This document shows positions 1 through 54,056 of a stretch of 54,056 bases of DNA, in pieces. A program made the translations under genes and the position numbers. The notes beneath the pieces were generated by a model. It was not told where the DNA came from and searched no databases. It was given only the letters and a program-made list of their open reading frames with translations. The DNA is taken from the sequence record SRR22947725_1514. One strand, written 5' to 3'. The stretch's first letter is position 1. Each line of letters starts with the position of its first letter.

Positions 1-1
1 G

Positions 2-235
2 TTGTGTAGAATAATCCTGCTCGAAAAAAATTCCACAATACGCCCCACTACTTGCAGTAGAAATATGAGAATCATCATTAATATCTCCGATTGCTTTTTT
101 CCCATTAAATGTTTCTATAGTCTTTTTGTCTATGAGGTCAGAAACAAATAATCTTACATCCTGATTTTGTTCATTCAGCTTTATAAGCAGTTCAGCATCT
201 AAGTTATCTGTTGGATTTATACAAATTGCTGGCAT
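2..235 (-). CDS. Partial ORF (runs off the window edge), possibly a degenerate NAD(P)-binding Rossmann/NmrA-like protein
   Basis: Read manually: ATG at 235 gives MPAICINPTDNLDAELLIKLNEQNQDVRLFVSDLIDKKTIETFNGKKAIGDINDDSHISTASSGAYCGIFFEQDYSTQ, open to the edge. TATAAT lies 7 nt upstream. 'GDINDDSHISTASSGAY' resembles the SDR GDxxD..a..G pattern. Confidence 0.6.
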   Translation of the reverse strand, partial: MPAICINPTDNLDAELLIKLNEQNQDVRLFVSDLIDKKTIETFNGKKAIGDINDDSHISTASSGAYCGIFFEQDYSTQ

Positions 236-242
236 AGAAAAA

Positions 243-248
243 ATTATA
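243..248 (-). promoter_or_regulatory. -10 element (TATAAT), leaderless promoter
   Basis: TATAAT-N7-ATG on the minus strand. Confidence 0.6.
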
Positions 249-305
249 CTTAATAAAAAATTAAATCTACAGCCAATACCTTTTAATGTTTAATCACAAC
301 TCAAC

Positions 306-311
306 TAGAAT
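306..311 (+). promoter_or_regulatory. -10 element (TAGAAT), leaderless sufB promoter
   Basis: TAGAAT-N6-ATG; no Shine-Dalgarno. Confidence 0.6.
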
Positions 312-317
312 AGAAAT

Positions 318-1727
318 ATGGCAAATATAGATATAGATTTAGGTAAGTATTCACTGGGCTGGTCCGATCCAGAAAAAAACGCATTTAAACCCGAAAAAGG
401 TTTAAACGAAGACATTATTAGAAAAATTTCTGAAATTAAAGAAGAACCACAATGGATGCTTGATTATAGGTTAGACGCCTATAAAAAATTCTTAAAAAAA
501 CCTATGCCTGAATGGGTTGCAAAAGAAAAGCTTGCAGCTTTAGATTTTGATGATATTTATTACTATGTCAAACCAGCTGAAGAACAAACAGACTCTTGGG
601 ATATGGTTCCTGATGATATAAAAGAAACCTATGAAAAATTAGGTATTCCGCAAGCTGAAAGAAGTTATCTAGCAGGTGTAACTGCACAATACGATAGTGA
701 AGTTGTCTATCATAAAAACAGAGAAGACTTAGAAAAGCTAGGTGTATTATTTTGTGATATGGACACCGCCGTTAGAGAGTATCCAGAATTAGTTCAAGAA
801 TATTTTGGAACAGTGATTCCATCCGGAGATAATAAATTTGCTGCATTAAATTCAGCAGTATGGTCTGGAGGTTCATTCATTTATGTGCCTAAAGGAGTCC
901 ATGTAGAAGATCCATTACAAGCATATTTCAGGATTAATGCTGAAAATATGGGTCAGTTCGAAAGAACATTAATTCTTGTAGATGAAGGAGCTTCAGTTCA
1001 TTACATAGAAGGATGTTCCGCTCCTGTTTATACAACAGATGCCTTACATTCTGCTGTTGTTGAAATAGTAGTTAAAGCTTCAGGGACTTGTAGATACACA
1101 ACTATTCAAAACTGGTCCAACGATGTTTATAATCTGGTAACTAAAAGAGCTCAAGCTTATGGAAATGCCACTATGGAATGGATAGATGCAAACATAGGTT
1201 CATCTCTAACAGTGAAGTATCCATCAGTATATTTAATGGAACCAGGTGCACATGGCGAGGTGCTTTCAGTTGCTTTTGCCAATTCAGGACAACATCAAGA
1301 CACAGGGGCAAAGATGGTTCATATGGCTCCAGATACAACATCACTAATTACATCTAAATCTATCTCGAAAGGCGGAGGAAGAGGAGCTTATAGAGGTCTT
1401 GTTAGAGTTGAAGACGGTGCTGAAAAGGCAAAAAGTTTTGTTAGGTGTGATGCTTTGATTCTAGATGATAATTCTAGATCTGATACCTATCCATATATGG
1501 AGATTGAAGAGTCAACAGCTGAGATTGGTCACGAAGCAACAGTTTCAAAAGTAGGCGAAGACCAATTATTTTATTTAATGAGTAGGGGGCTTTCAGAAGA
1601 AGAAGCTACTTCTATGATCGTTGCGGGCTTTGTTGAAGAGTTCACTAAAACTCTTCCTATGGAATACGCAATGGAATTTAATAAACTCATTGAAATAAAT
1701 ATGATTGAAGCAGGCGCTGTCGGCTAA
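318..1727 (+). CDS. sufB: Fe-S cluster assembly protein SufB
   Basis: [64 protein letters not shown] motifs. Confidence 0.97.
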
Positions 1728-1741
1728 ATCAATAGAATAGG

Positions 1742-2911
1742 TTGATATTGAATAAAAAAATAATTGAAAAAAAACTGCGTTCTGAAGACGGTAGTAACAT
1801 AAAAGATTTAACCACTAGAGATGAGGATTGGAAATATGTATCTTTACAATCAGACATTAACAATCTTGAATTAGGTAACAATACAGATTTACAAGTTTCT
1901 GAGGGTTTTCATATGGATGCAAATGGTTCCATATACAACTTAAACAATCCTGTGGAGGGCATATCTTTTATTGATTTTTCAGAAATTGACACTCCTGTTA
2001 TTGAAGAATCCCTCAAAAGACCTATTGATAAATTTCTATACCAACAAATCACCAGAGCAAGTGGAGGATTTAGAGCTGATGTTAAAGATGATATTACAGA
2101 TTATTTTAAAATAAATTTTCAATCTAAAGAAAATACCATTCCATATCTGGGTATAAATGTTGAAAAAAACAAATCAGCTAAATTTTTTATTAATTTTGGA
2201 GACCTTGTACAAAGCAATATTTACCCTCTAATAGAACTAAATTTGGAGGCTAATTCAAATCTTGAAATAATTATACAATCCACTTCATGTCATGAAATCA
2301 ATCTAATCAACTCACTTTATGCAAAACTGAATAAAGACGCCAGCTTATCAATGCACATGGTTAGTACGGGTGGTACATTTTCTAGATCTCGAATCGATAT
2401 AGACCTGTACGGGAATGGGTCAAACTTTAATATTGACGGTGTCTATTTTGGTGAGAATCAACAGACCCATGATAATAGAGTATTTGTAAATCATTTGGGT
2501 CAAAATACTACTTCTAATATGCAAACTAAAGGTGTTTTAGGAGATGAAAGTAAATCAATATTTACCGGAACTATTCATATAGCTGAAGGTGCAAGTAAAA
2601 CTGAATCACATCAGGAGAATAGAAATATACTTTTAAGCGATAAGGCAAGTGCCCAATCTGTTCCAAATATGGAAATTCTTTGTGATGATGTTATATGTGG
2701 CCATGGTTCATCAGTAGGCCCTATAGATGAAAATCTATATCATTATGTAATGTCAAGAGGAGTAAAAAAAGAAAAAGCAGAAAAACTCTTAATTAAAGGA
2801 TTTTTTAATGAGGTTATTAATAAAGACAGTTGGGATATTATCAACAAAGAGGTTTCTTCTCAATTAATTTCTAAGTATGAGAATGTTTTAGAGAGGTCAA
2901 ATAATGGGTAA
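1742..2911 (+). CDS. sufD: Fe-S cluster assembly protein SufD
   Basis: EDWKY near N-terminus; C-terminal PNMEILCDDVICGHGSSVG..YVMSRG; follows sufB. Confidence 0.93.
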   Translation: MILNKKIIEKKLRSEDGSNIKDLTTRDEDWKYVSLQSDINNLELGNNTDLQVSEGFHMDANGSIYNLNNPVEGISFIDFSEIDTPVIEESLKRPIDKFLYQQITRASGGFRADVKDDITDYFKINFQSKENTIPYLGINVEKNKSAKFFINFGDLVQSNIYPLIELNLEANSNLEIIIQSTSCHEINLINSLYAKLNKDASLSMHMVSTGGTFSRSRIDIDLYGNGSNFNIDGVYFGENQQTHDNRVFVNHLGQNTTSNMQTKGVLGDESKSIFTGTIHIAEGASKTESHQENRNILLSDKASAQSVPNMEILCDDVICGHGSSVGPIDENLYHYVMSRGVKKEKAEKLLIKGFFNEVINKDSWDIINKEVSSQLISKYENVLERSNNG

Positions 2912-3221
2912 GATAAAAGTTTTAAATAAGTCTGAATTACTGACAAATCACTCAAAAGTAGTGAATGTTAATAATACCGAAATCGCAGTATTTAATGTCG
3001 AAGGTGAATATTTTGCCATAAATGACAGATGTTCACATGCAGAAGCCTCTCTTTCAGAAGGTGAAGTTTATGACTGTAAAGTAGAATGCCCACTTCATGG
3101 AGCAGAGTTTGACTTAAAAACGGGGGAAGCACTTACACCACCTGCTTCAAAAGCTGTTGTGTGTTATCAAATTAGCACTGATGAAGAGTCAATTTATATT
3201 GAATTGGATGAGAATGCTTAA
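2904..3221 (+). CDS. Rieske-type [2Fe-2S] ferredoxin
   Basis: CSH...CPLHG Rieske ligands; usual position in the actinobacterial suf operon. Confidence 0.92.
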   Translation: MGKIKVLNKSELLTNHSKVVNVNNTEIAVFNVEGEYFAINDRCSHAEASLSEGEVYDCKVECPLHGAEFDLKTGEALTPPASKAVVCYQISTDEESIYIELDENA

Positions 3222-3909
3222 AGTAAATAACTTAAAAGTATCAATTGGTGAAGTTCAAATTTTACGTGGAGTTGACATAGAAGTTCCTTCAGGAGAACTT
3301 CATGCAATTATGGGTCCTAATGGATCTGGAAAGTCAACTTTCTGCCATGCAATAATGGGAAATCCTGATTATTCTCAATCCGGTGTTGTCACTGTAGGAG
3401 AAACAGATATTTCAAAACTTACACAATATGAAAGATCTGCTGCGGGCGTATTTCAGTCCTTTCAGTACCCAGTTGGTCTACCCGGGGTAACACTAAAAGA
3501 GTATATTAATGAAATTAATCCTGAGTTGAACGATGAAGAAATATTGGAGTTATCTAAAAAATTTAACGTTAGTAATTTTCTAGACAGAGATGTAAATGTC
3601 GACCTTTCGGGTGGAGAGAAAAAAAGATCTGAATTATTCCAACTTGCGGTAAAAAAACCTAAAGTAGCTTTATTAGACGAGATAGATTCAGGATTGGATA
3701 TTGATGCAATAAAATCTGTATCTTCACTAATTAATGAGAATAGAAATGAGGAGACATCCTACATTCTTGTCACACACTACAGTAGAATTTTAAAATATTT
3801 GGAAGTTGACCGAGTGCATATTGTAGTTCAAGGTAATGTGGTTAAATCTGGCGATCAAGAATTAATTGAAGAAGTCGATTCGAATGGATACACTCAATAT
3901 CAGGAATAA
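3214..3909 (+). CDS. sufC: Fe-S assembly ATPase SufC, copy 1 (shorter, divergent)
   Basis: MGPNGSGKST, FQYP, LSGGEKKR, LDEIDSGLDID, THY. Start moved to ATG 3214, overlapping the ferredoxin 3' end. Confidence 0.9.
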   Translation: MLKVNNLKVSIGEVQILRGVDIEVPSGELHAIMGPNGSGKSTFCHAIMGNPDYSQSGVVTVGETDISKLTQYERSAAGVFQSFQYPVGLPGVTLKEYINEINPELNDEEILELSKKFNVSNFLDRDVNVDLSGGEKKRSELFQLAVKKPKVALLDEIDSGLDIDAIKSVSSLINENRNEETSYILVTHYSRILKYLEVDRVHIVVQGNVVKSGDQELIEEVDSNGYTQYQE

Positions 3910-3911
3910 TA

Positions 3912-5282
3912 TTGAATAAAAAAAATACAAGAATAGAAAAAGATTCAATGGGTGAATTTGAAGTCCCAGATTCAGCAAAGTACGGTGCCTCAACTGCAAG
4001 AGCTGTTGAAAATTTTCCAATATCAGAACTAAAATTTTCAAGAACTTTTATAAAATCGCTAGCTGAAGTTAAAAAAGCATGTGCCGTAGTAAATCATAAA
4101 AATAATCTTTTACCTAAAAATATTGCTGACGCAATTATAAGTAGCTCCCAAGAAGTTATTGAAGGTATGCATGATGGAGACTTTGTTTTGGATATTTTTC
4201 AGACAGGATCTGGAACATCTACCAATATGAATGCTAACGAGATAATCGCTAACTTAGCATCTGTTAAAAGTGGTGAACCTGTGCACCCGAATGACCATGT
4301 TAATATGAGCCAATCATCCAATGACATAATTCCAACTGCTACCAACGTTGCATGTGTTTTAGATGTTGTCAATAATCTCATACCAGTCCTTGAAAACCTT
4401 GAGAGTTCTCTTAGTGAAAAAGCTAAGTTGTGGGAGAAAGTTTATAAAAATGGTCGTACGCACTTAATGGATGCTACTCCTGTTACTTTAGGCCAGGAAT
4501 TTGCTGGCTATGCTTCATTGATCCAAGAAAGAACAAAAGATATTGAAACTGCCTTAATTAATGTAAGAAAACTTGCAATTGGAGGGACGGCAGTAGGAAC
4601 AGGGATTAATGCTCCAGAAAATTTTGGTAGCGACGTATCACTTGAATTGCAACAATCTCTTGATACTCCATTTCAAGAAATTGAAAATCACTTTACCAGA
4701 CAAGGTTCAAGAGAGGAAATTGTGCAACTCTCAGGGACCCTAAAATCATTAGCCGTATCTCTTTTTAAGATAGCAAATGATATTAGGTGGATGGGGAGTG
4801 GACCTGTTTCAGGCTTGGGAGAGCTTAAAATTCCTGCACTACAGCCAGGTTCCTCAATTATGCCTGGAAAGGTCAATCCAGTCATTCCAGAAATGATGAT
4901 GCAAGTATCTGCTCAAGTTATTGGAAATGATACTGCTATCACATTCTCTGCAGCAAATGGTAATTTTGAACTAAATACGATGCTACCAATTATGGCTCAT
5001 AATATTTTAGAAAGTATATCAATCCTCACAACTGGGGCAAAAGTATTTACAGAAAAATTAGTAAATGGACTTGAAGCGAATACAGATAAATTAGATGAAA
5101 ATATTCAGAAAAACTCAATTCTAGTTACTGCGTTAGTACCAAAGCTTGGTTATGACATTGCTGCTGAGGTCGCAAAGGAAGCTATTGCTGAAAACAAGAC
5201 TATAAAGACAGTTCTTTTAGATAGAGCTTTGTTACCTGAAAATGAAATAGACGAACTTTTAGATATTGAAAAATTGATTTGA
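3912..5282 (+). CDS. fumC: Class II fumarate hydratase
   Basis: RIEKDSMG, QTGSGTSTNMNANE, HPNDHVNMSQSSND, GRTHLMDA, GSSIMPGKVNP. Confidence 0.95.
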   Translation: MNKKNTRIEKDSMGEFEVPDSAKYGASTARAVENFPISELKFSRTFIKSLAEVKKACAVVNHKNNLLPKNIADAIISSSQEVIEGMHDGDFVLDIFQTGSGTSTNMNANEIIANLASVKSGEPVHPNDHVNMSQSSNDIIPTATNVACVLDVVNNLIPVLENLESSLSEKAKLWEKVYKNGRTHLMDATPVTLGQEFAGYASLIQERTKDIETALINVRKLAIGGTAVGTGINAPENFGSDVSLELQQSLDTPFQEIENHFTRQGSREEIVQLSGTLKSLAVSLFKIANDIRWMGSGPVSGLGELKIPALQPGSSIMPGKVNPVIPEMMMQVSAQVIGNDTAITFSAANGNFELNTMLPIMAHNILESISILTTGAKVFTEKLVNGLEANTDKLDENIQKNSILVTALVPKLGYDIAAEVAKEAIAENKTIKTVLLDRALLPENEIDELLDIEKLI

Positions 5283-5716
5283 TGATTACAAAAGTTGCGA
5301 TTGCTTCAGACCACAAAGGGTATGCACTCAAGGAGTACATCGTTAATAATTTTGACAAGCAAATGACCGTTATGGATTTTGGAACAAACAGCAAGGAAAG
5401 TTGTGACTTTCCAGATTTTGCATCTAAAGTGTGCGAGTTTGTTCTTGAAAATGATGACTCTAGGGGGATACTAATTTGCGGAAGTGGTGTTGGTATGTCA
5501 ATAGCTGCTAATAAATTTGTAGGAATACGAGCAGCTAATGTTTCAGATGAGCTTACTGCAGTTCAGAGTGTTGAACATAATAATGTAAATATATTATCCC
5601 TCGGATCAGATAATGTTGATAGAGAATTAGCTATGAACATTGTCATTTCATTTCTTAATTCAAACTTTAGCGAGGAAGAAAGATACCAAAGAAGAATTAA
5701 TAAACTAGCTAATTAA
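5279..5716 (+). CDS. rpiB: Ribose-5-phosphate isomerase B
   Basis: ASDHKG, CGSGVGMSIAANK, HNNVN. Confidence 0.93.
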   Translation: MMITKVAIASDHKGYALKEYIVNNFDKQMTVMDFGTNSKESCDFPDFASKVCEFVLENDDSRGILICGSGVGMSIAANKFVGIRAANVSDELTAVQSVEHNNVNILSLGSDNVDRELAMNIVISFLNSNFSEEERYQRRINKLAN

Positions 5717-6572
5717 TCGTAAAAAGATTTTTGCCTTCGAAACTTTTTGTACCATTTACGTAGCTAAAATACTTTCTGCACTCACATGATTGATACTCAA
5801 TATCAATAGGAAAAAATTCTCTTTTTGCTTCAGGCCAGTAATCTTTTTGCAGTTGAATCATTTTTAATCCAACATCCTGATGTGAATCTAAGTTTAAAAA
5901 ATCTTGAAGTCTGTCGAGATATGGTTCCGCTCCTATGCCAGTTGGAACATTTGAAGTCATTGGAATAACATCTTGTCTAAACCAGGCAATATCAATTAAC
6001 GCCATAAAAATTGGAAAATCATTATTCATTTTAAATATTGTGTTTATATTATTTGTTGCAGTAATTACGTCTTTATTTGAGTTAAGAATTATTTCGGTCA
6101 AAGCTTCCTTATTTTCATAAAATTTATACGTTGCTGCATCTATTCTTTCATATTTATTCCCATCCCAAAATGAACTCTCTACAGGATAAGCTGAAAAATT
6201 TTCCCATTGTTCTAAATTAAGAAGTTTTCTTTTTAAAATTTCTGGATCTTTTAAATCATGTATATTTAAATGATCTAAAGTAACTTGTCTATTACACCAC
6301 CTACTAAAAAATAGGGCTTGAACAAGTAAGGGGAGATCATCTTTAGCTGATGTAGCAAAATTAATAATGGACTTACTAACTTTGTCATCTTCTCTGAATA
6401 CATTTAAAAATCTACCTTGTTGAAATATCAGATCATCACTCCAGGGAAAGGTCAGACCAGCTTCTCTTTTTTGACGGATACTTTCACGTTCTTTGCAATA
6501 ATTAAAAAAACTTTCTACTGGATTTTCTATTTTTAGTCCATCCAAGGATGTTTTATATTTATTTATAGTCAT
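5709..6572 (-). CDS. aGPT-Pplase1 / 5-hmdU DNA kinase helical-domain-like protein
   Basis: N-terminal FFNYCKERESIRQKR..PWSDDLIFQQGRFLNVFREDDKVS, central GIGA, C-terminal DIEYQSCECRKY. These match the remembered family pattern ER..I..R..PWTDDPIL..kF.NvyR..Dr.S / GPGA / d.E..LCE..KY. Confidence 0.75.
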   Translation of the reverse strand: MTINKYKTSLDGLKIENPVESFFNYCKERESIRQKREAGLTFPWSDDLIFQQGRFLNVFREDDKVSKSIINFATSAKDDLPLLVQALFFSRWCNRQVTLDHLNIHDLKDPEILKRKLLNLEQWENFSAYPVESSFWDGNKYERIDAATYKFYENKEALTEIILNSNKDVITATNNINTIFKMNNDFPIFMALIDIAWFRQDVIPMTSNVPTGIGAEPYLDRLQDFLNLDSHQDVGLKMIQLQKDYWPEAKREFFPIDIEYQSCECRKYFSYVNGTKSFEGKNLFTIN

Positions 6573-6573
6573 G

Positions 6574-6930
6574 TTAGATTGACATTTGCCAAATAGCTTT
6601 TATCCAATCATCTTGAATCTTATTTCTAGCGAAAACTACAATACCAATTGCACCTTCTTCATAAACTTCTCTCATAGAGGTTCCGGTCGTGTAAACATCA
6701 TCTGCAATTAAAAGTGGATCACCCGGTTTTTTTGTGGAGTATTTTTTAAGAGCTTTTTCAAATGGTATGCCCCCGCGGGGAATGCCTTTTACTTCTCTAA
6801 ATACTATCTTTTCACTTACAATCTTTGCAAGTGCTTCATAATCATTTTCGGATAAGGCATCACACTCTACTTTCCACGTAAGAGGAAGTCCAGCATGAGA
6901 AATAAAGTCTTCTTTAATAAATAGATTCAT
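6574..6930 (-). CDS. pyrE: Minimal phosphoribosyltransferase, probable orotate PRTase
   Basis: PRPP-binding loop LIADDVYTTGTS, GIPRGG, F.SHAG hood; position in the pyr operon; only 118 aa. Confidence 0.7.
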   Translation of the reverse strand: MNLFIKEDFISHAGLPLTWKVECDALSENDYEALAKIVSEKIVFREVKGIPRGGIPFEKALKKYSTKKPGDPLLIADDVYTTGTSMREVYEEGAIGIVVFARNKIQDDWIKAIWQMSI

Positions 6931-7604
6931 AATAACTTCCTTAATTTTAGCGGATTAAAACAAACAGTTCCCAAGCTTATGTGATTTGCTCCAATATCTT
7001 TATAATATTGCATATCTTCCTTCGTGTACACTCCACCTCCGGCGATAGTCTCAACTTCAGGATAATTTTTATTAATGTGTTCTATAAATTTAGTAGTATA
7101 TGGAATAAGCTCTTTCCCACTTAAACCCCCCTCTGCAATTGGAAGTGTATTGCAGGCGTGTATTTGTTTAAATCCAAACACTGTAATGTAATACTCCAGT
7201 TCTTTAAAAGTAGTTGTTGGAGAAATTTTACCTATGAACCACTCTCTTGAGTCGGAACTAAAGTCTTCTATGCCGTCTGTATAGTGTTTATCTATGTTTG
7301 GACAAGACATATTTACCTCTAGGTTAAAATGATCCGGGATAATTTTTGTGAATATTTTCCAGTCATCTTTCTCTATACCTGCTATTGAAAACACATCAGT
7401 ATGTTTATATTTGTTAATACCATCATTAACTCCTGGATTCCTTAGACCAATTTTGTTAACCCAGCCACGTTTGGTGTAACGTAATGTTTTTACGATTTGC
7501 CTCAACCTACCCGTTCTTTTGTCTACTGTCCAGCTGCCTGTAACGGATATTGTTTTACTAGTTTTTATATAGTTTCCAAAGGGTGCAGCAATAAACTTAT
7601 TCAT
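6927..7604 (-). CDS. pyrD: Minimal class-1-like dihydroorotate dehydrogenase
   Basis: NKIGLRNPG, catalytic EVNMSCPN, CNT, GGLSG, IAGGGV; only 225 aa. Confidence 0.82.
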   Translation of the reverse strand: MNKFIAAPFGNYIKTSKTISVTGSWTVDKRTGRLRQIVKTLRYTKRGWVNKIGLRNPGVNDGINKYKHTDVFSIAGIEKDDWKIFTKIIPDHFNLEVNMSCPNIDKHYTDGIEDFSSDSREWFIGKISPTTTFKELEYYITVFGFKQIHACNTLPIAEGGLSGKELIPYTTKFIEHINKNYPEVETIAGGGVYTKEDMQYYKDIGANHISLGTVCFNPLKLRKLL

Positions 7605-8239
7605 AATTTCAACTCTTTAATAACATACTCAATATTATTTCTCAATGACCTTCCCATAACTAAATAATCTGCACCTGATTGAATAGCTAGTTCGGGTGTG
7701 GTTGTATTCTTTTGATCATCAATATCATCATTTTCTAAACGTATTCCGGGTGTAACAATAAGATTAAATAATTTTTTCGTGCTCACTATTTCAGATGGCG
7801 GGCAGATAACTCCATCAATTTTTGATTCTTTAGCAATTAAAAAATCTTTAAGCACCTCGTCACTAGTTGTTGGTGTAGATGCTTTACTGGTTAGTGCACG
7901 ACTAACACCAAGTATTTTAATATTTTTAGCTTTATTTTCTTGTGCTGCATCTAGGGCTTCTTTTCCTGATGCTATGTGAATCGTTAAAAAATCTGCTCCT
8001 ATGTTTCCTGCATTAACAGTTGCTGCTTGAACAGTGTTTGGTATGTCATGTAACTTCAAATCAAGAAAAACATTCCAACCATCTTTTTTAAGTTCTTCAA
8101 CCGCAGAAGGGCCTTCAGATGTGAATAATTCAAGACCAACTTTAACACCGTAAATATGTCCCTTAAGCATTTTTAATTCAACATCAAAGTCTGATAATTT
8201 TTTACTATCAAGTGCGAAGAAGATTGGTTTAACTGACAT
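7601..8239 (-). CDS. pyrF: Orotidine-5'-phosphate decarboxylase
   Basis: [28 protein letters not shown]. Start moved to ATG 8239 (MSVKPIFF). Confidence 0.94.
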
Positions 8240-11200
8240 CTTGTATAGTTCCAATATCTTCTAGCGCATTTGTACTTTGGGCGTATGCTTTTATAAAGGC
8301 TTCAGCCTCTCTTATTGATGAAACAACAGCAACACCTGAATCATGTGCAAGTCTTCTAATTTTCCATCCGTCAGTATATTCATTTGCAAATGTAGGCGTA
8401 TTAATCACCACAGAAATAAGATTTTCTTCCATTATCGTTAAAGATGTTGGAGATACATCATTAGCTCTTCCAACTTTTATAGATTTTATATCATTTTGTG
8501 ATAGAAATTCAGATGTTCCTTCAGTCGCATAGATTTTAAAACCAAGCTCTTTATATTTAATAATGGTTTGAAGAAACCGTTCTTTGTCATTATTACTCAA
8601 TGTGACAAATATCCCTTTTTTCTTATCTCCAATTTCCACACCTGCAGCTGCATAAGCTTTATTTAAAGCAATACCTAGTTCACTCCCTATCCCAAGAACT
8701 TCTCCAGTAGCTTTCATTTCAGGACCTAGCATTGTATCTTCAGCAGGGAAACGAGACCATGGAAAGATAGCCTTTTTAACTGCAATTTTATTATTAGAAT
8801 CATTCAAATAATCTGTATTTACAAGGATATCTTTTATTTTATGACCCAACATTATTAGTGTCCCTGCTTTAATTATCTGATTCTTAGTTACTTTGGCAAC
8901 AAAAGGCATGGTTCTAGATGCTCTTGGATTAGCTTCTAATATGTAAAGAACATCATTCTTAATAGCAAATTGAATATTTAGTAGACCCTTTACATTAAGG
9001 CTTTTCGCAAGTCGTTCACTCTTATCCATAATCTCATTTATCATATTTTGAGAAAGGCTAAAAGGGGGGAGTATTGCTGTTGAATCTCCGCTGTGAACTC
9101 CTGCAGGTTCAAGGTGCTCAAGTATTCCTGCAATAATTACATCCGTTCCATCACTTATTAAATCAACATCAATCTCGATAGTATTTGTTAAATACTCATC
9201 AACTAATAGGGGACCAGAGTTAAATGGATTTCCATCTTCGTCACTTTTAGATAAAACATTCAAATAATTATCTAGCTCTTCTTTTGTGCTTACTACTCTC
9301 ATTGCCCTACCTCCCAATACATAGCTTGGACGAAGTAAAACAGGAAAGCCTATATCAGCTACTGCCTGTGTGAGTTCAACAGAATTTTCTGCAATTTTTG
9401 ATATTGGTTGTTTAATATTTTCCTGAGTACAAAGTTTTTGAAATAATTCTCTGTCTTCAGTTGAATCGATAACCTCAATACTTGAACCAGCTATGATGTA
9501 CCCATTCTCAGAAATTTGCTTTGCTAGCTTAAGGGGAGTTTGTCCTCCTAACTGAATAATTACAGATTTTGGACTCTCTCTTAATAGAACTGCTTCTACC
9601 TCTTGCCAATTCAACGGCTCAAAATATAATTTATCTGCTGTGTCATAATCAGTCGAAACAGTCTCAGGATTAGAATTTATCATTATAGCTTCATATCCGT
9701 TTTCCTTTAAAGCGTCTATTCCGTGAACACAGCTGTAGTCGAATTCTATTCCTTGTCCAATTCTGTTTGGCCCAGACCCGATAACTACAACTTTTTCTTT
9801 TGTGCTGGTTACATCATCGCTTTCTTCTCCTGTTGTTGAGTACAAGTATGGAGTCATAGATGAAAATTCTGCAGAACAAGTATCCACTAATTTATATACT
9901 CTTTTTTCAGCAAGCTCATTTTTTATATCTTTTGTCTCAACATCATCCTCAGTCCAGCCAAGCATTCTAAGTATTGTTGTTGGAGTTGTTTCTTGATTAA
10001 CATTAAAACTTTTTTCAATTTCATATAAAAACCATTCATCAATATGACTTAGATCAGAAATTTTGGAAACACTCCAGTTTCTCCTTAGTGCTTCCAGCAC
10101 TGCAAATATTCTTCTTGGACGAGGTATCGCAATTTCCTTTTCAAGCTCAATTTTGTCAAGATTAATGAATCTATTATCAATATTTCTTATCCCTGTTTTA
10201 CCAATTTCTAAAGACCTTATTGCCTTTGTTAAACTTTCTGTAAATGTTGAGGCCATAGACATAACCTCACCAACACTTTGCATAGACGTTCCTAGAATGT
10301 CATCTGTAGATGGAAATTTAGGAAAATCAAAACGTGGAATTTTTACTACAACGTAATCTTGTACAGGCTCAAAACTAGCCGGAGTCGAGCCTGTGATATC
10401 ATTGCTCAGCTCAGTAAGGTTATATCCTACCGCTAACAATGCTGCAAATTTAGCTATTGGAAAACCTGTTGCTTTTGAGGCTAAAGCTGAAGATCTTGAG
10501 ACTCTTGGGTTCATTTCAATTATACGTCTTTCACCATTTTTTGGATTTACCGCAAACTGTACATTGCTACCCCCTGTTGCAATTCCTATTGTTTCGAGAC
10601 ACAAAAGAGCATCATCTCTCATTAACTGATATTCTTTATCAGAAAGGGTTTGGATTGGTGCAACAGTTATAGAATCGCCGGTATGCACTCCCATTGGATC
10701 AAAGTTCTCAATCCCACAAATTATTACTCCATTACCATCTTTATCTCTCATAACTTCAAGTTCAAACTCTTTCCATCCATATACTGATTCTTCGATCAAA
10801 ACTTCTTGGGTTGGAGATGCCCTGAATGCAACTTTTAGTTTTTCATTTAACTCTTCACTGTTATGAACTAATCCAGTTCCACCACCACCTAAAATGTAAG
10901 AAGGACGAAGCATAAGGGGGAAACCTATCTTCACTCCTGCATCCATGCCCTCTTTGATTGTTTTTACATACAAAGCTTTTAAAGTTTCAATACCAACTTC
11001 TTCCATAGCTTCTTTAAATTTCCACCTATTTTCTGCTAATTCAATCGATTCAGCAGAAGCTCCTAGAATTTTTACATTAAATTTTTCAAATACTTTTTCC
11101 TTATTCAATTCCATTGCTAGATTTAAAGCAGTTTGACCACCTAAAGTTGGCAGAATTGCATCCGGCTTTTCTCTTTCGATTATCTTTGTTAAAAATTTAG

Positions 11201-11411
11201 TAGTCAGGGGTTCTATATACGTAGCATCTGCCATTGAGGGATCAGTCATTATTGTTGCAGGGTTTGAGTTAACTAGAATAACCCTGTACCCTTCATTTTT
11301 TAGCGCTTTTGCTGCCTGAGATCCTGAATAATCAAATTCACATGCCTGACCAATTACAATTGGACCAGAACCGATAATTAAAATACTATTTATACTTTTA
11401 TCAACTACCAA
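8229..11411 (-). CDS. carB: Carbamoyl-phosphate synthase large subunit
   Basis: [52 protein letters not shown], second ATP-grasp unit, MGS domain. Confidence 0.98.
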
Positions 11412-12498
11412 TTTTTTCCCTAATCATTTTAAAAAATGGATTAAACAACTCTAAGCCGTCTGTTGTTCCTGGACCTGATTCAGGATGAAATTGAACTGAA
11501 TAAGCATTTGATTCCCAGATAGATATGCCCTCATTACTCCCATCGTTTAGATTTACTGCATATTGCTCAATTTCTCCGAACTCGGAATGTTTTTCTTTAT
11601 TACTGCCAAATTCAACTGAAAATCCATGGTTCTGGGAAGTGATAAGTGCTTTTTTGATTCCACTAACTTTTACAGGATGATTTGAGCCATGGTGTCCAAA
11701 ATTTAGTTTTGAAACATTTAGATCACATGCAAGACTTAAAATCTGATGTCCTAAACATATTCCAAAAAGTGGTAGCTTTCCAATTAAATTTTTTACAGTA
11801 CTTACAACATCTACCAAAGACCTTGGATCTCCGGGCCCATTAGAAATTATCAATCCTATTAAATTTAAAGAAAGTATTTCATCTGCTGTAATCTCAGGGT
11901 TTAAAAGTAAAGTTTCAAATCCGTTGTTTTCGACTACATTAATTATGCTTTGTTTTGTTCCAAGGTCAATAATCCCAATTTTATTCTGAGCAAAAGCTGT
12001 ATCATAATCTCCACGTCCAGCTTTTAATGCTGATTTATCACCAACGATATCTACCGATGTATTGAGTAAGTCCATAAGCTCAGTACTGTTTACGCCCGTT
12101 CCCATAGCAAACATGCTTGAACCTGAATCTCTTAAATGCGATGTTATAGACCGAACATCGAAACCTCCTGAAAAGGGTACTTTATGCTCCTTCAACCACG
12201 ATGTGATTGGCTGTTCTGATCTCCAGGATGAAGGATTGTTGGTGAAGCTATTCCCGATTGCTCCATTTACTCTTGGCTTTTCTGATTCAAAATCTTCTTT
12301 TGATAATCCATAGTTCCCAATATGAGAAGAGGTGAAGGTAACTATTTGATTAACATAAGAAGGATCACTAAGAATTTCAACGAAACCTGTCATAGCTGTA
12401 TTAAAAATTAGTTCACCAGTAGCTGGAAGAAAGTCATCAGTCGTCCACCCAATAAATTCTTTACCTTCTTTATTAACCAACAAAACCTTTTTATACAT
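11401..12498 (-). CDS. carA: Carbamoyl-phosphate synthase small subunit
   Basis: [35 protein letters not shown]; likely start at MYKK. Confidence 0.96.
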
Positions 12499-13546
12499 GC
12501 ACACCATTTGTTTCTATCAAAGTTTTCCTACCTTCAAATAAAGAATTTTTGGGATTTGAATTTGTATAAAATTTCTTGTCACAAAATTCCCATTTAAAGC
12601 TATTTGATTTTTTTAACTCATAACCCAGCTCTGACAAAATTTTTCTTGGGTTTTTATCCAGATACCTTTCTAATTCATCGAGTGAAAAAATCTCTGATGA
12701 ATACAGCATCGGAAAAGCTGATTCTAACCCGACCACACCCCTGGCAGCATCTTTAAAGGCTCTCTGCTTACTTTCAATCGTATGAGGAGCATGGTCAGTA
12801 GAAATTACATCGATCGTTCCCTCTTTTAAACCTTCGATGAGTGCAAGTTGGTCTCTACTTGTTCTTATCGGTGGATACATTTTATACATTCCATTGGAAG
12901 TTTCAATATTTGTATTATTTATAAGTAAGTGATGTGGAGTTACTTCTGCAGTTACAGGAAGTTTGTTCATTTTTGCTTCTTTTATTAAACGGACACTCTC
13001 TTCAGTAGATAAGTGTTGTGCATGATATCTAGTTCCATATTTTTCAACTAGATTAAGGTCCCTTTCTAAAATCTCTGTCTCCTCAGATACAGGAATAGGT
13101 TTCAAAATACCTCCGTCATTAGGGGGAGCAATATCACCTGGCGAAGTATGACAACTTTTTTCACAGTGCTGAAATACTGCTCCATTTTCAAACTTTAATG
13201 ACTTAAAAATTTCTTCAGCTAAAGCATCATCAACAACTGAATGGCCATCATCAGTAAAAATAAATACTCCGTGACCTATAAATTCCTTATAGTTAATTGG
13301 CTCCTTGCCTAAAAGACCCTTAGTAAGTGATCCTGTTCTGTGTACTTTTATGTCTAAAACTTCATCAAATCGTTTCGCCTCTAATAGGTTCTCTATACTG
13401 TCAATGATTTTGGCAGAATTCGGCATTGCAAGAATTTCTGAATACCCCCCATTTTTTGCAGCTATTTCTATATCTTGTGCTTTAATAAATGTTTTACCTG
13501 GATATCTTGTGTGAGTATGTAAATCCAAAAAGCTATTAGTTTCCAT
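12491..13546 (-). CDS. pyrC: Dihydroorotase
   Basis: DLHTH, MPN, FTDDG, HCE, HLST, EVTPHHL, PPIR, TDHAPH. Confidence 0.93.
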   Translation of the reverse strand: METNSFLDLHTHTRYPGKTFIKAQDIEIAAKNGGYSEILAMPNSAKIIDSIENLLEAKRFDEVLDIKVHRTGSLTKGLLGKEPINYKEFIGHGVFIFTDDGHSVVDDALAEEIFKSLKFENGAVFQHCEKSCHTSPGDIAPPNDGGILKPIPVSEETEILERDLNLVEKYGTRYHAQHLSTEESVRLIKEAKMNKLPVTAEVTPHHLLINNTNIETSNGMYKMYPPIRTSRDQLALIEGLKEGTIDVISTDHAPHTIESKQRAFKDAARGVVGLESAFPMLYSSEIFSLDELERYLDKNPRKILSELGYELKKSNSFKWEFCDKKFYTNSNPKNSLFEGRKTLIETNGVHV

Positions 13547-14424
13547 TAGATTTCTCCTAAGCCATAAAGATAACTAGCAATTCTGGAAGGGACTCCAAAA
13601 GAGAGTTGCTCAATGTATTTAAACTTACTATTTTCAGATGCTTCTTTAGAAATTTCGACTCCGATGTTCATCGGCATTGGATGAATAGCTAAAAAATCAG
13701 AAGATGTTTTATCTAAAATTTGATTTGTAAGTTGAAATGAATGTATATAGTCATTTAGATCATAGTCATCTATATTATCAATTCTTTCTTTTTGAACCCG
13801 TAGTAGGTTAATCGAAGAGTTTGAATCAATGACATCATCCCAGGTAGAAAAAATATGACACCCACTTGTATCTTCAGGGATAAAAAAATCTGGGGCAAAT
13901 ATTCCAACTTGAAATCCAAGTAAATTTAACAATTCTTTAGTTGAAGAGTAAACCCTAGAATGTTTGATATCCCCAATAAATATAAGAGGGACATCGCCAT
14001 TAAGTTTTTCATATTTCATCAAGGTTGCAATATCTAATATTGATTGAGTTGGGTGAGAAGTTGAACCAAAACCCGCACTTATAATCGAAATATTTTCAAA
14101 TCTACGATAGTCGTCTAAATTATCTTCTTTTGTACGCATAACAAGAGACTCTACTCCCAATGAAATAAGTGTTTGAATTTCGTGATCAAGAGATTCTCCT
14201 TTTTTTTGGGATGAGGTTTGGTCTTCTAATAAGATTAAATCTAGCCCAAGCTTCTGTGCTGCAATTGTAAAAGAAACCTTTGTTCTAGTGGATGGTTCCT
14301 CAAATTTGATTACCGAATGTCCTTTAGCTTCATATTGATCACCATCCCTGACTTTGAGAGTTGTTTCTATAATCTTTAAGGCAACATCTCTGTCTATATC
14401 ACTAAAATCAAGTAAATGATTCAT
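13546..14424 (-). CDS. pyrB: Aspartate carbamoyltransferase catalytic subunit
   Basis: EPSTRT, KGESL, HPTQ, GDIKHSRV, RVQKER, HPMP. Confidence 0.95.
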   Translation of the reverse strand: MNHLLDFSDIDRDVALKIIETTLKVRDGDQYEAKGHSVIKFEEPSTRTKVSFTIAAQKLGLDLILLEDQTSSQKKGESLDHEIQTLISLGVESLVMRTKEDNLDDYRRFENISIISAGFGSTSHPTQSILDIATLMKYEKLNGDVPLIFIGDIKHSRVYSSTKELLNLLGFQVGIFAPDFFIPEDTSGCHIFSTWDDVIDSNSSINLLRVQKERIDNIDDYDLNDYIHSFQLTNQILDKTSSDFLAIHPMPMNIGVEISKEASENSKFKYIEQLSFGVPSRIASYLYGLGEI

Positions 14425-14930
14425 TAACTTACTTCAACCTCATCTTTATCATCAAGCTCATTCAAATATACAGATACATACTCGCTCTCATTAGTAGGTA
14501 TATTTTTTCCAACAAATCTTGGTGAAATGGGAAGCTCTCTGTGCCCCCTATCAATTAAGCATGCAACCGAGATTGATTTAGCTCTTCCAGAATAAATAAC
14601 AGCTTCAATAGATGCTCTTAAAGTTCTTCCTGTGTAGACAACATCATCAATTAATATAACATCTCGATCTTGAGGATTTACAATTAGAAAAGTTTTATCA
14701 CCTTCAGATGTCAAGTCATCTCTAAATGGTTTGTAATTTACTGTATCTAGGTCGTGGGAGTAGTTTTCTTCAACTAGGTTATTTGAAATTCGTTTAGCTA
14801 GATGATCACCTCGTCTTGGAATTCCAATTAGTAAGGGGTTGGTTATTTCTGATTCAATAATTTCTTTTGAAACCCTATAAAGAGTTTTGTTTATGTCCAT
14901 GACATTCCTTTCGATACTCACAGGTATCAT
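14424..14930 (-). CDS. pyrR: PyrR bifunctional regulator / uracil PRTase
   Basis: GIPRRG, RDDL, LIDDVVYTGRTLRA, LIDRGHRELPI, VGKNIPT. Confidence 0.93.
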   Translation of the reverse strand: MIPVSIERNVMDINKTLYRVSKEIIESEITNPLLIGIPRRGDHLAKRISNNLVEENYSHDLDTVNYKPFRDDLTSEGDKTFLIVNPQDRDVILIDDVVYTGRTLRASIEAVIYSGRAKSISVACLIDRGHRELPISPRFVGKNIPTNESEYVSVYLNELDDKDEVEVS

Positions 14931-14975
14931 TTAAAGTTATAATCATATTAGCAAATCTGTAATGAAAGTGCTTAG

Positions 14976-15905
14976 TTATCTACTTTCTCTAAAAAATGGA
15001 ATTCCAATATTACTTGGGGCACCAGTTCTCCCACCTTTATAGATAGTTAATACCACCAAAATAATTATGGTTATCGCATAGGGAGTGATTTTTACAAGAT
15101 AAGGACTTAATTCAAATCCGTATGTTTGTAATCTTGGAACAAGAGCTTCTAAAAAACCAAATAGTAGAGCTCCGATTGCAGTTCTGTATGGTTTCCATCC
15201 ACCAAAAATTACCAATGCCAGAGCAATCCAGCCTCGTCCAGATGTCATATTGTCCGTCCAATATGGAACATAGCTTAATGTTAGATATACACCAGCTAAC
15301 CCTGAAAGTCCTCCACCAACACAAGTTGCAATAAATTGTGTTTTGTTAACGTTTAAACCCATTGAATCTGCTGCCCTAGAGTCTTCACCAACTGCTTCAA
15401 GCCGCCTTCCGAACATAGTTTTTTTAAGTAAATAAGCAGTACTAATCATCAGGAAGATGCTTAAATAGAAAATATAATTTTGGCTAATAAAAACCTCAAT
15501 AATGTTTGTAGGTTCGTCTATATTTCCTAAGCTTTCAATTTTTACAGGTAATTTTTTTCCAACATATTGTTTACCCATTAAAGCAGACAGAGAGAGACCC
15601 AATATTGTAAGAATTAAACCTGAGACCGTTTGATCCTGCTTTAGAATTATTGTTACAAATGCATGCAAAGATGAAAATAAAGATGCAGATAAGATACCAA
15701 CTAAAACTGAAAGAAAAATATTTCCTGTATTAACTGCAGTTATAAAACCCGTCACAGCACCAATCGATATCATTCCCTCTACTCCAAGATTAAGTATTCC
15801 GGATTTTTCAGTTATCAATTCTCCTAGAGCCGCAATGAAAAGTAAAGTTGCGGCTTGCAGGGTTGCGTTCAATAAACCCATAAGCTGAATATCAAACATC
15901 TTCAC
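14976..15905 (-). CDS. Nucleoside/purine ABC transporter permease
   Basis: ALGELITEKSGILNLGVEG, AVGE..AADSMG, GRGWIALALVIFG. Confidence 0.9.
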   Translation of the reverse strand: MKMFDIQLMGLLNATLQAATLLFIAALGELITEKSGILNLGVEGMISIGAVTGFITAVNTGNIFLSVLVGILSASLFSSLHAFVTIILKQDQTVSGLILTILGLSLSALMGKQYVGKKLPVKIESLGNIDEPTNIIEVFISQNYIFYLSIFLMISTAYLLKKTMFGRRLEAVGEDSRAADSMGLNVNKTQFIATCVGGGLSGLAGVYLTLSYVPYWTDNMTSGRGWIALALVIFGGWKPYRTAIGALLFGFLEALVPRLQTYGFELSPYLVKITPYAITIIILVVLTIYKGGRTGAPSNIGIPFFRESR

Positions 15906-16953
15906 TGACCTTTATAATTTTATATGTAAAAAAGAATTGAGCTATAAGTGCTCCAAATAATGTAGTAGCTTGGATTACATCTGCAATATAACTACTCACT
16001 CCCATAGTTTGAATTACAGATCCTCCAATAGTAAGCGCACCAAATAATGAACCCACTAAAAAAATACCTAATGGGCGCATACCTGTTATTGCTGCCACGA
16101 TAATTGCTGTGTACCCAAATCCCTGGGATAGCCCAGTAGAGACTCTATGCGTTTGGCTCAAAAGCTCAACCCCACCAGCCAAACCTGCTAAACCACCACC
16201 AATCAACATTGCAATGAAGGCTTTTTGTTTTGCATTTATTCCGGCATATATTGCAGTTAGCGCAGATCCACCAGAAATTCTTAGTTCATATCCAAAAACA
16301 GATTTTTCTTTCAAATAGTGAACCCCAATAGTGCATAAAAAGCAGATTATAAAACCGTAACTCAGTCTTCCAAAAACTGTTGGTAAATAAACTTCTTTCC
16401 CAACGTAGGTAGCTGCAGGAAAGTTTAAAGAGTTAGGGTCTTTCCAGGGCCCATTAACTAGATAAATAGTTAAACCAATAATGATGTAATTAAAAAGTAG
16501 AGTAGTAATAATTTCATTTACTCCAAATAAAACTTTTGCAATAGCAGGAAATAATATACACACGGCTCCACCTATAAACGAAGTGATGAGTAAGTATACG
16601 ATCATTAAATTCGGGCTGGAAATTTCTGTATTAATGTAAAGAAAATTAAGAGCTATTCCTCCCATGAATATTTGACCTTCAGCACCAATATTCCACAATT
16701 TAACTGAGTTTATGATTGAGATGCCAAGTCCTGCAAGAATTAAAGGGATAGCTTTATTTAATGATGTACTAATACTCTTTACACTTCCCACAGATAGTCT
16801 CAACATAAGAGAAAATACCTCAATAGGGTTTTGTCCTTGAGTTAATAAAATTATTGAACCAATTCCGATTCCAATCGAAAGCCCAATTAGAAAAGAATAA
16901 AATGTAGAGAGTTCATTAATTACTATTTTTTTTGATAACAGATATTTATTCAT
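15892..16953 (-). CDS. Nucleoside/purine ABC transporter permease
   Basis: WNIGAEGQ, NEIITTL, GGLAGLAG, GYTAIIVA. Confidence 0.9.
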   Translation of the reverse strand: MNKYLLSKKIVINELSTFYSFLIGLSIGIGIGSIILLTQGQNPIEVFSLMLRLSVGSVKSISTSLNKAIPLILAGLGISIINSVKLWNIGAEGQIFMGGIALNFLYINTEISSPNLMIVYLLITSFIGGAVCILFPAIAKVLFGVNEIITTLLFNYIIIGLTIYLVNGPWKDPNSLNFPAATYVGKEVYLPTVFGRLSYGFIICFLCTIGVHYLKEKSVFGYELRISGGSALTAIYAGINAKQKAFIAMLIGGGLAGLAGGVELLSQTHRVSTGLSQGFGYTAIIVAAITGMRPLGIFLVGSLFGALTIGGSVIQTMGVSSYIADVIQATTLFGALIAQFFFTYKIIKVSEDV

Positions 16954-18442
16954 TTAGGCCTGCCATTGCTAGGCCAACGCTCTCAATATCCGCTTCATCC
17001 ATGCTAAATTCTTTTACAATTCGACCCTCGTACATCACGATTATTCGGTCACTTAGTTTAAATAGTTCATCTAGGTCCTCTGAAATTAACATAACTGCAG
17101 CACCTTTGTCTCTTTGCATTACAATCAAATCATGTAGAGCCTCAACAGCATTGACATCCAGACCTCTAGTTGGCTGAGCGGCAATAATTACTTCAGGATT
17201 TGAAATCAACTCTCTTCCCATCAGTAATTTTTGCATATTACCTCCAGATAAAGTAGAAACTTCAGCTTTTGGATTCGGAGCTTTTATTGAAAACTGTTTA
17301 ATTAGTATATTCAAATAATTTAACATTTTGTTACCAGAGAGATGTGGACCAAATCTAGCTTTGTAATAATCTTTTAATGCAGAGTTATCTATTATTGATA
17401 CTCCTGGCGCAAGACCAACACCAAGCCTATTTTCTGGTATGTAGGACAAATTTAAATTTTTTCTTGAACTTACTCCCTGATTTGATATATTTTTACCATT
17501 TACAATAACTTTTCCTGAATACTCTCTTTCTATTCCAGATATTATATTTGCTAGTTCAACTTGACCATTTCCAGAAACTCCAGCTATCCCTAAAATTTCT
17601 CCAGCCCTAACCTTAAGTGATAAATTTTCAAGAGTGGGTACATTTGAGTGTGTATTTTCAAAAAATATATTTTCAAGTTCAAGCTTATTAGTTCCTTTTT
17701 GGTTATCTTTCCTTATCTCTGATTGTTTAATCTCACCCATCATCAATGTAATTAGTTCATTTTTTGTAACATTTTTAGTTTCTAAATCTTTTGCCACCAT
17801 TACGCCATCTTTAAGTACAAATATAGAGTCTGTAAATTCTTGGATCTCCTTTAATTTATGAGTAATCAAGACAATTGTTTTACCGTCTTCTTTAGAGAGC
17901 TTTTTTAAGGAAATCTTTAATTGATTTGTTTCCTGTGGTGTAAGTACGGCTGTTGGTTCATCTAAAAGCATTATCTTGTTGTTGTTAAATATGAGTTTCA
18001 TTATTTCAATTTTTTGTTTCTCTCCAACAGATAACTCACTTATTGGTGTTGAATAATTAACTGTTAGCGAAAATATATCTGAGTACTTTTCGTAACCTTC
18101 ATGAAAACTATTTGTATAGATATTTGCTTTAGATAGTGTCAAATTGTCTTTAATACTAAAGTTATCGATGAGTCGAAATTCTTGGTGAACCATTCCAATT
18201 CCAAGTTTTGATGCAATATCGGGATTTAATTTTTTAACTTTTTCACCGTCTATATAAAGAGAGCCATTTTCAGGCTGATAAATTCCAGATAAAATATTCA
18301 TTAATGAGGATTTACCTGCACCATTTTCGCCAAGCAGACCATGGATTGTTGATTCGTATAAGTAAAAATCTACATTCTTAAGAGCATTGGTATTTCCAAA
18401 GGATTTTGTAATATTTTTTGCTTCTAGGATAATTTGATTCAT
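16946..18442 (-). CDS. Nucleoside ABC transporter ATP-binding protein with two ABC domains
   Basis: GENGAGKS, LDEPTAVLTPQE, GVSGNGQ, LSGGNMQK, QPTRGLD. Confidence 0.93.
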   Translation of the reverse strand: MNQIILEAKNITKSFGNTNALKNVDFYLYESTIHGLLGENGAGKSSLMNILSGIYQPENGSLYIDGEKVKKLNPDIASKLGIGMVHQEFRLIDNFSIKDNLTLSKANIYTNSFHEGYEKYSDIFSLTVNYSTPISELSVGEKQKIEIMKLIFNNNKIMLLDEPTAVLTPQETNQLKISLKKLSKEDGKTIVLITHKLKEIQEFTDSIFVLKDGVMVAKDLETKNVTKNELITLMMGEIKQSEIRKDNQKGTNKLELENIFFENTHSNVPTLENLSLKVRAGEILGIAGVSGNGQVELANIISGIEREYSGKVIVNGKNISNQGVSSRKNLNLSYIPENRLGVGLAPGVSIIDNSALKDYYKARFGPHLSGNKMLNYLNILIKQFSIKAPNPKAEVSTLSGGNMQKLLMGRELISNPEVIIAAQPTRGLDVNAVEALHDLIVMQRDKGAAVMLISEDLDELFKLSDRIIVMYEGRIVKEFSMDEADIESVGLAMAGLNE

Positions 18443-18453
18443 TAAGTGATTGT

Positions 18454-18489
18454 TTACAACGCTCTAGTCATCCGACTAGAGCGTTGTAA
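18454..18489. terminator. Perfect 16-bp inverted repeat between the binding-protein and ATPase genes (stabiliser or partial terminator)
   Basis: TTACAACGCTCTAGTC-ATCC-GACTAGAGCGTTGTAA; no long U-tract on the sense strand. Confidence 0.75.
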
Positions 18490-18498
18490 TACATCTAG

Positions 18499-19506
18499 TT
18501 ATGGATTAACTGTTCCAATAACGTTACTAATAAATTCTTCTTCAACTATCGCAACTTCTAGAGTTCCATTGATAATTGCTTCAGTTTTTTCGGCAATTAA
18601 TGTTGCTGTTTCAGATGGTACGTCTGAAGATAAATCGTATAGAGAAACTAAACCAGTCTCCATACCTCCCCAGTAACTTTCTGTAGTGAAAGTTCCATCA
18701 ATTATTGATTCAACAATATCAACATAATATGGACCCCAATCCCAGACTGGAGCCGTTACAAATGCTTCTGGAGCAGAGTCTTGACCATAAGCAGTGTTGT
18801 ATGATATCCATTTTGCACCAGCAGCTTCTGCAGCTAGTCCTGTTGCTGCTGAATCTTGGTGTTGAGCAAGTACATCTGCACCTGTTTCAAGCAGTGCATT
18901 TGCAGCTTGTGTTTCTGCTTCTGGACCAAACCATGTGAATGTCCAAACTACTTCAACAGTAGCATCAGGGTTCACTTCATTTACTCCTGCGGCAAAAGCA
19001 TTAATTCCTCTAATTACTTCTGGTATTGGAAATGCTGCAACATAACCAATTTTATTTGAATCAGTCATAGCCCCTGCAGCTAAACCAGAAAGATATCTTG
19101 GCTGATACATCTTTCCAAAATAATTCGCAAAGTTTGTATCGTTGTTTAGATATCCTGAGCAATGTAAGAAAATGACATCTGGATATTCCTCTGCCATTTC
19201 TGCCATCGCATCAATGTAACCAAAAGTTGTTCCAAAGATAATATTGTAACCTTGTTCAATATATGCTTCTGCAACTGTTCTGAATTCTGTAGCATCTTCT
19301 GGTACTAGAGCTGTGTACTCTGTTTGAATACCCGTTTGTTCTACTAGATATTGTCGACCTACATCATGTGCTTGTGACCATCCACCATCGTCTGCTGGAC
19401 CTACATACACAAATGCAGCTTTATATTCATCTACGGATGCGGCTCCACCGCATGCCATAGTAAGAATACTGATTAAGATTAGACCTACCGCCCATCTTCT
19501 ACGCAT
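18499..19506 (-). CDS. BMP-family lipoprotein, nucleoside/purine ABC substrate-binding protein
   Basis: Signal peptide with lipobox LTMA-C; DGGWSQAHDVG, FGTTFGY, PIPEVIRGINAF, QHQDS. Confidence 0.92.
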   Translation of the reverse strand: MRRRWAVGLILISILTMACGGAASVDEYKAAFVYVGPADDGGWSQAHDVGRQYLVEQTGIQTEYTALVPEDATEFRTVAEAYIEQGYNIIFGTTFGYIDAMAEMAEEYPDVIFLHCSGYLNNDTNFANYFGKMYQPRYLSGLAAGAMTDSNKIGYVAAFPIPEVIRGINAFAAGVNEVNPDATVEVVWTFTWFGPEAETQAANALLETGADVLAQHQDSAATGLAAEAAGAKWISYNTAYGQDSAPEAFVTAPVWDWGPYYVDIVESIIDGTFTTESYWGGMETGLVSLYDLSSDVPSETATLIAEKTEAIINGTLEVAIVEEEFISNVIGTVNP

Positions 19507-19510
19507 CCTT

Positions 19511-19518
19511 ACCTCCTT
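19511..19518 (-). promoter_or_regulatory. Strong Shine-Dalgarno (AAGGAGGT) for the BMP gene
   Basis: Minus strand reads TATAAT...atgaaAAGGAGGTaaggATG. Confidence 0.7.
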
Positions 19519-19629
19519 TTCATGTTGTTAATTATAAACGAACCACAACTAACGAATTAAATTTGAAGGTAAATATTTATATAAATAAATGTCATGATGA
19601 ATTTTAATTTTGATACAATAATTCATCAT

Positions 19630-20085
19630 ATGGAAAAACTAAGTTATACATGGGATCAACAATTTAAAGATACAGAGGTTGTTTGCAGCAAAATTGAAAA
19701 AGATAATTTTATTCCAGACGTCATTGTGGGTATAAGTCGAGGTGGTTTAATTCCAGGAGTAATGATGTCTCACAAGTTAAATGTTCCCTTCAAACCTGTC
19801 CACGCATCAACAAGAGACTTTCCACATTGGGAAAACTATTTACCTAAACCAAAAGACAAAAGTATTTTGATTGTTGATGACATTTGTGACAGTGGTGAAA
19901 CTTTCGAAAAGTTATCTAATTACATCAAGGAAAATATTAATCATGAATGTGACGTAAGGTTTATGTCACTTTGGTGGAATAATGAAAGTGATTTTGAACC
20001 ACATTACTTTGTTAACGAAGTTGCCAAGTTTTCTAATCCCGTTTGGATAGAATTTGCTCACGAAAATTGGTGGATGGAAATTTAA
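19630..20085 (+). CDS. Purine (xanthine/guanine/hypoxanthine) phosphoribosyltransferase-like protein
   Basis: Gpt-like YTW, VGISRGGLIP, LIVDDICDSGET, WIEF..E. Start uncertain (19594 or 19630). Confidence 0.8.
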   Translation: MEKLSYTWDQQFKDTEVVCSKIEKDNFIPDVIVGISRGGLIPGVMMSHKLNVPFKPVHASTRDFPHWENYLPKPKDKSILIVDDICDSGETFEKLSNYIKENINHECDVRFMSLWWNNESDFEPHYFVNEVAKFSNPVWIEFAHENWWMEI

Positions 20086-20498
20086 CTATTTGTAAGCTTT
20101 GATGCATAGTCCTTTATCATCTTCAACATATTGAAAGCACCATTCCTTCTCGCTGGGCTTAGAATTACACCCAATTCGAATTCTTCCATTAAGTCAATTT
20201 CAGAACTCAAAATATCTTCCGGTGTTTCATCTGAGTAAATCGAAGCAATTAAAGTTACAAGACCTTTTGCAATTAAGGCATCTGAGTCACTCATGAAATA
20301 CACTTTATCTTCTTTTTTTTCAGGAATAAGCCAAACTTGACTCTGGCAACCACTCACTTTAAAGTTATCGTTTCTTAATGCCTCAGGAAAATCAGTATTA
20401 TCTTTAGCTTGTTCAATCAAGTACTGATATTTTTCTTGAGCATTGGGAAATACATCTAAGATTTTTTTATACTCTTGTACTTTTGAATCAATTGGCAT
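20082..20498 (-). CDS. sufE: SufE sulfur acceptor
   Basis: KVSGCQSQVWL, DSDALIAKGL, LSPARRNG. Confidence 0.93.
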   Translation of the reverse strand: MPIDSKVQEYKKILDVFPNAQEKYQYLIEQAKDNTDFPEALRNDNFKVSGCQSQVWLIPEKKEDKVYFMSDSDALIAKGLVTLIASIYSDETPEDILSSEIDLMEEFELGVILSPARRNGAFNMLKMIKDYASKLTNS

Positions 20499-20500
20499 AA

Positions 20501-21724
20501 TTAACCCAGCATCTGAATGCTGTTAACAAGCGCATCTTTGAAAACATCAAGATCATTTTCGTCGTTATAGATATAGGCAGTGGCTCTAAAAGTAGCATCA
20601 ATCCCTAATTTGCGATGAAAAGGTTGAACGCAGTGATGACCAGCTCTTACAGCAACACCATAAGTATCAAGCATTAGGGAGATATCTGTGGCATGTATGT
20701 TATCAACATGCATGCTGAAGGTACAACCAGCAAATTCTTCATTTGTATGTATAACATTAACTCTATCTAAATCTGAAAAAATTTTCTGAGCATACTTTCT
20801 GAGGTGATCTGAATGATCTGAAACTTTTTCCATCGTAATATTTTCTAAATAGTCAATTGCAGCGCCTAGGCCAATAGCTTCTACATAAGGAGGTGTTCCA
20901 GCTTCAAACTTATGCGGAACGGGTGCCCATGTGGCTCTATCATAATAGACTTCTTCGATCATATCCCCACCACCTGATACCGGATCAAGTTCGTTCAGTA
21001 ATTCTAATCTTCCCCAAACAACGCCAATTCCAGTCGGGCCAAGAAGTTTGTGTCCAGAGAATACAATAAAATCAATCCCAAGATCTTGCACGTCAACTTT
21101 TCTATGAGGAACTAACTGAGCTCCATCAAGTATGAATATTGCATCGCTATTTTCTTTAACTAAGTTACGTATCATTTTTATGTCAGGAAGCAATCCAGAT
21201 AAATTAGATTCACCAGTAATTGAAACAATTTTTGTTTTGCTAGAAATCTTGCTCTTAAGATCATCCATATCAATACTAAAGTCGTCATTAATAGTTATGT
21301 ATTTTATCTCCAACTGATATTGTTTTGCAACCATTTGCCAGGGGATTATGTTTGCATGATGCTCAATTTCTGTGAGCAAAATCTCATCTCCAGGATGGAG
21401 ATATTTTTTTACTATTGAGTTTGCAAGAAAATTAAATCCTTCAGTGGCACCTTTTGTGAAAATAATCTCATCTGAGTGATAAGCATTCAGAAAATTTTTA
21501 CATTTTTTTCTAACATCCTCGTAAAGCTGTGTAGTTTCTGCAGATAATACATATGTACCTCTATGAACATTCGCATTTGTATTTATGTACACATTATTCA
21601 TGGAATCAATTACTGATTGAGGCTTTTGTGAAGTTGCACCAGAGTCAAGATAAGTTAGTTTTTTAGTATTTACTTCACGAGCAAAAATTGGAAAATCTTT
21701 TTTTATATTTTCAAATTTTTTCAT
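20501..21724 (-). CDS. sufS: Cysteine desulfurase SufS
   Basis: YLDSGATSQKP, NVHRG, EHHAN, FSGHK, FEAGTP, RAGHHC. Confidence 0.96.
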   Translation of the reverse strand: MKKFENIKKDFPIFAREVNTKKLTYLDSGATSQKPQSVIDSMNNVYINTNANVHRGTYVLSAETTQLYEDVRKKCKNFLNAYHSDEIIFTKGATEGFNFLANSIVKKYLHPGDEILLTEIEHHANIIPWQMVAKQYQLEIKYITINDDFSIDMDDLKSKISSKTKIVSITGESNLSGLLPDIKMIRNLVKENSDAIFILDGAQLVPHRKVDVQDLGIDFIVFSGHKLLGPTGIGVVWGRLELLNELDPVSGGGDMIEEVYYDRATWAPVPHKFEAGTPPYVEAIGLGAAIDYLENITMEKVSDHSDHLRKYAQKIFSDLDRVNVIHTNEEFAGCTFSMHVDNIHATDISLMLDTYGVAVRAGHHCVQPFHRKLGIDATFRATAYIYNDENDLDVFKDALVNSIQMLG

Positions 21725-22446
21725 AAATAAGATTCGTATCCTTCTTTTTCTAGTTTATCAGACAATTCTTTACCACCAGTTTCAACAATTTTTCCATCAA
21801 CAAAAACATGTACAAAGTCCGGTGTTATGTACTCAAGCAATCTTTGATAATGGGTGACTACAAGATAGCCTCTTTCAGGAGTTCTTAGTTTGCTGATACC
21901 TTCACCAACAATTCGTAGCCCATCAACATCAAGCCCTGAATCAGTTTCATCTAGAATTGCTAATGTAGGATTTAATACTGCAAGTTGAAGAATTTCATTT
22001 CGCTTTCTTTCTCCCCCTGAAAAACCCTCATTCAAGTATCTGTCTACAAAATCAGGGGACAATCCGAGATCTTTCATAGCATCAGCTACTTTTAATCTAA
22101 GTTCTAGGGTTGAATATTCAGTATTTTCTATGTTGGTAAGTGCAGTTTTTAGCATGTTTACTATTGTTACGCCGGGTATTGATTCGGGATATTGAAATGC
22201 TAAAAACATACCCTCCTTAGCCCTATTATCAACTGGTTCCTCTGTGATATCTTTACCATTGAACATGATGGTTCCATCAGTAACTTCATAAACCGGGTTA
22301 CCCATTAAAACATTTGATAGGGTAGATTTACCAGAACCATTTGGGCCCATTATTGCATGGACCTCTCCAGGATTTATCTCTAAATTTATTCCTTTTAAAA
22401 TAGGTGTATCTTCGACGTTTGCATGTAAGTTTGTAATTTTTAACAT
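21721..22446 (-). CDS. sufC: Fe-S assembly ATPase SufC, copy 2 (canonical)
   Basis: GPNGSGKSTL, FLAFQYP, NEGFSGGERKRNE, DETDSGLD, THYQRLL. Start at ATG 22446, with TAAGAT 7 nt upstream. Confidence 0.95.
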   Translation of the reverse strand: MLKITNLHANVEDTPILKGINLEINPGEVHAIMGPNGSGKSTLSNVLMGNPVYEVTDGTIMFNGKDITEEPVDNRAKEGMFLAFQYPESIPGVTIVNMLKTALTNIENTEYSTLELRLKVADAMKDLGLSPDFVDRYLNEGFSGGERKRNEILQLAVLNPTLAILDETDSGLDVDGLRIVGEGISKLRTPERGYLVVTHYQRLLEYITPDFVHVFVDGKIVETGGKELSDKLEKEGYESYL

Positions 22447-22522
22447 ATATACCATCTTAATAATTAATAAAAACAAACAAGATTTCAATACGTAAAATAA
22501 AAAATAAAATTAGACTAAGAAA

Positions 22523-23644
22523 ATGCAATTTATACTTACAGACTTACAAAAAGAAATTAAAGAGAATGCTGAAAAACTACTTTCAGAACAAATAGATCTT
22601 TTAGAGACTATAAAAAAAGTTGATGAAGATATCAGGATTGATTCTGATCTTTGGAAATTAGTAAATGAGCAAGGTTGGCTTGCTTTAGATGTACCAGAAG
22701 AGGATGGAGGATTAGGATTCTCTTCAGTGGAAGCTTCTATACTTTCTGAAGTTTCTGGTTACTATCTTCCTATAGTTCCACTTTTTAGTTCGGGTGTTGT
22801 GTTTAAACACCTACTTTTAAACTCAGCCCCAGAAATAAAAAATAATCTCCTTCCTGGAGTAATTTCCGGCGAGAAGATAGGAACTTTTGGTATTTATGAA
22901 AATGACAAATATGATATTAACACAGAAAGTATACAGACAAATCTGACTTCTTCAGATGCTGGAACGCTACTTAATGGAACAAAAAAATATGTAATGTTTG
23001 GTGATTCCTCCGACTTTATCGCAGTATTAGCTAAGCATGATGCAGTTTTTAAATTTGTACTCGTTAAAACAGATGAAGAAGGTGTTAGTGTTACAAAAAC
23101 TCCATCACTTGATCAAACCAGGCCTTTAGCGGAAGTTTCATTTTCAAATGTAAATGTTAAAAATGAAAACATAATGATTGAACTTGATGAAGAACTTACT
23201 GTCTGGAAAAGGGTTCAGAATATATCAACAGCATTCCTTTCTTTGGAACAAGTCGGAGGATCACAAGCATGTTTAGATATGTCTACAAGTTACGCTAAGG
23301 AGAGAATTCAATTCGGAAGACCTATTGGATCTTTTCAGGCTATTCAGCATATTTGTGCAAATATGTTGTTACAAATTGAAAGTGCAAAATCCCTTGCATA
23401 TAACTCAGTTAGAGTCGATATGCAGGATCAAACAGAATTGGAAATGAGTGCTCTACTTGCTAAGTCTTACTGTTCAGAAGTTTACAACAAAGTTGCTGGT
23501 GACAATATTCAAGTACATGGGGGCATAGGTTTTACCTGGGAACATCCAGCTCATCTGTACTTCAAGAAAGCAAAATCAGACTCTTTATTATTTGGTTCTT
23601 CAAAGTCAGCAAGATCGAAAATTGCAGAATTAATTAACTTATAA
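22523..23644 (+). CDS. Acyl-CoA dehydrogenase family protein (FadE-like)
   Basis: GWL..VPEEDGGLG, LNGTK, R.QFGRPIGSFQAIQH, QVHGGIGFTWEH; TAGACT-N6-ATG promoter. Confidence 0.92.
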   Translation: MQFILTDLQKEIKENAEKLLSEQIDLLETIKKVDEDIRIDSDLWKLVNEQGWLALDVPEEDGGLGFSSVEASILSEVSGYYLPIVPLFSSGVVFKHLLLNSAPEIKNNLLPGVISGEKIGTFGIYENDKYDINTESIQTNLTSSDAGTLLNGTKKYVMFGDSSDFIAVLAKHDAVFKFVLVKTDEEGVSVTKTPSLDQTRPLAEVSFSNVNVKNENIMIELDEELTVWKRVQNISTAFLSLEQVGGSQACLDMSTSYAKERIQFGRPIGSFQAIQHICANMLLQIESAKSLAYNSVRVDMQDQTELEMSALLAKSYCSEVYNKVAGDNIQVHGGIGFTWEHPAHLYFKKAKSDSLLFGSSKSARSKIAELINL

Positions 23645-23645
23645 A

Positions 23646-23849
23646 TTGGCACGTTTAACAAGGTTTGAAAGTTATAGATTTCTAGGAAATCGATTAAACA
23701 TGAAAGTGTATGACTGTGACAATGAAGAAGAATTCAAAGCTATTGAAATTCTCCAGACAGAAAAAGATTTAATTATGAACAATAAACTACAAGCTTTTTC
23801 ACCTGATTCTTTACAAGAGGCAATGAATAGGGGCTACAAGCCACTCTAA
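23646..23849 (+). CDS. Small hypothetical protein (67 aa)
   Basis: TTG start 1 nt after the upstream stop; exactly fills the gap to the convergent gene; ends F.PDSL.EA.NRGY. Confidence 0.75.
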   Translation: MARLTRFESYRFLGNRLNMKVYDCDNEEEFKAIEILQTEKDLIMNNKLQAFSPDSLQEAMNRGYKPL

Positions 23850-24808
23850 TTAATTAAAGTCCATTTATTAACACCGTTTTTATTATTTTTTTCTACTCTT
23901 CTCTGCGATTTTAATAAATGTAAGTGAGCGAGTGTTTCCTGGAATGCGAGTCTTAAATTTAATGAATCTAAATCTCGTGGAAAAAGTTTATTTGAAATCT
24001 CCCAACCTGTTAAATCTTCATTCTTTAGAAAACCTAGGATTCTTTCTGACCTCCTCTGATGATGTAGTTTCATCTGTTCGATTCTTTTGTGTGGATTAGA
24101 AATTATGTTTCCATGACCAGGTGCAATTATTTCATGATCTAAATGATCTACTTTATCTAAAGAATCTAAAAATTCTTTCAAGAGGTTACTATTTTCATTC
24201 TGCACGGGTATAAAAGGTGTGATTCTTGGAAGAATGTGGTCACCCGAGAATACAATTTTAGTCTTTTCATCATAAAGAGAGATCTCACTGTAATCATGTC
24301 CTGGTGTAAAAACTACATTGAGGTTCCTTTTTATTGACTTGACCCTCCCTTCTGATAATAGAATATCTGGTTTTTCTAATCTTCCAGCATATAGAGGTGT
24401 ACTTATTGATTTTAAATCATCTATGAAAGAGACTGGAGTATATTCATTTTTGGCCATTCTAATTAAATCTTTAAATCTTATAGACCAGTCGTTATATTCG
24501 TCAAGATAATCAATACTATTTTTATATAATGCAAATGGAATATCAAACTCTCGCAGACGCTGAGATAAACCTATATGATCAATATGCATGTGTGTTCCAA
24601 CTAGCAATTTGATATCATTAAAAGTAATTCCAAGTTGATTTAAATGCATTTCGAGAAGTTTTAAATATTCAGAACCATCCACTCCACAATCTATCATCAC
24701 ATAGCCATCATTCTCTTCTAAGAGATAAACATTTACATTACCTGGTGTGCTCCAGGGGAGTTCAAGTGGGATGTGATGAACCCCATTGGGCATTTTAAAA
24801 CTATTCAC
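23846..24808 (-). CDS. Metallo-beta-lactamase-fold hydrolase, probably with a C-terminal winged helix
   Basis: THMHIDH, TPGH, SGDH, PGHG, ETLAHL. Confidence 0.9.
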   Translation of the reverse strand: MNSFKMPNGVHHIPLELPWSTPGNVNVYLLEENDGYVMIDCGVDGSEYLKLLEMHLNQLGITFNDIKLLVGTHMHIDHIGLSQRLREFDIPFALYKNSIDYLDEYNDWSIRFKDLIRMAKNEYTPVSFIDDLKSISTPLYAGRLEKPDILLSEGRVKSIKRNLNVVFTPGHDYSEISLYDEKTKIVFSGDHILPRITPFIPVQNENSNLLKEFLDSLDKVDHLDHEIIAPGHGNIISNPHKRIEQMKLHHQRRSERILGFLKNEDLTGWEISNKLFPRDLDSLNLRLAFQETLAHLHLLKSQRRVEKNNKNGVNKWTLIN

Positions 24809-24809
24809 A

Positions 24810-24896
24810 TTAATTTGTTATCAGCCAAACTCCAAAAGAGACAAGAATTAACAATCCAGTTAATAAAGAGGAAAGGATTAAAAATCTTGTCTGCAT
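24810..24896 (-). CDS. Unannotated 28-aa single-TM small protein
   Basis: MQTRFLILSSLLTGLLILVSFGVWLITN*. TAAAAT-N6-ATG promoter at 24903-24908; stop 1 nt before the GTG of the hydrolase. Confidence 0.7.
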   Translation of the reverse strand: MQTRFLILSSLLTGLLILVSFGVWLITN

Positions 24897-24970
24897 AGCT
24901 ACATTTTAGACAATTAATGAAGTATCTTGAGTTGGTAAATACTTTCTTTTTTAGTAGATTTAATAGTGAC

Positions 24971-25056
24971 AATAACTTTGACTACTTTTAAAGGAGACCC
25001 CTTTTTAAAAGTACAGTTATTATCTCGATTGGATAGCAACCCTATCCAGAAAGAGG
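24971..25056 (+). promoter_or_regulatory. Structured 5' leader of the lpd operon (two hairpins)
   Basis: AATAACT/AGTTATT plus TACTTTTAAA/TTTAAAAGTA stem, then a TGGATAG/CTATCCA stem adjacent to SD GAGGT. Confidence 0.55.
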
Positions 25057-25060
25057 TAAT

Positions 25061-26428
25061 TTGAAAAAATTAACCATTATTGGCGGTGGCCCAGCTGGAT
25101 ATGCAGCTGCGCTTTATGCAAACAACTTTGATCTAGATGTAACAATTATCGAGTCTGACGTACTTGGAGGTACTTGTCTAAACAGGGGATGTATACCTGC
25201 AAAATACTGGCTACACCTTGCTGAACTAAATCATGAAATAAATAATGCATCTGATTTTGGAATACAAGTTAAAACCTCAGAAATAGATTGGAAAAAAGCT
25301 TCCACTAAAAGACAAGATATTGTATCAAAATTAGTTGGCGGGATTGGCATGTTGCTTAAAAGTAAAAAAGTAAATGTTGTTAATGGATGGGGGAAGATAA
25401 AAAATGAAAACTCGGTTCTCGTCAAAAAAGAAGATGGTTCAGAAGAATTAATTCAGACTGATTACATACTTCTTGCTACAGGTTCCAAACCAAGAGAATT
25501 AGCTAGTCTAAAGTATGATAACGAATTTATAATCAATTCTGATTCAGCACTCAATTGGGAAAAACCTCCTTCAAAAGTATGTGTAGTTGGTGCAGGTGCA
25601 ATAGGTTGTGAGTTTGCAAGCCTGTTAACTGACCTTGGCTCCACTGTCACAGTGGTAGAATTGGAAAAAGAAATACTTCCAGGTCTTGATAAAAGAACAT
25701 CAGGTGAATTAAGAAAACAATTAACAAAAAGAGGCGTTATCTTCAAAATGGGTACGTCAATAGACTCTGTTAAAGATAAAGAAATAATATTTTCTGATGG
25801 TGAAAAAGAAACATTCGACACAGTTTTAGTTGCGATTGGAAGAAGTCCTTTGACTGAAAACATTGGGTTAGAAGATATTTCTGTAACAACTACAAATGGC
25901 TATATAGATGTCAATCTTGAAACTATGCAGGTAAATGGCAAAGAAAATATTTTTGCTGCCGGGGATATTATCAGTAATGCTCCTCAGTTAGCGCATGTTG
26001 CTTTTGCTGAAGCTATGTCTGCAGTTTCTTATATCGCAACTGGAGTTGCAAGTCCAATTAACTATTCTGCAATACCCTATGTTGTATACACAAACCCAGA
26101 ATTAGCTGAAGTAGGTTTAAATTCCGATAAAGCAAAGCTAAAGGAAATTGAAGTTGATCAAGCACAACATTCCTTTGCTGGAATCGGAAGAGCCATGATT
26201 CAGAACAGTAACCAGGGTTTAGTAAAAGTTTATGCAGAGAAAAACGGACCTATAGTTGGTGCAAGCATTTGCGGTCCAAGTGCTGGAGAAATGATTCATG
26301 AACTAATGTATATGGTAGGTTGGGAAGCTCTGCCTGCTGAAGCTGCAGAATTTATACATGCTCATCCGACACTAAGCGAAGCAGTCGGGGAGTCATTATT
26401 GTCATTAAATGGAAAGGGGCTTCACTAG
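25061..26428 (+). CDS. lpdA: Dihydrolipoamide dehydrogenase (E3)
   Basis: GGGPAGY, GGTCLNRGCIP, GAGAIG.E, HAHPTLSE. Confidence 0.96.
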   Translation: MKKLTIIGGGPAGYAAALYANNFDLDVTIIESDVLGGTCLNRGCIPAKYWLHLAELNHEINNASDFGIQVKTSEIDWKKASTKRQDIVSKLVGGIGMLLKSKKVNVVNGWGKIKNENSVLVKKEDGSEELIQTDYILLATGSKPRELASLKYDNEFIINSDSALNWEKPPSKVCVVGAGAIGCEFASLLTDLGSTVTVVELEKEILPGLDKRTSGELRKQLTKRGVIFKMGTSIDSVKDKEIIFSDGEKETFDTVLVAIGRSPLTENIGLEDISVTTTNGYIDVNLETMQVNGKENIFAAGDIISNAPQLAHVAFAEAMSAVSYIATGVASPINYSAIPYVVYTNPELAEVGLNSDKAKLKEIEVDQAQHSFAGIGRAMIQNSNQGLVKVYAEKNGPIVGASICGPSAGEMIHELMYMVGWEALPAEAAEFIHAHPTLSEAVGESLLSLNGKGLH

Positions 26429-28434
26429 TGGAAGTAAAGAAAATAGAACGAGTAGGACATTCAGCAACTTTGACTAAAGACGAATTGTGGGATATATACA
26501 AGTCAATGAAAACTCAAAGAATTCTAGAAGACAGGCTTCTAAAAATGTATAAAGGAGGCCAACTTTCAGGAGCAGTTTATCCAGGTATAGGTCAGGAGGC
26601 TTCAATGGCTGGCATCGGTGCCGGCATGGAGAGTCAAGATGTGTTTGGAGGAACACACAGAGATCTTGGTGTGCAGATTAAACGGGGAGTAACGCTCAAA
26701 GAAATTGCATTAAATTTTTATGGTAAAAAGGATGGTCCATCAAAAGGTAGAGATGGCAATAGTCACTTTGGAGTGGTTGACAAGGGAACATTGATGGTTG
26801 TTTCCCCGTTACCAGATTCTGCTCCAGTTGCTGTCGGTGTTGCGCTTACTGCCCAGTTTGAAAAAAATAATGTAGTCGCGGTTGCAAATTGTGGTGAAGG
26901 AGCAACTGCAACAGGAACATGGCATGAAAGTATTAACATGGCAGGTGTTCACAATCTACCAATTATTTTTACTGTACAAAATAATCAGTTTGCTTATTCT
27001 TCTCCAAATGAAACAGAGTTTGGAACACCTAATGTAGCCGATAGGGGACTTGGCTATGGGATAGAGTCAGTAATTATCGATGGAAATAATATTTATGAAG
27101 TTATAAATACAATGCATAAAGCTCGTGAAAAAGCTAACTCTGGAAATGGTCCTACTTTAATAGAACTCGTAACTTTTAGACACTATGGCCATGCTGGTCA
27201 TGATCCTGCTGAATATGTTGGTGATGAGGTCCGAGAGTTTTGGATGGATAGAGATCCGATTACTAGATTTGAAGATTCTTTAATCAGAGAAACTCTTTTC
27301 ACAGAGAAAGATTTTACTGCACTTGCAGAAGAAATTGACACAGAAGTTAGAGAAACATTGGAGTGGGCAAAAAACCAAGCAGACCCAAATCCAGATGAAG
27401 AAATATTAGAGATATTCCAAGAGAGAAAGACCCCTGTCTCTAAAAATGATGGTTCAAATACAAAAACTATGAATTTCATAGAAGCCATCACAAATGGGCT
27501 GGATGAAGCTATGGAAAATAACTCAGATGTATTCATGATGGGTGAAGATATAGGGGCATTTGAAGGAGCTTTCAAAGCAACTAAAGGACTTCATGAAAAA
27601 TATGGTTCAAATAGAGTATTAGACACACCTATCTCTGAAGGTGCATTTATGGGAGCAGCTGTAGGTGCTGCTTTATATGGAAAGATACCAATAGTTGAAC
27701 TTCAATTTTTTGATTTTGTTTATCCCGCTCTTGATCAGATCACGACTGAAGCTGCAAAATATTACTGGAAAGCTGGAAAACCTGTCCCTATTGTCGTACG
27801 GGGACCTACAGGCGCAGGAACAAGGTCTGGACCTTTTCACTCAATTAGTCCGGAGTCTCTTTTAGCACATCATCCGGGTATTAAAGTAGTTGCACCAGCA
27901 AACCCTTATGATGCCAAAGGATTATTGATTGCTTCAATCAACGATCCCAATCCTGTTATGTTTTTGGAACATAAAAAACTTTATAGAAAACCTGACTTAA
28001 AAATGGAAGTACCTGTCGGCTTGTATGAGGTTGAAATCGGTAAGGCAAATATTGTAAAAGAAGGTTCTGATGTCACTTTAGTTGCTTGGTCAGGAATGGT
28101 TCCAACCGCTCTTGAAGCAGCTACAACTTTAAATGATGAAGGTGTTTCTGTTGAGGTCATTGACTTAAGGAGTATTTTTCCAATAGATGAAGAAACAATT
28201 TTAAAATCTGTAGAAAAAACTTCAAACTTAGTAATTCTTCAAGAAGATGTTCCCTTTTCATCAATAGCATCTGAAATCTCGTCTTTTGTTGCAGATAAAG
28301 GTTTTTGGACTTTGGATAACCCTATTGTTAAAGTTACTGCGCCAAATACTCATATACCATTTGCTCCTGTACTAGAAGACAGTTTTATTCCTAGTGCTGA
28401 AAATGTTGTAAAAGCTATCAAAGAATTACAATAG
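26428..28434 (+). CDS. 2-oxoacid dehydrogenase E1, fused alpha+beta (branched-chain or pyruvate type)
   Basis: Alpha: GQEA, GEGAT..G.WHE..N, NNQFA, R..GH. Beta: GEDIG, DTPISE, HS.SPE, EHK.LY, DLRS. Confidence 0.92.
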   Translation: MEVKKIERVGHSATLTKDELWDIYKSMKTQRILEDRLLKMYKGGQLSGAVYPGIGQEASMAGIGAGMESQDVFGGTHRDLGVQIKRGVTLKEIALNFYGKKDGPSKGRDGNSHFGVVDKGTLMVVSPLPDSAPVAVGVALTAQFEKNNVVAVANCGEGATATGTWHESINMAGVHNLPIIFTVQNNQFAYSSPNETEFGTPNVADRGLGYGIESVIIDGNNIYEVINTMHKAREKANSGNGPTLIELVTFRHYGHAGHDPAEYVGDEVREFWMDRDPITRFEDSLIRETLFTEKDFTALAEEIDTEVRETLEWAKNQADPNPDEEILEIFQERKTPVSKNDGSNTKTMNFIEAITNGLDEAMENNSDVFMMGEDIGAFEGAFKATKGLHEKYGSNRVLDTPISEGAFMGAAVGAALYGKIPIVELQFFDFVYPALDQITTEAAKYYWKAGKPVPIVVRGPTGAGTRSGPFHSISPESLLAHHPGIKVVAPANPYDAKGLLIASINDPNPVMFLEHKKLYRKPDLKMEVPVGLYEVEIGKANIVKEGSDVTLVAWSGMVPTALEAATTLNDEGVSVEVIDLRSIFPIDEETILKSVEKTSNLVILQEDVPFSSIASEISSFVADKGFWTLDNPIVKVTAPNTHIPFAPVLEDSFIPSAENVVKAIKELQ

Positions 28435-28438
28435 AATA

Positions 28439-29719
28439 ATGGGTGAAATTGTAAAAATGCCTCAATTAGGCGAAACAGTAACCGAAGGAACTATTCTAAG
28501 GTGGCTTGTCTCAGTTGGAGATGTAGTTAAAGAGGATGATCCAATCCTTGAAATCTCAACCGATAAGGTAGACACGGAAGTTCCCTCACCATTTGCGGGA
28601 GAAGTTACAGCATTACTTGTTGAAGAGGGTGAAACAGTCGAAGTGGGAGTTTCTTTAATGGAATTAGGTGGAGATGGCAATTCTACAAGTGAAAAACCAA
28701 AAGAAGAAGTTGAAGTTGTAAAAGAAAATATGAGTGAAAAAATTCCAGAAGTAAAAATTGATACTACAGAAACATCTACGCAAGTGACAAATAATAGAGA
28801 TCAGAAACTTTCGCCAATTGTAAGAAAACTTGCAAAAGAAAATAATATTAACCTTTCACAGGTTTCAGGAACTGGTAAGGATAATCGTATTACTCGCAAA
28901 GATATTGAAAAGATACTTGATTCTGGTGAAGTAGTGAAGCCACAAGAAAAAGAGGTAAAGAATGAAATATCTGAGCCAATTAATTCTGAAGAGCCAAAGA
29001 AAGCTACTAGTGGAAATATTCCAAGATTAAGAAAGAGAATTGCAGAGAATATGATCCTTTCAAAACAAACCTCTGCACATGTAATGACTTCAGTAGAAGT
29101 TGATTTTGAAAATATTGCGACATTAAGAAATAAAGTTAAATCAGAGTTTAAGCAAAAGGAAGGATTCTCTCTCACATTTCTACCATTTATCTCAGTTGCT
29201 ACCACTAACGCATTGCGTGAGTACCCAGTAGTTAATAGCTCATTTGACTTAGAAAACAATGTTCATGAATATCATGATTTCATAAATTTAGGGATTGCTG
29301 TTGATCTTAATAGAGAGGGATTGCTTGTCGGCACTATAAAGGATTCTGATTCATTTAATCTTCGAGGACTTGCAAGAAAGATTACAGAAGTTTCTAAACA
29401 GCTAAGAGGTAAGGAATATGGTTTAGAAGATGTAACTGGAAGTACGTTCACAATTTCTAACAACGGATCATTTAATTCATTTATCACTTCTCCAATAATT
29501 AATCAGCCAAACGTAGCAATACTTTCTACTGAGTCAATAAAAAAGAAACCAGTTGTTATAGAATCTGCAGATGGATCGGATTCAATAGCAATAAGAAATA
29601 CTGGTGTACTCAGTCTTACCTGGGATCATCGAGTGTTTGATGGTTCAACAGCACTTTTGTTTCTAAATAGCATTAAAGATCAGTTAGAAAATCATACTTG
29701 GTCAGAAGACCTAAATTGA
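28439..29719 (+). CDS. Dihydrolipoamide acyltransferase (E2) with one lipoyl domain
   Basis: MPQLGETVTEG, STDKVDTEVPSP, E3-binding SPIVRKLA..GTG..RIT, DHRVFDG. Confidence 0.95.
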   Translation: MGEIVKMPQLGETVTEGTILRWLVSVGDVVKEDDPILEISTDKVDTEVPSPFAGEVTALLVEEGETVEVGVSLMELGGDGNSTSEKPKEEVEVVKENMSEKIPEVKIDTTETSTQVTNNRDQKLSPIVRKLAKENNINLSQVSGTGKDNRITRKDIEKILDSGEVVKPQEKEVKNEISEPINSEEPKKATSGNIPRLRKRIAENMILSKQTSAHVMTSVEVDFENIATLRNKVKSEFKQKEGFSLTFLPFISVATTNALREYPVVNSSFDLENNVHEYHDFINLGIAVDLNREGLLVGTIKDSDSFNLRGLARKITEVSKQLRGKEYGLEDVTGSTFTISNNGSFNSFITSPIINQPNVAILSTESIKKKPVVIESADGSDSIAIRNTGVLSLTWDHRVFDGSTALLFLNSIKDQLENHTWSEDLN

Positions 29720-31344
29720 GAAAACTAAATATTAGATGGCTTGGTAACCTTCCTTACTCCGAAGCTTTAATTTTACAAAAAGGTCTCAAAGAGTCTGTTT
29801 CAAAAGAATATAACCCCTATGACTATTTACTACTTCTTGAACATAACAATGTAATAACCATTGGACGAACAGGAGATCCTAAAAATATTCTTTTAGATAG
29901 TGACCAGTTAGAGAAAAAAGGTATAGAATTTTTTGAAACTGACCGTGGTGGAGATGTAACTTTTCATGGGAAGGGTCAATTAATTGGCTATCCAATAATT
30001 AGGTTAGAAGATCCAAAAAAAGTAATACCTTTTGTTAGAAGTTTAGAAACAACAATTATTGAAACACTAAAAAGTTTTAATATAGATTCTTTTTCTAAAG
30101 AAGATGACACAGGGGTGTGGACTCCAGAAGGGAAGATAGCATCTATAGGTATAAAGGTAAGTAAGTGGACAACTTATCATGGATTTTCATTAAATATATT
30201 TGATAATCTAGATGGCTTTAATTTAATTAATCCTTGTGGCAATGAAGACGAAAAGATAGCAGCAGTTCAAACATTTAATAAAGAGGTTTCTTTTGATGAT
30301 GTTGTAAAAAAAGTTAATGAAATTTTCCCTGTAGTTTATGGGTATCAAGATACTGATGTACAGATGTCTCAATTCACTCCCACCCAACTTAAAAAGCAAA
30401 AAAAACATGAAATAGATGAGATGGTTGATAGGGGTGTTTTCCAAAAAAATAAAAATATTATTCCAATTACCATAAAGGGCTTGCTTCCAGATGAGCCTCA
30501 AAGGCCTGAATGGATGAAAGTAAAAGCTAACTTAGGAAAAGATTATAGAGATTTGAAGAATCTTATTTCTGAAAAAAAATTAAACACTGTCTGTGAAGAA
30601 GCATCTTGTCCAAATATATATGAATGCTGGTCTATGGGAACTGCGACTTTTATGATAATGGGAGATACTTGTACAAGAGCCTGTGGTTTTTGTGACGTGA
30701 ATACAGGAAAACCATGTGACTTAGATGACTTGGAGCCTTTGCGTGTAGCTGAAAGTGTTCAGACCATGGGGCTTACTCATGCTGTAGTCACTTCAGTCAA
30801 TAGAGACGATCTTTCTGACGGAGGATCTAATTTTTTTGCAGAGACAATTACAGAAATAAAGAGGGTTAATCCAGAAACAAGCGTTGAAGTTCTAATCCCT
30901 GATTTTAAGGGAGACAAAATTTCGATTGATAATATTATCAGAGCAAATCCGGAAGTGCTAAACCATAATTTGGAAACTGTCCCAAGACTCCAAAGAGAAA
31001 TAAGAACAGCAGCATCTTATGGCAGGTCGTTATCTTTACTGCAGTATGCAAAAGATTCTGCATTTTTAGGTAAAACTAAAACTGGTTTAATAGTTGGCAT
31101 GGGAGAAGAATTTGATGAAGTAATAGCTGTGCTCGAAGATTTATCTCAGATCAATGTTGATATTGTAACCATCGGACAGTATTTAAGACCAACTGCAAAA
31201 CATAGACCAATCCATAGATATGTAGAAAAAGAAGAATTTTCAAAGTATAAATCTATAGGTGAATCTTTGGGAATATCTCATATAGAGTCAGGTCCCCTTG
31301 TAAGGTCTTCGTATCATGCAAAAGACTCTTTTGCCTCAGTGTAA
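29716..31344 (+). CDS. lipB-lipA: Fused octanoyltransferase LipB / lipoyl synthase LipA
   Basis: N-terminal LLLEH, DRGGDVTFHG.GQ, KIASIG, HGF, NPCG; C-terminal CEEASCPNIYEC, CTRACGFC, RSSY. One frame; likely TTG start overlapping the E2 stop. Confidence 0.92.
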   Translation: MRKLNIRWLGNLPYSEALILQKGLKESVSKEYNPYDYLLLLEHNNVITIGRTGDPKNILLDSDQLEKKGIEFFETDRGGDVTFHGKGQLIGYPIIRLEDPKKVIPFVRSLETTIIETLKSFNIDSFSKEDDTGVWTPEGKIASIGIKVSKWTTYHGFSLNIFDNLDGFNLINPCGNEDEKIAAVQTFNKEVSFDDVVKKVNEIFPVVYGYQDTDVQMSQFTPTQLKKQKKHEIDEMVDRGVFQKNKNIIPITIKGLLPDEPQRPEWMKVKANLGKDYRDLKNLISEKKLNTVCEEASCPNIYECWSMGTATFMIMGDTCTRACGFCDVNTGKPCDLDDLEPLRVAESVQTMGLTHAVVTSVNRDDLSDGGSNFFAETITEIKRVNPETSVEVLIPDFKGDKISIDNIIRANPEVLNHNLETVPRLQREIRTAASYGRSLSLLQYAKDSAFLGKTKTGLIVGMGEEFDEVIAVLEDLSQINVDIVTIGQYLRPTAKHRPIHRYVEKEEFSKYKSIGESLGISHIESGPLVRSSYHAKDSFASV

Positions 31345-31365
31345 GTAAGTCCTATACTGTTATAA

Positions 31366-33288
31366 ATGTTCAATAAAGTTACTAAATCTGTTCGCATACT
31401 TTCAGCTGCTGGCGTTGAAGAAGCGGGTTCTGGACATCCAGGTATGCCATTAGGGATGGCAGATGTTGGAACAGTACTTTACAAAAAATTTCTTAAAGTC
31501 TCAAATGAAAATCCTTCTTGGATAAATAGAGATAGATTTATTCTCAGCCCTGGTCATGGCTCTATGCTTTTGTATTCCCTACTTCATTTAAATGGATTCG
31601 ACATATCAATAGAAGATTTGAAAAACTTTCGTCAATTAAAATCAAAAACTCCTGGACACCCTGAACTAGATACATCCCTAGGTATAGATATGACAACAGG
31701 TCCTTTGGGCCAAGGTTTTTCTACTGGAGTAGGATTTGCACTAGCTGAAAGGTATCTTTCTGAACTATTAGGAGAGGATATAATTAACCATTTTACATAT
31801 GGAATAGTTTCGGACGGAGACCTGATGGAAGGTGTCTCATTTGAAGCTGCAGAACTAGCTTCAGTTTGGAAGTTGGGAAAGTTAATCTATATCTTTGATG
31901 ACAATAACATTTCTATTGATGGAAGGGTCACTAATGTATCATCAACAGATCAAAAGAAAAAATTTGAATCTATAGGGTGGCATGTTCTTCAAGTTGATGC
32001 GCATGATGAAAATGAGATTTCTCAAGCATTAATAGATGCCAGAAATGTGCACGATAAACCATCTATCATCATAGCTAAATCAATAATTGGAAAATTCGCT
32101 CCGAATAAACAAGATACGAGTGGAGTTCATGGTTCGCCACTCGGAGCTGATGAAATGCAAGAATTCAAGAATAATATTGGCTGGCAAGAAGATCTTTTTG
32201 AACATAAAAAAGAAATATATGATTATTTTGATGAAAAAAGAAGAATAGACAATAATTTATTTTCTCAATGGAAAGAAACTTTTAGTAATAAATATGAAAC
32301 AAATGATGAGTTTAAGAAAAGTTGGGATTTATTAATTTCAAATGATATATCTATAGAACTACACTCTGACAAAACTTCATTAGCAACTAGGATTGCTGGT
32401 TCAAATGTTTTAAATTATATCGGAACAGTTACAAACAATATCATTGGTGGATCAGCTGATTTAACAGCTTCAACCAAACAAATCGTTGGTGATAGTAAGT
32501 TTTCACATGAAAATTATGGTGGTCGCAATCTCGAATACGGCATAAGAGAACACGCCATGGGAGCGATTGTAAACGGAATAACTCTACACAGTCATTTAGT
32601 TGGATATGGTTCCACATTTTTAGTATTTTCAGATTACATGAGACCAAGCATAAGACTTGCTGCATTAATGGAAAGTGATTCCGTATTCATATTTACTCAT
32701 GATTCAATTTACTTAGGTGAGGATGGTCCAACTCATCAACCTATAGAACATTTAATGGCATTACGCCTAATTCCAAATCTAGATGTCATAAGACCATCTA
32801 ACAGCTGCGAAATTGAGTATGCATATAGATATGCATTTAGTAAATCTGGAAATCCAAAAGCTATCGTACTTACTCGACAAAATCTTGAATATTTAGATTT
32901 AGATACTAAGTATGAAGAATTTACTAACGGTGCGTACATTGCGTCAGAGGGAGGCGACGTTACTATTTTTGCTTCAGGATCTGAATTAGAGCTAGCATTT
33001 TCTATAAAAGAATACCTTAAAGAAACACAAGTAAGAATCGTTTCTGTTCCGATATTAAATAAATTAGAAAATGTTGATCCCCAGGTAATCAGTGATCTTA
33101 AAGCAAGTAACTTAAATTTTACAATTGAACTAGGGCGATCAATTGGCTGGGAGACCTACCTTGGTGGAATAACAAAATCTTTTTCAATTGATCAATTTGG
33201 AATCTCAGCACCAATGGATAATTTAAGAGAACAATTTAAATTTACTACTGAACAAATTGGGGAAGAAATCAAAAAATTTCTAGGTTAA
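31366..33288 (+). CDS. tkt: Transketolase
   Basis: SGHPG, NRDRFILS.GH, TPGHPE, GPLGQG, SDGDLMEG, GIREHAM, THDSI..GEDGPTHQP; TATACT-N7-ATG. Confidence 0.97.
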   Translation: MFNKVTKSVRILSAAGVEEAGSGHPGMPLGMADVGTVLYKKFLKVSNENPSWINRDRFILSPGHGSMLLYSLLHLNGFDISIEDLKNFRQLKSKTPGHPELDTSLGIDMTTGPLGQGFSTGVGFALAERYLSELLGEDIINHFTYGIVSDGDLMEGVSFEAAELASVWKLGKLIYIFDDNNISIDGRVTNVSSTDQKKKFESIGWHVLQVDAHDENEISQALIDARNVHDKPSIIIAKSIIGKFAPNKQDTSGVHGSPLGADEMQEFKNNIGWQEDLFEHKKEIYDYFDEKRRIDNNLFSQWKETFSNKYETNDEFKKSWDLLISNDISIELHSDKTSLATRIAGSNVLNYIGTVTNNIIGGSADLTASTKQIVGDSKFSHENYGGRNLEYGIREHAMGAIVNGITLHSHLVGYGSTFLVFSDYMRPSIRLAALMESDSVFIFTHDSIYLGEDGPTHQPIEHLMALRLIPNLDVIRPSNSCEIEYAYRYAFSKSGNPKAIVLTRQNLEYLDLDTKYEEFTNGAYIASEGGDVTIFASGSELELAFSIKEYLKETQVRIVSVPILNKLENVDPQVISDLKASNLNFTIELGRSIGWETYLGGITKSFSIDQFGISAPMDNLREQFKFTTEQIGEEIKKFLG

Positions 33289-36251
33289 CATCCTGTATAT
33301 TTTTTCATTTCAGACTTAGTTCTGGCACCAGCAACACCATCAGGGATAAGTCCTACTTTTCTTTGAAAAGCTTTAATAGCTTCTTTAGTATAGGAACCCA
33401 TTTCTCCGTCTATTATTCCAGGATTGAAACCATTGTTTGAGAGGTATGTTTGAATCCCCTCAACAGAATCTAGATTTGCAGCTCTATTATCTCGCGCAGA
33501 ACAGGAATTCGTAGTGCACCCTGTATAGTTTCTCATAGCGGCTTTAGTTTTATTACCAACTATTCCATCAGCTAGTAGTCCGCTGGCTGTTTGAAAAGCT
33601 TTTATTGCAGATACTGTCTGTGGACCAGATTGCCCATCAATTGGTCCTGGTTTAAAGCCATTATTAGTTAAAAACTTTTGCAAGTCTAAAGTGTTATCTA
33701 GTTTTACATTTGAATTATCTTTAGCTACACAATCATCATTGCCTTCATTGGGATTAGAAACAGCTGTTTGTGCTGCTGATTCTACTTCACCCCCAACTGG
33801 TTCCCAGCCACTTTGAAAAGGTGTTTGGGTATAAACATCAGAATTGACAAGAGACTTGGTTACTAATTTGTTGATCATGAAAGAAACCTCCCCAATCGAT
33901 GTTTTTCTACTTGGACAAAATTTGTCTGCTAAGGAGCTACATGCAGGAATAATATCATTTGCAGCGAGAGTATAGATGCTACTTGTCCATTTGCTCGCAC
34001 CTTCATCAGAATAAGGATCAGTGCTACCTGTTAAATCGTTTGTTGTACCTGCCTTGATAGCTTTAGTTAACATACAAGCAAATTCATCTCTTGTTACAGA
34101 CTCTTTGGGAAGATATTGAAACGGGCTTCCAAAACATACTTGCATCCCATAATACGGCATACCATTTATCGCTTTCTGATAAATGCTTTGATCATCATCG
34201 CTATAAGCGTTTGGTGCATCTAATGGAATCCCCCCAGTTACAGCAACTACTGCTGCTGCCTCTTCTCTGGAAATTGTTTTATTCTGACATGCGGACGAAC
34301 TTTGAGTACATTTATCAAGTAAGCCTGCTTTACTCAAGTAAAGGAGACCACTAGTCGATGTTGCATATTGGGCTGTATCACCTGATGACTCAACAACACT
34401 CCCTCCTGATGAAGAACTCGATGGAGTTGTATTGTCTACAGTTACAGGACCTACGGCTAACGTTGAAACATCTGAAGCGCTTGAAGTTTTAAAATAGTGT
34501 GATGCAAAACCAAGTTGTGATTTAATATTTCTTCCAGATTTAGTTACCGTTCTTGCAGCTCCATTTTTATAACCTTTCATAGTAACCTCAGTTGCTGCAC
34601 CGGAGGTTGCAGCTGCAGAAACATAAATGTCTGTAATTGCATCAAAACACGGAATGTCACCACAAAGAATATTTCTAGATAGTTGATAAGTTGTAAAGTC
34701 ATATGACCATGCTGCTTTAGGGTTCCCTACACGATTATCTATAGACCAAGGGTCATCCACAGTTTGAAGATAAGGCCATACAGTTGAAGATCCAAAACCT
34801 ACTGCATTATCGTTAGTTTTCCCCCCAGTTGAAGAAGAATAAAAAGCTTGTATAACTCCGTCTCTCGTATAACCACCACCGTAAGTAATAACTTTTCCTG
34901 AAGTATTATTTACGGCTTGTACCCAATTTGGGCCTGCAATTTCCTTAAGGTATCCATAATAATATTGACTGGATGCAGTTGATCCAATATGACACCAGCA
35001 GTAAGCTTTTTGCTTTTCAGACAACCCTGCATCATAGACCGTCTGCTGACTAGGTATGTTTTCGTCTAAGTAGTGGAAAACTGCATAACTTCTTCCAACT
35101 AATGCTTGAGACTCTAAGGCTTTAACATTCCAATGTGATGGCATTTCTGCTAAACCATACAGGTATTTTTCTAAATTTACAGCAAGAACAACATGAAAGC
35201 CTGTAGACACAGACTTAGAACGTAGCTTTAATTCTCCGTGCTTATGTTCTCTAGGGCCAACGCGAATCCGACCACCTTCAGACCATTTTATTGTTATGTT
35301 ACAACTTGCAGACTGTTTGGAAACGAGGGGATGACCAGCAAAATAACACCCTCCATTTGAATATATAGTCGAAATAGTTGCCCCACCACTAATTTTTACA
35401 GGCCCCCAAATAGATTCACAAGGACCATCACTAGAGGCATCACTTTTGATTGCGCCCACTGTAGCATCATCGATTGCTCCAGTTTGAGATATTCCTTTAG
35501 AAGCTTGATAGTTTCTTAAAGCATTTGCAGTTTTATCACCATAAGCTCCATCTACAGGTCCAGGCTCAAAGCCTCTTGAGGCTAAAAATGACTGTACTCC
35601 TGCAGTCTGAGTGAGGCCTTCTTGGCAGATAAACAATGTTGGAGGACTAGATGATGGCAGTGTAGTCAAGGATATATTTTTGGCATTCCTTGCAAGTCCA
35701 ACCCATAATGCAGATTTATCGGTAGCAATTTCTGGTGATGAAAGCGAAAGATCAGAGAGTTGTTTATCGACAGTATCTTTGAAATAATAATTTACAACCT
35801 CATCAGAAGTACATGAGCTGGTGTTTGAACAAAACGATGCCCCAAGCTCAGTTAGTCCTTTTGCACCGTATTGACTCAGACCTACACCGTGCCCCCAACC
35901 GCTGCCCGTAAACGTAAAAGATTCTTCTGAGTAAGATCTCATTGCTTGTTTTGTTGCAGGACCAACTACTCCATCTGGGACTAAACCTGATGCAGACTGA
36001 AAAGCTTTTATTGCTGAAGTTGTCCTACCGCCAGATACTCCATCTATTGGCCCAGGATTAAATCCATTACAGTTTAAATATGTTTGTAAATCTTTAATAC
36101 TATCTAATGGAGCCACTGCATTGGACGCACATCCAAATGTAGTATTTACAGGGGTAGAAATTTCTCCATATGCATTGTTTTGACTAATTAAAACAAAAGA
36201 AAAGGTAAAAATTGAAATAAGGATTAATTTTTTTATCATGCCCTGAACCAT
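33285..36251 (-). CDS. Secreted SpoIID/LytB-family lytic transglycosylase with four PG-binding domains and SLH-like repeats
   Basis: Signal peptide; GSGWGHGVGLSQYGA, LEKYLYGLAEMP..W..ALESQA, YSSSTGG, PYLQTVDDP; four Q..L...GF.PG..DG..G..T..A....Q repeats; SRE/TRDE SLH-like units. Confidence 0.88.
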   Translation of the reverse strand: MVQGMIKKLILISIFTFSFVLISQNNAYGEISTPVNTTFGCASNAVAPLDSIKDLQTYLNCNGFNPGPIDGVSGGRTTSAIKAFQSASGLVPDGVVGPATKQAMRSYSEESFTFTGSGWGHGVGLSQYGAKGLTELGASFCSNTSSCTSDEVVNYYFKDTVDKQLSDLSLSSPEIATDKSALWVGLARNAKNISLTTLPSSSPPTLFICQEGLTQTAGVQSFLASRGFEPGPVDGAYGDKTANALRNYQASKGISQTGAIDDATVGAIKSDASSDGPCESIWGPVKISGGATISTIYSNGGCYFAGHPLVSKQSASCNITIKWSEGGRIRVGPREHKHGELKLRSKSVSTGFHVVLAVNLEKYLYGLAEMPSHWNVKALESQALVGRSYAVFHYLDENIPSQQTVYDAGLSEKQKAYCWCHIGSTASSQYYYGYLKEIAGPNWVQAVNNTSGKVITYGGGYTRDGVIQAFYSSSTGGKTNDNAVGFGSSTVWPYLQTVDDPWSIDNRVGNPKAAWSYDFTTYQLSRNILCGDIPCFDAITDIYVSAAATSGAATEVTMKGYKNGAARTVTKSGRNIKSQLGFASHYFKTSSASDVSTLAVGPVTVDNTTPSSSSSGGSVVESSGDTAQYATSTSGLLYLSKAGLLDKCTQSSSACQNKTISREEAAAVVAVTGGIPLDAPNAYSDDDQSIYQKAINGMPYYGMQVCFGSPFQYLPKESVTRDEFACMLTKAIKAGTTNDLTGSTDPYSDEGASKWTSSIYTLAANDIIPACSSLADKFCPSRKTSIGEVSFMINKLVTKSLVNSDVYTQTPFQSGWEPVGGEVESAAQTAVSNPNEGNDDCVAKDNSNVKLDNTLDLQKFLTNNGFKPGPIDGQSGPQTVSAIKAFQTASGLLADGIVGNKTKAAMRNYTGCTTNSCSARDNRAANLDSVEGIQTYLSNNGFNPGIIDGEMGSYTKEAIKAFQRKVGLIPDGVAGARTKSEMKKYTGC

Positions 36252-36288
36252 GGTTCTATTTTAGGTAATACAAGAATAATTGTATGTA

Positions 36289-36627
36289 TTAGAGTGAACT
36301 TTTCCATTTTTTATAAAGAGATTTTCCAAAGACAATAGAGAAATAAACCATAAAAGTTATATAAGTAATTGGAAAGAGTTCACCTTTTCTTGTAGCAAAA
36401 ACTTCGGGTGACAAAAGAAAAATACTCCCAAACATAATGATTCCTAGATATTTAAACTCTCGATACGCTCTGATAGAAATATATGACAGAAGGCTAAATA
36501 CTACAAAAGAAATTAATATATTCATATCAAATAAAGTATCTATTTTGGCCCACCCTGTTAAAAGAAGAATCCCTAATCCTAAAACTAAAGCACCAAATAT
36601 ATTTAAATTATTTTTTTCATTAGTCAT
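36289..36627 (-). CDS. Hypothetical membrane protein (~4 TM)
   Basis: Hydrophobic ORF; likely start MTNEK at 36627, which avoids overlap with the divergent gene. Confidence 0.7.
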   Translation of the reverse strand: MTNEKNNLNIFGALVLGLGILLLTGWAKIDTLFDMNILISFVVFSLLSYISIRAYREFKYLGIIMFGSIFLLSPEVFATRKGELFPITYITFMVYFSIVFGKSLYKKWKSSL

Positions 36628-36650
36628 ATATACATTATTGTAAAAGGAGT

Positions 36651-37292
36651 ATGAATTTGAGTACATTTATATATCTGGTTTTAATATTAAGTATTCCTTA
36701 TTTTTGGTACATTAGGCATTCAACAGGGCCAAAAAAAGGTTTTAGCTTATTATTTTCAGGAATAATTTCTATATCTTTATTTATTAGATTTAATTTAGTT
36801 GTTTTTATTGCACTAGTGATTCTTTTATCAGTGCTGACACATGAAAAAAAATTAATATCAGATTTCTCATTCCTTATAAGTTTTCTGATTTTAATCTATG
36901 ATTCATTTAGCCTATTAGAGAGTAGCCTCGTGGCTAGTTTTCTCCCAATAATGCTAGTTAGTGGAATATTTTCACTCATGATGATTGGCCATTGGTTTTT
37001 AGTAGATCCTACCATTACAAGGATTGGGATGAAAAATATAGCCCGTTCTTCGATGTTTATTGCTAGTTTGTTATGTTTATTGATGATTGCAGGATTAATT
37101 TCACCAGAGATATCATCATTCTATAAAAATATAATATTAGGGTTATATATTTCTTCAGCAGTTCTTTCATTAGGCTCATTAAAATCTCTTAACGAGACCT
37201 CATATACAGGTGTTATGGCGGCAACTGGACTGAGCTATCTTTCTTTATTAGTGTCACTTGGAGGAACAGGAACTCTGATACTTTTACCTTAG
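36651..37292 (+). CDS. Hypothetical multi-TM membrane protein with a GHWFL motif
   Basis: About 7 hydrophobic segments; MMIGHWFLVDP and SYTGVMAATGLSYL blocks; AAGGAG just upstream. Confidence 0.75.
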   Translation: MNLSTFIYLVLILSIPYFWYIRHSTGPKKGFSLLFSGIISISLFIRFNLVVFIALVILLSVLTHEKKLISDFSFLISFLILIYDSFSLLESSLVASFLPIMLVSGIFSLMMIGHWFLVDPTITRIGMKNIARSSMFIASLLCLLMIAGLISPEISSFYKNIILGLYISSAVLSLGSLKSLNETSYTGVMAATGLSYLSLLVSLGGTGTLILLP

Positions 37293-37307
37293 GACTATGC
37301 TGTTTAC

Positions 37308-37850
37308 ATGAAGATTTACACAAAAAAAGGCGATAAAGGAAATACTAAACTTCTTTATGGTGATACAGTATCAAAAGACAATCTGGCTCCAGAGGCTTAT
37401 GGATCAGTAGATGAGCTTGTTGCTTCACTTGGAATCATAAGAGCATCTAAAGATTTACCAGAAGCAACAAAAAAGGTAATTTTACAAATACAAAGGGAAC
37501 TATTTATCGTTGGTGCAGAATTAGCAACTTCCAAAGAAAATAGAGAGAAACTACTGCCTGGAAAGACATTAGTTGAAGAAACGATGATAACTAACCTAGA
37601 AGAAAAAATAGATACTCTAGAAGAGAAAAATGGAATTCCGGAATTTTTTGTCGTCCCTGGTGAAAATCCAATTTCAGCAAAAATAGATTGGTCAAGAGTA
37701 GTATCTAGAAGAGCTGAACGAAAGTGTGTTACGTGGCAAAATGCATTCGAGATAAAAGATTCAAAGGTTGTTATGTATTTAAATAGACTCTCGGATTACT
37801 TATGGATGCTTGCGAGAGACTTTGAAAAAGAATGGACACCTAGTAACTAA
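37308..37850 (+). CDS. pduO: ATP:cob(I)alamin adenosyltransferase, PduO type
   Basis: KIYTKKGDKG.T, EAYGSVDEL, F.VPG, R..RRAER, YLNRLSD; TATGCT-N6-ATG. Confidence 0.92.
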   Translation: MKIYTKKGDKGNTKLLYGDTVSKDNLAPEAYGSVDELVASLGIIRASKDLPEATKKVILQIQRELFIVGAELATSKENREKLLPGKTLVEETMITNLEEKIDTLEEKNGIPEFFVVPGENPISAKIDWSRVVSRRAERKCVTWQNAFEIKDSKVVMYLNRLSDYLWMLARDFEKEWTPSN

Positions 37851-39205
37851 TGAATATTGATATATTATTTTTCAACGAACACTTCAATAACAAAGAGGAG
37901 TACATTAAAGATTTAGAGTCTTTTGAAGAATATATAACTATTCATAAATTTAGTCCAAAAAGCAATGATATTTTAGTTATACCCCCTTCTCTCTCATCAA
38001 AAGGAAACCAAACAGTGTTAGTAGGAATTGACGATACTCAAGAGGCAGACCTCCTAGCTTTGGGAAGCTCTATAGGTGAACAATTAAGGGATAGTGCAGA
38101 AATTGATATTTTCAATTTTGAGGGAAATAAAGATTTGTTGGTATTAGGAATTATGTTTTCTCAGTACACGTTTGATATGTATAAGTCACAAAAAGATGAT
38201 AATAAAATTGAGTTAACATTTTCTGATTCTCTTAATGTCCAAAGCAGTGCATTGAAAAAGGAAGCAGTATTTTGGGTCAGAGACATGATTAATACACCGT
38301 CACTTGATAAGACCCCTGAGTTTTTCATAGAGGAAATCAAAGGCTTAAATAGTGAAGTCAGTATTGAAGTTCATGATGAAGATTGGCTAGAGGAGAACAG
38401 TTTTGGGGCAGTGTTAGGAGTAGCTAAGGGGTCTGAAAGAAAGCCGTATTTCTTAGTTGGAGAATATAATAAAAATGCTGATGTTCAGATTGCTCTTATA
38501 GGTAAAGGTGTGATGTTTGACTCTGGTGGTCTTTCTTTAAAATCTCCCGAAGGAATGGATACGATGAAAACTGATATGGCTGGCGCGGCAACAGCATGGG
38601 GAGTGATGAGTTTAATTTCAAAGCATAAAGTAGATATTGGCCTAACAGTATTTACACCAATAGTAGAAAATATGCCTAGTGGTAGCGCCATAAGACCAGG
38701 TGATGTTTTAAAAGCACGAAATGGAAAAACTATTGAAGTTCTAAACACAGACGCCGAAGGAAGATTAATAATGGCTGATGCTTTAGCTTATGCTTCGGAA
38801 AGAAACCCCGATTTAATTTGCGACGTTGCAACTCTTACAGGGGCATCCTATGTTGCACTAGGTCTGGATATTGGTGCAGTTTTTTCAAACAATAAAAAAA
38901 TTGAGGATAAATTTATAAAATCAACTGAAAATTCAAAAGAAAATTTTTACCCACTACCACTACATAGCGGTTACAAAAAACTTATTGAATCAGATATAGC
39001 TGACATGAAAAATACTGGTGGACGATTTGGAGGGGCTATAACAGCTGCACTACTTCTTGAGAATTTCACAAATGGTTTAGATTGGGTACATCTTGATATT
39101 GCAGGACCAGCGAGAAGTAGTAATCGAAAAGGAGCTACAGGGTTTTCAGTATTAACTTTATTTGAATTTTTTAAATCTTTTTCTAAGAATCATCCTGAGA
39201 GTTAG
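37850..39205 (+). CDS. pepA: Leucyl aminopeptidase (M17)
   Basis: GKGVMFDSGGLSLK, MKTDMAGAA, NTDAEGRL, TLTGA, HLDIAG. Confidence 0.95.
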   Translation: MNIDILFFNEHFNNKEEYIKDLESFEEYITIHKFSPKSNDILVIPPSLSSKGNQTVLVGIDDTQEADLLALGSSIGEQLRDSAEIDIFNFEGNKDLLVLGIMFSQYTFDMYKSQKDDNKIELTFSDSLNVQSSALKKEAVFWVRDMINTPSLDKTPEFFIEEIKGLNSEVSIEVHDEDWLEENSFGAVLGVAKGSERKPYFLVGEYNKNADVQIALIGKGVMFDSGGLSLKSPEGMDTMKTDMAGAATAWGVMSLISKHKVDIGLTVFTPIVENMPSGSAIRPGDVLKARNGKTIEVLNTDAEGRLIMADALAYASERNPDLICDVATLTGASYVALGLDIGAVFSNNKKIEDKFIKSTENSKENFYPLPLHSGYKKLIESDIADMKNTGGRFGGAITAALLLENFTNGLDWVHLDIAGPARSSNRKGATGFSVLTLFEFFKSFSKNHPES

Positions 39206-42080
39206 CAACAATAAAGATTAGATTATCACCTGTAGAAACTGTTCCACCTTGTGCAACATTTGTTCCTATAACCTTTCCTTGACAATCAGGTAATTCTGAC
39301 TCTTCAAAAGAATTTTTTAAAAATAGAATTACACTTGTTTCTCTCATAAAATCTTTAATTAGAACTTCAGCTTCATCTTTCGTATAGACACATGGCGGTA
39401 TGTTAGGAATAGGAGCAGTAAACTTTTTACCCGAAACCTCCAGAACAACCTCAGTTCCTTCTGGCATTTCTTCTCCACTTTCAATACTTTGAGTAAGTAC
39501 TAAACCCGGTGCTTCTTCTGAATCTACAAGTTTTATTGTTGGTAAGATATAGCCTGAGAATGCTATTTCTTCAGCATCAATAATATTTAGACCAAGCAAT
39601 TGAGGTATTTCTATAGTTGGGATTTCATAATATTTTTCAATATCACTAGGATCAGCTGGCCACTCTTCAACTGGTAAGTTTTCAACTACTTTTTCCATAA
39701 ACTCTTTCCACATTGGTGCTGGAACCCTACCACCTGAAACATTAGACACTACCTCTCCATTAATTTCTACATCAGTGAGTGGTAGCTGTTCTTCAGCAAA
39801 ACCTATCCAAACGGAGGATGTATATTGAGGAATAAATCCAATAAACCATGCTTCTCTAAATCCTTGATGAGTGCCAGTTTTTCCTGCAATTGGCCTATCA
39901 TCCAAGGCAGCTCTAGTTCCTGTACCAAATTGTGCTGCGACTTCAAGAGTTTTTCTAACTGCAGCTGCAGCTCCCGGATCTGGAATCGTAACTCTTTGTG
40001 AAGTTATGTGCTGATACAATACTTGCCCATTTGAATCTGTAATTTTTTCAATTAAATATGTAGGCGCAAGATAGCCATTATTTGCAAAAGAAGAATATGC
40101 AGAGGCAAGCTCCACTGGGGTTACAGCACCTGCACCTAAAGTTAGAGATATAACTGGATCTAAATATGAATCTATTCCAATTCTATTTGCTGTACTAGAA
40201 AGTTTTTCTCCGCCAAGTTCGGATGCGAGTTGGGCAAAAACTGTATTCACAGATTTTCTTGTAGCCTCTTCAAGAGACACCATTCCAGATGTATCCAGCA
40301 ACTTAATTGATCTATTATATTCTGATTTATCTTGGCAAGGTTTATAGATAATTTGAGTTTCAGATTCTAAATCAATTTGAATTAAGTTATTTTGTTCTTC
40401 AATTAGTAATGGATCAGTTATTACTATTAAACTTTCTCCATTTTCGTCTTCAGCTGTGAACTCTATATCCTCGGTATAAATAATTTGATTACCATTTTCT
40501 GAGTACTGTTTTAGTGCAACTCCAATAGCTAATATTTTTTCAGACTCTTCTTCGATTTCATCTAAATTTGATGCAATTGGAAATTGTTCAATAAAATCTT
40601 TGTTCTTCAACTCCTCTGGATGGAACCCTATACATTGGAGTTCTATGGCCCTATCCTGTGCAGGTATTTTGTTTATAAATCTATCCGCTGTAATTGATGT
40701 TCCATAATTCCTAACTACCCATTTGGAGCCTATACCATCAGGGGCACATGGATATCCGCAATCAATTTCCACAGGACTTCGTGAATCTCTTGTACTGTAA
40801 AGTTTCGCACCTGACTCCAAAGCAGCAAGCAGGGTTATTGGTTTAAAAGCAGAACCAGGGTTTCTTTTCCCCTGAGTAGCTAAGTTGTATTGCTCATCTT
40901 CAAATGGTAACCCAGAGGCCATAACTTCTATCGCACCAGTTTTATTGTTAATTAATGTAATAACACCAGTTGGTTTTGGTTCTGGCTCCTCAAGTTCGAT
41001 ATCTATTATTTCAGATGGAACCCATTTATCTAGAACTTTGTTTGCGTGGTTTTGTAATTCAAGATTTACAGTAATTTCAATAGTTAATCCACCTCCGCCA
41101 GTACAGGAAGTATCATCTGATGGACATCCGAATAAAGCTTTTTTCCTCTCCTCATTCGTTGAACCTAATACTGCAAATTGTGGATCATTTAGCAGTCTCC
41201 TCTTTACTTCAGCAGATACGTGTTCTGCTTTGTTAGAAAGAGTATTTGGCTCAGCAATAATTAAAGGAGCTAACCTTGCTGATCTATGCTGAATATCAAC
41301 TATGAACCCTTCTTTAAGCATGACATCTAAAACATCATTTCTTCTTTCTAAAACCCTTTCAGGATATTTCCTTGGGTTGTAATATGCCGGACTTCTGATT
41401 ATCACTACTAATGTTGCTGCTTCATCTAATGTCAATTGAGATACATCTTTATTAAAATATTCAGAGGATGCTGATTGCAAACCATAAGCACCAGCTCCCC
41501 AATATATAGAGTTAATGTAGTATTCCAAAATTTGATCTTTTGTATATCGTCGCTCCAACTCAGCAGCAACTACTGCTTCGGCAACTTTTCTTCTAATTGA
41601 AATTTCATCTCCAACAAAAGACTGCTTGGCAACTTGAGAAGTGATAGTCGAACCACCTCTAGTAACACCTCTTAGGTTATCTACAACAGCACTGAGAATT
41701 GCAATAAAATCGATGCCCTCATGCTGATAGTAGTTACTATCTTCCGCAGCCAAGAGAGTGTTAATTACAAATGGAGGAACATCTGATAATTTGATTGGAT
41801 CTCTATTTAGACCATCGTGTAATTCATCTAAGACTTGATTGTCAGAAGTAATAATAACTGAAGGTTCTGACAAAGACACAAAATCTAAAACCATTCCCTC
41901 AGCTCGAGGTAGGAATTTTTCCTCTAGATTATTTACAACTTCCATTGCAGATTTTATTGGTAAAAAGGAAAAGAAAGCAAACCAACCCGATAAAAGTAGT
42001 GCACTAACTAACACACCAAATCCAGCAATATACCTGATTCCGAATCTTGATTTGTTTTCTAAATTATGGATTTGTGCCAT
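39183..42080 (-). CDS. Class A penicillin-binding protein (transglycosylase + transpeptidase + PASTA) with a large insertion
   Basis: N-terminal TM; AED..YY.H.GID, GGSTIT.Q, RK..E, K..ILE.YIN; SxxK (GSAFK), SVN, KTGT; C-terminal PASTA-like units; TAGAAT-N6-ATG. Confidence 0.93.
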   Translation of the reverse strand: MAQIHNLENKSRFGIRYIAGFGVLVSALLLSGWFAFFSFLPIKSAMEVVNNLEEKFLPRAEGMVLDFVSLSEPSVIITSDNQVLDELHDGLNRDPIKLSDVPPFVINTLLAAEDSNYYQHEGIDFIAILSAVVDNLRGVTRGGSTITSQVAKQSFVGDEISIRRKVAEAVVAAELERRYTKDQILEYYINSIYWGAGAYGLQSASSEYFNKDVSQLTLDEAATLVVIIRSPAYYNPRKYPERVLERRNDVLDVMLKEGFIVDIQHRSARLAPLIIAEPNTLSNKAEHVSAEVKRRLLNDPQFAVLGSTNEERKKALFGCPSDDTSCTGGGGLTIEITVNLELQNHANKVLDKWVPSEIIDIELEEPEPKPTGVITLINNKTGAIEVMASGLPFEDEQYNLATQGKRNPGSAFKPITLLAALESGAKLYSTRDSRSPVEIDCGYPCAPDGIGSKWVVRNYGTSITADRFINKIPAQDRAIELQCIGFHPEELKNKDFIEQFPIASNLDEIEEESEKILAIGVALKQYSENGNQIIYTEDIEFTAEDENGESLIVITDPLLIEEQNNLIQIDLESETQIIYKPCQDKSEYNRSIKLLDTSGMVSLEEATRKSVNTVFAQLASELGGEKLSSTANRIGIDSYLDPVISLTLGAGAVTPVELASAYSSFANNGYLAPTYLIEKITDSNGQVLYQHITSQRVTIPDPGAAAAVRKTLEVAAQFGTGTRAALDDRPIAGKTGTHQGFREAWFIGFIPQYTSSVWIGFAEEQLPLTDVEINGEVVSNVSGGRVPAPMWKEFMEKVVENLPVEEWPADPSDIEKYYEIPTIEIPQLLGLNIIDAEEIAFSGYILPTIKLVDSEEAPGLVLTQSIESGEEMPEGTEVVLEVSGKKFTAPIPNIPPCVYTKDEAEVLIKDFMRETSVILFLKNSFEESELPDCQGKVIGTNVAQGGTVSTGDNLIFIVANSQDDS

Positions 42081-42156
42081 GTTCTAATTCTAGTGTCTAT
42101 AAAAATCAATTTAACATTAGGAGTAGTTATAGGATTAGATGTAAAATAGATTATTA

Positions 42157-43203
42157 ATGGATTATTCACCAGGACTTAGAGGCGTAATAGCTGGAGAAAC
42201 TGAAATTTCTACAGTTGGTATGGAAGGAACTTCTCTTAGGTACAGGGGCTATGACGCTATAGAGCTTACTAAAACAAATACTTATGAAGATGTTGCGTCT
42301 TTAATAATAGATGACAATTTAGATGGAAAATTATTTAGGCAATCATTTTCTACTCATTATAAGCAACTTCTTGAAGATATAGAATTAGTGACCCTTATAA
42401 ATCGATTAAAGCTTAATCAGCATCCTATGGATGTCATTAGAACAACTATTTCATATATCGGTGAAGCTGATGAAAGTAATAAATTAGATGCAGCAAGTAA
42501 AGTTGCTGCAATAGCTTGTTTAACAATTGCCTCGTACAATCAAGAGTCTTCAGACAAATTAGATGAAGAGTATGTCGTTGCAAGCTCGCTGCTACCAAAT
42601 AACAGTACAAAACAGCAACTTGAAGCATTAGATGACATGCTAATTCTTTATGCGGAACATGGCTTCAACGCTTCCACTTTCGCCGCAAGAGTTACTGCTT
42701 CGACAAGGTCTGACCTAATAAGTGCAATAGTTTCTGGTGTTGGAACCCTAAAAGGAGAGTTGCACGGTGGTGCCAACGAAGCAGCTGTGGAGTTAATAAA
42801 TAGTTTCAAAACTCCTAGTGAGGCAGAAGAAGGAGTCCATAAACTTCTTGAAAATAAGAAAAAAATTATGGGTTTTGGGCATGGGGTTTATAAAATTCAA
42901 GATCCAAGAAGTCCGATTGTGAAAAAATGGGTTGATGTTTTATCAAACACAGAGGAATCAATTAATAAATTTGAAATAGCAAAAACTATAGACTCAATAA
43001 TGGATTCAGAAAAAAAATTATTTCCTAATGTTGATTTTTATGGAGGATTATTGTTATCTGAACTTGGATTTGCTGTTGATGTCTTCACTCCGATTTTTGT
43101 TGCCGGTCGTTCTGTTGGATGGTCAGCTCACTATTTCGAACAAAGAACTCAAGATATTTTAATTAGACCTGCTGCAAAATATATAGGAATTGAAGAAAGA
43201 TAA
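42157..43203 (+). CDS. prpC: 2-methylcitrate synthase / citrate synthase
   Basis: GLRGVIAGET, LRYRGY, EHGFNASTF.ARV, LHGGANE, MGFGH, PNVDF; adjacent to prpD. Confidence 0.87.
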   Translation: MDYSPGLRGVIAGETEISTVGMEGTSLRYRGYDAIELTKTNTYEDVASLIIDDNLDGKLFRQSFSTHYKQLLEDIELVTLINRLKLNQHPMDVIRTTISYIGEADESNKLDAASKVAAIACLTIASYNQESSDKLDEEYVVASSLLPNNSTKQQLEALDDMLILYAEHGFNASTFAARVTASTRSDLISAIVSGVGTLKGELHGGANEAAVELINSFKTPSEAEEGVHKLLENKKKIMGFGHGVYKIQDPRSPIVKKWVDVLSNTEESINKFEIAKTIDSIMDSEKKLFPNVDFYGGLLLSELGFAVDVFTPIFVAGRSVGWSAHYFEQRTQDILIRPAAKYIGIEER

Positions 43204-44587
43204 TTCAAAGTTGAATGAAATATCTTTTAACAACATAATTACAGAGTATTTAGAATCAGAAGTTCTTTTAGATGAAGAAACTATCACTTCTACAAAATTA
43301 GCCCTTTTAGACACAATTGGTTGTATATTTGACGCTTCGATTGGAAGCCAACCTGTTTCTTATGCTACTAGAGGTGAACACACCGCAATAGAGAATCCCT
43401 TTAAATTTGCCAGCAGTATCAACAACTCTAGAGATTTGGGAAGATTTTTTACAACTTTAATACGTTGGCACGATTATAACGATACATTTTTAGCTAAAGA
43501 ATGGGCTCATCCATCAGACAACATAGGTTCATTATTTTCATACTTTATGACAAAGGGTGGTTCATTCAGAGAGTTTCTAGCATCTATTGTTAGAACATAT
43601 GAAATCCAAGGAGCACTTTCGTTAGACACATCCCTAAACAAACAAGGCTATGACCATGTATTCTTTGTAAAACTGGCTTCTGCAGCTGTTTACTCTAATC
43701 TATTGGCTAAGGATGATAAAGATATTGTTTCAAGAACTATCAACCATGTACTTCTAGACGGACCATCATTAAGGAGCTATCGACACACACCTAATGTAGG
43801 TAGACGAAAAAGCTGGGCAGCAGGAGATGCAGTTTCTAGAGCGATTGAACTTTCGGAAATATCAACACTTAAAGATGAGAAATACGAAGGAATTTTAAAA
43901 GATCAAACATGGGGGTTTGAAAGTGTTTTTTTTCAAGATGAATCGATGACTTTTGGTAAAACCTTGGATAACTGGGTAGTAAATAATATTTTGTTTAAAG
44001 TTCTTTATCCAGCAGAGTTTCATGGTCAGTCAGCTGTTGAAGCTGCTGTGAAGCTATCAAAAGAGTTTTTATTAAAAAGAAAGACAATAAAAGATGTCAT
44101 CATTGAAACACATGAACCAGCAATCAGAATTATCAGCAATAAGGATGTTTTAAACAATGCTTCTGATAGAGATCATTCTTTGGAATATATGGTATCAGCA
44201 GCTCTACTCTTTGGAAATGTAACTAGCGATAGTTATGAAGATTCGTTTCATGGTTATGAAGATATTGAAGAATTACGGAAGAAAATTACAGTACAAGAAA
44301 ATCCAGAATTTACAAAAACATATTATGAATTTGAAAAACGAGAAATTGCTAATACTGTCTTTTTAAACTTTGAAGATGGTACTTCTTCAGAGAAAATTAC
44401 TATCAGGTACCCCATTGGGCACCCAACTAGGAGGCAAGAAGCCATTCCACTGATAAAAGAAAAGTTTACTAGAAACATCTCAAGGTATTTTGACAATGAA
44501 GAAGCAAGTAATTTATGGGCATTAGTTTTTAACTTAGATTTAGATACCGACTTTAGTGAACTGACTAACCTACTATCAAATGAATAA
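43190..44587 (+). CDS. prpD: 2-methylcitrate dehydratase
   Basis: DYNDTFLA.EW.HPSDN, G.DHV, LR.YRH, KSWAAGDA, PAEFH.Q.AVEAA, GHP.RR. Confidence 0.93.
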   Translation: MKKDNSKLNEISFNNIITEYLESEVLLDEETITSTKLALLDTIGCIFDASIGSQPVSYATRGEHTAIENPFKFASSINNSRDLGRFFTTLIRWHDYNDTFLAKEWAHPSDNIGSLFSYFMTKGGSFREFLASIVRTYEIQGALSLDTSLNKQGYDHVFFVKLASAAVYSNLLAKDDKDIVSRTINHVLLDGPSLRSYRHTPNVGRRKSWAAGDAVSRAIELSEISTLKDEKYEGILKDQTWGFESVFFQDESMTFGKTLDNWVVNNILFKVLYPAEFHGQSAVEAAVKLSKEFLLKRKTIKDVIIETHEPAIRIISNKDVLNNASDRDHSLEYMVSAALLFGNVTSDSYEDSFHGYEDIEELRKKITVQENPEFTKTYYEFEKREIANTVFLNFEDGTSSEKITIRYPIGHPTRRQEAIPLIKEKFTRNISRYFDNEEASNLWALVFNLDLDTDFSELTNLLSNE

Positions 44588-45437
44588 AACTATCTATTTA
44601 CTAGTTGGGGGAGAAGCTACAAGACTCAAGCCACTATCTGAGGGAGTACCAAAAGCCCTATTGACCGTAAGAGGTGTTTCAATAGTTGATTTGATTCTAG
44701 ACAATCTAGAAAAAGCCGGTTTCGATAAATTTAAGCTAATATGTTCAATTAAACACAAAAATCAATGGGAAAATTATCAAAAAAACACAGAAAAATTTAT
44801 CGAATTATTATTTGAAACTGAAAAACTTGATACCGCAGGTTATATTGTAAAAAATATTGAAGATTTTGAGGACGAATTTTTTTGCATGAATGGTGACTTG
44901 CTTTTGGAGATGAATTTTCAAACCTTTATTGACCATGTTGAGAATGCTGTAAACTCAACTATTTGCTCTGTCCAAGTCGATGACCCATCAAGATTTGGCG
45001 TTTTACATCTTGAAAACAATAAGATCATTAATTTTATAGAAAAACCAGAAGACCTTAAATATGGCAACAATATAAGTATGGGGTTCTATTATCTTATGAA
45101 AAAAGACATACAATCAATTAGAGAAAATTTAATCATTCCATGTTCTTTTGAAAAGGATGTTTTCCCAATACTCTCAAAAAACTTACTTTTAGATTGTTTT
45201 AAAGTCAATGGAAATATGATTGATGTTGGTACAAGAGAGTCGTACATTCAAGCACATACAGAGGGAGGTTCTAATTGGATTGAAGAAAATGTAGTAATTG
45301 GAACTAACACAATTATCAGAAACAGCGTAGTATTTGAAAGTTCTAAAATTGGTTCAAATGTAGAAATTAATGAGTCCATAATTCTTAAAGATAAAATTGT
45401 GCCAAATGGCACAGTAGTTGATAAAGAAATATACTAA
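44580..45437 (+). CDS. NDP-sugar pyrophosphorylase, mannose-1-phosphate guanylyltransferase-like
   Basis: LVGGEATRLKPL...PK, NGD, FIEKP, SFEKDVFP, DVGT; short hexapeptide tail. Confidence 0.85.
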   Translation: MNKTIYLLVGGEATRLKPLSEGVPKALLTVRGVSIVDLILDNLEKAGFDKFKLICSIKHKNQWENYQKNTEKFIELLFETEKLDTAGYIVKNIEDFEDEFFCMNGDLLLEMNFQTFIDHVENAVNSTICSVQVDDPSRFGVLHLENNKIINFIEKPEDLKYGNNISMGFYYLMKKDIQSIRENLIIPCSFEKDVFPILSKNLLLDCFKVNGNMIDVGTRESYIQAHTEGGSNWIEENVVIGTNTIIRNSVVFESSKIGSNVEINESIILKDKIVPNGTVVDKEIY

Positions 45438-45442
45438 ACACT

Positions 45443-46375
45443 ATGGGTACACCTAAAGCATTAGTCACCGGTGGAGCAGGTTTTATTGGCTCGCATCTTG
45501 TAGAAAATTTAATTAATGAGGGTTATGAGTTAATGGTCATTGATAATCTCTTAAGCGGGAAAAAAGAGAATATTCAGAATATTATCACTGAAAATATTCA
45601 CTATGGCGATATTGGTTCTGATGAAATCTTAGACAAAGTAGTTTCTTTCAATCCAGATGTATGCTTTCACTTAGCTGCACAGGCATCAGTTGTTATATCT
45701 GTAGAAGACCCAATGTTAGATTTCGAACACAATATCTTACAACCTCTCAAGCTTATCAAAACACTTCTTGATACAGGCTGTAAAAAGTTTGTTTTTTCTT
45801 CATCAGGAGGGACAATTTTCGGTGAGCCGGAAGTCATCCCCACTTCGGAAACTGATTTTGCCGGAGAGCCAGAATCTCCATATGGAGTTGCAAAAAAAAG
45901 ATTAAACGAGTTTATTGAGTTATTGTTGAGCGACACCGAAATGTCTTATTCAATTTTAAATTTTTCTAATGTGTATGGACCCAGACAAGATCCAAATGGG
46001 GAAGCAGGTGTAATCTCAATATTTACAAGTAAAATGATTAATAATTCTGAACCAACAGTTTTTGGTGATGGTGAGCAAACAAGAGATTACATATACGTAC
46101 AGGATGTTGTTGATGCACTGATCTTATCGTCAAAAATTGAAACCGACTTATTTTTAAATATAGGAACAGGTATTGAGACATCAGTAAACCAATTAGTTGC
46201 AACTTTAAAAAAGACAATTGGTTATGAAGGTAATATCATTTATGAACCAAAACGAGATGGTGAGCTCTTAAGAAGTGTGCTTAACAATTCAAAGGCAAGA
46301 AAACTATTAAAATGGGAGCCAAAATTTACATTGGATAAAGGTATATTTGAATTGATTAAGTGGCTTAAAAGTTAA
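45443..46375 (+). CDS. NAD-dependent nucleotide-sugar epimerase (GalE-like)
   Basis: TGGAGFIGSH, HLAAQ, SSGG, YGVAK, NVYGPRQ, GDGEQTRD; TATACT-N7-ATG. Confidence 0.92.
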   Translation: MGTPKALVTGGAGFIGSHLVENLINEGYELMVIDNLLSGKKENIQNIITENIHYGDIGSDEILDKVVSFNPDVCFHLAAQASVVISVEDPMLDFEHNILQPLKLIKTLLDTGCKKFVFSSSGGTIFGEPEVIPTSETDFAGEPESPYGVAKKRLNEFIELLLSDTEMSYSILNFSNVYGPRQDPNGEAGVISIFTSKMINNSEPTVFGDGEQTRDYIYVQDVVDALILSSKIETDLFLNIGTGIETSVNQLVATLKKTIGYEGNIIYEPKRDGELLRSVLNNSKARKLLKWEPKFTLDKGIFELIKWLKS

Positions 46376-47076
46376 AGAAAAAAATCTTCTCCATCTGATC
46401 TTAATATTTCACTAACACCTTTATTCGAAAATTTATAGAAGTACCCTCTTACAATTGCGATTGGAACTTTATCAACTTTATTCATTACTAGTTCCGAAGC
46501 ACCTGCAAGCTCATCAATAATAGCTATTTCAGTTGCCTTCAAGTCATTCCCATAGGAATCAGTTGTTCCAATATAACTTGCTAGTGGCTCTATACCTGAG
46601 CATCCAATGGCAACGTTGGTCTGCCCCTTTCTCCATGCTCTACCAAATGTGTCACTAATTATTATTGCTACATTTATTCCGTATTGTGCTTTTAACTTTC
46701 TTCTTATCGTACTGGCTGTTTTATCTGGATCTTCGGGCAAAAGTAGGGCATAGCCTACATCAATATTTGATTTATCTATTCCTGCATTTGCACATATAAA
46801 TCCATGTTTTGTTCTTGAGATGATTGTTTCTCCACGTTTTCTGAGAATCTGAGTAGATTCATTTTCTAAAAGTTTATTAATATCAATGTCTTTTAAATCA
46901 ACAATCATATCTTCGATTTTTGAAATAATTTTCTGAGTTATAATCAGAACATCACCTTCAACTAAGTTTAATTTATTTATATTAAGTGCATCTTCCAAAA
47001 TTTTTAACAAGTCATCATTTTTCTTAAATTCTGGAAGTCCTAGTACAGGTATAATTTCAACAATTTTTTTATTCAT
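46372..47076 (-). CDS. cofE: Coenzyme F420-0:L-glutamate ligase (single domain)
   Basis: GLPE, KIISK.E, CANAGIDKSN, LPEDPD, ISDTFGRAWR.G, DELAGA. Confidence 0.93.
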   Translation of the reverse strand: MNKKIVEIIPVLGLPEFKKNDDLLKILEDALNINKLNLVEGDVLIITQKIISKIEDMIVDLKDIDINKLLENESTQILRKRGETIISRTKHGFICANAGIDKSNIDVGYALLLPEDPDKTASTIRRKLKAQYGINVAIIISDTFGRAWRKGQTNVAIGCSGIEPLASYIGTTDSYGNDLKATEIAIIDELAGASELVMNKVDKVPIAIVRGYFYKFSNKGVSEILRSDGEDFFL

Positions 47077-47962
47077 TTTTTAATATTTCTTTAGCTAATT
47101 TTATTGCAACACTTTCATCTGAAAATAAAATATTCCAAGCTCTAACATTCTCTTCCAATTCTTCATTTTCGTGAACAAAAAATTGGTTTGCAATATCCTT
47201 ATAAAAATCTTTTAATCCTTTTATATTTGCTTCAAATCCAAAATCGTTAAAATTTTTATCGGAAGGACCCTTTAATGCTTTCTCGTTTATAAAGGGGCTC
47301 ACAACTGTAACATCATCATGAGATGAAATGATTTCCCTTATTTTTTGAATACTCAATATGGGTCCTATTGAGAGAATTGGGTTTGATGGACCAATTATTA
47401 TTTGATCAGCTTTAGTAAGTGTCATTGAGACCTCATCAGTTATGTTTGCTTCTTCAGAACCTAAGTAATCAACTTTTTTTAATTTTGGGACAGCCTTTCT
47501 TTCAACGAAATACTCTTGAAAGCTTAAAACTTCATCATCAATTGTTGTAAGAGTTGTTTTAATTTTATCGTTTGACATTGGTAGTAAAGTGCAATTTAAA
47601 TTGTAGAACTCTGTGAAACTTCTAGTGACTTCTGTAAGAGTTTTACCTTCATTAATCAATTGATTTCTATATAACTTAAGGGCCAGGTCTTTATCACCAA
47701 TAGAAAATTCTTGTTCTTGATACTGTTTATATAAAGAACTTACATTAAAAGTATCATCTTTTTGTCCCCAGCCAAATTCTCCTTCTATTCCTGCCAGAGC
47801 ATACATTACAGAATCTATATCAGGTGATAGCTTCACGCCATGTATATTTTCATCATCTCCTGTGTTGATGACAATTGCTAGGTCAATATTTTCTAGAGCA
47901 TAAAATCCTTTTGCTAATTTTGCTCCACCAATTCCACCAGAAATATATGCTATCTTTTTCAT
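47069..47962 (-). CDS. cofD: FbiA/CofD transferase (F420 biosynthesis)
   Basis: SGGIGGAK, NTGDD, SPDIDS..Y.LAG, GDKDLA, FQEYFV, PSNP..SIGPI. Confidence 0.93.
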   Translation of the reverse strand: MKKIAYISGGIGGAKLAKGFYALENIDLAIVINTGDDENIHGVKLSPDIDSVMYALAGIEGEFGWGQKDDTFNVSSLYKQYQEQEFSIGDKDLALKLYRNQLINEGKTLTEVTRSFTEFYNLNCTLLPMSNDKIKTTLTTIDDEVLSFQEYFVERKAVPKLKKVDYLGSEEANITDEVSMTLTKADQIIIGPSNPILSIGPILSIQKIREIISSHDDVTVVSPFINEKALKGPSDKNFNDFGFEANIKGLKDFYKDIANQFFVHENEELEENVRAWNILFSDESVAIKLAKEILKNE

Positions 47963-48004
47963 CTTGCTCCGATATCTATTAAATATTCATGTAACATTTT
48001 ATTA

Positions 48005-48259
48005 ATGGTAGACAAAGAAATTTTAGAAGCAATTGCTGAATTAAGCGAATCTGAGCTAAAACGCCTAAAACTTCTAATTGATAATAAATTAAATTTAGAA
48101 ATTAATAAATCAAAGATTTCATATAGAAGTAAAAAAATAAAGTGTGGAAGAGAATCATGCAATTCCTGTCCACATGGACCTTATTGGTATGCGGAATGGA
48201 CTGAAGAAGGCAAAAGAAAAACTAAATATTTAGGGAAAATACTAGATGAAATTTCTTAA
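48005..48259 (+). CDS. Small Cys/His protein, DUF6788-like
   Basis: KCGRESCNSCPHGPYWY...GKRKTKYLGK; N-terminal amphipathic helix; TAACAT-N7-ATG. Confidence 0.8.
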   Translation: MVDKEILEAIAELSESELKRLKLLIDNKLNLEINKSKISYRSKKIKCGRESCNSCPHGPYWYAEWTEEGKRKTKYLGKILDEIS

Positions 48260-50432
48260 CAATTTGACAATACCTAGTTTTAAAATGACTTACCTTTATA
48301 TACTTGCAATTTTAATCCTTAGACTTGACCTGGTCTTTTTGAACACTATGCCGACAGGCGGAGATATGGGAGCACATGTTGTCCCAATAAAGTATTTTAT
48401 TGATAATTTTGCATTAAATTTTCAACTAAATGGATGGTCAAATGATTGGTTTGCAGGATACCCTTTGTATTTTTTTTATTTCCCATTTCCTGCAGTTTTA
48501 ACTTTCTTTTTAAATCTTATTTTTCCCTACCCAATAGCTTTCAAATTGATGGTAGTTGTTTCAATTATCATCACAATCTATTCATTCGAAAGAATTTTTA
48601 GAAAAAATCAAGCCAGTTTCTCATTCTTAGGATTTGTTGCTGGAATAACATATGTACTTACTGAGTCGTTCACTATTTATGGAGGTAATCTTGCATCTAC
48701 GTTAGCTGGTCAGTTCTCATTTACCTACTCAGTAGCTTTTGCTAACTTGGCTATTGCATTCATTTCTAATACTGAAAATAAAAATAAACATGTTTTAAGT
48801 GCAGTATTTCTAGGACTGAGTCTTTTAAGCCATTTAATTCCATTCATTATTTATGGTGTGATCTATATATATTTTTGGATTCGAGAAAAAAATACATCAA
48901 TAGAGAAAATCTCGTCTGCATTAATTTTTATTTTTCTTACAGTTAGATTCACTACATCATTATTTGCAAATTTGGAATACACAACAAATATGAGTTATAC
49001 GCCATATACAAAAATAAGTGATTTAGTTAAAAGTGACGTGACACCATTTTTAGTTGCTTTTGTTATTATTTTTTTAATAAATAGTAAAAAAATTTACTCT
49101 CGAAAAGATACATCAATTTTCGAATGGTCGCTATTAATTATTTCTATTCTTTTATATTTTTATGTACCCGAAGGTGCCTTGTGGAATGGAAGAGTTGTAA
49201 GCTTTTTTAATCTGGCTGTAATTGTTCTATTTTTTAAAGTAATTGAATCGAGTATGGAAGAAATTTTTAAATACGAGCAGGGTAAAATTATTATTAAATT
49301 CCTGAGTGCAATTTTGTTATCAGTTTACCTTTTTAACTTTTTTCAAAAGTGGAATATAGCAAGCTATAAAAGTTTTATCTATCCGTTAATACTTATGGCT
49401 CTTATAGGTATTGTTTATTTCTTTTCTTCATCAACCGATATTTTTAAGTTAAGTTTCGCTTTTTCAATTATTCTCACAATAACATTTCTACCCTATTGGG
49501 TAAGTTGGAATTTTAACGGGTATGAAAATAAAGATCAGTGGAGTGATATAGATAGTCTGTATTCAAATTTAAATGAACTGCCTCCTGGGAGGATTATGTG
49601 GGAACCAAATGCGGATTTAAACAAATATGGTACGCCGATGGTATTAATGACTATACCTTTGTACACACATCACTCCAGTATGGAGGGATTGTATTTTGAC
49701 TCAAGTATCACTACACCATTTCATTTCATTGCGGTATCTGGCTTAGCGGAGAGGCCTTCAAATCCTGTTGGTGGATTAAGGTATATCAATAATCAATTCG
49801 AACAAGGCCAGCAGTATTTAGAAGATTTAGGAGTTGATTATTTTATTACTTACACTGATACAATTACTGAAAAATCACAAGCTAGCGATAAATTAAATTT
49901 CCTTTTTTCTTCAGGGCCCTTTTCGGTCTTCAGTATTGAATCAGAAAAAATTGAGTTGGTTACTCAAAATATAATTGAGTTTGAAAAAGTACCTTTCCTT
50001 GAAAGAACCATGAGTTCTTTATTTAGAAATACCGACTACAGTAATTTTTTTACTTCAGCATATGAAAATTTTAGTAATTTGGACTCAGAAAGAGTTATTG
50101 AATTACCAAATACTCATTACAAATTAAAAAAAAGTCTTGCTGATAAGGCAGAAATTACAAATCTAAAAATAACTTCAAATACAATATCATTCACTACAGA
50201 CAGACCAAATGAACTTCATCAAATTAAAGTATCCTATTTTCCTAATTGGAAGATTGTAAACGGGGAGGGGCCATATAGAATCTCACCATCATTCATGGCT
50301 GTTGTTCCGAATTCAGAAAATGTTGAGCTAACTTTTATTAAAACTCAAAAAGAATCAAATTCTTTTTATATAGCTTTATTTTCATTATTGTTGTTTGTAG
50401 GACTTTCGCAAAAAAGGAAAACAGGTGAGTAA
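48246..50432 (+). CDS. GT-C-like polytopic membrane protein (YfhO / PTPS-related family)
   Basis: Many TM segments; TGGDMGAH loop, GW...WFAGYP...FY.P, SYFPNW near the C-terminus. Confidence 0.75.
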   Translation: MKFLNNLTIPSFKMTYLYILAILILRLDLVFLNTMPTGGDMGAHVVPIKYFIDNFALNFQLNGWSNDWFAGYPLYFFYFPFPAVLTFFLNLIFPYPIAFKLMVVVSIIITIYSFERIFRKNQASFSFLGFVAGITYVLTESFTIYGGNLASTLAGQFSFTYSVAFANLAIAFISNTENKNKHVLSAVFLGLSLLSHLIPFIIYGVIYIYFWIREKNTSIEKISSALIFIFLTVRFTTSLFANLEYTTNMSYTPYTKISDLVKSDVTPFLVAFVIIFLINSKKIYSRKDTSIFEWSLLIISILLYFYVPEGALWNGRVVSFFNLAVIVLFFKVIESSMEEIFKYEQGKIIIKFLSAILLSVYLFNFFQKWNIASYKSFIYPLILMALIGIVYFFSSSTDIFKLSFAFSIILTITFLPYWVSWNFNGYENKDQWSDIDSLYSNLNELPPGRIMWEPNADLNKYGTPMVLMTIPLYTHHSSMEGLYFDSSITTPFHFIAVSGLAERPSNPVGGLRYINNQFEQGQQYLEDLGVDYFITYTDTITEKSQASDKLNFLFSSGPFSVFSIESEKIELVTQNIIEFEKVPFLERTMSSLFRNTDYSNFFTSAYENFSNLDSERVIELPNTHYKLKKSLADKAEITNLKITSNTISFTTDRPNELHQIKVSYFPNWKIVNGEGPYRISPSFMAVVPNSENVELTFIKTQKESNSFYIALFSLLLFVGLSQKRKTGE

Positions 50433-50904
50433 GCTCATACAATTCATAAAAAATAATCCTCTTGTAAGTGGAGATAATTCATTAGCTCAATTGTTTAGAA
50501 CGTATGTAGTTGGTGCTATAAACCTTTCAATAGGATTATTTTTAAACTATTTATTTCAATTTTTTATTTTTTACAATATTGAGATACCACTAAGAACATA
50601 CTTGACAAATATTGGATCTTTTTCAATCGGAGTTGTTATTTCTTATTTTTTATCTAGAAAGATAATTTTTAAACTTTCCTCAGCAAAAGGAAATTTTATC
50701 GAGTTCTTAAATTTTACTCTTACAAACCTAATCAATCTAATTTTTCCATTACTTATTTGGTACACAATAAATGTTTATAGACCTTCAGTACAAGAAAATG
50801 AACTCCAATTTTTAATTGCAACTGTTCTAATCAACGGCATTATTTTGCCAATAAAATATATAATTTATAAATTTTTTGTATTTAAAGACTCTTTAGAAAG
50901 TTGA
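50425..50904 (+). CDS. GtrA-like 4-TM flippase
   Basis: QLFR..VVG, ISYFLSR..IF, KFFVF; lies between GT-C and GT2 genes. Confidence 0.75.
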   Translation: MSKLIQFIKNNPLVSGDNSLAQLFRTYVVGAINLSIGLFLNYLFQFFIFYNIEIPLRTYLTNIGSFSIGVVISYFLSRKIIFKLSSAKGNFIEFLNFTLTNLINLIFPLLIWYTINVYRPSVQENELQFLIATVLINGIILPIKYIIYKFFVFKDSLES

Positions 50905-51599
50905 ATTCTTAATTTCACTAAACTCTTAATTGTTCTTGGAATCCTTTTATAAATTACAGACACACTTGGTCGAATTTCATTTACCACAGCTGGAATTTCT
51001 AGAATCTTTTCATTATTTTTCTCGATTCTAATTAATAGCTCTGTATCAAATAGATCTTGAGTAGATACAACATTTTGAACTTCTTTTATAATAGATGTTT
51101 TTCTTACTGCTTTCATACCATGTGTATCGGATAAATTGGTTTTAAACAGTATTTTTAAAATTCCAACAAAAGTAAGTGTTGCAATTCTTCTAACCAACCT
51201 TCTGCCGTCAGCTGACTTTACAAGCCTTTTTGAAGCTGTGATTGCTGAGTAAGTTCTTTCAAGACCAAGAGCTTGATTTAGGAAATCTTCTGAGAAATAA
51301 TCGATATCATAAGAAATTACTATTTCATTGTTAGCCTGAATAAATCCTTGCTTTAAAGCATTCCCATAATTGGCTAATTTCAAACTAATTACTCGACATT
51401 CTTTTTTATCACTAATGAATTCATCAATTAGTGATAAAGTGTTGTCTTCTGAACCATTTTCGACAAAGATAATTTCAAACTCCAATTGTTTTCTTTTGCA
51501 AATATCATATATTTGTGCGGCAGATTGTAAGACAATATCTTCTTCGTTGTATACAGGAACTACAACAGAAAAGTTTTTTACAGTAAAATTGCCACCCAT
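50865..51599 (-). CDS. GT2 glycosyltransferase, polyprenol-phosphate sugar synthase-like
   Basis: SVVVPVYNEE, ENGSEDNT, YGNAL..G, DID, SDTHG.K, FDTELL. Confidence 0.88.
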   Translation of the reverse strand: MGGNFTVKNFSVVVPVYNEEDIVLQSAAQIYDICKRKQLEFEIIFVENGSEDNTLSLIDEFISDKKECRVISLKLANYGNALKQGFIQANNEIVISYDIDYFSEDFLNQALGLERTYSAITASKRLVKSADGRRLVRRIATLTFVGILKILFKTNLSDTHGMKAVRKTSIIKEVQNVVSTQDLFDTELLIRIEKNNEKILEIPAVVNEIRPSVSVIYKRIPRTIKSLVKLRIQLSKESLNTKNL

Positions 51600-51620
51600 T
51601 CTCTGTACAATAACTTAATA

Positions 51621-52961
51621 ATGATTCAAAATAAACTAGATTTAATTTTTAAAGCATATGATGTAAGAGGTGTTTATGGAGAAACACTTACTCTAGATAT
51701 TGCATACAATATAGGAATTGCTTTTAGTAAATTCGTTGAAGATGAAAAGATTATTGTAGGTCATGATGGAAGAACTTCAAATCTTGAAATATTTAATGCA
51801 GTTGCTGCAGGAATAAAATCTGAAAAAAAAGAAGTTTATTATATTGGAACAGTTCCAACTGATGTTGTATATTCACTCTCTGGATTAATGAATTTACCTG
51901 GATTAATTATTACTGCTTCTCACAATCCCAAAGAATGGAATGGTTTTAAATTTTGTCAATCTGGGGCATCTCCTATAGGAGTAGAATCTGGTTTGCTTGA
52001 TATAAAGAAATTTGCCTCTGAAAATCATAATTTGCCTTCCTCGTTCCCAGATACAGAAAAAGAAGATGTCATTACCGACTATATGAATCATTTGAACAAT
52101 ATTGTTAAAGCTGAAAATATTAATAGTTCCATTATGTTTGCAATCGATGGTGGAAATGGTGCCATTGGATCTGTAATCAAGAATCTTGCTACTGAGTACA
52201 ACTTAGATTACGAAGGAATGTATATGGATGTAGATGGTACCTTCCCTAATCATCCCGCAGATCCATCTAATCCAGATAATTTAGTAGAACTTGTCGAGTG
52301 TGTTGTTTCAAATAATTATCAATTTGGAGTTGCATTTGATGGGGATGCAGATAGAGCAGTATTTTCAGATGACAAGGGAAACATTATTTCAGGAAGTATT
52401 ATGACCGCAATAATTGCTGATTGGCTCTTCGAAAAGAGGGGAGACATCAAGGTTGTTCATAATGTTAACGTTCCACCTTCTGTGACCAATTATCTAGCTA
52501 ACAAAGGAATTAATTTAATTAGATCTAGGGTTGGACATTCTTATATAAAACAGATAATGCGAGAGGAAGATGCTGACTTTGGAGGAGAGCACAGTGCACA
52601 TTTTTATCTCAGAGAAAATTTTTATGCTGATTCAGGTATTGTCACTCTTTTAATATTTTTACAGATATTGTCTGAAAAAAAACTTACCCCCTCGGAACTA
52701 ATATCTAGCTACAACTTTTTCCCATCTTCAGGTGAAATTAACTTTACAGTTAATGATGTTGAGCAAAGTATATTATCGGTAAAAAAAAGTTTTGAAAAGA
52801 CCTTCGATACTCTTGACGGTATATCATATTTTGAAGAAAATTACTGGTTCAATATCAGAGGATCTAATACAGAACCCAAATTAAGACTAAATGCGGAAGC
52901 TGAAAAAATTGAGGAACTCGACAACTTACTAAATAAAATAAGAAATATAATAGAAGAGTAA
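51621..52961 (+). CDS. manB: Phosphomannomutase/phosphoglucomutase
   Basis: FKAYDVRG, TASHNP, FPNHPADP, DGDADR, GEHSAH, SNTEP.LR. Confidence 0.93.
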   Translation: MIQNKLDLIFKAYDVRGVYGETLTLDIAYNIGIAFSKFVEDEKIIVGHDGRTSNLEIFNAVAAGIKSEKKEVYYIGTVPTDVVYSLSGLMNLPGLIITASHNPKEWNGFKFCQSGASPIGVESGLLDIKKFASENHNLPSSFPDTEKEDVITDYMNHLNNIVKAENINSSIMFAIDGGNGAIGSVIKNLATEYNLDYEGMYMDVDGTFPNHPADPSNPDNLVELVECVVSNNYQFGVAFDGDADRAVFSDDKGNIISGSIMTAIIADWLFEKRGDIKVVHNVNVPPSVTNYLANKGINLIRSRVGHSYIKQIMREEDADFGGEHSAHFYLRENFYADSGIVTLLIFLQILSEKKLTPSELISSYNFFPSSGEINFTVNDVEQSILSVKKSFEKTFDTLDGISYFEENYWFNIRGSNTEPKLRLNAEAEKIEELDNLLNKIRNIIEE

Positions 52962-52963
52962 AA

Positions 52964-53962
52964 ATGACAAATATTGCTTATGAATTAGGAAACCAAGTTC
53001 AGGAAAAACTCGAGACCTCAGACGGAATTAACTCAATTTCTTACGAGTCTCTTCTGATAATGGGAATGGGTGGTTCTGGGGTTTCTGGAGATGTTTTGAA
53101 ACTTTTATCTAACTTATCGACCTCAACTGAGGTAAATGTTGTAAAAAATTATGAAATTCCAACTCATTTGCTTGAAAGTAAACCTTTTTGTTTATTTATA
53201 TCTTATTCTGGAAATACAGAAGAGACTATATCAGCACTCAATGATGCTTTAAAGAATGAACTTAATTTTGCGGTAATTTCAAGCGGTGGAAAGCTGATTC
53301 AATTAGCAAAAGAACATGGTAAAGAGTTTATTCGGATACCTACGGGTCTTCAGCCACGTGCTGCTTTTGGGTATCTGGCTCAAGCAGTTTGTATTGTCTT
53401 AGATAATAATGAAAAAACGGATTATTCTTCCCAGTTACATGAATCTGGAAAGTATTTAAATGAGTTACTCAATAAAGGTGAGGATTCTGATATAGAAAAT
53501 ATTGCTAAATCCTATGCTAAAGAAATTATGAATAAAACTTGTGTTATTTATGGCGGTACCGGATTGACTGAACTTGTTAGCTCTAGATGGAAAACACAAA
53601 TCAATGAGAATGCAAAAGCTAAAGCCTTCATTGGGTCCATACCTGAAGTGCACCATAATGAAATTCTTTCATGGCAGGCAGATGAAAATGGGAGTAAAGA
53701 AAACTTTATTATAATATTTCTACGAAGTCCTCATGAGCATGCCAAGGTTAAAAAACGTTTTGAATTAACTGAGAAATTATTAGGAGAGAAAGTTAAGATT
53801 TTGAATGTATTTCCAAAAGAATCTGATGATAAACTAAAAATCTTAATGGAGCTAGTATTACTTGGAGATTTATTAAGTATTCATTTAGCTGAATATTTAG
53901 AAATGGTGCCAGAAGACATAGACACTATAGAAGAATTAAAGAAATTATTGGAGGAGAAATAA
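52964..53962 (+). CDS. Bifunctional phosphoglucose/phosphomannose isomerase (SIS family)
   Basis: GMGGSG, SYSGNTEET, QPRAA, RWKTQINENAK, PE.HHNE. Confidence 0.92.
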   Translation: MTNIAYELGNQVQEKLETSDGINSISYESLLIMGMGGSGVSGDVLKLLSNLSTSTEVNVVKNYEIPTHLLESKPFCLFISYSGNTEETISALNDALKNELNFAVISSGGKLIQLAKEHGKEFIRIPTGLQPRAAFGYLAQAVCIVLDNNEKTDYSSQLHESGKYLNELLNKGEDSDIENIAKSYAKEIMNKTCVIYGGTGLTELVSSRWKTQINENAKAKAFIGSIPEVHHNEILSWQADENGSKENFIIIFLRSPHEHAKVKKRFELTEKLLGEKVKILNVFPKESDDKLKILMELVLLGDLLSIHLAEYLEMVPEDIDTIEELKKLLEEK

Positions 53963-54056
53963 TGTCATCAATCAAAGATGTAAAATTAGCTAACGTTGGA
54001 CACCAAGAAGTTGACTGGGCTGCAAGACAAATGAAAGTCTTAGAAGATATAAAAAC
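53962..54056 (+). CDS. ahcY: Adenosylhomocysteinase, N-terminal fragment cut by the window end
   Basis: MSSIKDVKLANVGHQEVDWAARQMKVLEDIK resembles the AhcY N-terminus; SD GGAGGA; ATG overlaps the previous stop; matches actinobacterial manB..sahH synteny. Confidence 0.8.
   Translation, partial: MSSIKDVKLANVGHQEVDWAARQMKVLEDIK

Follow-up and report, generated by a model that had tools for sequence, protein, structure and literature searches.

The locus and its genes

The stretch of DNA analysed here (the window) covers 54,056 nt of sequence record SRR22947725_1514. The ORF under study, labelled X, starts with ATG, encodes 287 aa, and occupies positions 5709-6572 on the minus strand; its product is a stand-alone protein of the HMUDK_hel (aGPT-Pplase clade 1) type. 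X follows on the same strand pyrF, encoding OMP decarboxylase (7601-8254; PF00215, E 1.4e-35), a short dihydroorotate-dehydrogenase-like protein of 225 aa, candidate for PyrD (6927-7604; PF01180, 50 bits in two stretches), and a mini-PRTase of 118 aa, the best candidate for PyrE (6574-6930). The single base 6573 separates the mini-PRTase ORF from the start of X, and the 1-nt spacing described in the first-pass annotation is therefore exact. On the plus strand, rpiB (5279-5716; PF02502, E 1.8e-49) converges on X, and the 3' ends of the two genes overlap by 8 nt (5709-5716). The GC content of X is 29%, compared with 33-37% in the surroundings, a gap too small to argue for recent transfer.

Gene content of the host organism was read from the near-identical genome G001 and its relatives. 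The names pyrE and pyrD, used at first pass, hold for candidates only. The mini-PRTase matches pyrE and PRTase profiles weakly (E 0.004-0.006); all of the ten best PDB matches of its model (pLDDT 92.5) are orotate PRTases (E 9e-6 to 2e-4), and no pyrE gene scores above the cut-off elsewhere in G001. Similarly, the 225-aa protein is the only DHO_dh match in G001. Although adjacent to X, the mini-PRTase does not form a functional unit with it. The nucleoside transporter which had been noticed upstream is real. It is a Bmp/PnrA-type ABC system (binding protein, ATPase and two permeases; PF02608, PF00005, and PF02653 twice) encoded at 14976-19506 on the minus strand, upstream of the pyr operon in the window, and found directly upstream of X in the loci L065, L070 and L084.

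Family membership and predicted fold

X is a member of the HMUDK_hel/aGPT-Pplase clade-1 family, as the first-pass annotation had proposed from motifs. It matches PF18723 (HMUDK_hel, formerly aGPT-Pplase clade 1) with E 1.2e-16 and 61.4 bits, over a cut-off of 25, in a nearly full-length alignment (residues 19-269 on profile positions 4-272 of 281), and phrog_2396 as well (E 6e-18). The profile of HhH-GPD glycosylases (PF00730) and that of clade-2 transferases (PF18724) gave no match to X at E up to 1. All the motifs quoted at first pass are found in the protein. The N-terminal family motif, ERESIRQKREAGLTFPWSDDLIFQQGRFLNVFREDDKVS, set by alignment columns, spans residues E28-S66 (6375-6491, minus strand), and reads ERESIRQKRE...PWSDD...RFLNVFREDDKVS. 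The glycine hairpin G212-I-G214-A ("GIGA", G212-A215; 5928-5939, minus strand) is supported by alignment and model, and the C-terminal catalytic-type motif D257-Y268, DIEYQSCECRKY (5769-5804, minus strand), defined by alignment, carries E259, C263, E264 and K267. In an alignment of 34 sequences D47, R60, D63, G214, C263, E264 and K267 of X are invariant, E259 and G212 near-invariant. The same alignment, along with a comparison of cellular proteins and 49 viral homologues, indicates that R29, P43, W44, D47, F55, N57, R60 and D63 of the N-terminal motif are conserved family-wide. Cellular and viral groups have in common 26 positions, among which E259, C263, E264 and K267.

The aGPT-Pplase family was reportedly defined by Iyer et al. 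in 2013 and is known, to our knowledge, only from phage thymine-hypermodification clusters. Phage clade-1 proteins, as gp50 of Pseudomonas phage PaMx11, belong to the same Pfam family (gp50 141 bits, X 61 bits), and share with X the N-terminal motif, the 26 conserved positions and a similar length. Yet, BLASTP aligns to gp50 only 95 N-terminal residues of X, at 34% identity. X is moreover chromosomal, and is not flanked by the kinase, the clade-2 transferase and the dUMP hydroxymethylase which neighbour gp50. The absence of such partners had been noted for the window at first pass. It stands for the hydroxymethylase, since PF00303 (thymidylate-synthase type, dUMP hydroxymethylase) was not found in the one genome searched for it, G001, which is 92% complete, and matched 10 of 14 control genomes. 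It is weak for the PF18748 kinase and the PF18724 transferase, neither of which was found in the five Actinomarina genomes searched (0/5 each), because control genomes are silent for both models too; PaMx11 gp49 itself scores just 18 bits on PF18748, gp46 97 bits on PF18724. Cellular and phage proteins differ also in charge. X has a pI of 5.21 and a net charge of -7, and cellular proteins are mostly acidic (median pI 5.74), whereas the 49 viral homologues are basic (median pI 8.81). Charge is not conserved in the cellular clade, as some members are basic, with a pI of 8-9, and, compared with the viral group, the cellular one has lost seven basic positions and gained eleven others.

The AlphaFold2 model of X (pLDDT 95.4) is all-helical, and its comparison by VIA-align points to a helix-hairpin-helix glycosylase-like fold, in line with the fold class suggested at first pass. 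Foldseek alone found nothing in the PDB at E <= 0.001, and the family profile searched against PDB sequences gave chance-level matches only, missing 8z2m. The top 18 VIA-align rows are all Qng1, gp46 or HhH DNA glycosylases (Z 4.8-8.6). Z-scores around 8 are middling for a helical protein. The best match is Qng1/DUF2419, which has the HhH-glycosylase-like fold (7u07, Z 8.6, 202 aligned residues, rmsd 5.8; 7ugk, Z 8.1). Qng1 has no detectable sequence similarity to X and is a hydrolase with a purine-type substrate; as its Z-score is tied with those of DNA glycosylases, the likeness is one of analogy, not of membership. HhH-GPD glycosylases (AGOG, Tm1821, AlkA, Mag1, Nth) feature the same two-lobed helical fold (Z 5-8) and a glycine hairpin, but use Asp/Lys, whereas the conserved catalytic-type residues of X are Cys/Glu.

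A fold similar to that of X is found also in the amino-acid:DNA transferases of clade 2 (PF18724), represented by PaMx11 gp46/PUGT (8z2m; Z 8.2, 208 aligned residues, rmsd 4.4). The spacing of Glu243 and Cys247 in gp46 equals that of the E-x3-C of X, and an acidic residue flanks the Cys in both, which suggests, from spacing and not from superposition, that the residues are equivalent. In contrast with this structural likeness, gp46 and X have no match at the sequence level, and no source of 5-PmdU was found in the cell. Clade-2 enzymes cannot do without the Cys and the Glu next to it, and there is support for a C6 thiol adduct. No activity is assigned in the literature to members of clade 1, and one of them, M6 gp55, is dispensable in the phage pathway reconstituted in vitro. 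In the model of X the GIGA hairpin sits in the loop preceding helix 216-226. G212 and G214 appear to take the place of the helix-hairpin-helix phosphate-binding loop, and might bind a phosphate.

Distribution and changing gene context

Of 65 genomes from the order Actinomarinales 58 carry X, among them all 12 of high quality, and the gene is hence not the sporadic single-strain insertion that the first-pass annotation had considered as a way for its proposal to fail. In Candidatus Actinomarina, a tiny, abundant, streamlined ocean bacterium, X is part of the core genome as a single copy. It is flanked by housekeeping genes, and is cellular rather than prophage-borne. X is intact and under purifying selection (median dN/dS 0.123 over 509 pairs). 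Little dispensable DNA is retained in such streamlined genomes. The clade to which X belongs, delineated by a quick tree with SH-aLRT support only and a midpoint root, is marine and made exclusively of bacteria: Marinimicrobia/SAR406, Candidatus Actinomarina and a few other marine plankton lineages. Identity ranges from 58 to 100% within the clade, and is at most about 30% over the full length to viral homologues. Isolated phages share 25-28% identity where 86-93% of X is covered, and up to 38.5% in short N-terminal segments. The analysis documents a compact, bacteria-only branch of a phage family, maintained as a core gene in some of the most abundant and streamlined ocean bacteria.

Relatives were sought in genomes with a narrower alignment (A2), and the best 80 of 178 confirmed loci were kept. 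One (L090), in which no member ORF was called, was left out, and the 79 loci counted include 52 from Actinomarinales and 27 from other marine bacteria. Within this set of the best 80 of 178, the 5' neighbour of X in Actinomarinales is a PRTase gene in 20 loci, umuC in 29, and a nucleoside ABC transporter in 3. In the 29 loci hosting umuC, X is on the same strand, and a divergent S24 (UmuD/LexA-like) gene is present. No pyr gene is adjacent to X in the 27 loci of other marine bacteria, again among the best 80 of 178. In the genome G010 a pyrF-pyrD-pyrE block ends directly at rpiB, without X, which is placed behind umuC.

It had been proposed at first pass that X is coupled to pyrimidine metabolism as the last gene of the pyr operon. 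One form of such coupling would have X as the partner completing the miniature PyrE or the short PyrD, both candidates being unusually small. The 1-nt gap to the mini-PyrE gene is compatible with coupling, and between that gene and X no promoter- or terminator-like signal above chance occurs in this window (at 5000-8400, 11 promoter-like sites versus 15.2 expected, and 1 terminator-like site versus 1.2 expected, counts too close to chance to be informative). In RNA libraries from 4 runs of 4 studies, contigs cover X and in every run span its junction with PyrE, but they span the convergent rpiB-X junction as well; they are therefore no proof of a transcript, DNA carry-over being possible. The comparative context largely refutes the coupling, which we regard as very improbable. 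X adjoins pyr genes in just 20 of the 52 Actinomarinales loci and in none of the 27 others (best 80 of 178), the G010 block does without X, and PyrE-like genes of ordinary length (191-200 aa), with no mini-PyrE, are found in 6 of 6 other genomes bearing X. As the first-pass annotation had made its case depend on a conserved link to pyr genes, this part of it falls, and the operon link which motivated interest in the gene is not real. The pyrimidine link of X is positional, the place behind mini-PyrE being one of several interchangeable positions, and X does not belong to the de novo pathway of pyrimidine synthesis.

Free nucleotides or DNA as substrate

Relatives of X fused to other domains are informative. 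A C-terminal AAA_28 (NadR-type P-loop kinase) domain is present in 18 of 20 long homologues, and also in L118, P0121 and P0129. The sole curated match of this domain is the C-terminal part of NadR (28 bits, far under the cut-off of 341 of the model), and the domain is unlike the phage 5-hmdU DNA kinase gp49. In P0285, a single protein from one 1.7-kb contig, the X homologue is fused to a ComEB/dCMP-deaminase-type domain. Both types of fusion favour a free nucleotide as substrate. On these grounds, the reading that we prefer, with a probability of roughly 0.4, is that X processes a free 5-substituted uracil nucleotide. Clean-up or recycling of an altered pyrimidine nucleotide is a likelier task for the protein than DNA modification, and the looser idea of the first-pass annotation, that X might salvage or remove modified pyrimidines, finds some support in the fusion partners. 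The same direction is indicated by Qng1, the best structural neighbour, which is described in PMC9881137 as a salvage enzyme acting on a free nucleoside 5'-monophosphate. In 23 of the 52 Actinomarinales loci (among the best 80 of 178) X follows genes of nucleoside uptake or pyrimidine metabolism, which favours a free nucleotide as well. So does the prevalent acidity of cellular proteins relative to the basic viral ones, an argument made weak by the basic members of the clade and by the balance of basic positions gained and lost.

The most likely mechanism can be outlined. X would bind a phosphate-bearing, hydroxymethyl-type 5-substituted uracil unit, and Cys263 would add to C6 of the ring, as in clade-2 relatives, opening chemistry at the C5 substituent. 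The substrate may be a free (deoxy)nucleotide, for example 5-hydroxymethyl-dUMP, and X would then serve to clean or salvage the nucleotide pool; where relatives carry a fused kinase or deaminase, that domain would supply the X domain with its substrate. Thymidine kinase is encoded in 5 of 5 Actinomarina genomes, and an imported analogue could thus be phosphorylated. Hydroxymethyl-uracil may reach the environmental nucleoside pool from phage DNA and from dinoflagellate DNA. A more specific scenario, doubtful as a whole, is that the marine bacterial branch is a hitherto unrecognised enzyme which sanitises the pool of 5-hydroxymethyl-type pyrimidine nucleotides or salvages them, a counterpart in role of human DNPH1. 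Cys-at-C6 chemistry could, for example, strip or convert the C5 substituent to give dUMP or dTMP, the substrate being provided in some lineages by the fused nucleoside-kinase-like or dCMP-deaminase domain, and abundant, streamlined heterotrophs such as Actinomarina and SAR406 would keep the gene because they import nucleosides from a pool containing hydroxymethyl-uracil. A precedent exists, as human DNPH1, a 5-hydroxymethyl-dUMP N-hydrolase, protects DNA by hydrolysing 5-hydroxymethyl-dUMP, according to PMC10483697 and PMC12751057; the two proteins are unrelated, and the analogy is functional only. If its substrates are free modified pyrimidine nucleotides, X would add a new step to pool sanitation or salvage in bacteria, and clade 1 would gain its first function.

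Some observations sit less easily with a free-nucleotide substrate. The conserved G212/G214 hairpin fits binding to the DNA backbone equally well as to a nucleotide phosphate. In the most frequent Actinomarinales arrangement (29 of 52 loci, best 80 of 178) X lies directly behind umuC, in a DNA-damage context. In addition, the NadR match is far below cut-off, the deaminase fusion has been seen once, and the Z-scores are middling.

Alternatively, X could flip out and repair or excise 5-hydroxymethyl- or 5-formyl-uracil, as oxidised or 5-substituted thymine/uracil, in the DNA of the cell itself, plausibly in the frame of damage tolerance at the sunlit surface. Such a role is rather unlikely, but is the main rival of the free-nucleotide reading. 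X shares its fold with HhH DNA glycosylases and retains the conserved glycine hairpin; dsDNA binding and base flipping are known from gp46, its closest relative with a known function, and the known uses of the wider family are all on DNA. The co-directional position of X immediately after umuC, with a divergent S24 gene, points to repair too. However, this adjacency, scored among the best 80 of 178 loci, is missing in the window, in 23 other Actinomarinales loci and in all the 27 loci from other phyla. Most Actinomarina copies of X have an acidic net charge, and the fusion partners are enzymes of free nucleoside or nucleotide metabolism. Actinomarina keeps UDG and 2-3 HhH-GPD glycosylases, leaving no obvious gap in repair. 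As all 11 genomes examined encode UDG and HhH-GPD proteins, the notion that X is a stand-in for a lost glycosylase was set aside. Activity of X on DNA would define a new type of direct base-repair enzyme. Under either reading X, a soluble protein of 287 aa modelled with confidence, is easy to express and assay.

A role as anti-phage defence gene, attacking phage DNA which contains 5-hydroxymethyluracil or hypermodified thymine, is improbable. The family stems from the phage-host arms race, and the DefensePredictor paper places an aGPT-Pplase domain among predicted, unvalidated defence domains. Yet, none of the PADLOC-DB defence protein models (0 families) is matched by X or by the fused relative from L118, a protein of the 500-aa type, and a single-copy core gene under purifying selection, surrounded by housekeeping genes, is not a variable island gene.

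Hardly tenable is also the hypothesis that X, as an analogue of TenA or ThiE, acts on the thiamine pyrimidine (HMP or related compounds). TenA and ThiE also perform chemistry at the C5-methylene of a pyrimidine, and in Actinomarina genomes ThiE (0/5), TenA (0/5) and a clear ThiD were not found; a preprint reports that thiamine synthesis and the salvage kinase are absent from 84 complete genomes. However, all other thiamine genes are missing in Actinomarina, so that a lone enzyme for the pyrimidine moiety would feed no pathway. Besides, TenA occurs in 5 of 6 other genomes bearing X, hence the distributions are not complementary, and the conserved site of X is common to phage enzymes acting on uracil derivatives.

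Family and fold of the 287-aa protein

The 287-aa ORF at 5709-6572 on the minus strand (X) encodes a new cellular form of a known phage family. The protein matches the Pfam profile PF18723 (HMUDK_hel, formerly aGPT-Pplase clade 1) with an E value of 1.2e-16 and 61.4 bits, against a cut-off of 25. The alignment takes in positions 4-272 of the 281 in the profile, and phrog_2396 is matched as well. The assignment to clade 1 made in the first-pass annotation is thus sound, and all the motifs quoted there are found in X. No match was obtained at E up to 1 with either the clade-2 aGPT-Pplase or the HhH-GPD model, nor any with NCBIfam models. Titles, abstract openings and passages of the literature on aGPT-Pplase and HMUDK_hel proteins contain no treatment of a cellular stand-alone member or of Actinomarina, and neither hypermodification nor pyrimidine is mentioned in the sections consulted of the Actinomarina preprint.

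The AlphaFold2 model, built with a 34-sequence alignment, is nearly all helical (mean pLDDT 95.4, pTM 0.91). Foldseek found nothing in the PDB. In a full VIA-align sweep the top match is Qng1/DUF2419, a hydrolase of queuine salvage (7u07, Z 8.6, rmsd 5.8 over 202 aligned residues), followed by PUGT, the clade-2 enzyme gp46 of Pseudomonas phage PaMx11 (8z2m, Z 8.2, 208 aligned residues, rmsd 4.4). All subsequent ranks, down to 18, are HhH DNA glycosylases (Tm1821, AGOG, AlkA, Mag1, NTHL1, Nth and OGG1). For a helical protein, Z values near 8 are no more than moderate, and it is the consistency of the list which supports a predicted glycosylase-like fold class.

Residues D47, R60, D63, G214, C263, E264 and K267 are invariant in the 34-sequence alignment; R29, P43, W44, F55, N57, R91, Y129, D194, G212, E259 and G274 are nearly so. 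Both a conserved Cys and a neighbouring Glu are described as essential in clade 2, where an adduct of the Cys to C6, with an exocyclic C5 methylene, is supported by trapping experiments (PMC8989533). In the gp46 structure the flipped thymine is reported to be clamped by Cys247, and a metal to be held by Glu243/Thr244 (PMC11472151). The same Glu-x3-Cys spacing is formed in X by E259 and C263, which, judging from spacing rather than superposition, may correspond to Glu243 and Cys247. Catalytic-type residues are identical in the cellular and viral groups, suggesting that any chemistry performed by phage clade-1 proteins on a uracil derivative has probably been kept.

Distribution, relatives and neighbouring genes

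Going by source names, the window comes from Candidatus Actinomarina. PF18723 occurs once per genome in 58 of the 65 genomes of the order (Actinomarinales), among which all 12 of high quality; the seven lacking it are 70-79% complete. Elsewhere in the class it was found in none of the 16 genomes searched. The genome nearest to the window, G001, is 1.1 Mb long, 92% complete, and has 84% of sampled words in common with it. Comparison of 52 Actinomarinales copies and the window (509 of 1326 pairs, with 0.05 < dS < 1.5) gave a median dN/dS of 0.123, ranging from 0.015 to 0.278. Because of this distribution and of the dN/dS values, X is a working core gene, and the notion that it is a relic or a sporadic insertion is ruled out. 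In RNA libraries (four runs, four studies), contigs of 95-99% likeness extend over X and across its junction with the upstream PRTase gene; since they also span the convergent junction with rpiB, they attest presence in the libraries only, and are no proof of a transcript.

Of 50,697 phage records, 28 match X, with 25-28% identity where most of the protein is covered, and up to 38.5% in short N-terminal segments. In IMG/VR (2.9 million contigs) 55 loci match, with a full-length identity of 30% at best. Copies 58-64% identical to X reside in Marinimicrobia/SAR406, in a MAG labelled Pelagibacteraceae, in a 'Deltaproteobacteria' MAG, and in unclassified marine MAGs. A maximum-likelihood tree from a quick search was made with 104 rows, namely the window, 24 of the 79 copies from genomes, 49 viral ORFs and 30 representatives from metagenomes; five near-duplicates were left out, as were two viral ORFs whose lengths fell outside 250-440 aa, and fused proteins were cut to the first 300-310 residues. 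A single clade (SH-aLRT 99) unites all 25 cellular rows with the metagenome proteins P0121-P0123, and the 49 viral rows, including the PaMx11 clade-1 homologue gp50, all lie across the midpoint root, which serves for drawing only, so that the direction of transfer is not readable from the tree. Copies from Actinomarina branch within those from Marinimicrobia, and kinase-fused forms make up a nested, derived subgroup. The clade is 'bacteria-only' in the sense that no close viral relative was found in the collections scanned; some members of the protein-atlas cluster of X are labelled viral, and the phylum is known for 9 members.

In the window, X closes a series of closely packed minus-strand genes, starting with a Bmp/PnrA-type nucleoside ABC transporter (14976-19506) and continuing with a PyrR-like PRTase (14424-14930), pyrB (13546-14424), a 351-aa ORF that takes the place of pyrC (12491-13546), carA and carB (8229-11411), pyrF (7601-8254), and the genes for a DHODH-like protein of 225 aa (6927-7604) and a PRTase of 118 aa (6574-6930), one base past which X starts. 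The convergent rpiB gene (5279-5716) overlaps X by 8 nt at the 3' ends. The GC content of X is about 29%, versus 33-37% in flanking genes (window 5700-6600).

The first-pass annotation had coupled X to the pyrimidine operon, a view which comparison of loci does not bear out. From 178 confirmed genome matches the best 80 loci were kept, ORFs were called and clustered, and neighbours were annotated by one representative per cluster; leaving out L090, a locus whose member ORF was not called, 79 loci were compared, 52 from Actinomarinales and 27 from other lineages. The 118-aa PRTase gene is directly upstream of X, as in the window, in 20 of the 52, and a Bmp-type ABC transporter permease in three. 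The latter still have rpiB-fumC downstream of X, hence the whole pyr block is simply missing between transporter and X. In 29 of the 52, X is directly preceded by the Y-family polymerase gene umuC, with a divergent S24 peptidase (UmuD/LexA-like) gene, an arrangement found in most Actinomarina species (L044 4118-5954; L022 1756-3072), and missing at X in the lineage of the window. In the related genome G010, pyrF, a short pyrD and the small PRTase gene stop directly at rpiB, and the contig has X at another site, behind umuC. No pyr gene is upstream of X in the 27 loci of other lineages, which feature an LptF/G permease (13), an Old-Yellow-Enzyme-type FMN oxidoreductase (7) or other genes (7). 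The pyrimidine link of X is positional. A preprint covering 84 complete genomes of Actinomarina likewise states that none of the gene adjacencies is shared by the whole genus.

The seven oxidoreductase loci (L101, L091, L095, L106, L111, L112 and L114) are of Marinimicrobia type, and the ene-reductase immediately precedes X; in L101 the two genes (4884-5993 and 5977-6861) overlap by 17 nt. In the window, X is one gene after that of the DHODH-like enzyme, which is also FMN-dependent. The two kinds of enzyme reduce a C=C bond conjugated to a carbonyl, as would be present in a 5-methylene-uracil intermediate, though this may be a coincidence.

Free nucleotide or DNA as substrate

A search for homologues of 504-2000 aa retrieved 20 proteins, 18 of which carry a C-terminal AAA_28 domain. 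P0285 (538 aa, from a single 1.7-kb contig) is fused to a dCMP-deaminase-type domain, whose best curated matches, ComEB and an anti-phage dCTP deaminase, are both under cut-off; in the remaining protein a half-length match is joined to an aminotransferase. The kinase fusion also occurs in a genome, as a single open 500-aa frame (L118). For the AAA_28 part a single curated match was obtained, with the NadR model (positions 153-325, E 1e-6, 28 bits, far under cut-off), in the stretch that corresponds to the ribosylnicotinamide kinase half of NadR. No similarity was found to the phage 5-hmdU DNA kinase gp49, which matches AAA_33, Zeta_toxin and HMUDK_HMUD1 instead. No AAA_28 gene over cut-off was found in Actinomarina.

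We tentatively favor, with a probability of about 0.4, action of X on a free 5-substituted pyrimidine nucleotide, because the AAA_28 and deaminase partners are enzymes of nucleoside/nucleotide metabolism, nucleoside-uptake or pyrimidine genes precede X in 23 of the 52 Actinomarinales loci, and Qng1, the best structural neighbour, is reported to use a nucleoside 5'-monophosphate (PMC9881137). The lower pI of cellular proteins (median 5.74, range 4.75-8.96, versus 8.81 in viral ones; X itself has pI 5.21 and net charge -7) points the same way, but the argument is weak, since the cellular clade has non-basic residues at seven positions which are basic in 76% or more of the viral copies, and is alone in having basic ones at 11 others. 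Human DNPH1 is described as a precedent for a dedicated sanitiser of 5-hydroxymethyl-dUMP (PMC10483697, PMC12751057).

Action on damaged thymine in DNA would fit the fold, the DNA-bound structure of gp46, the conserved glycine hairpin and the umuC neighbour in 29 of the 52 loci; we rate it somewhat less likely than action on a free nucleotide. Roles in thiamine-pyrimidine chemistry, in replacing a lost glycosylase or in defence were checked, and are unsupported. Tdk and ThyX are each present in 5/5 Actinomarina genomes; ThyA was not found in G001, the sole genome searched.

A strikingly small PyrE candidate

In G001 all genes fall short of the pyrE cut-off, and the 225-aa DHODH-like ORF is the sole PF01180 match there. 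The match (50 bits) is split over two stretches, and the ORF is much shorter than the profile, which has about 290 positions. The 118-aa PRTase is 83-88% identical across the compared species of the genus, and has relatives of 117-130 aa, 46-56% identical, in other metagenomic organisms. Its model is confident (pLDDT 92.5), and the ten best PDB matches are all orotate PRTases (E 9e-6 to 2e-4, query TM 0.62-0.75). Given the model, these matches, and the lack of any other pyrE over cut-off in G001, the protein is likely PyrE, and strikingly small: solved orotate PRTases span 166-225 aa, and it may be among the smallest. In all six non-Actinomarina genomes with X, the PyrE-like ORFs measure 191-200 aa and such a mini-PyrE is missing, thus X is independent of it. 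At 12491-13546, the 351-aa ORF that separates pyrB from carA matches no Pfam model at E <= 1e-5, and may encode a very divergent dihydroorotase.
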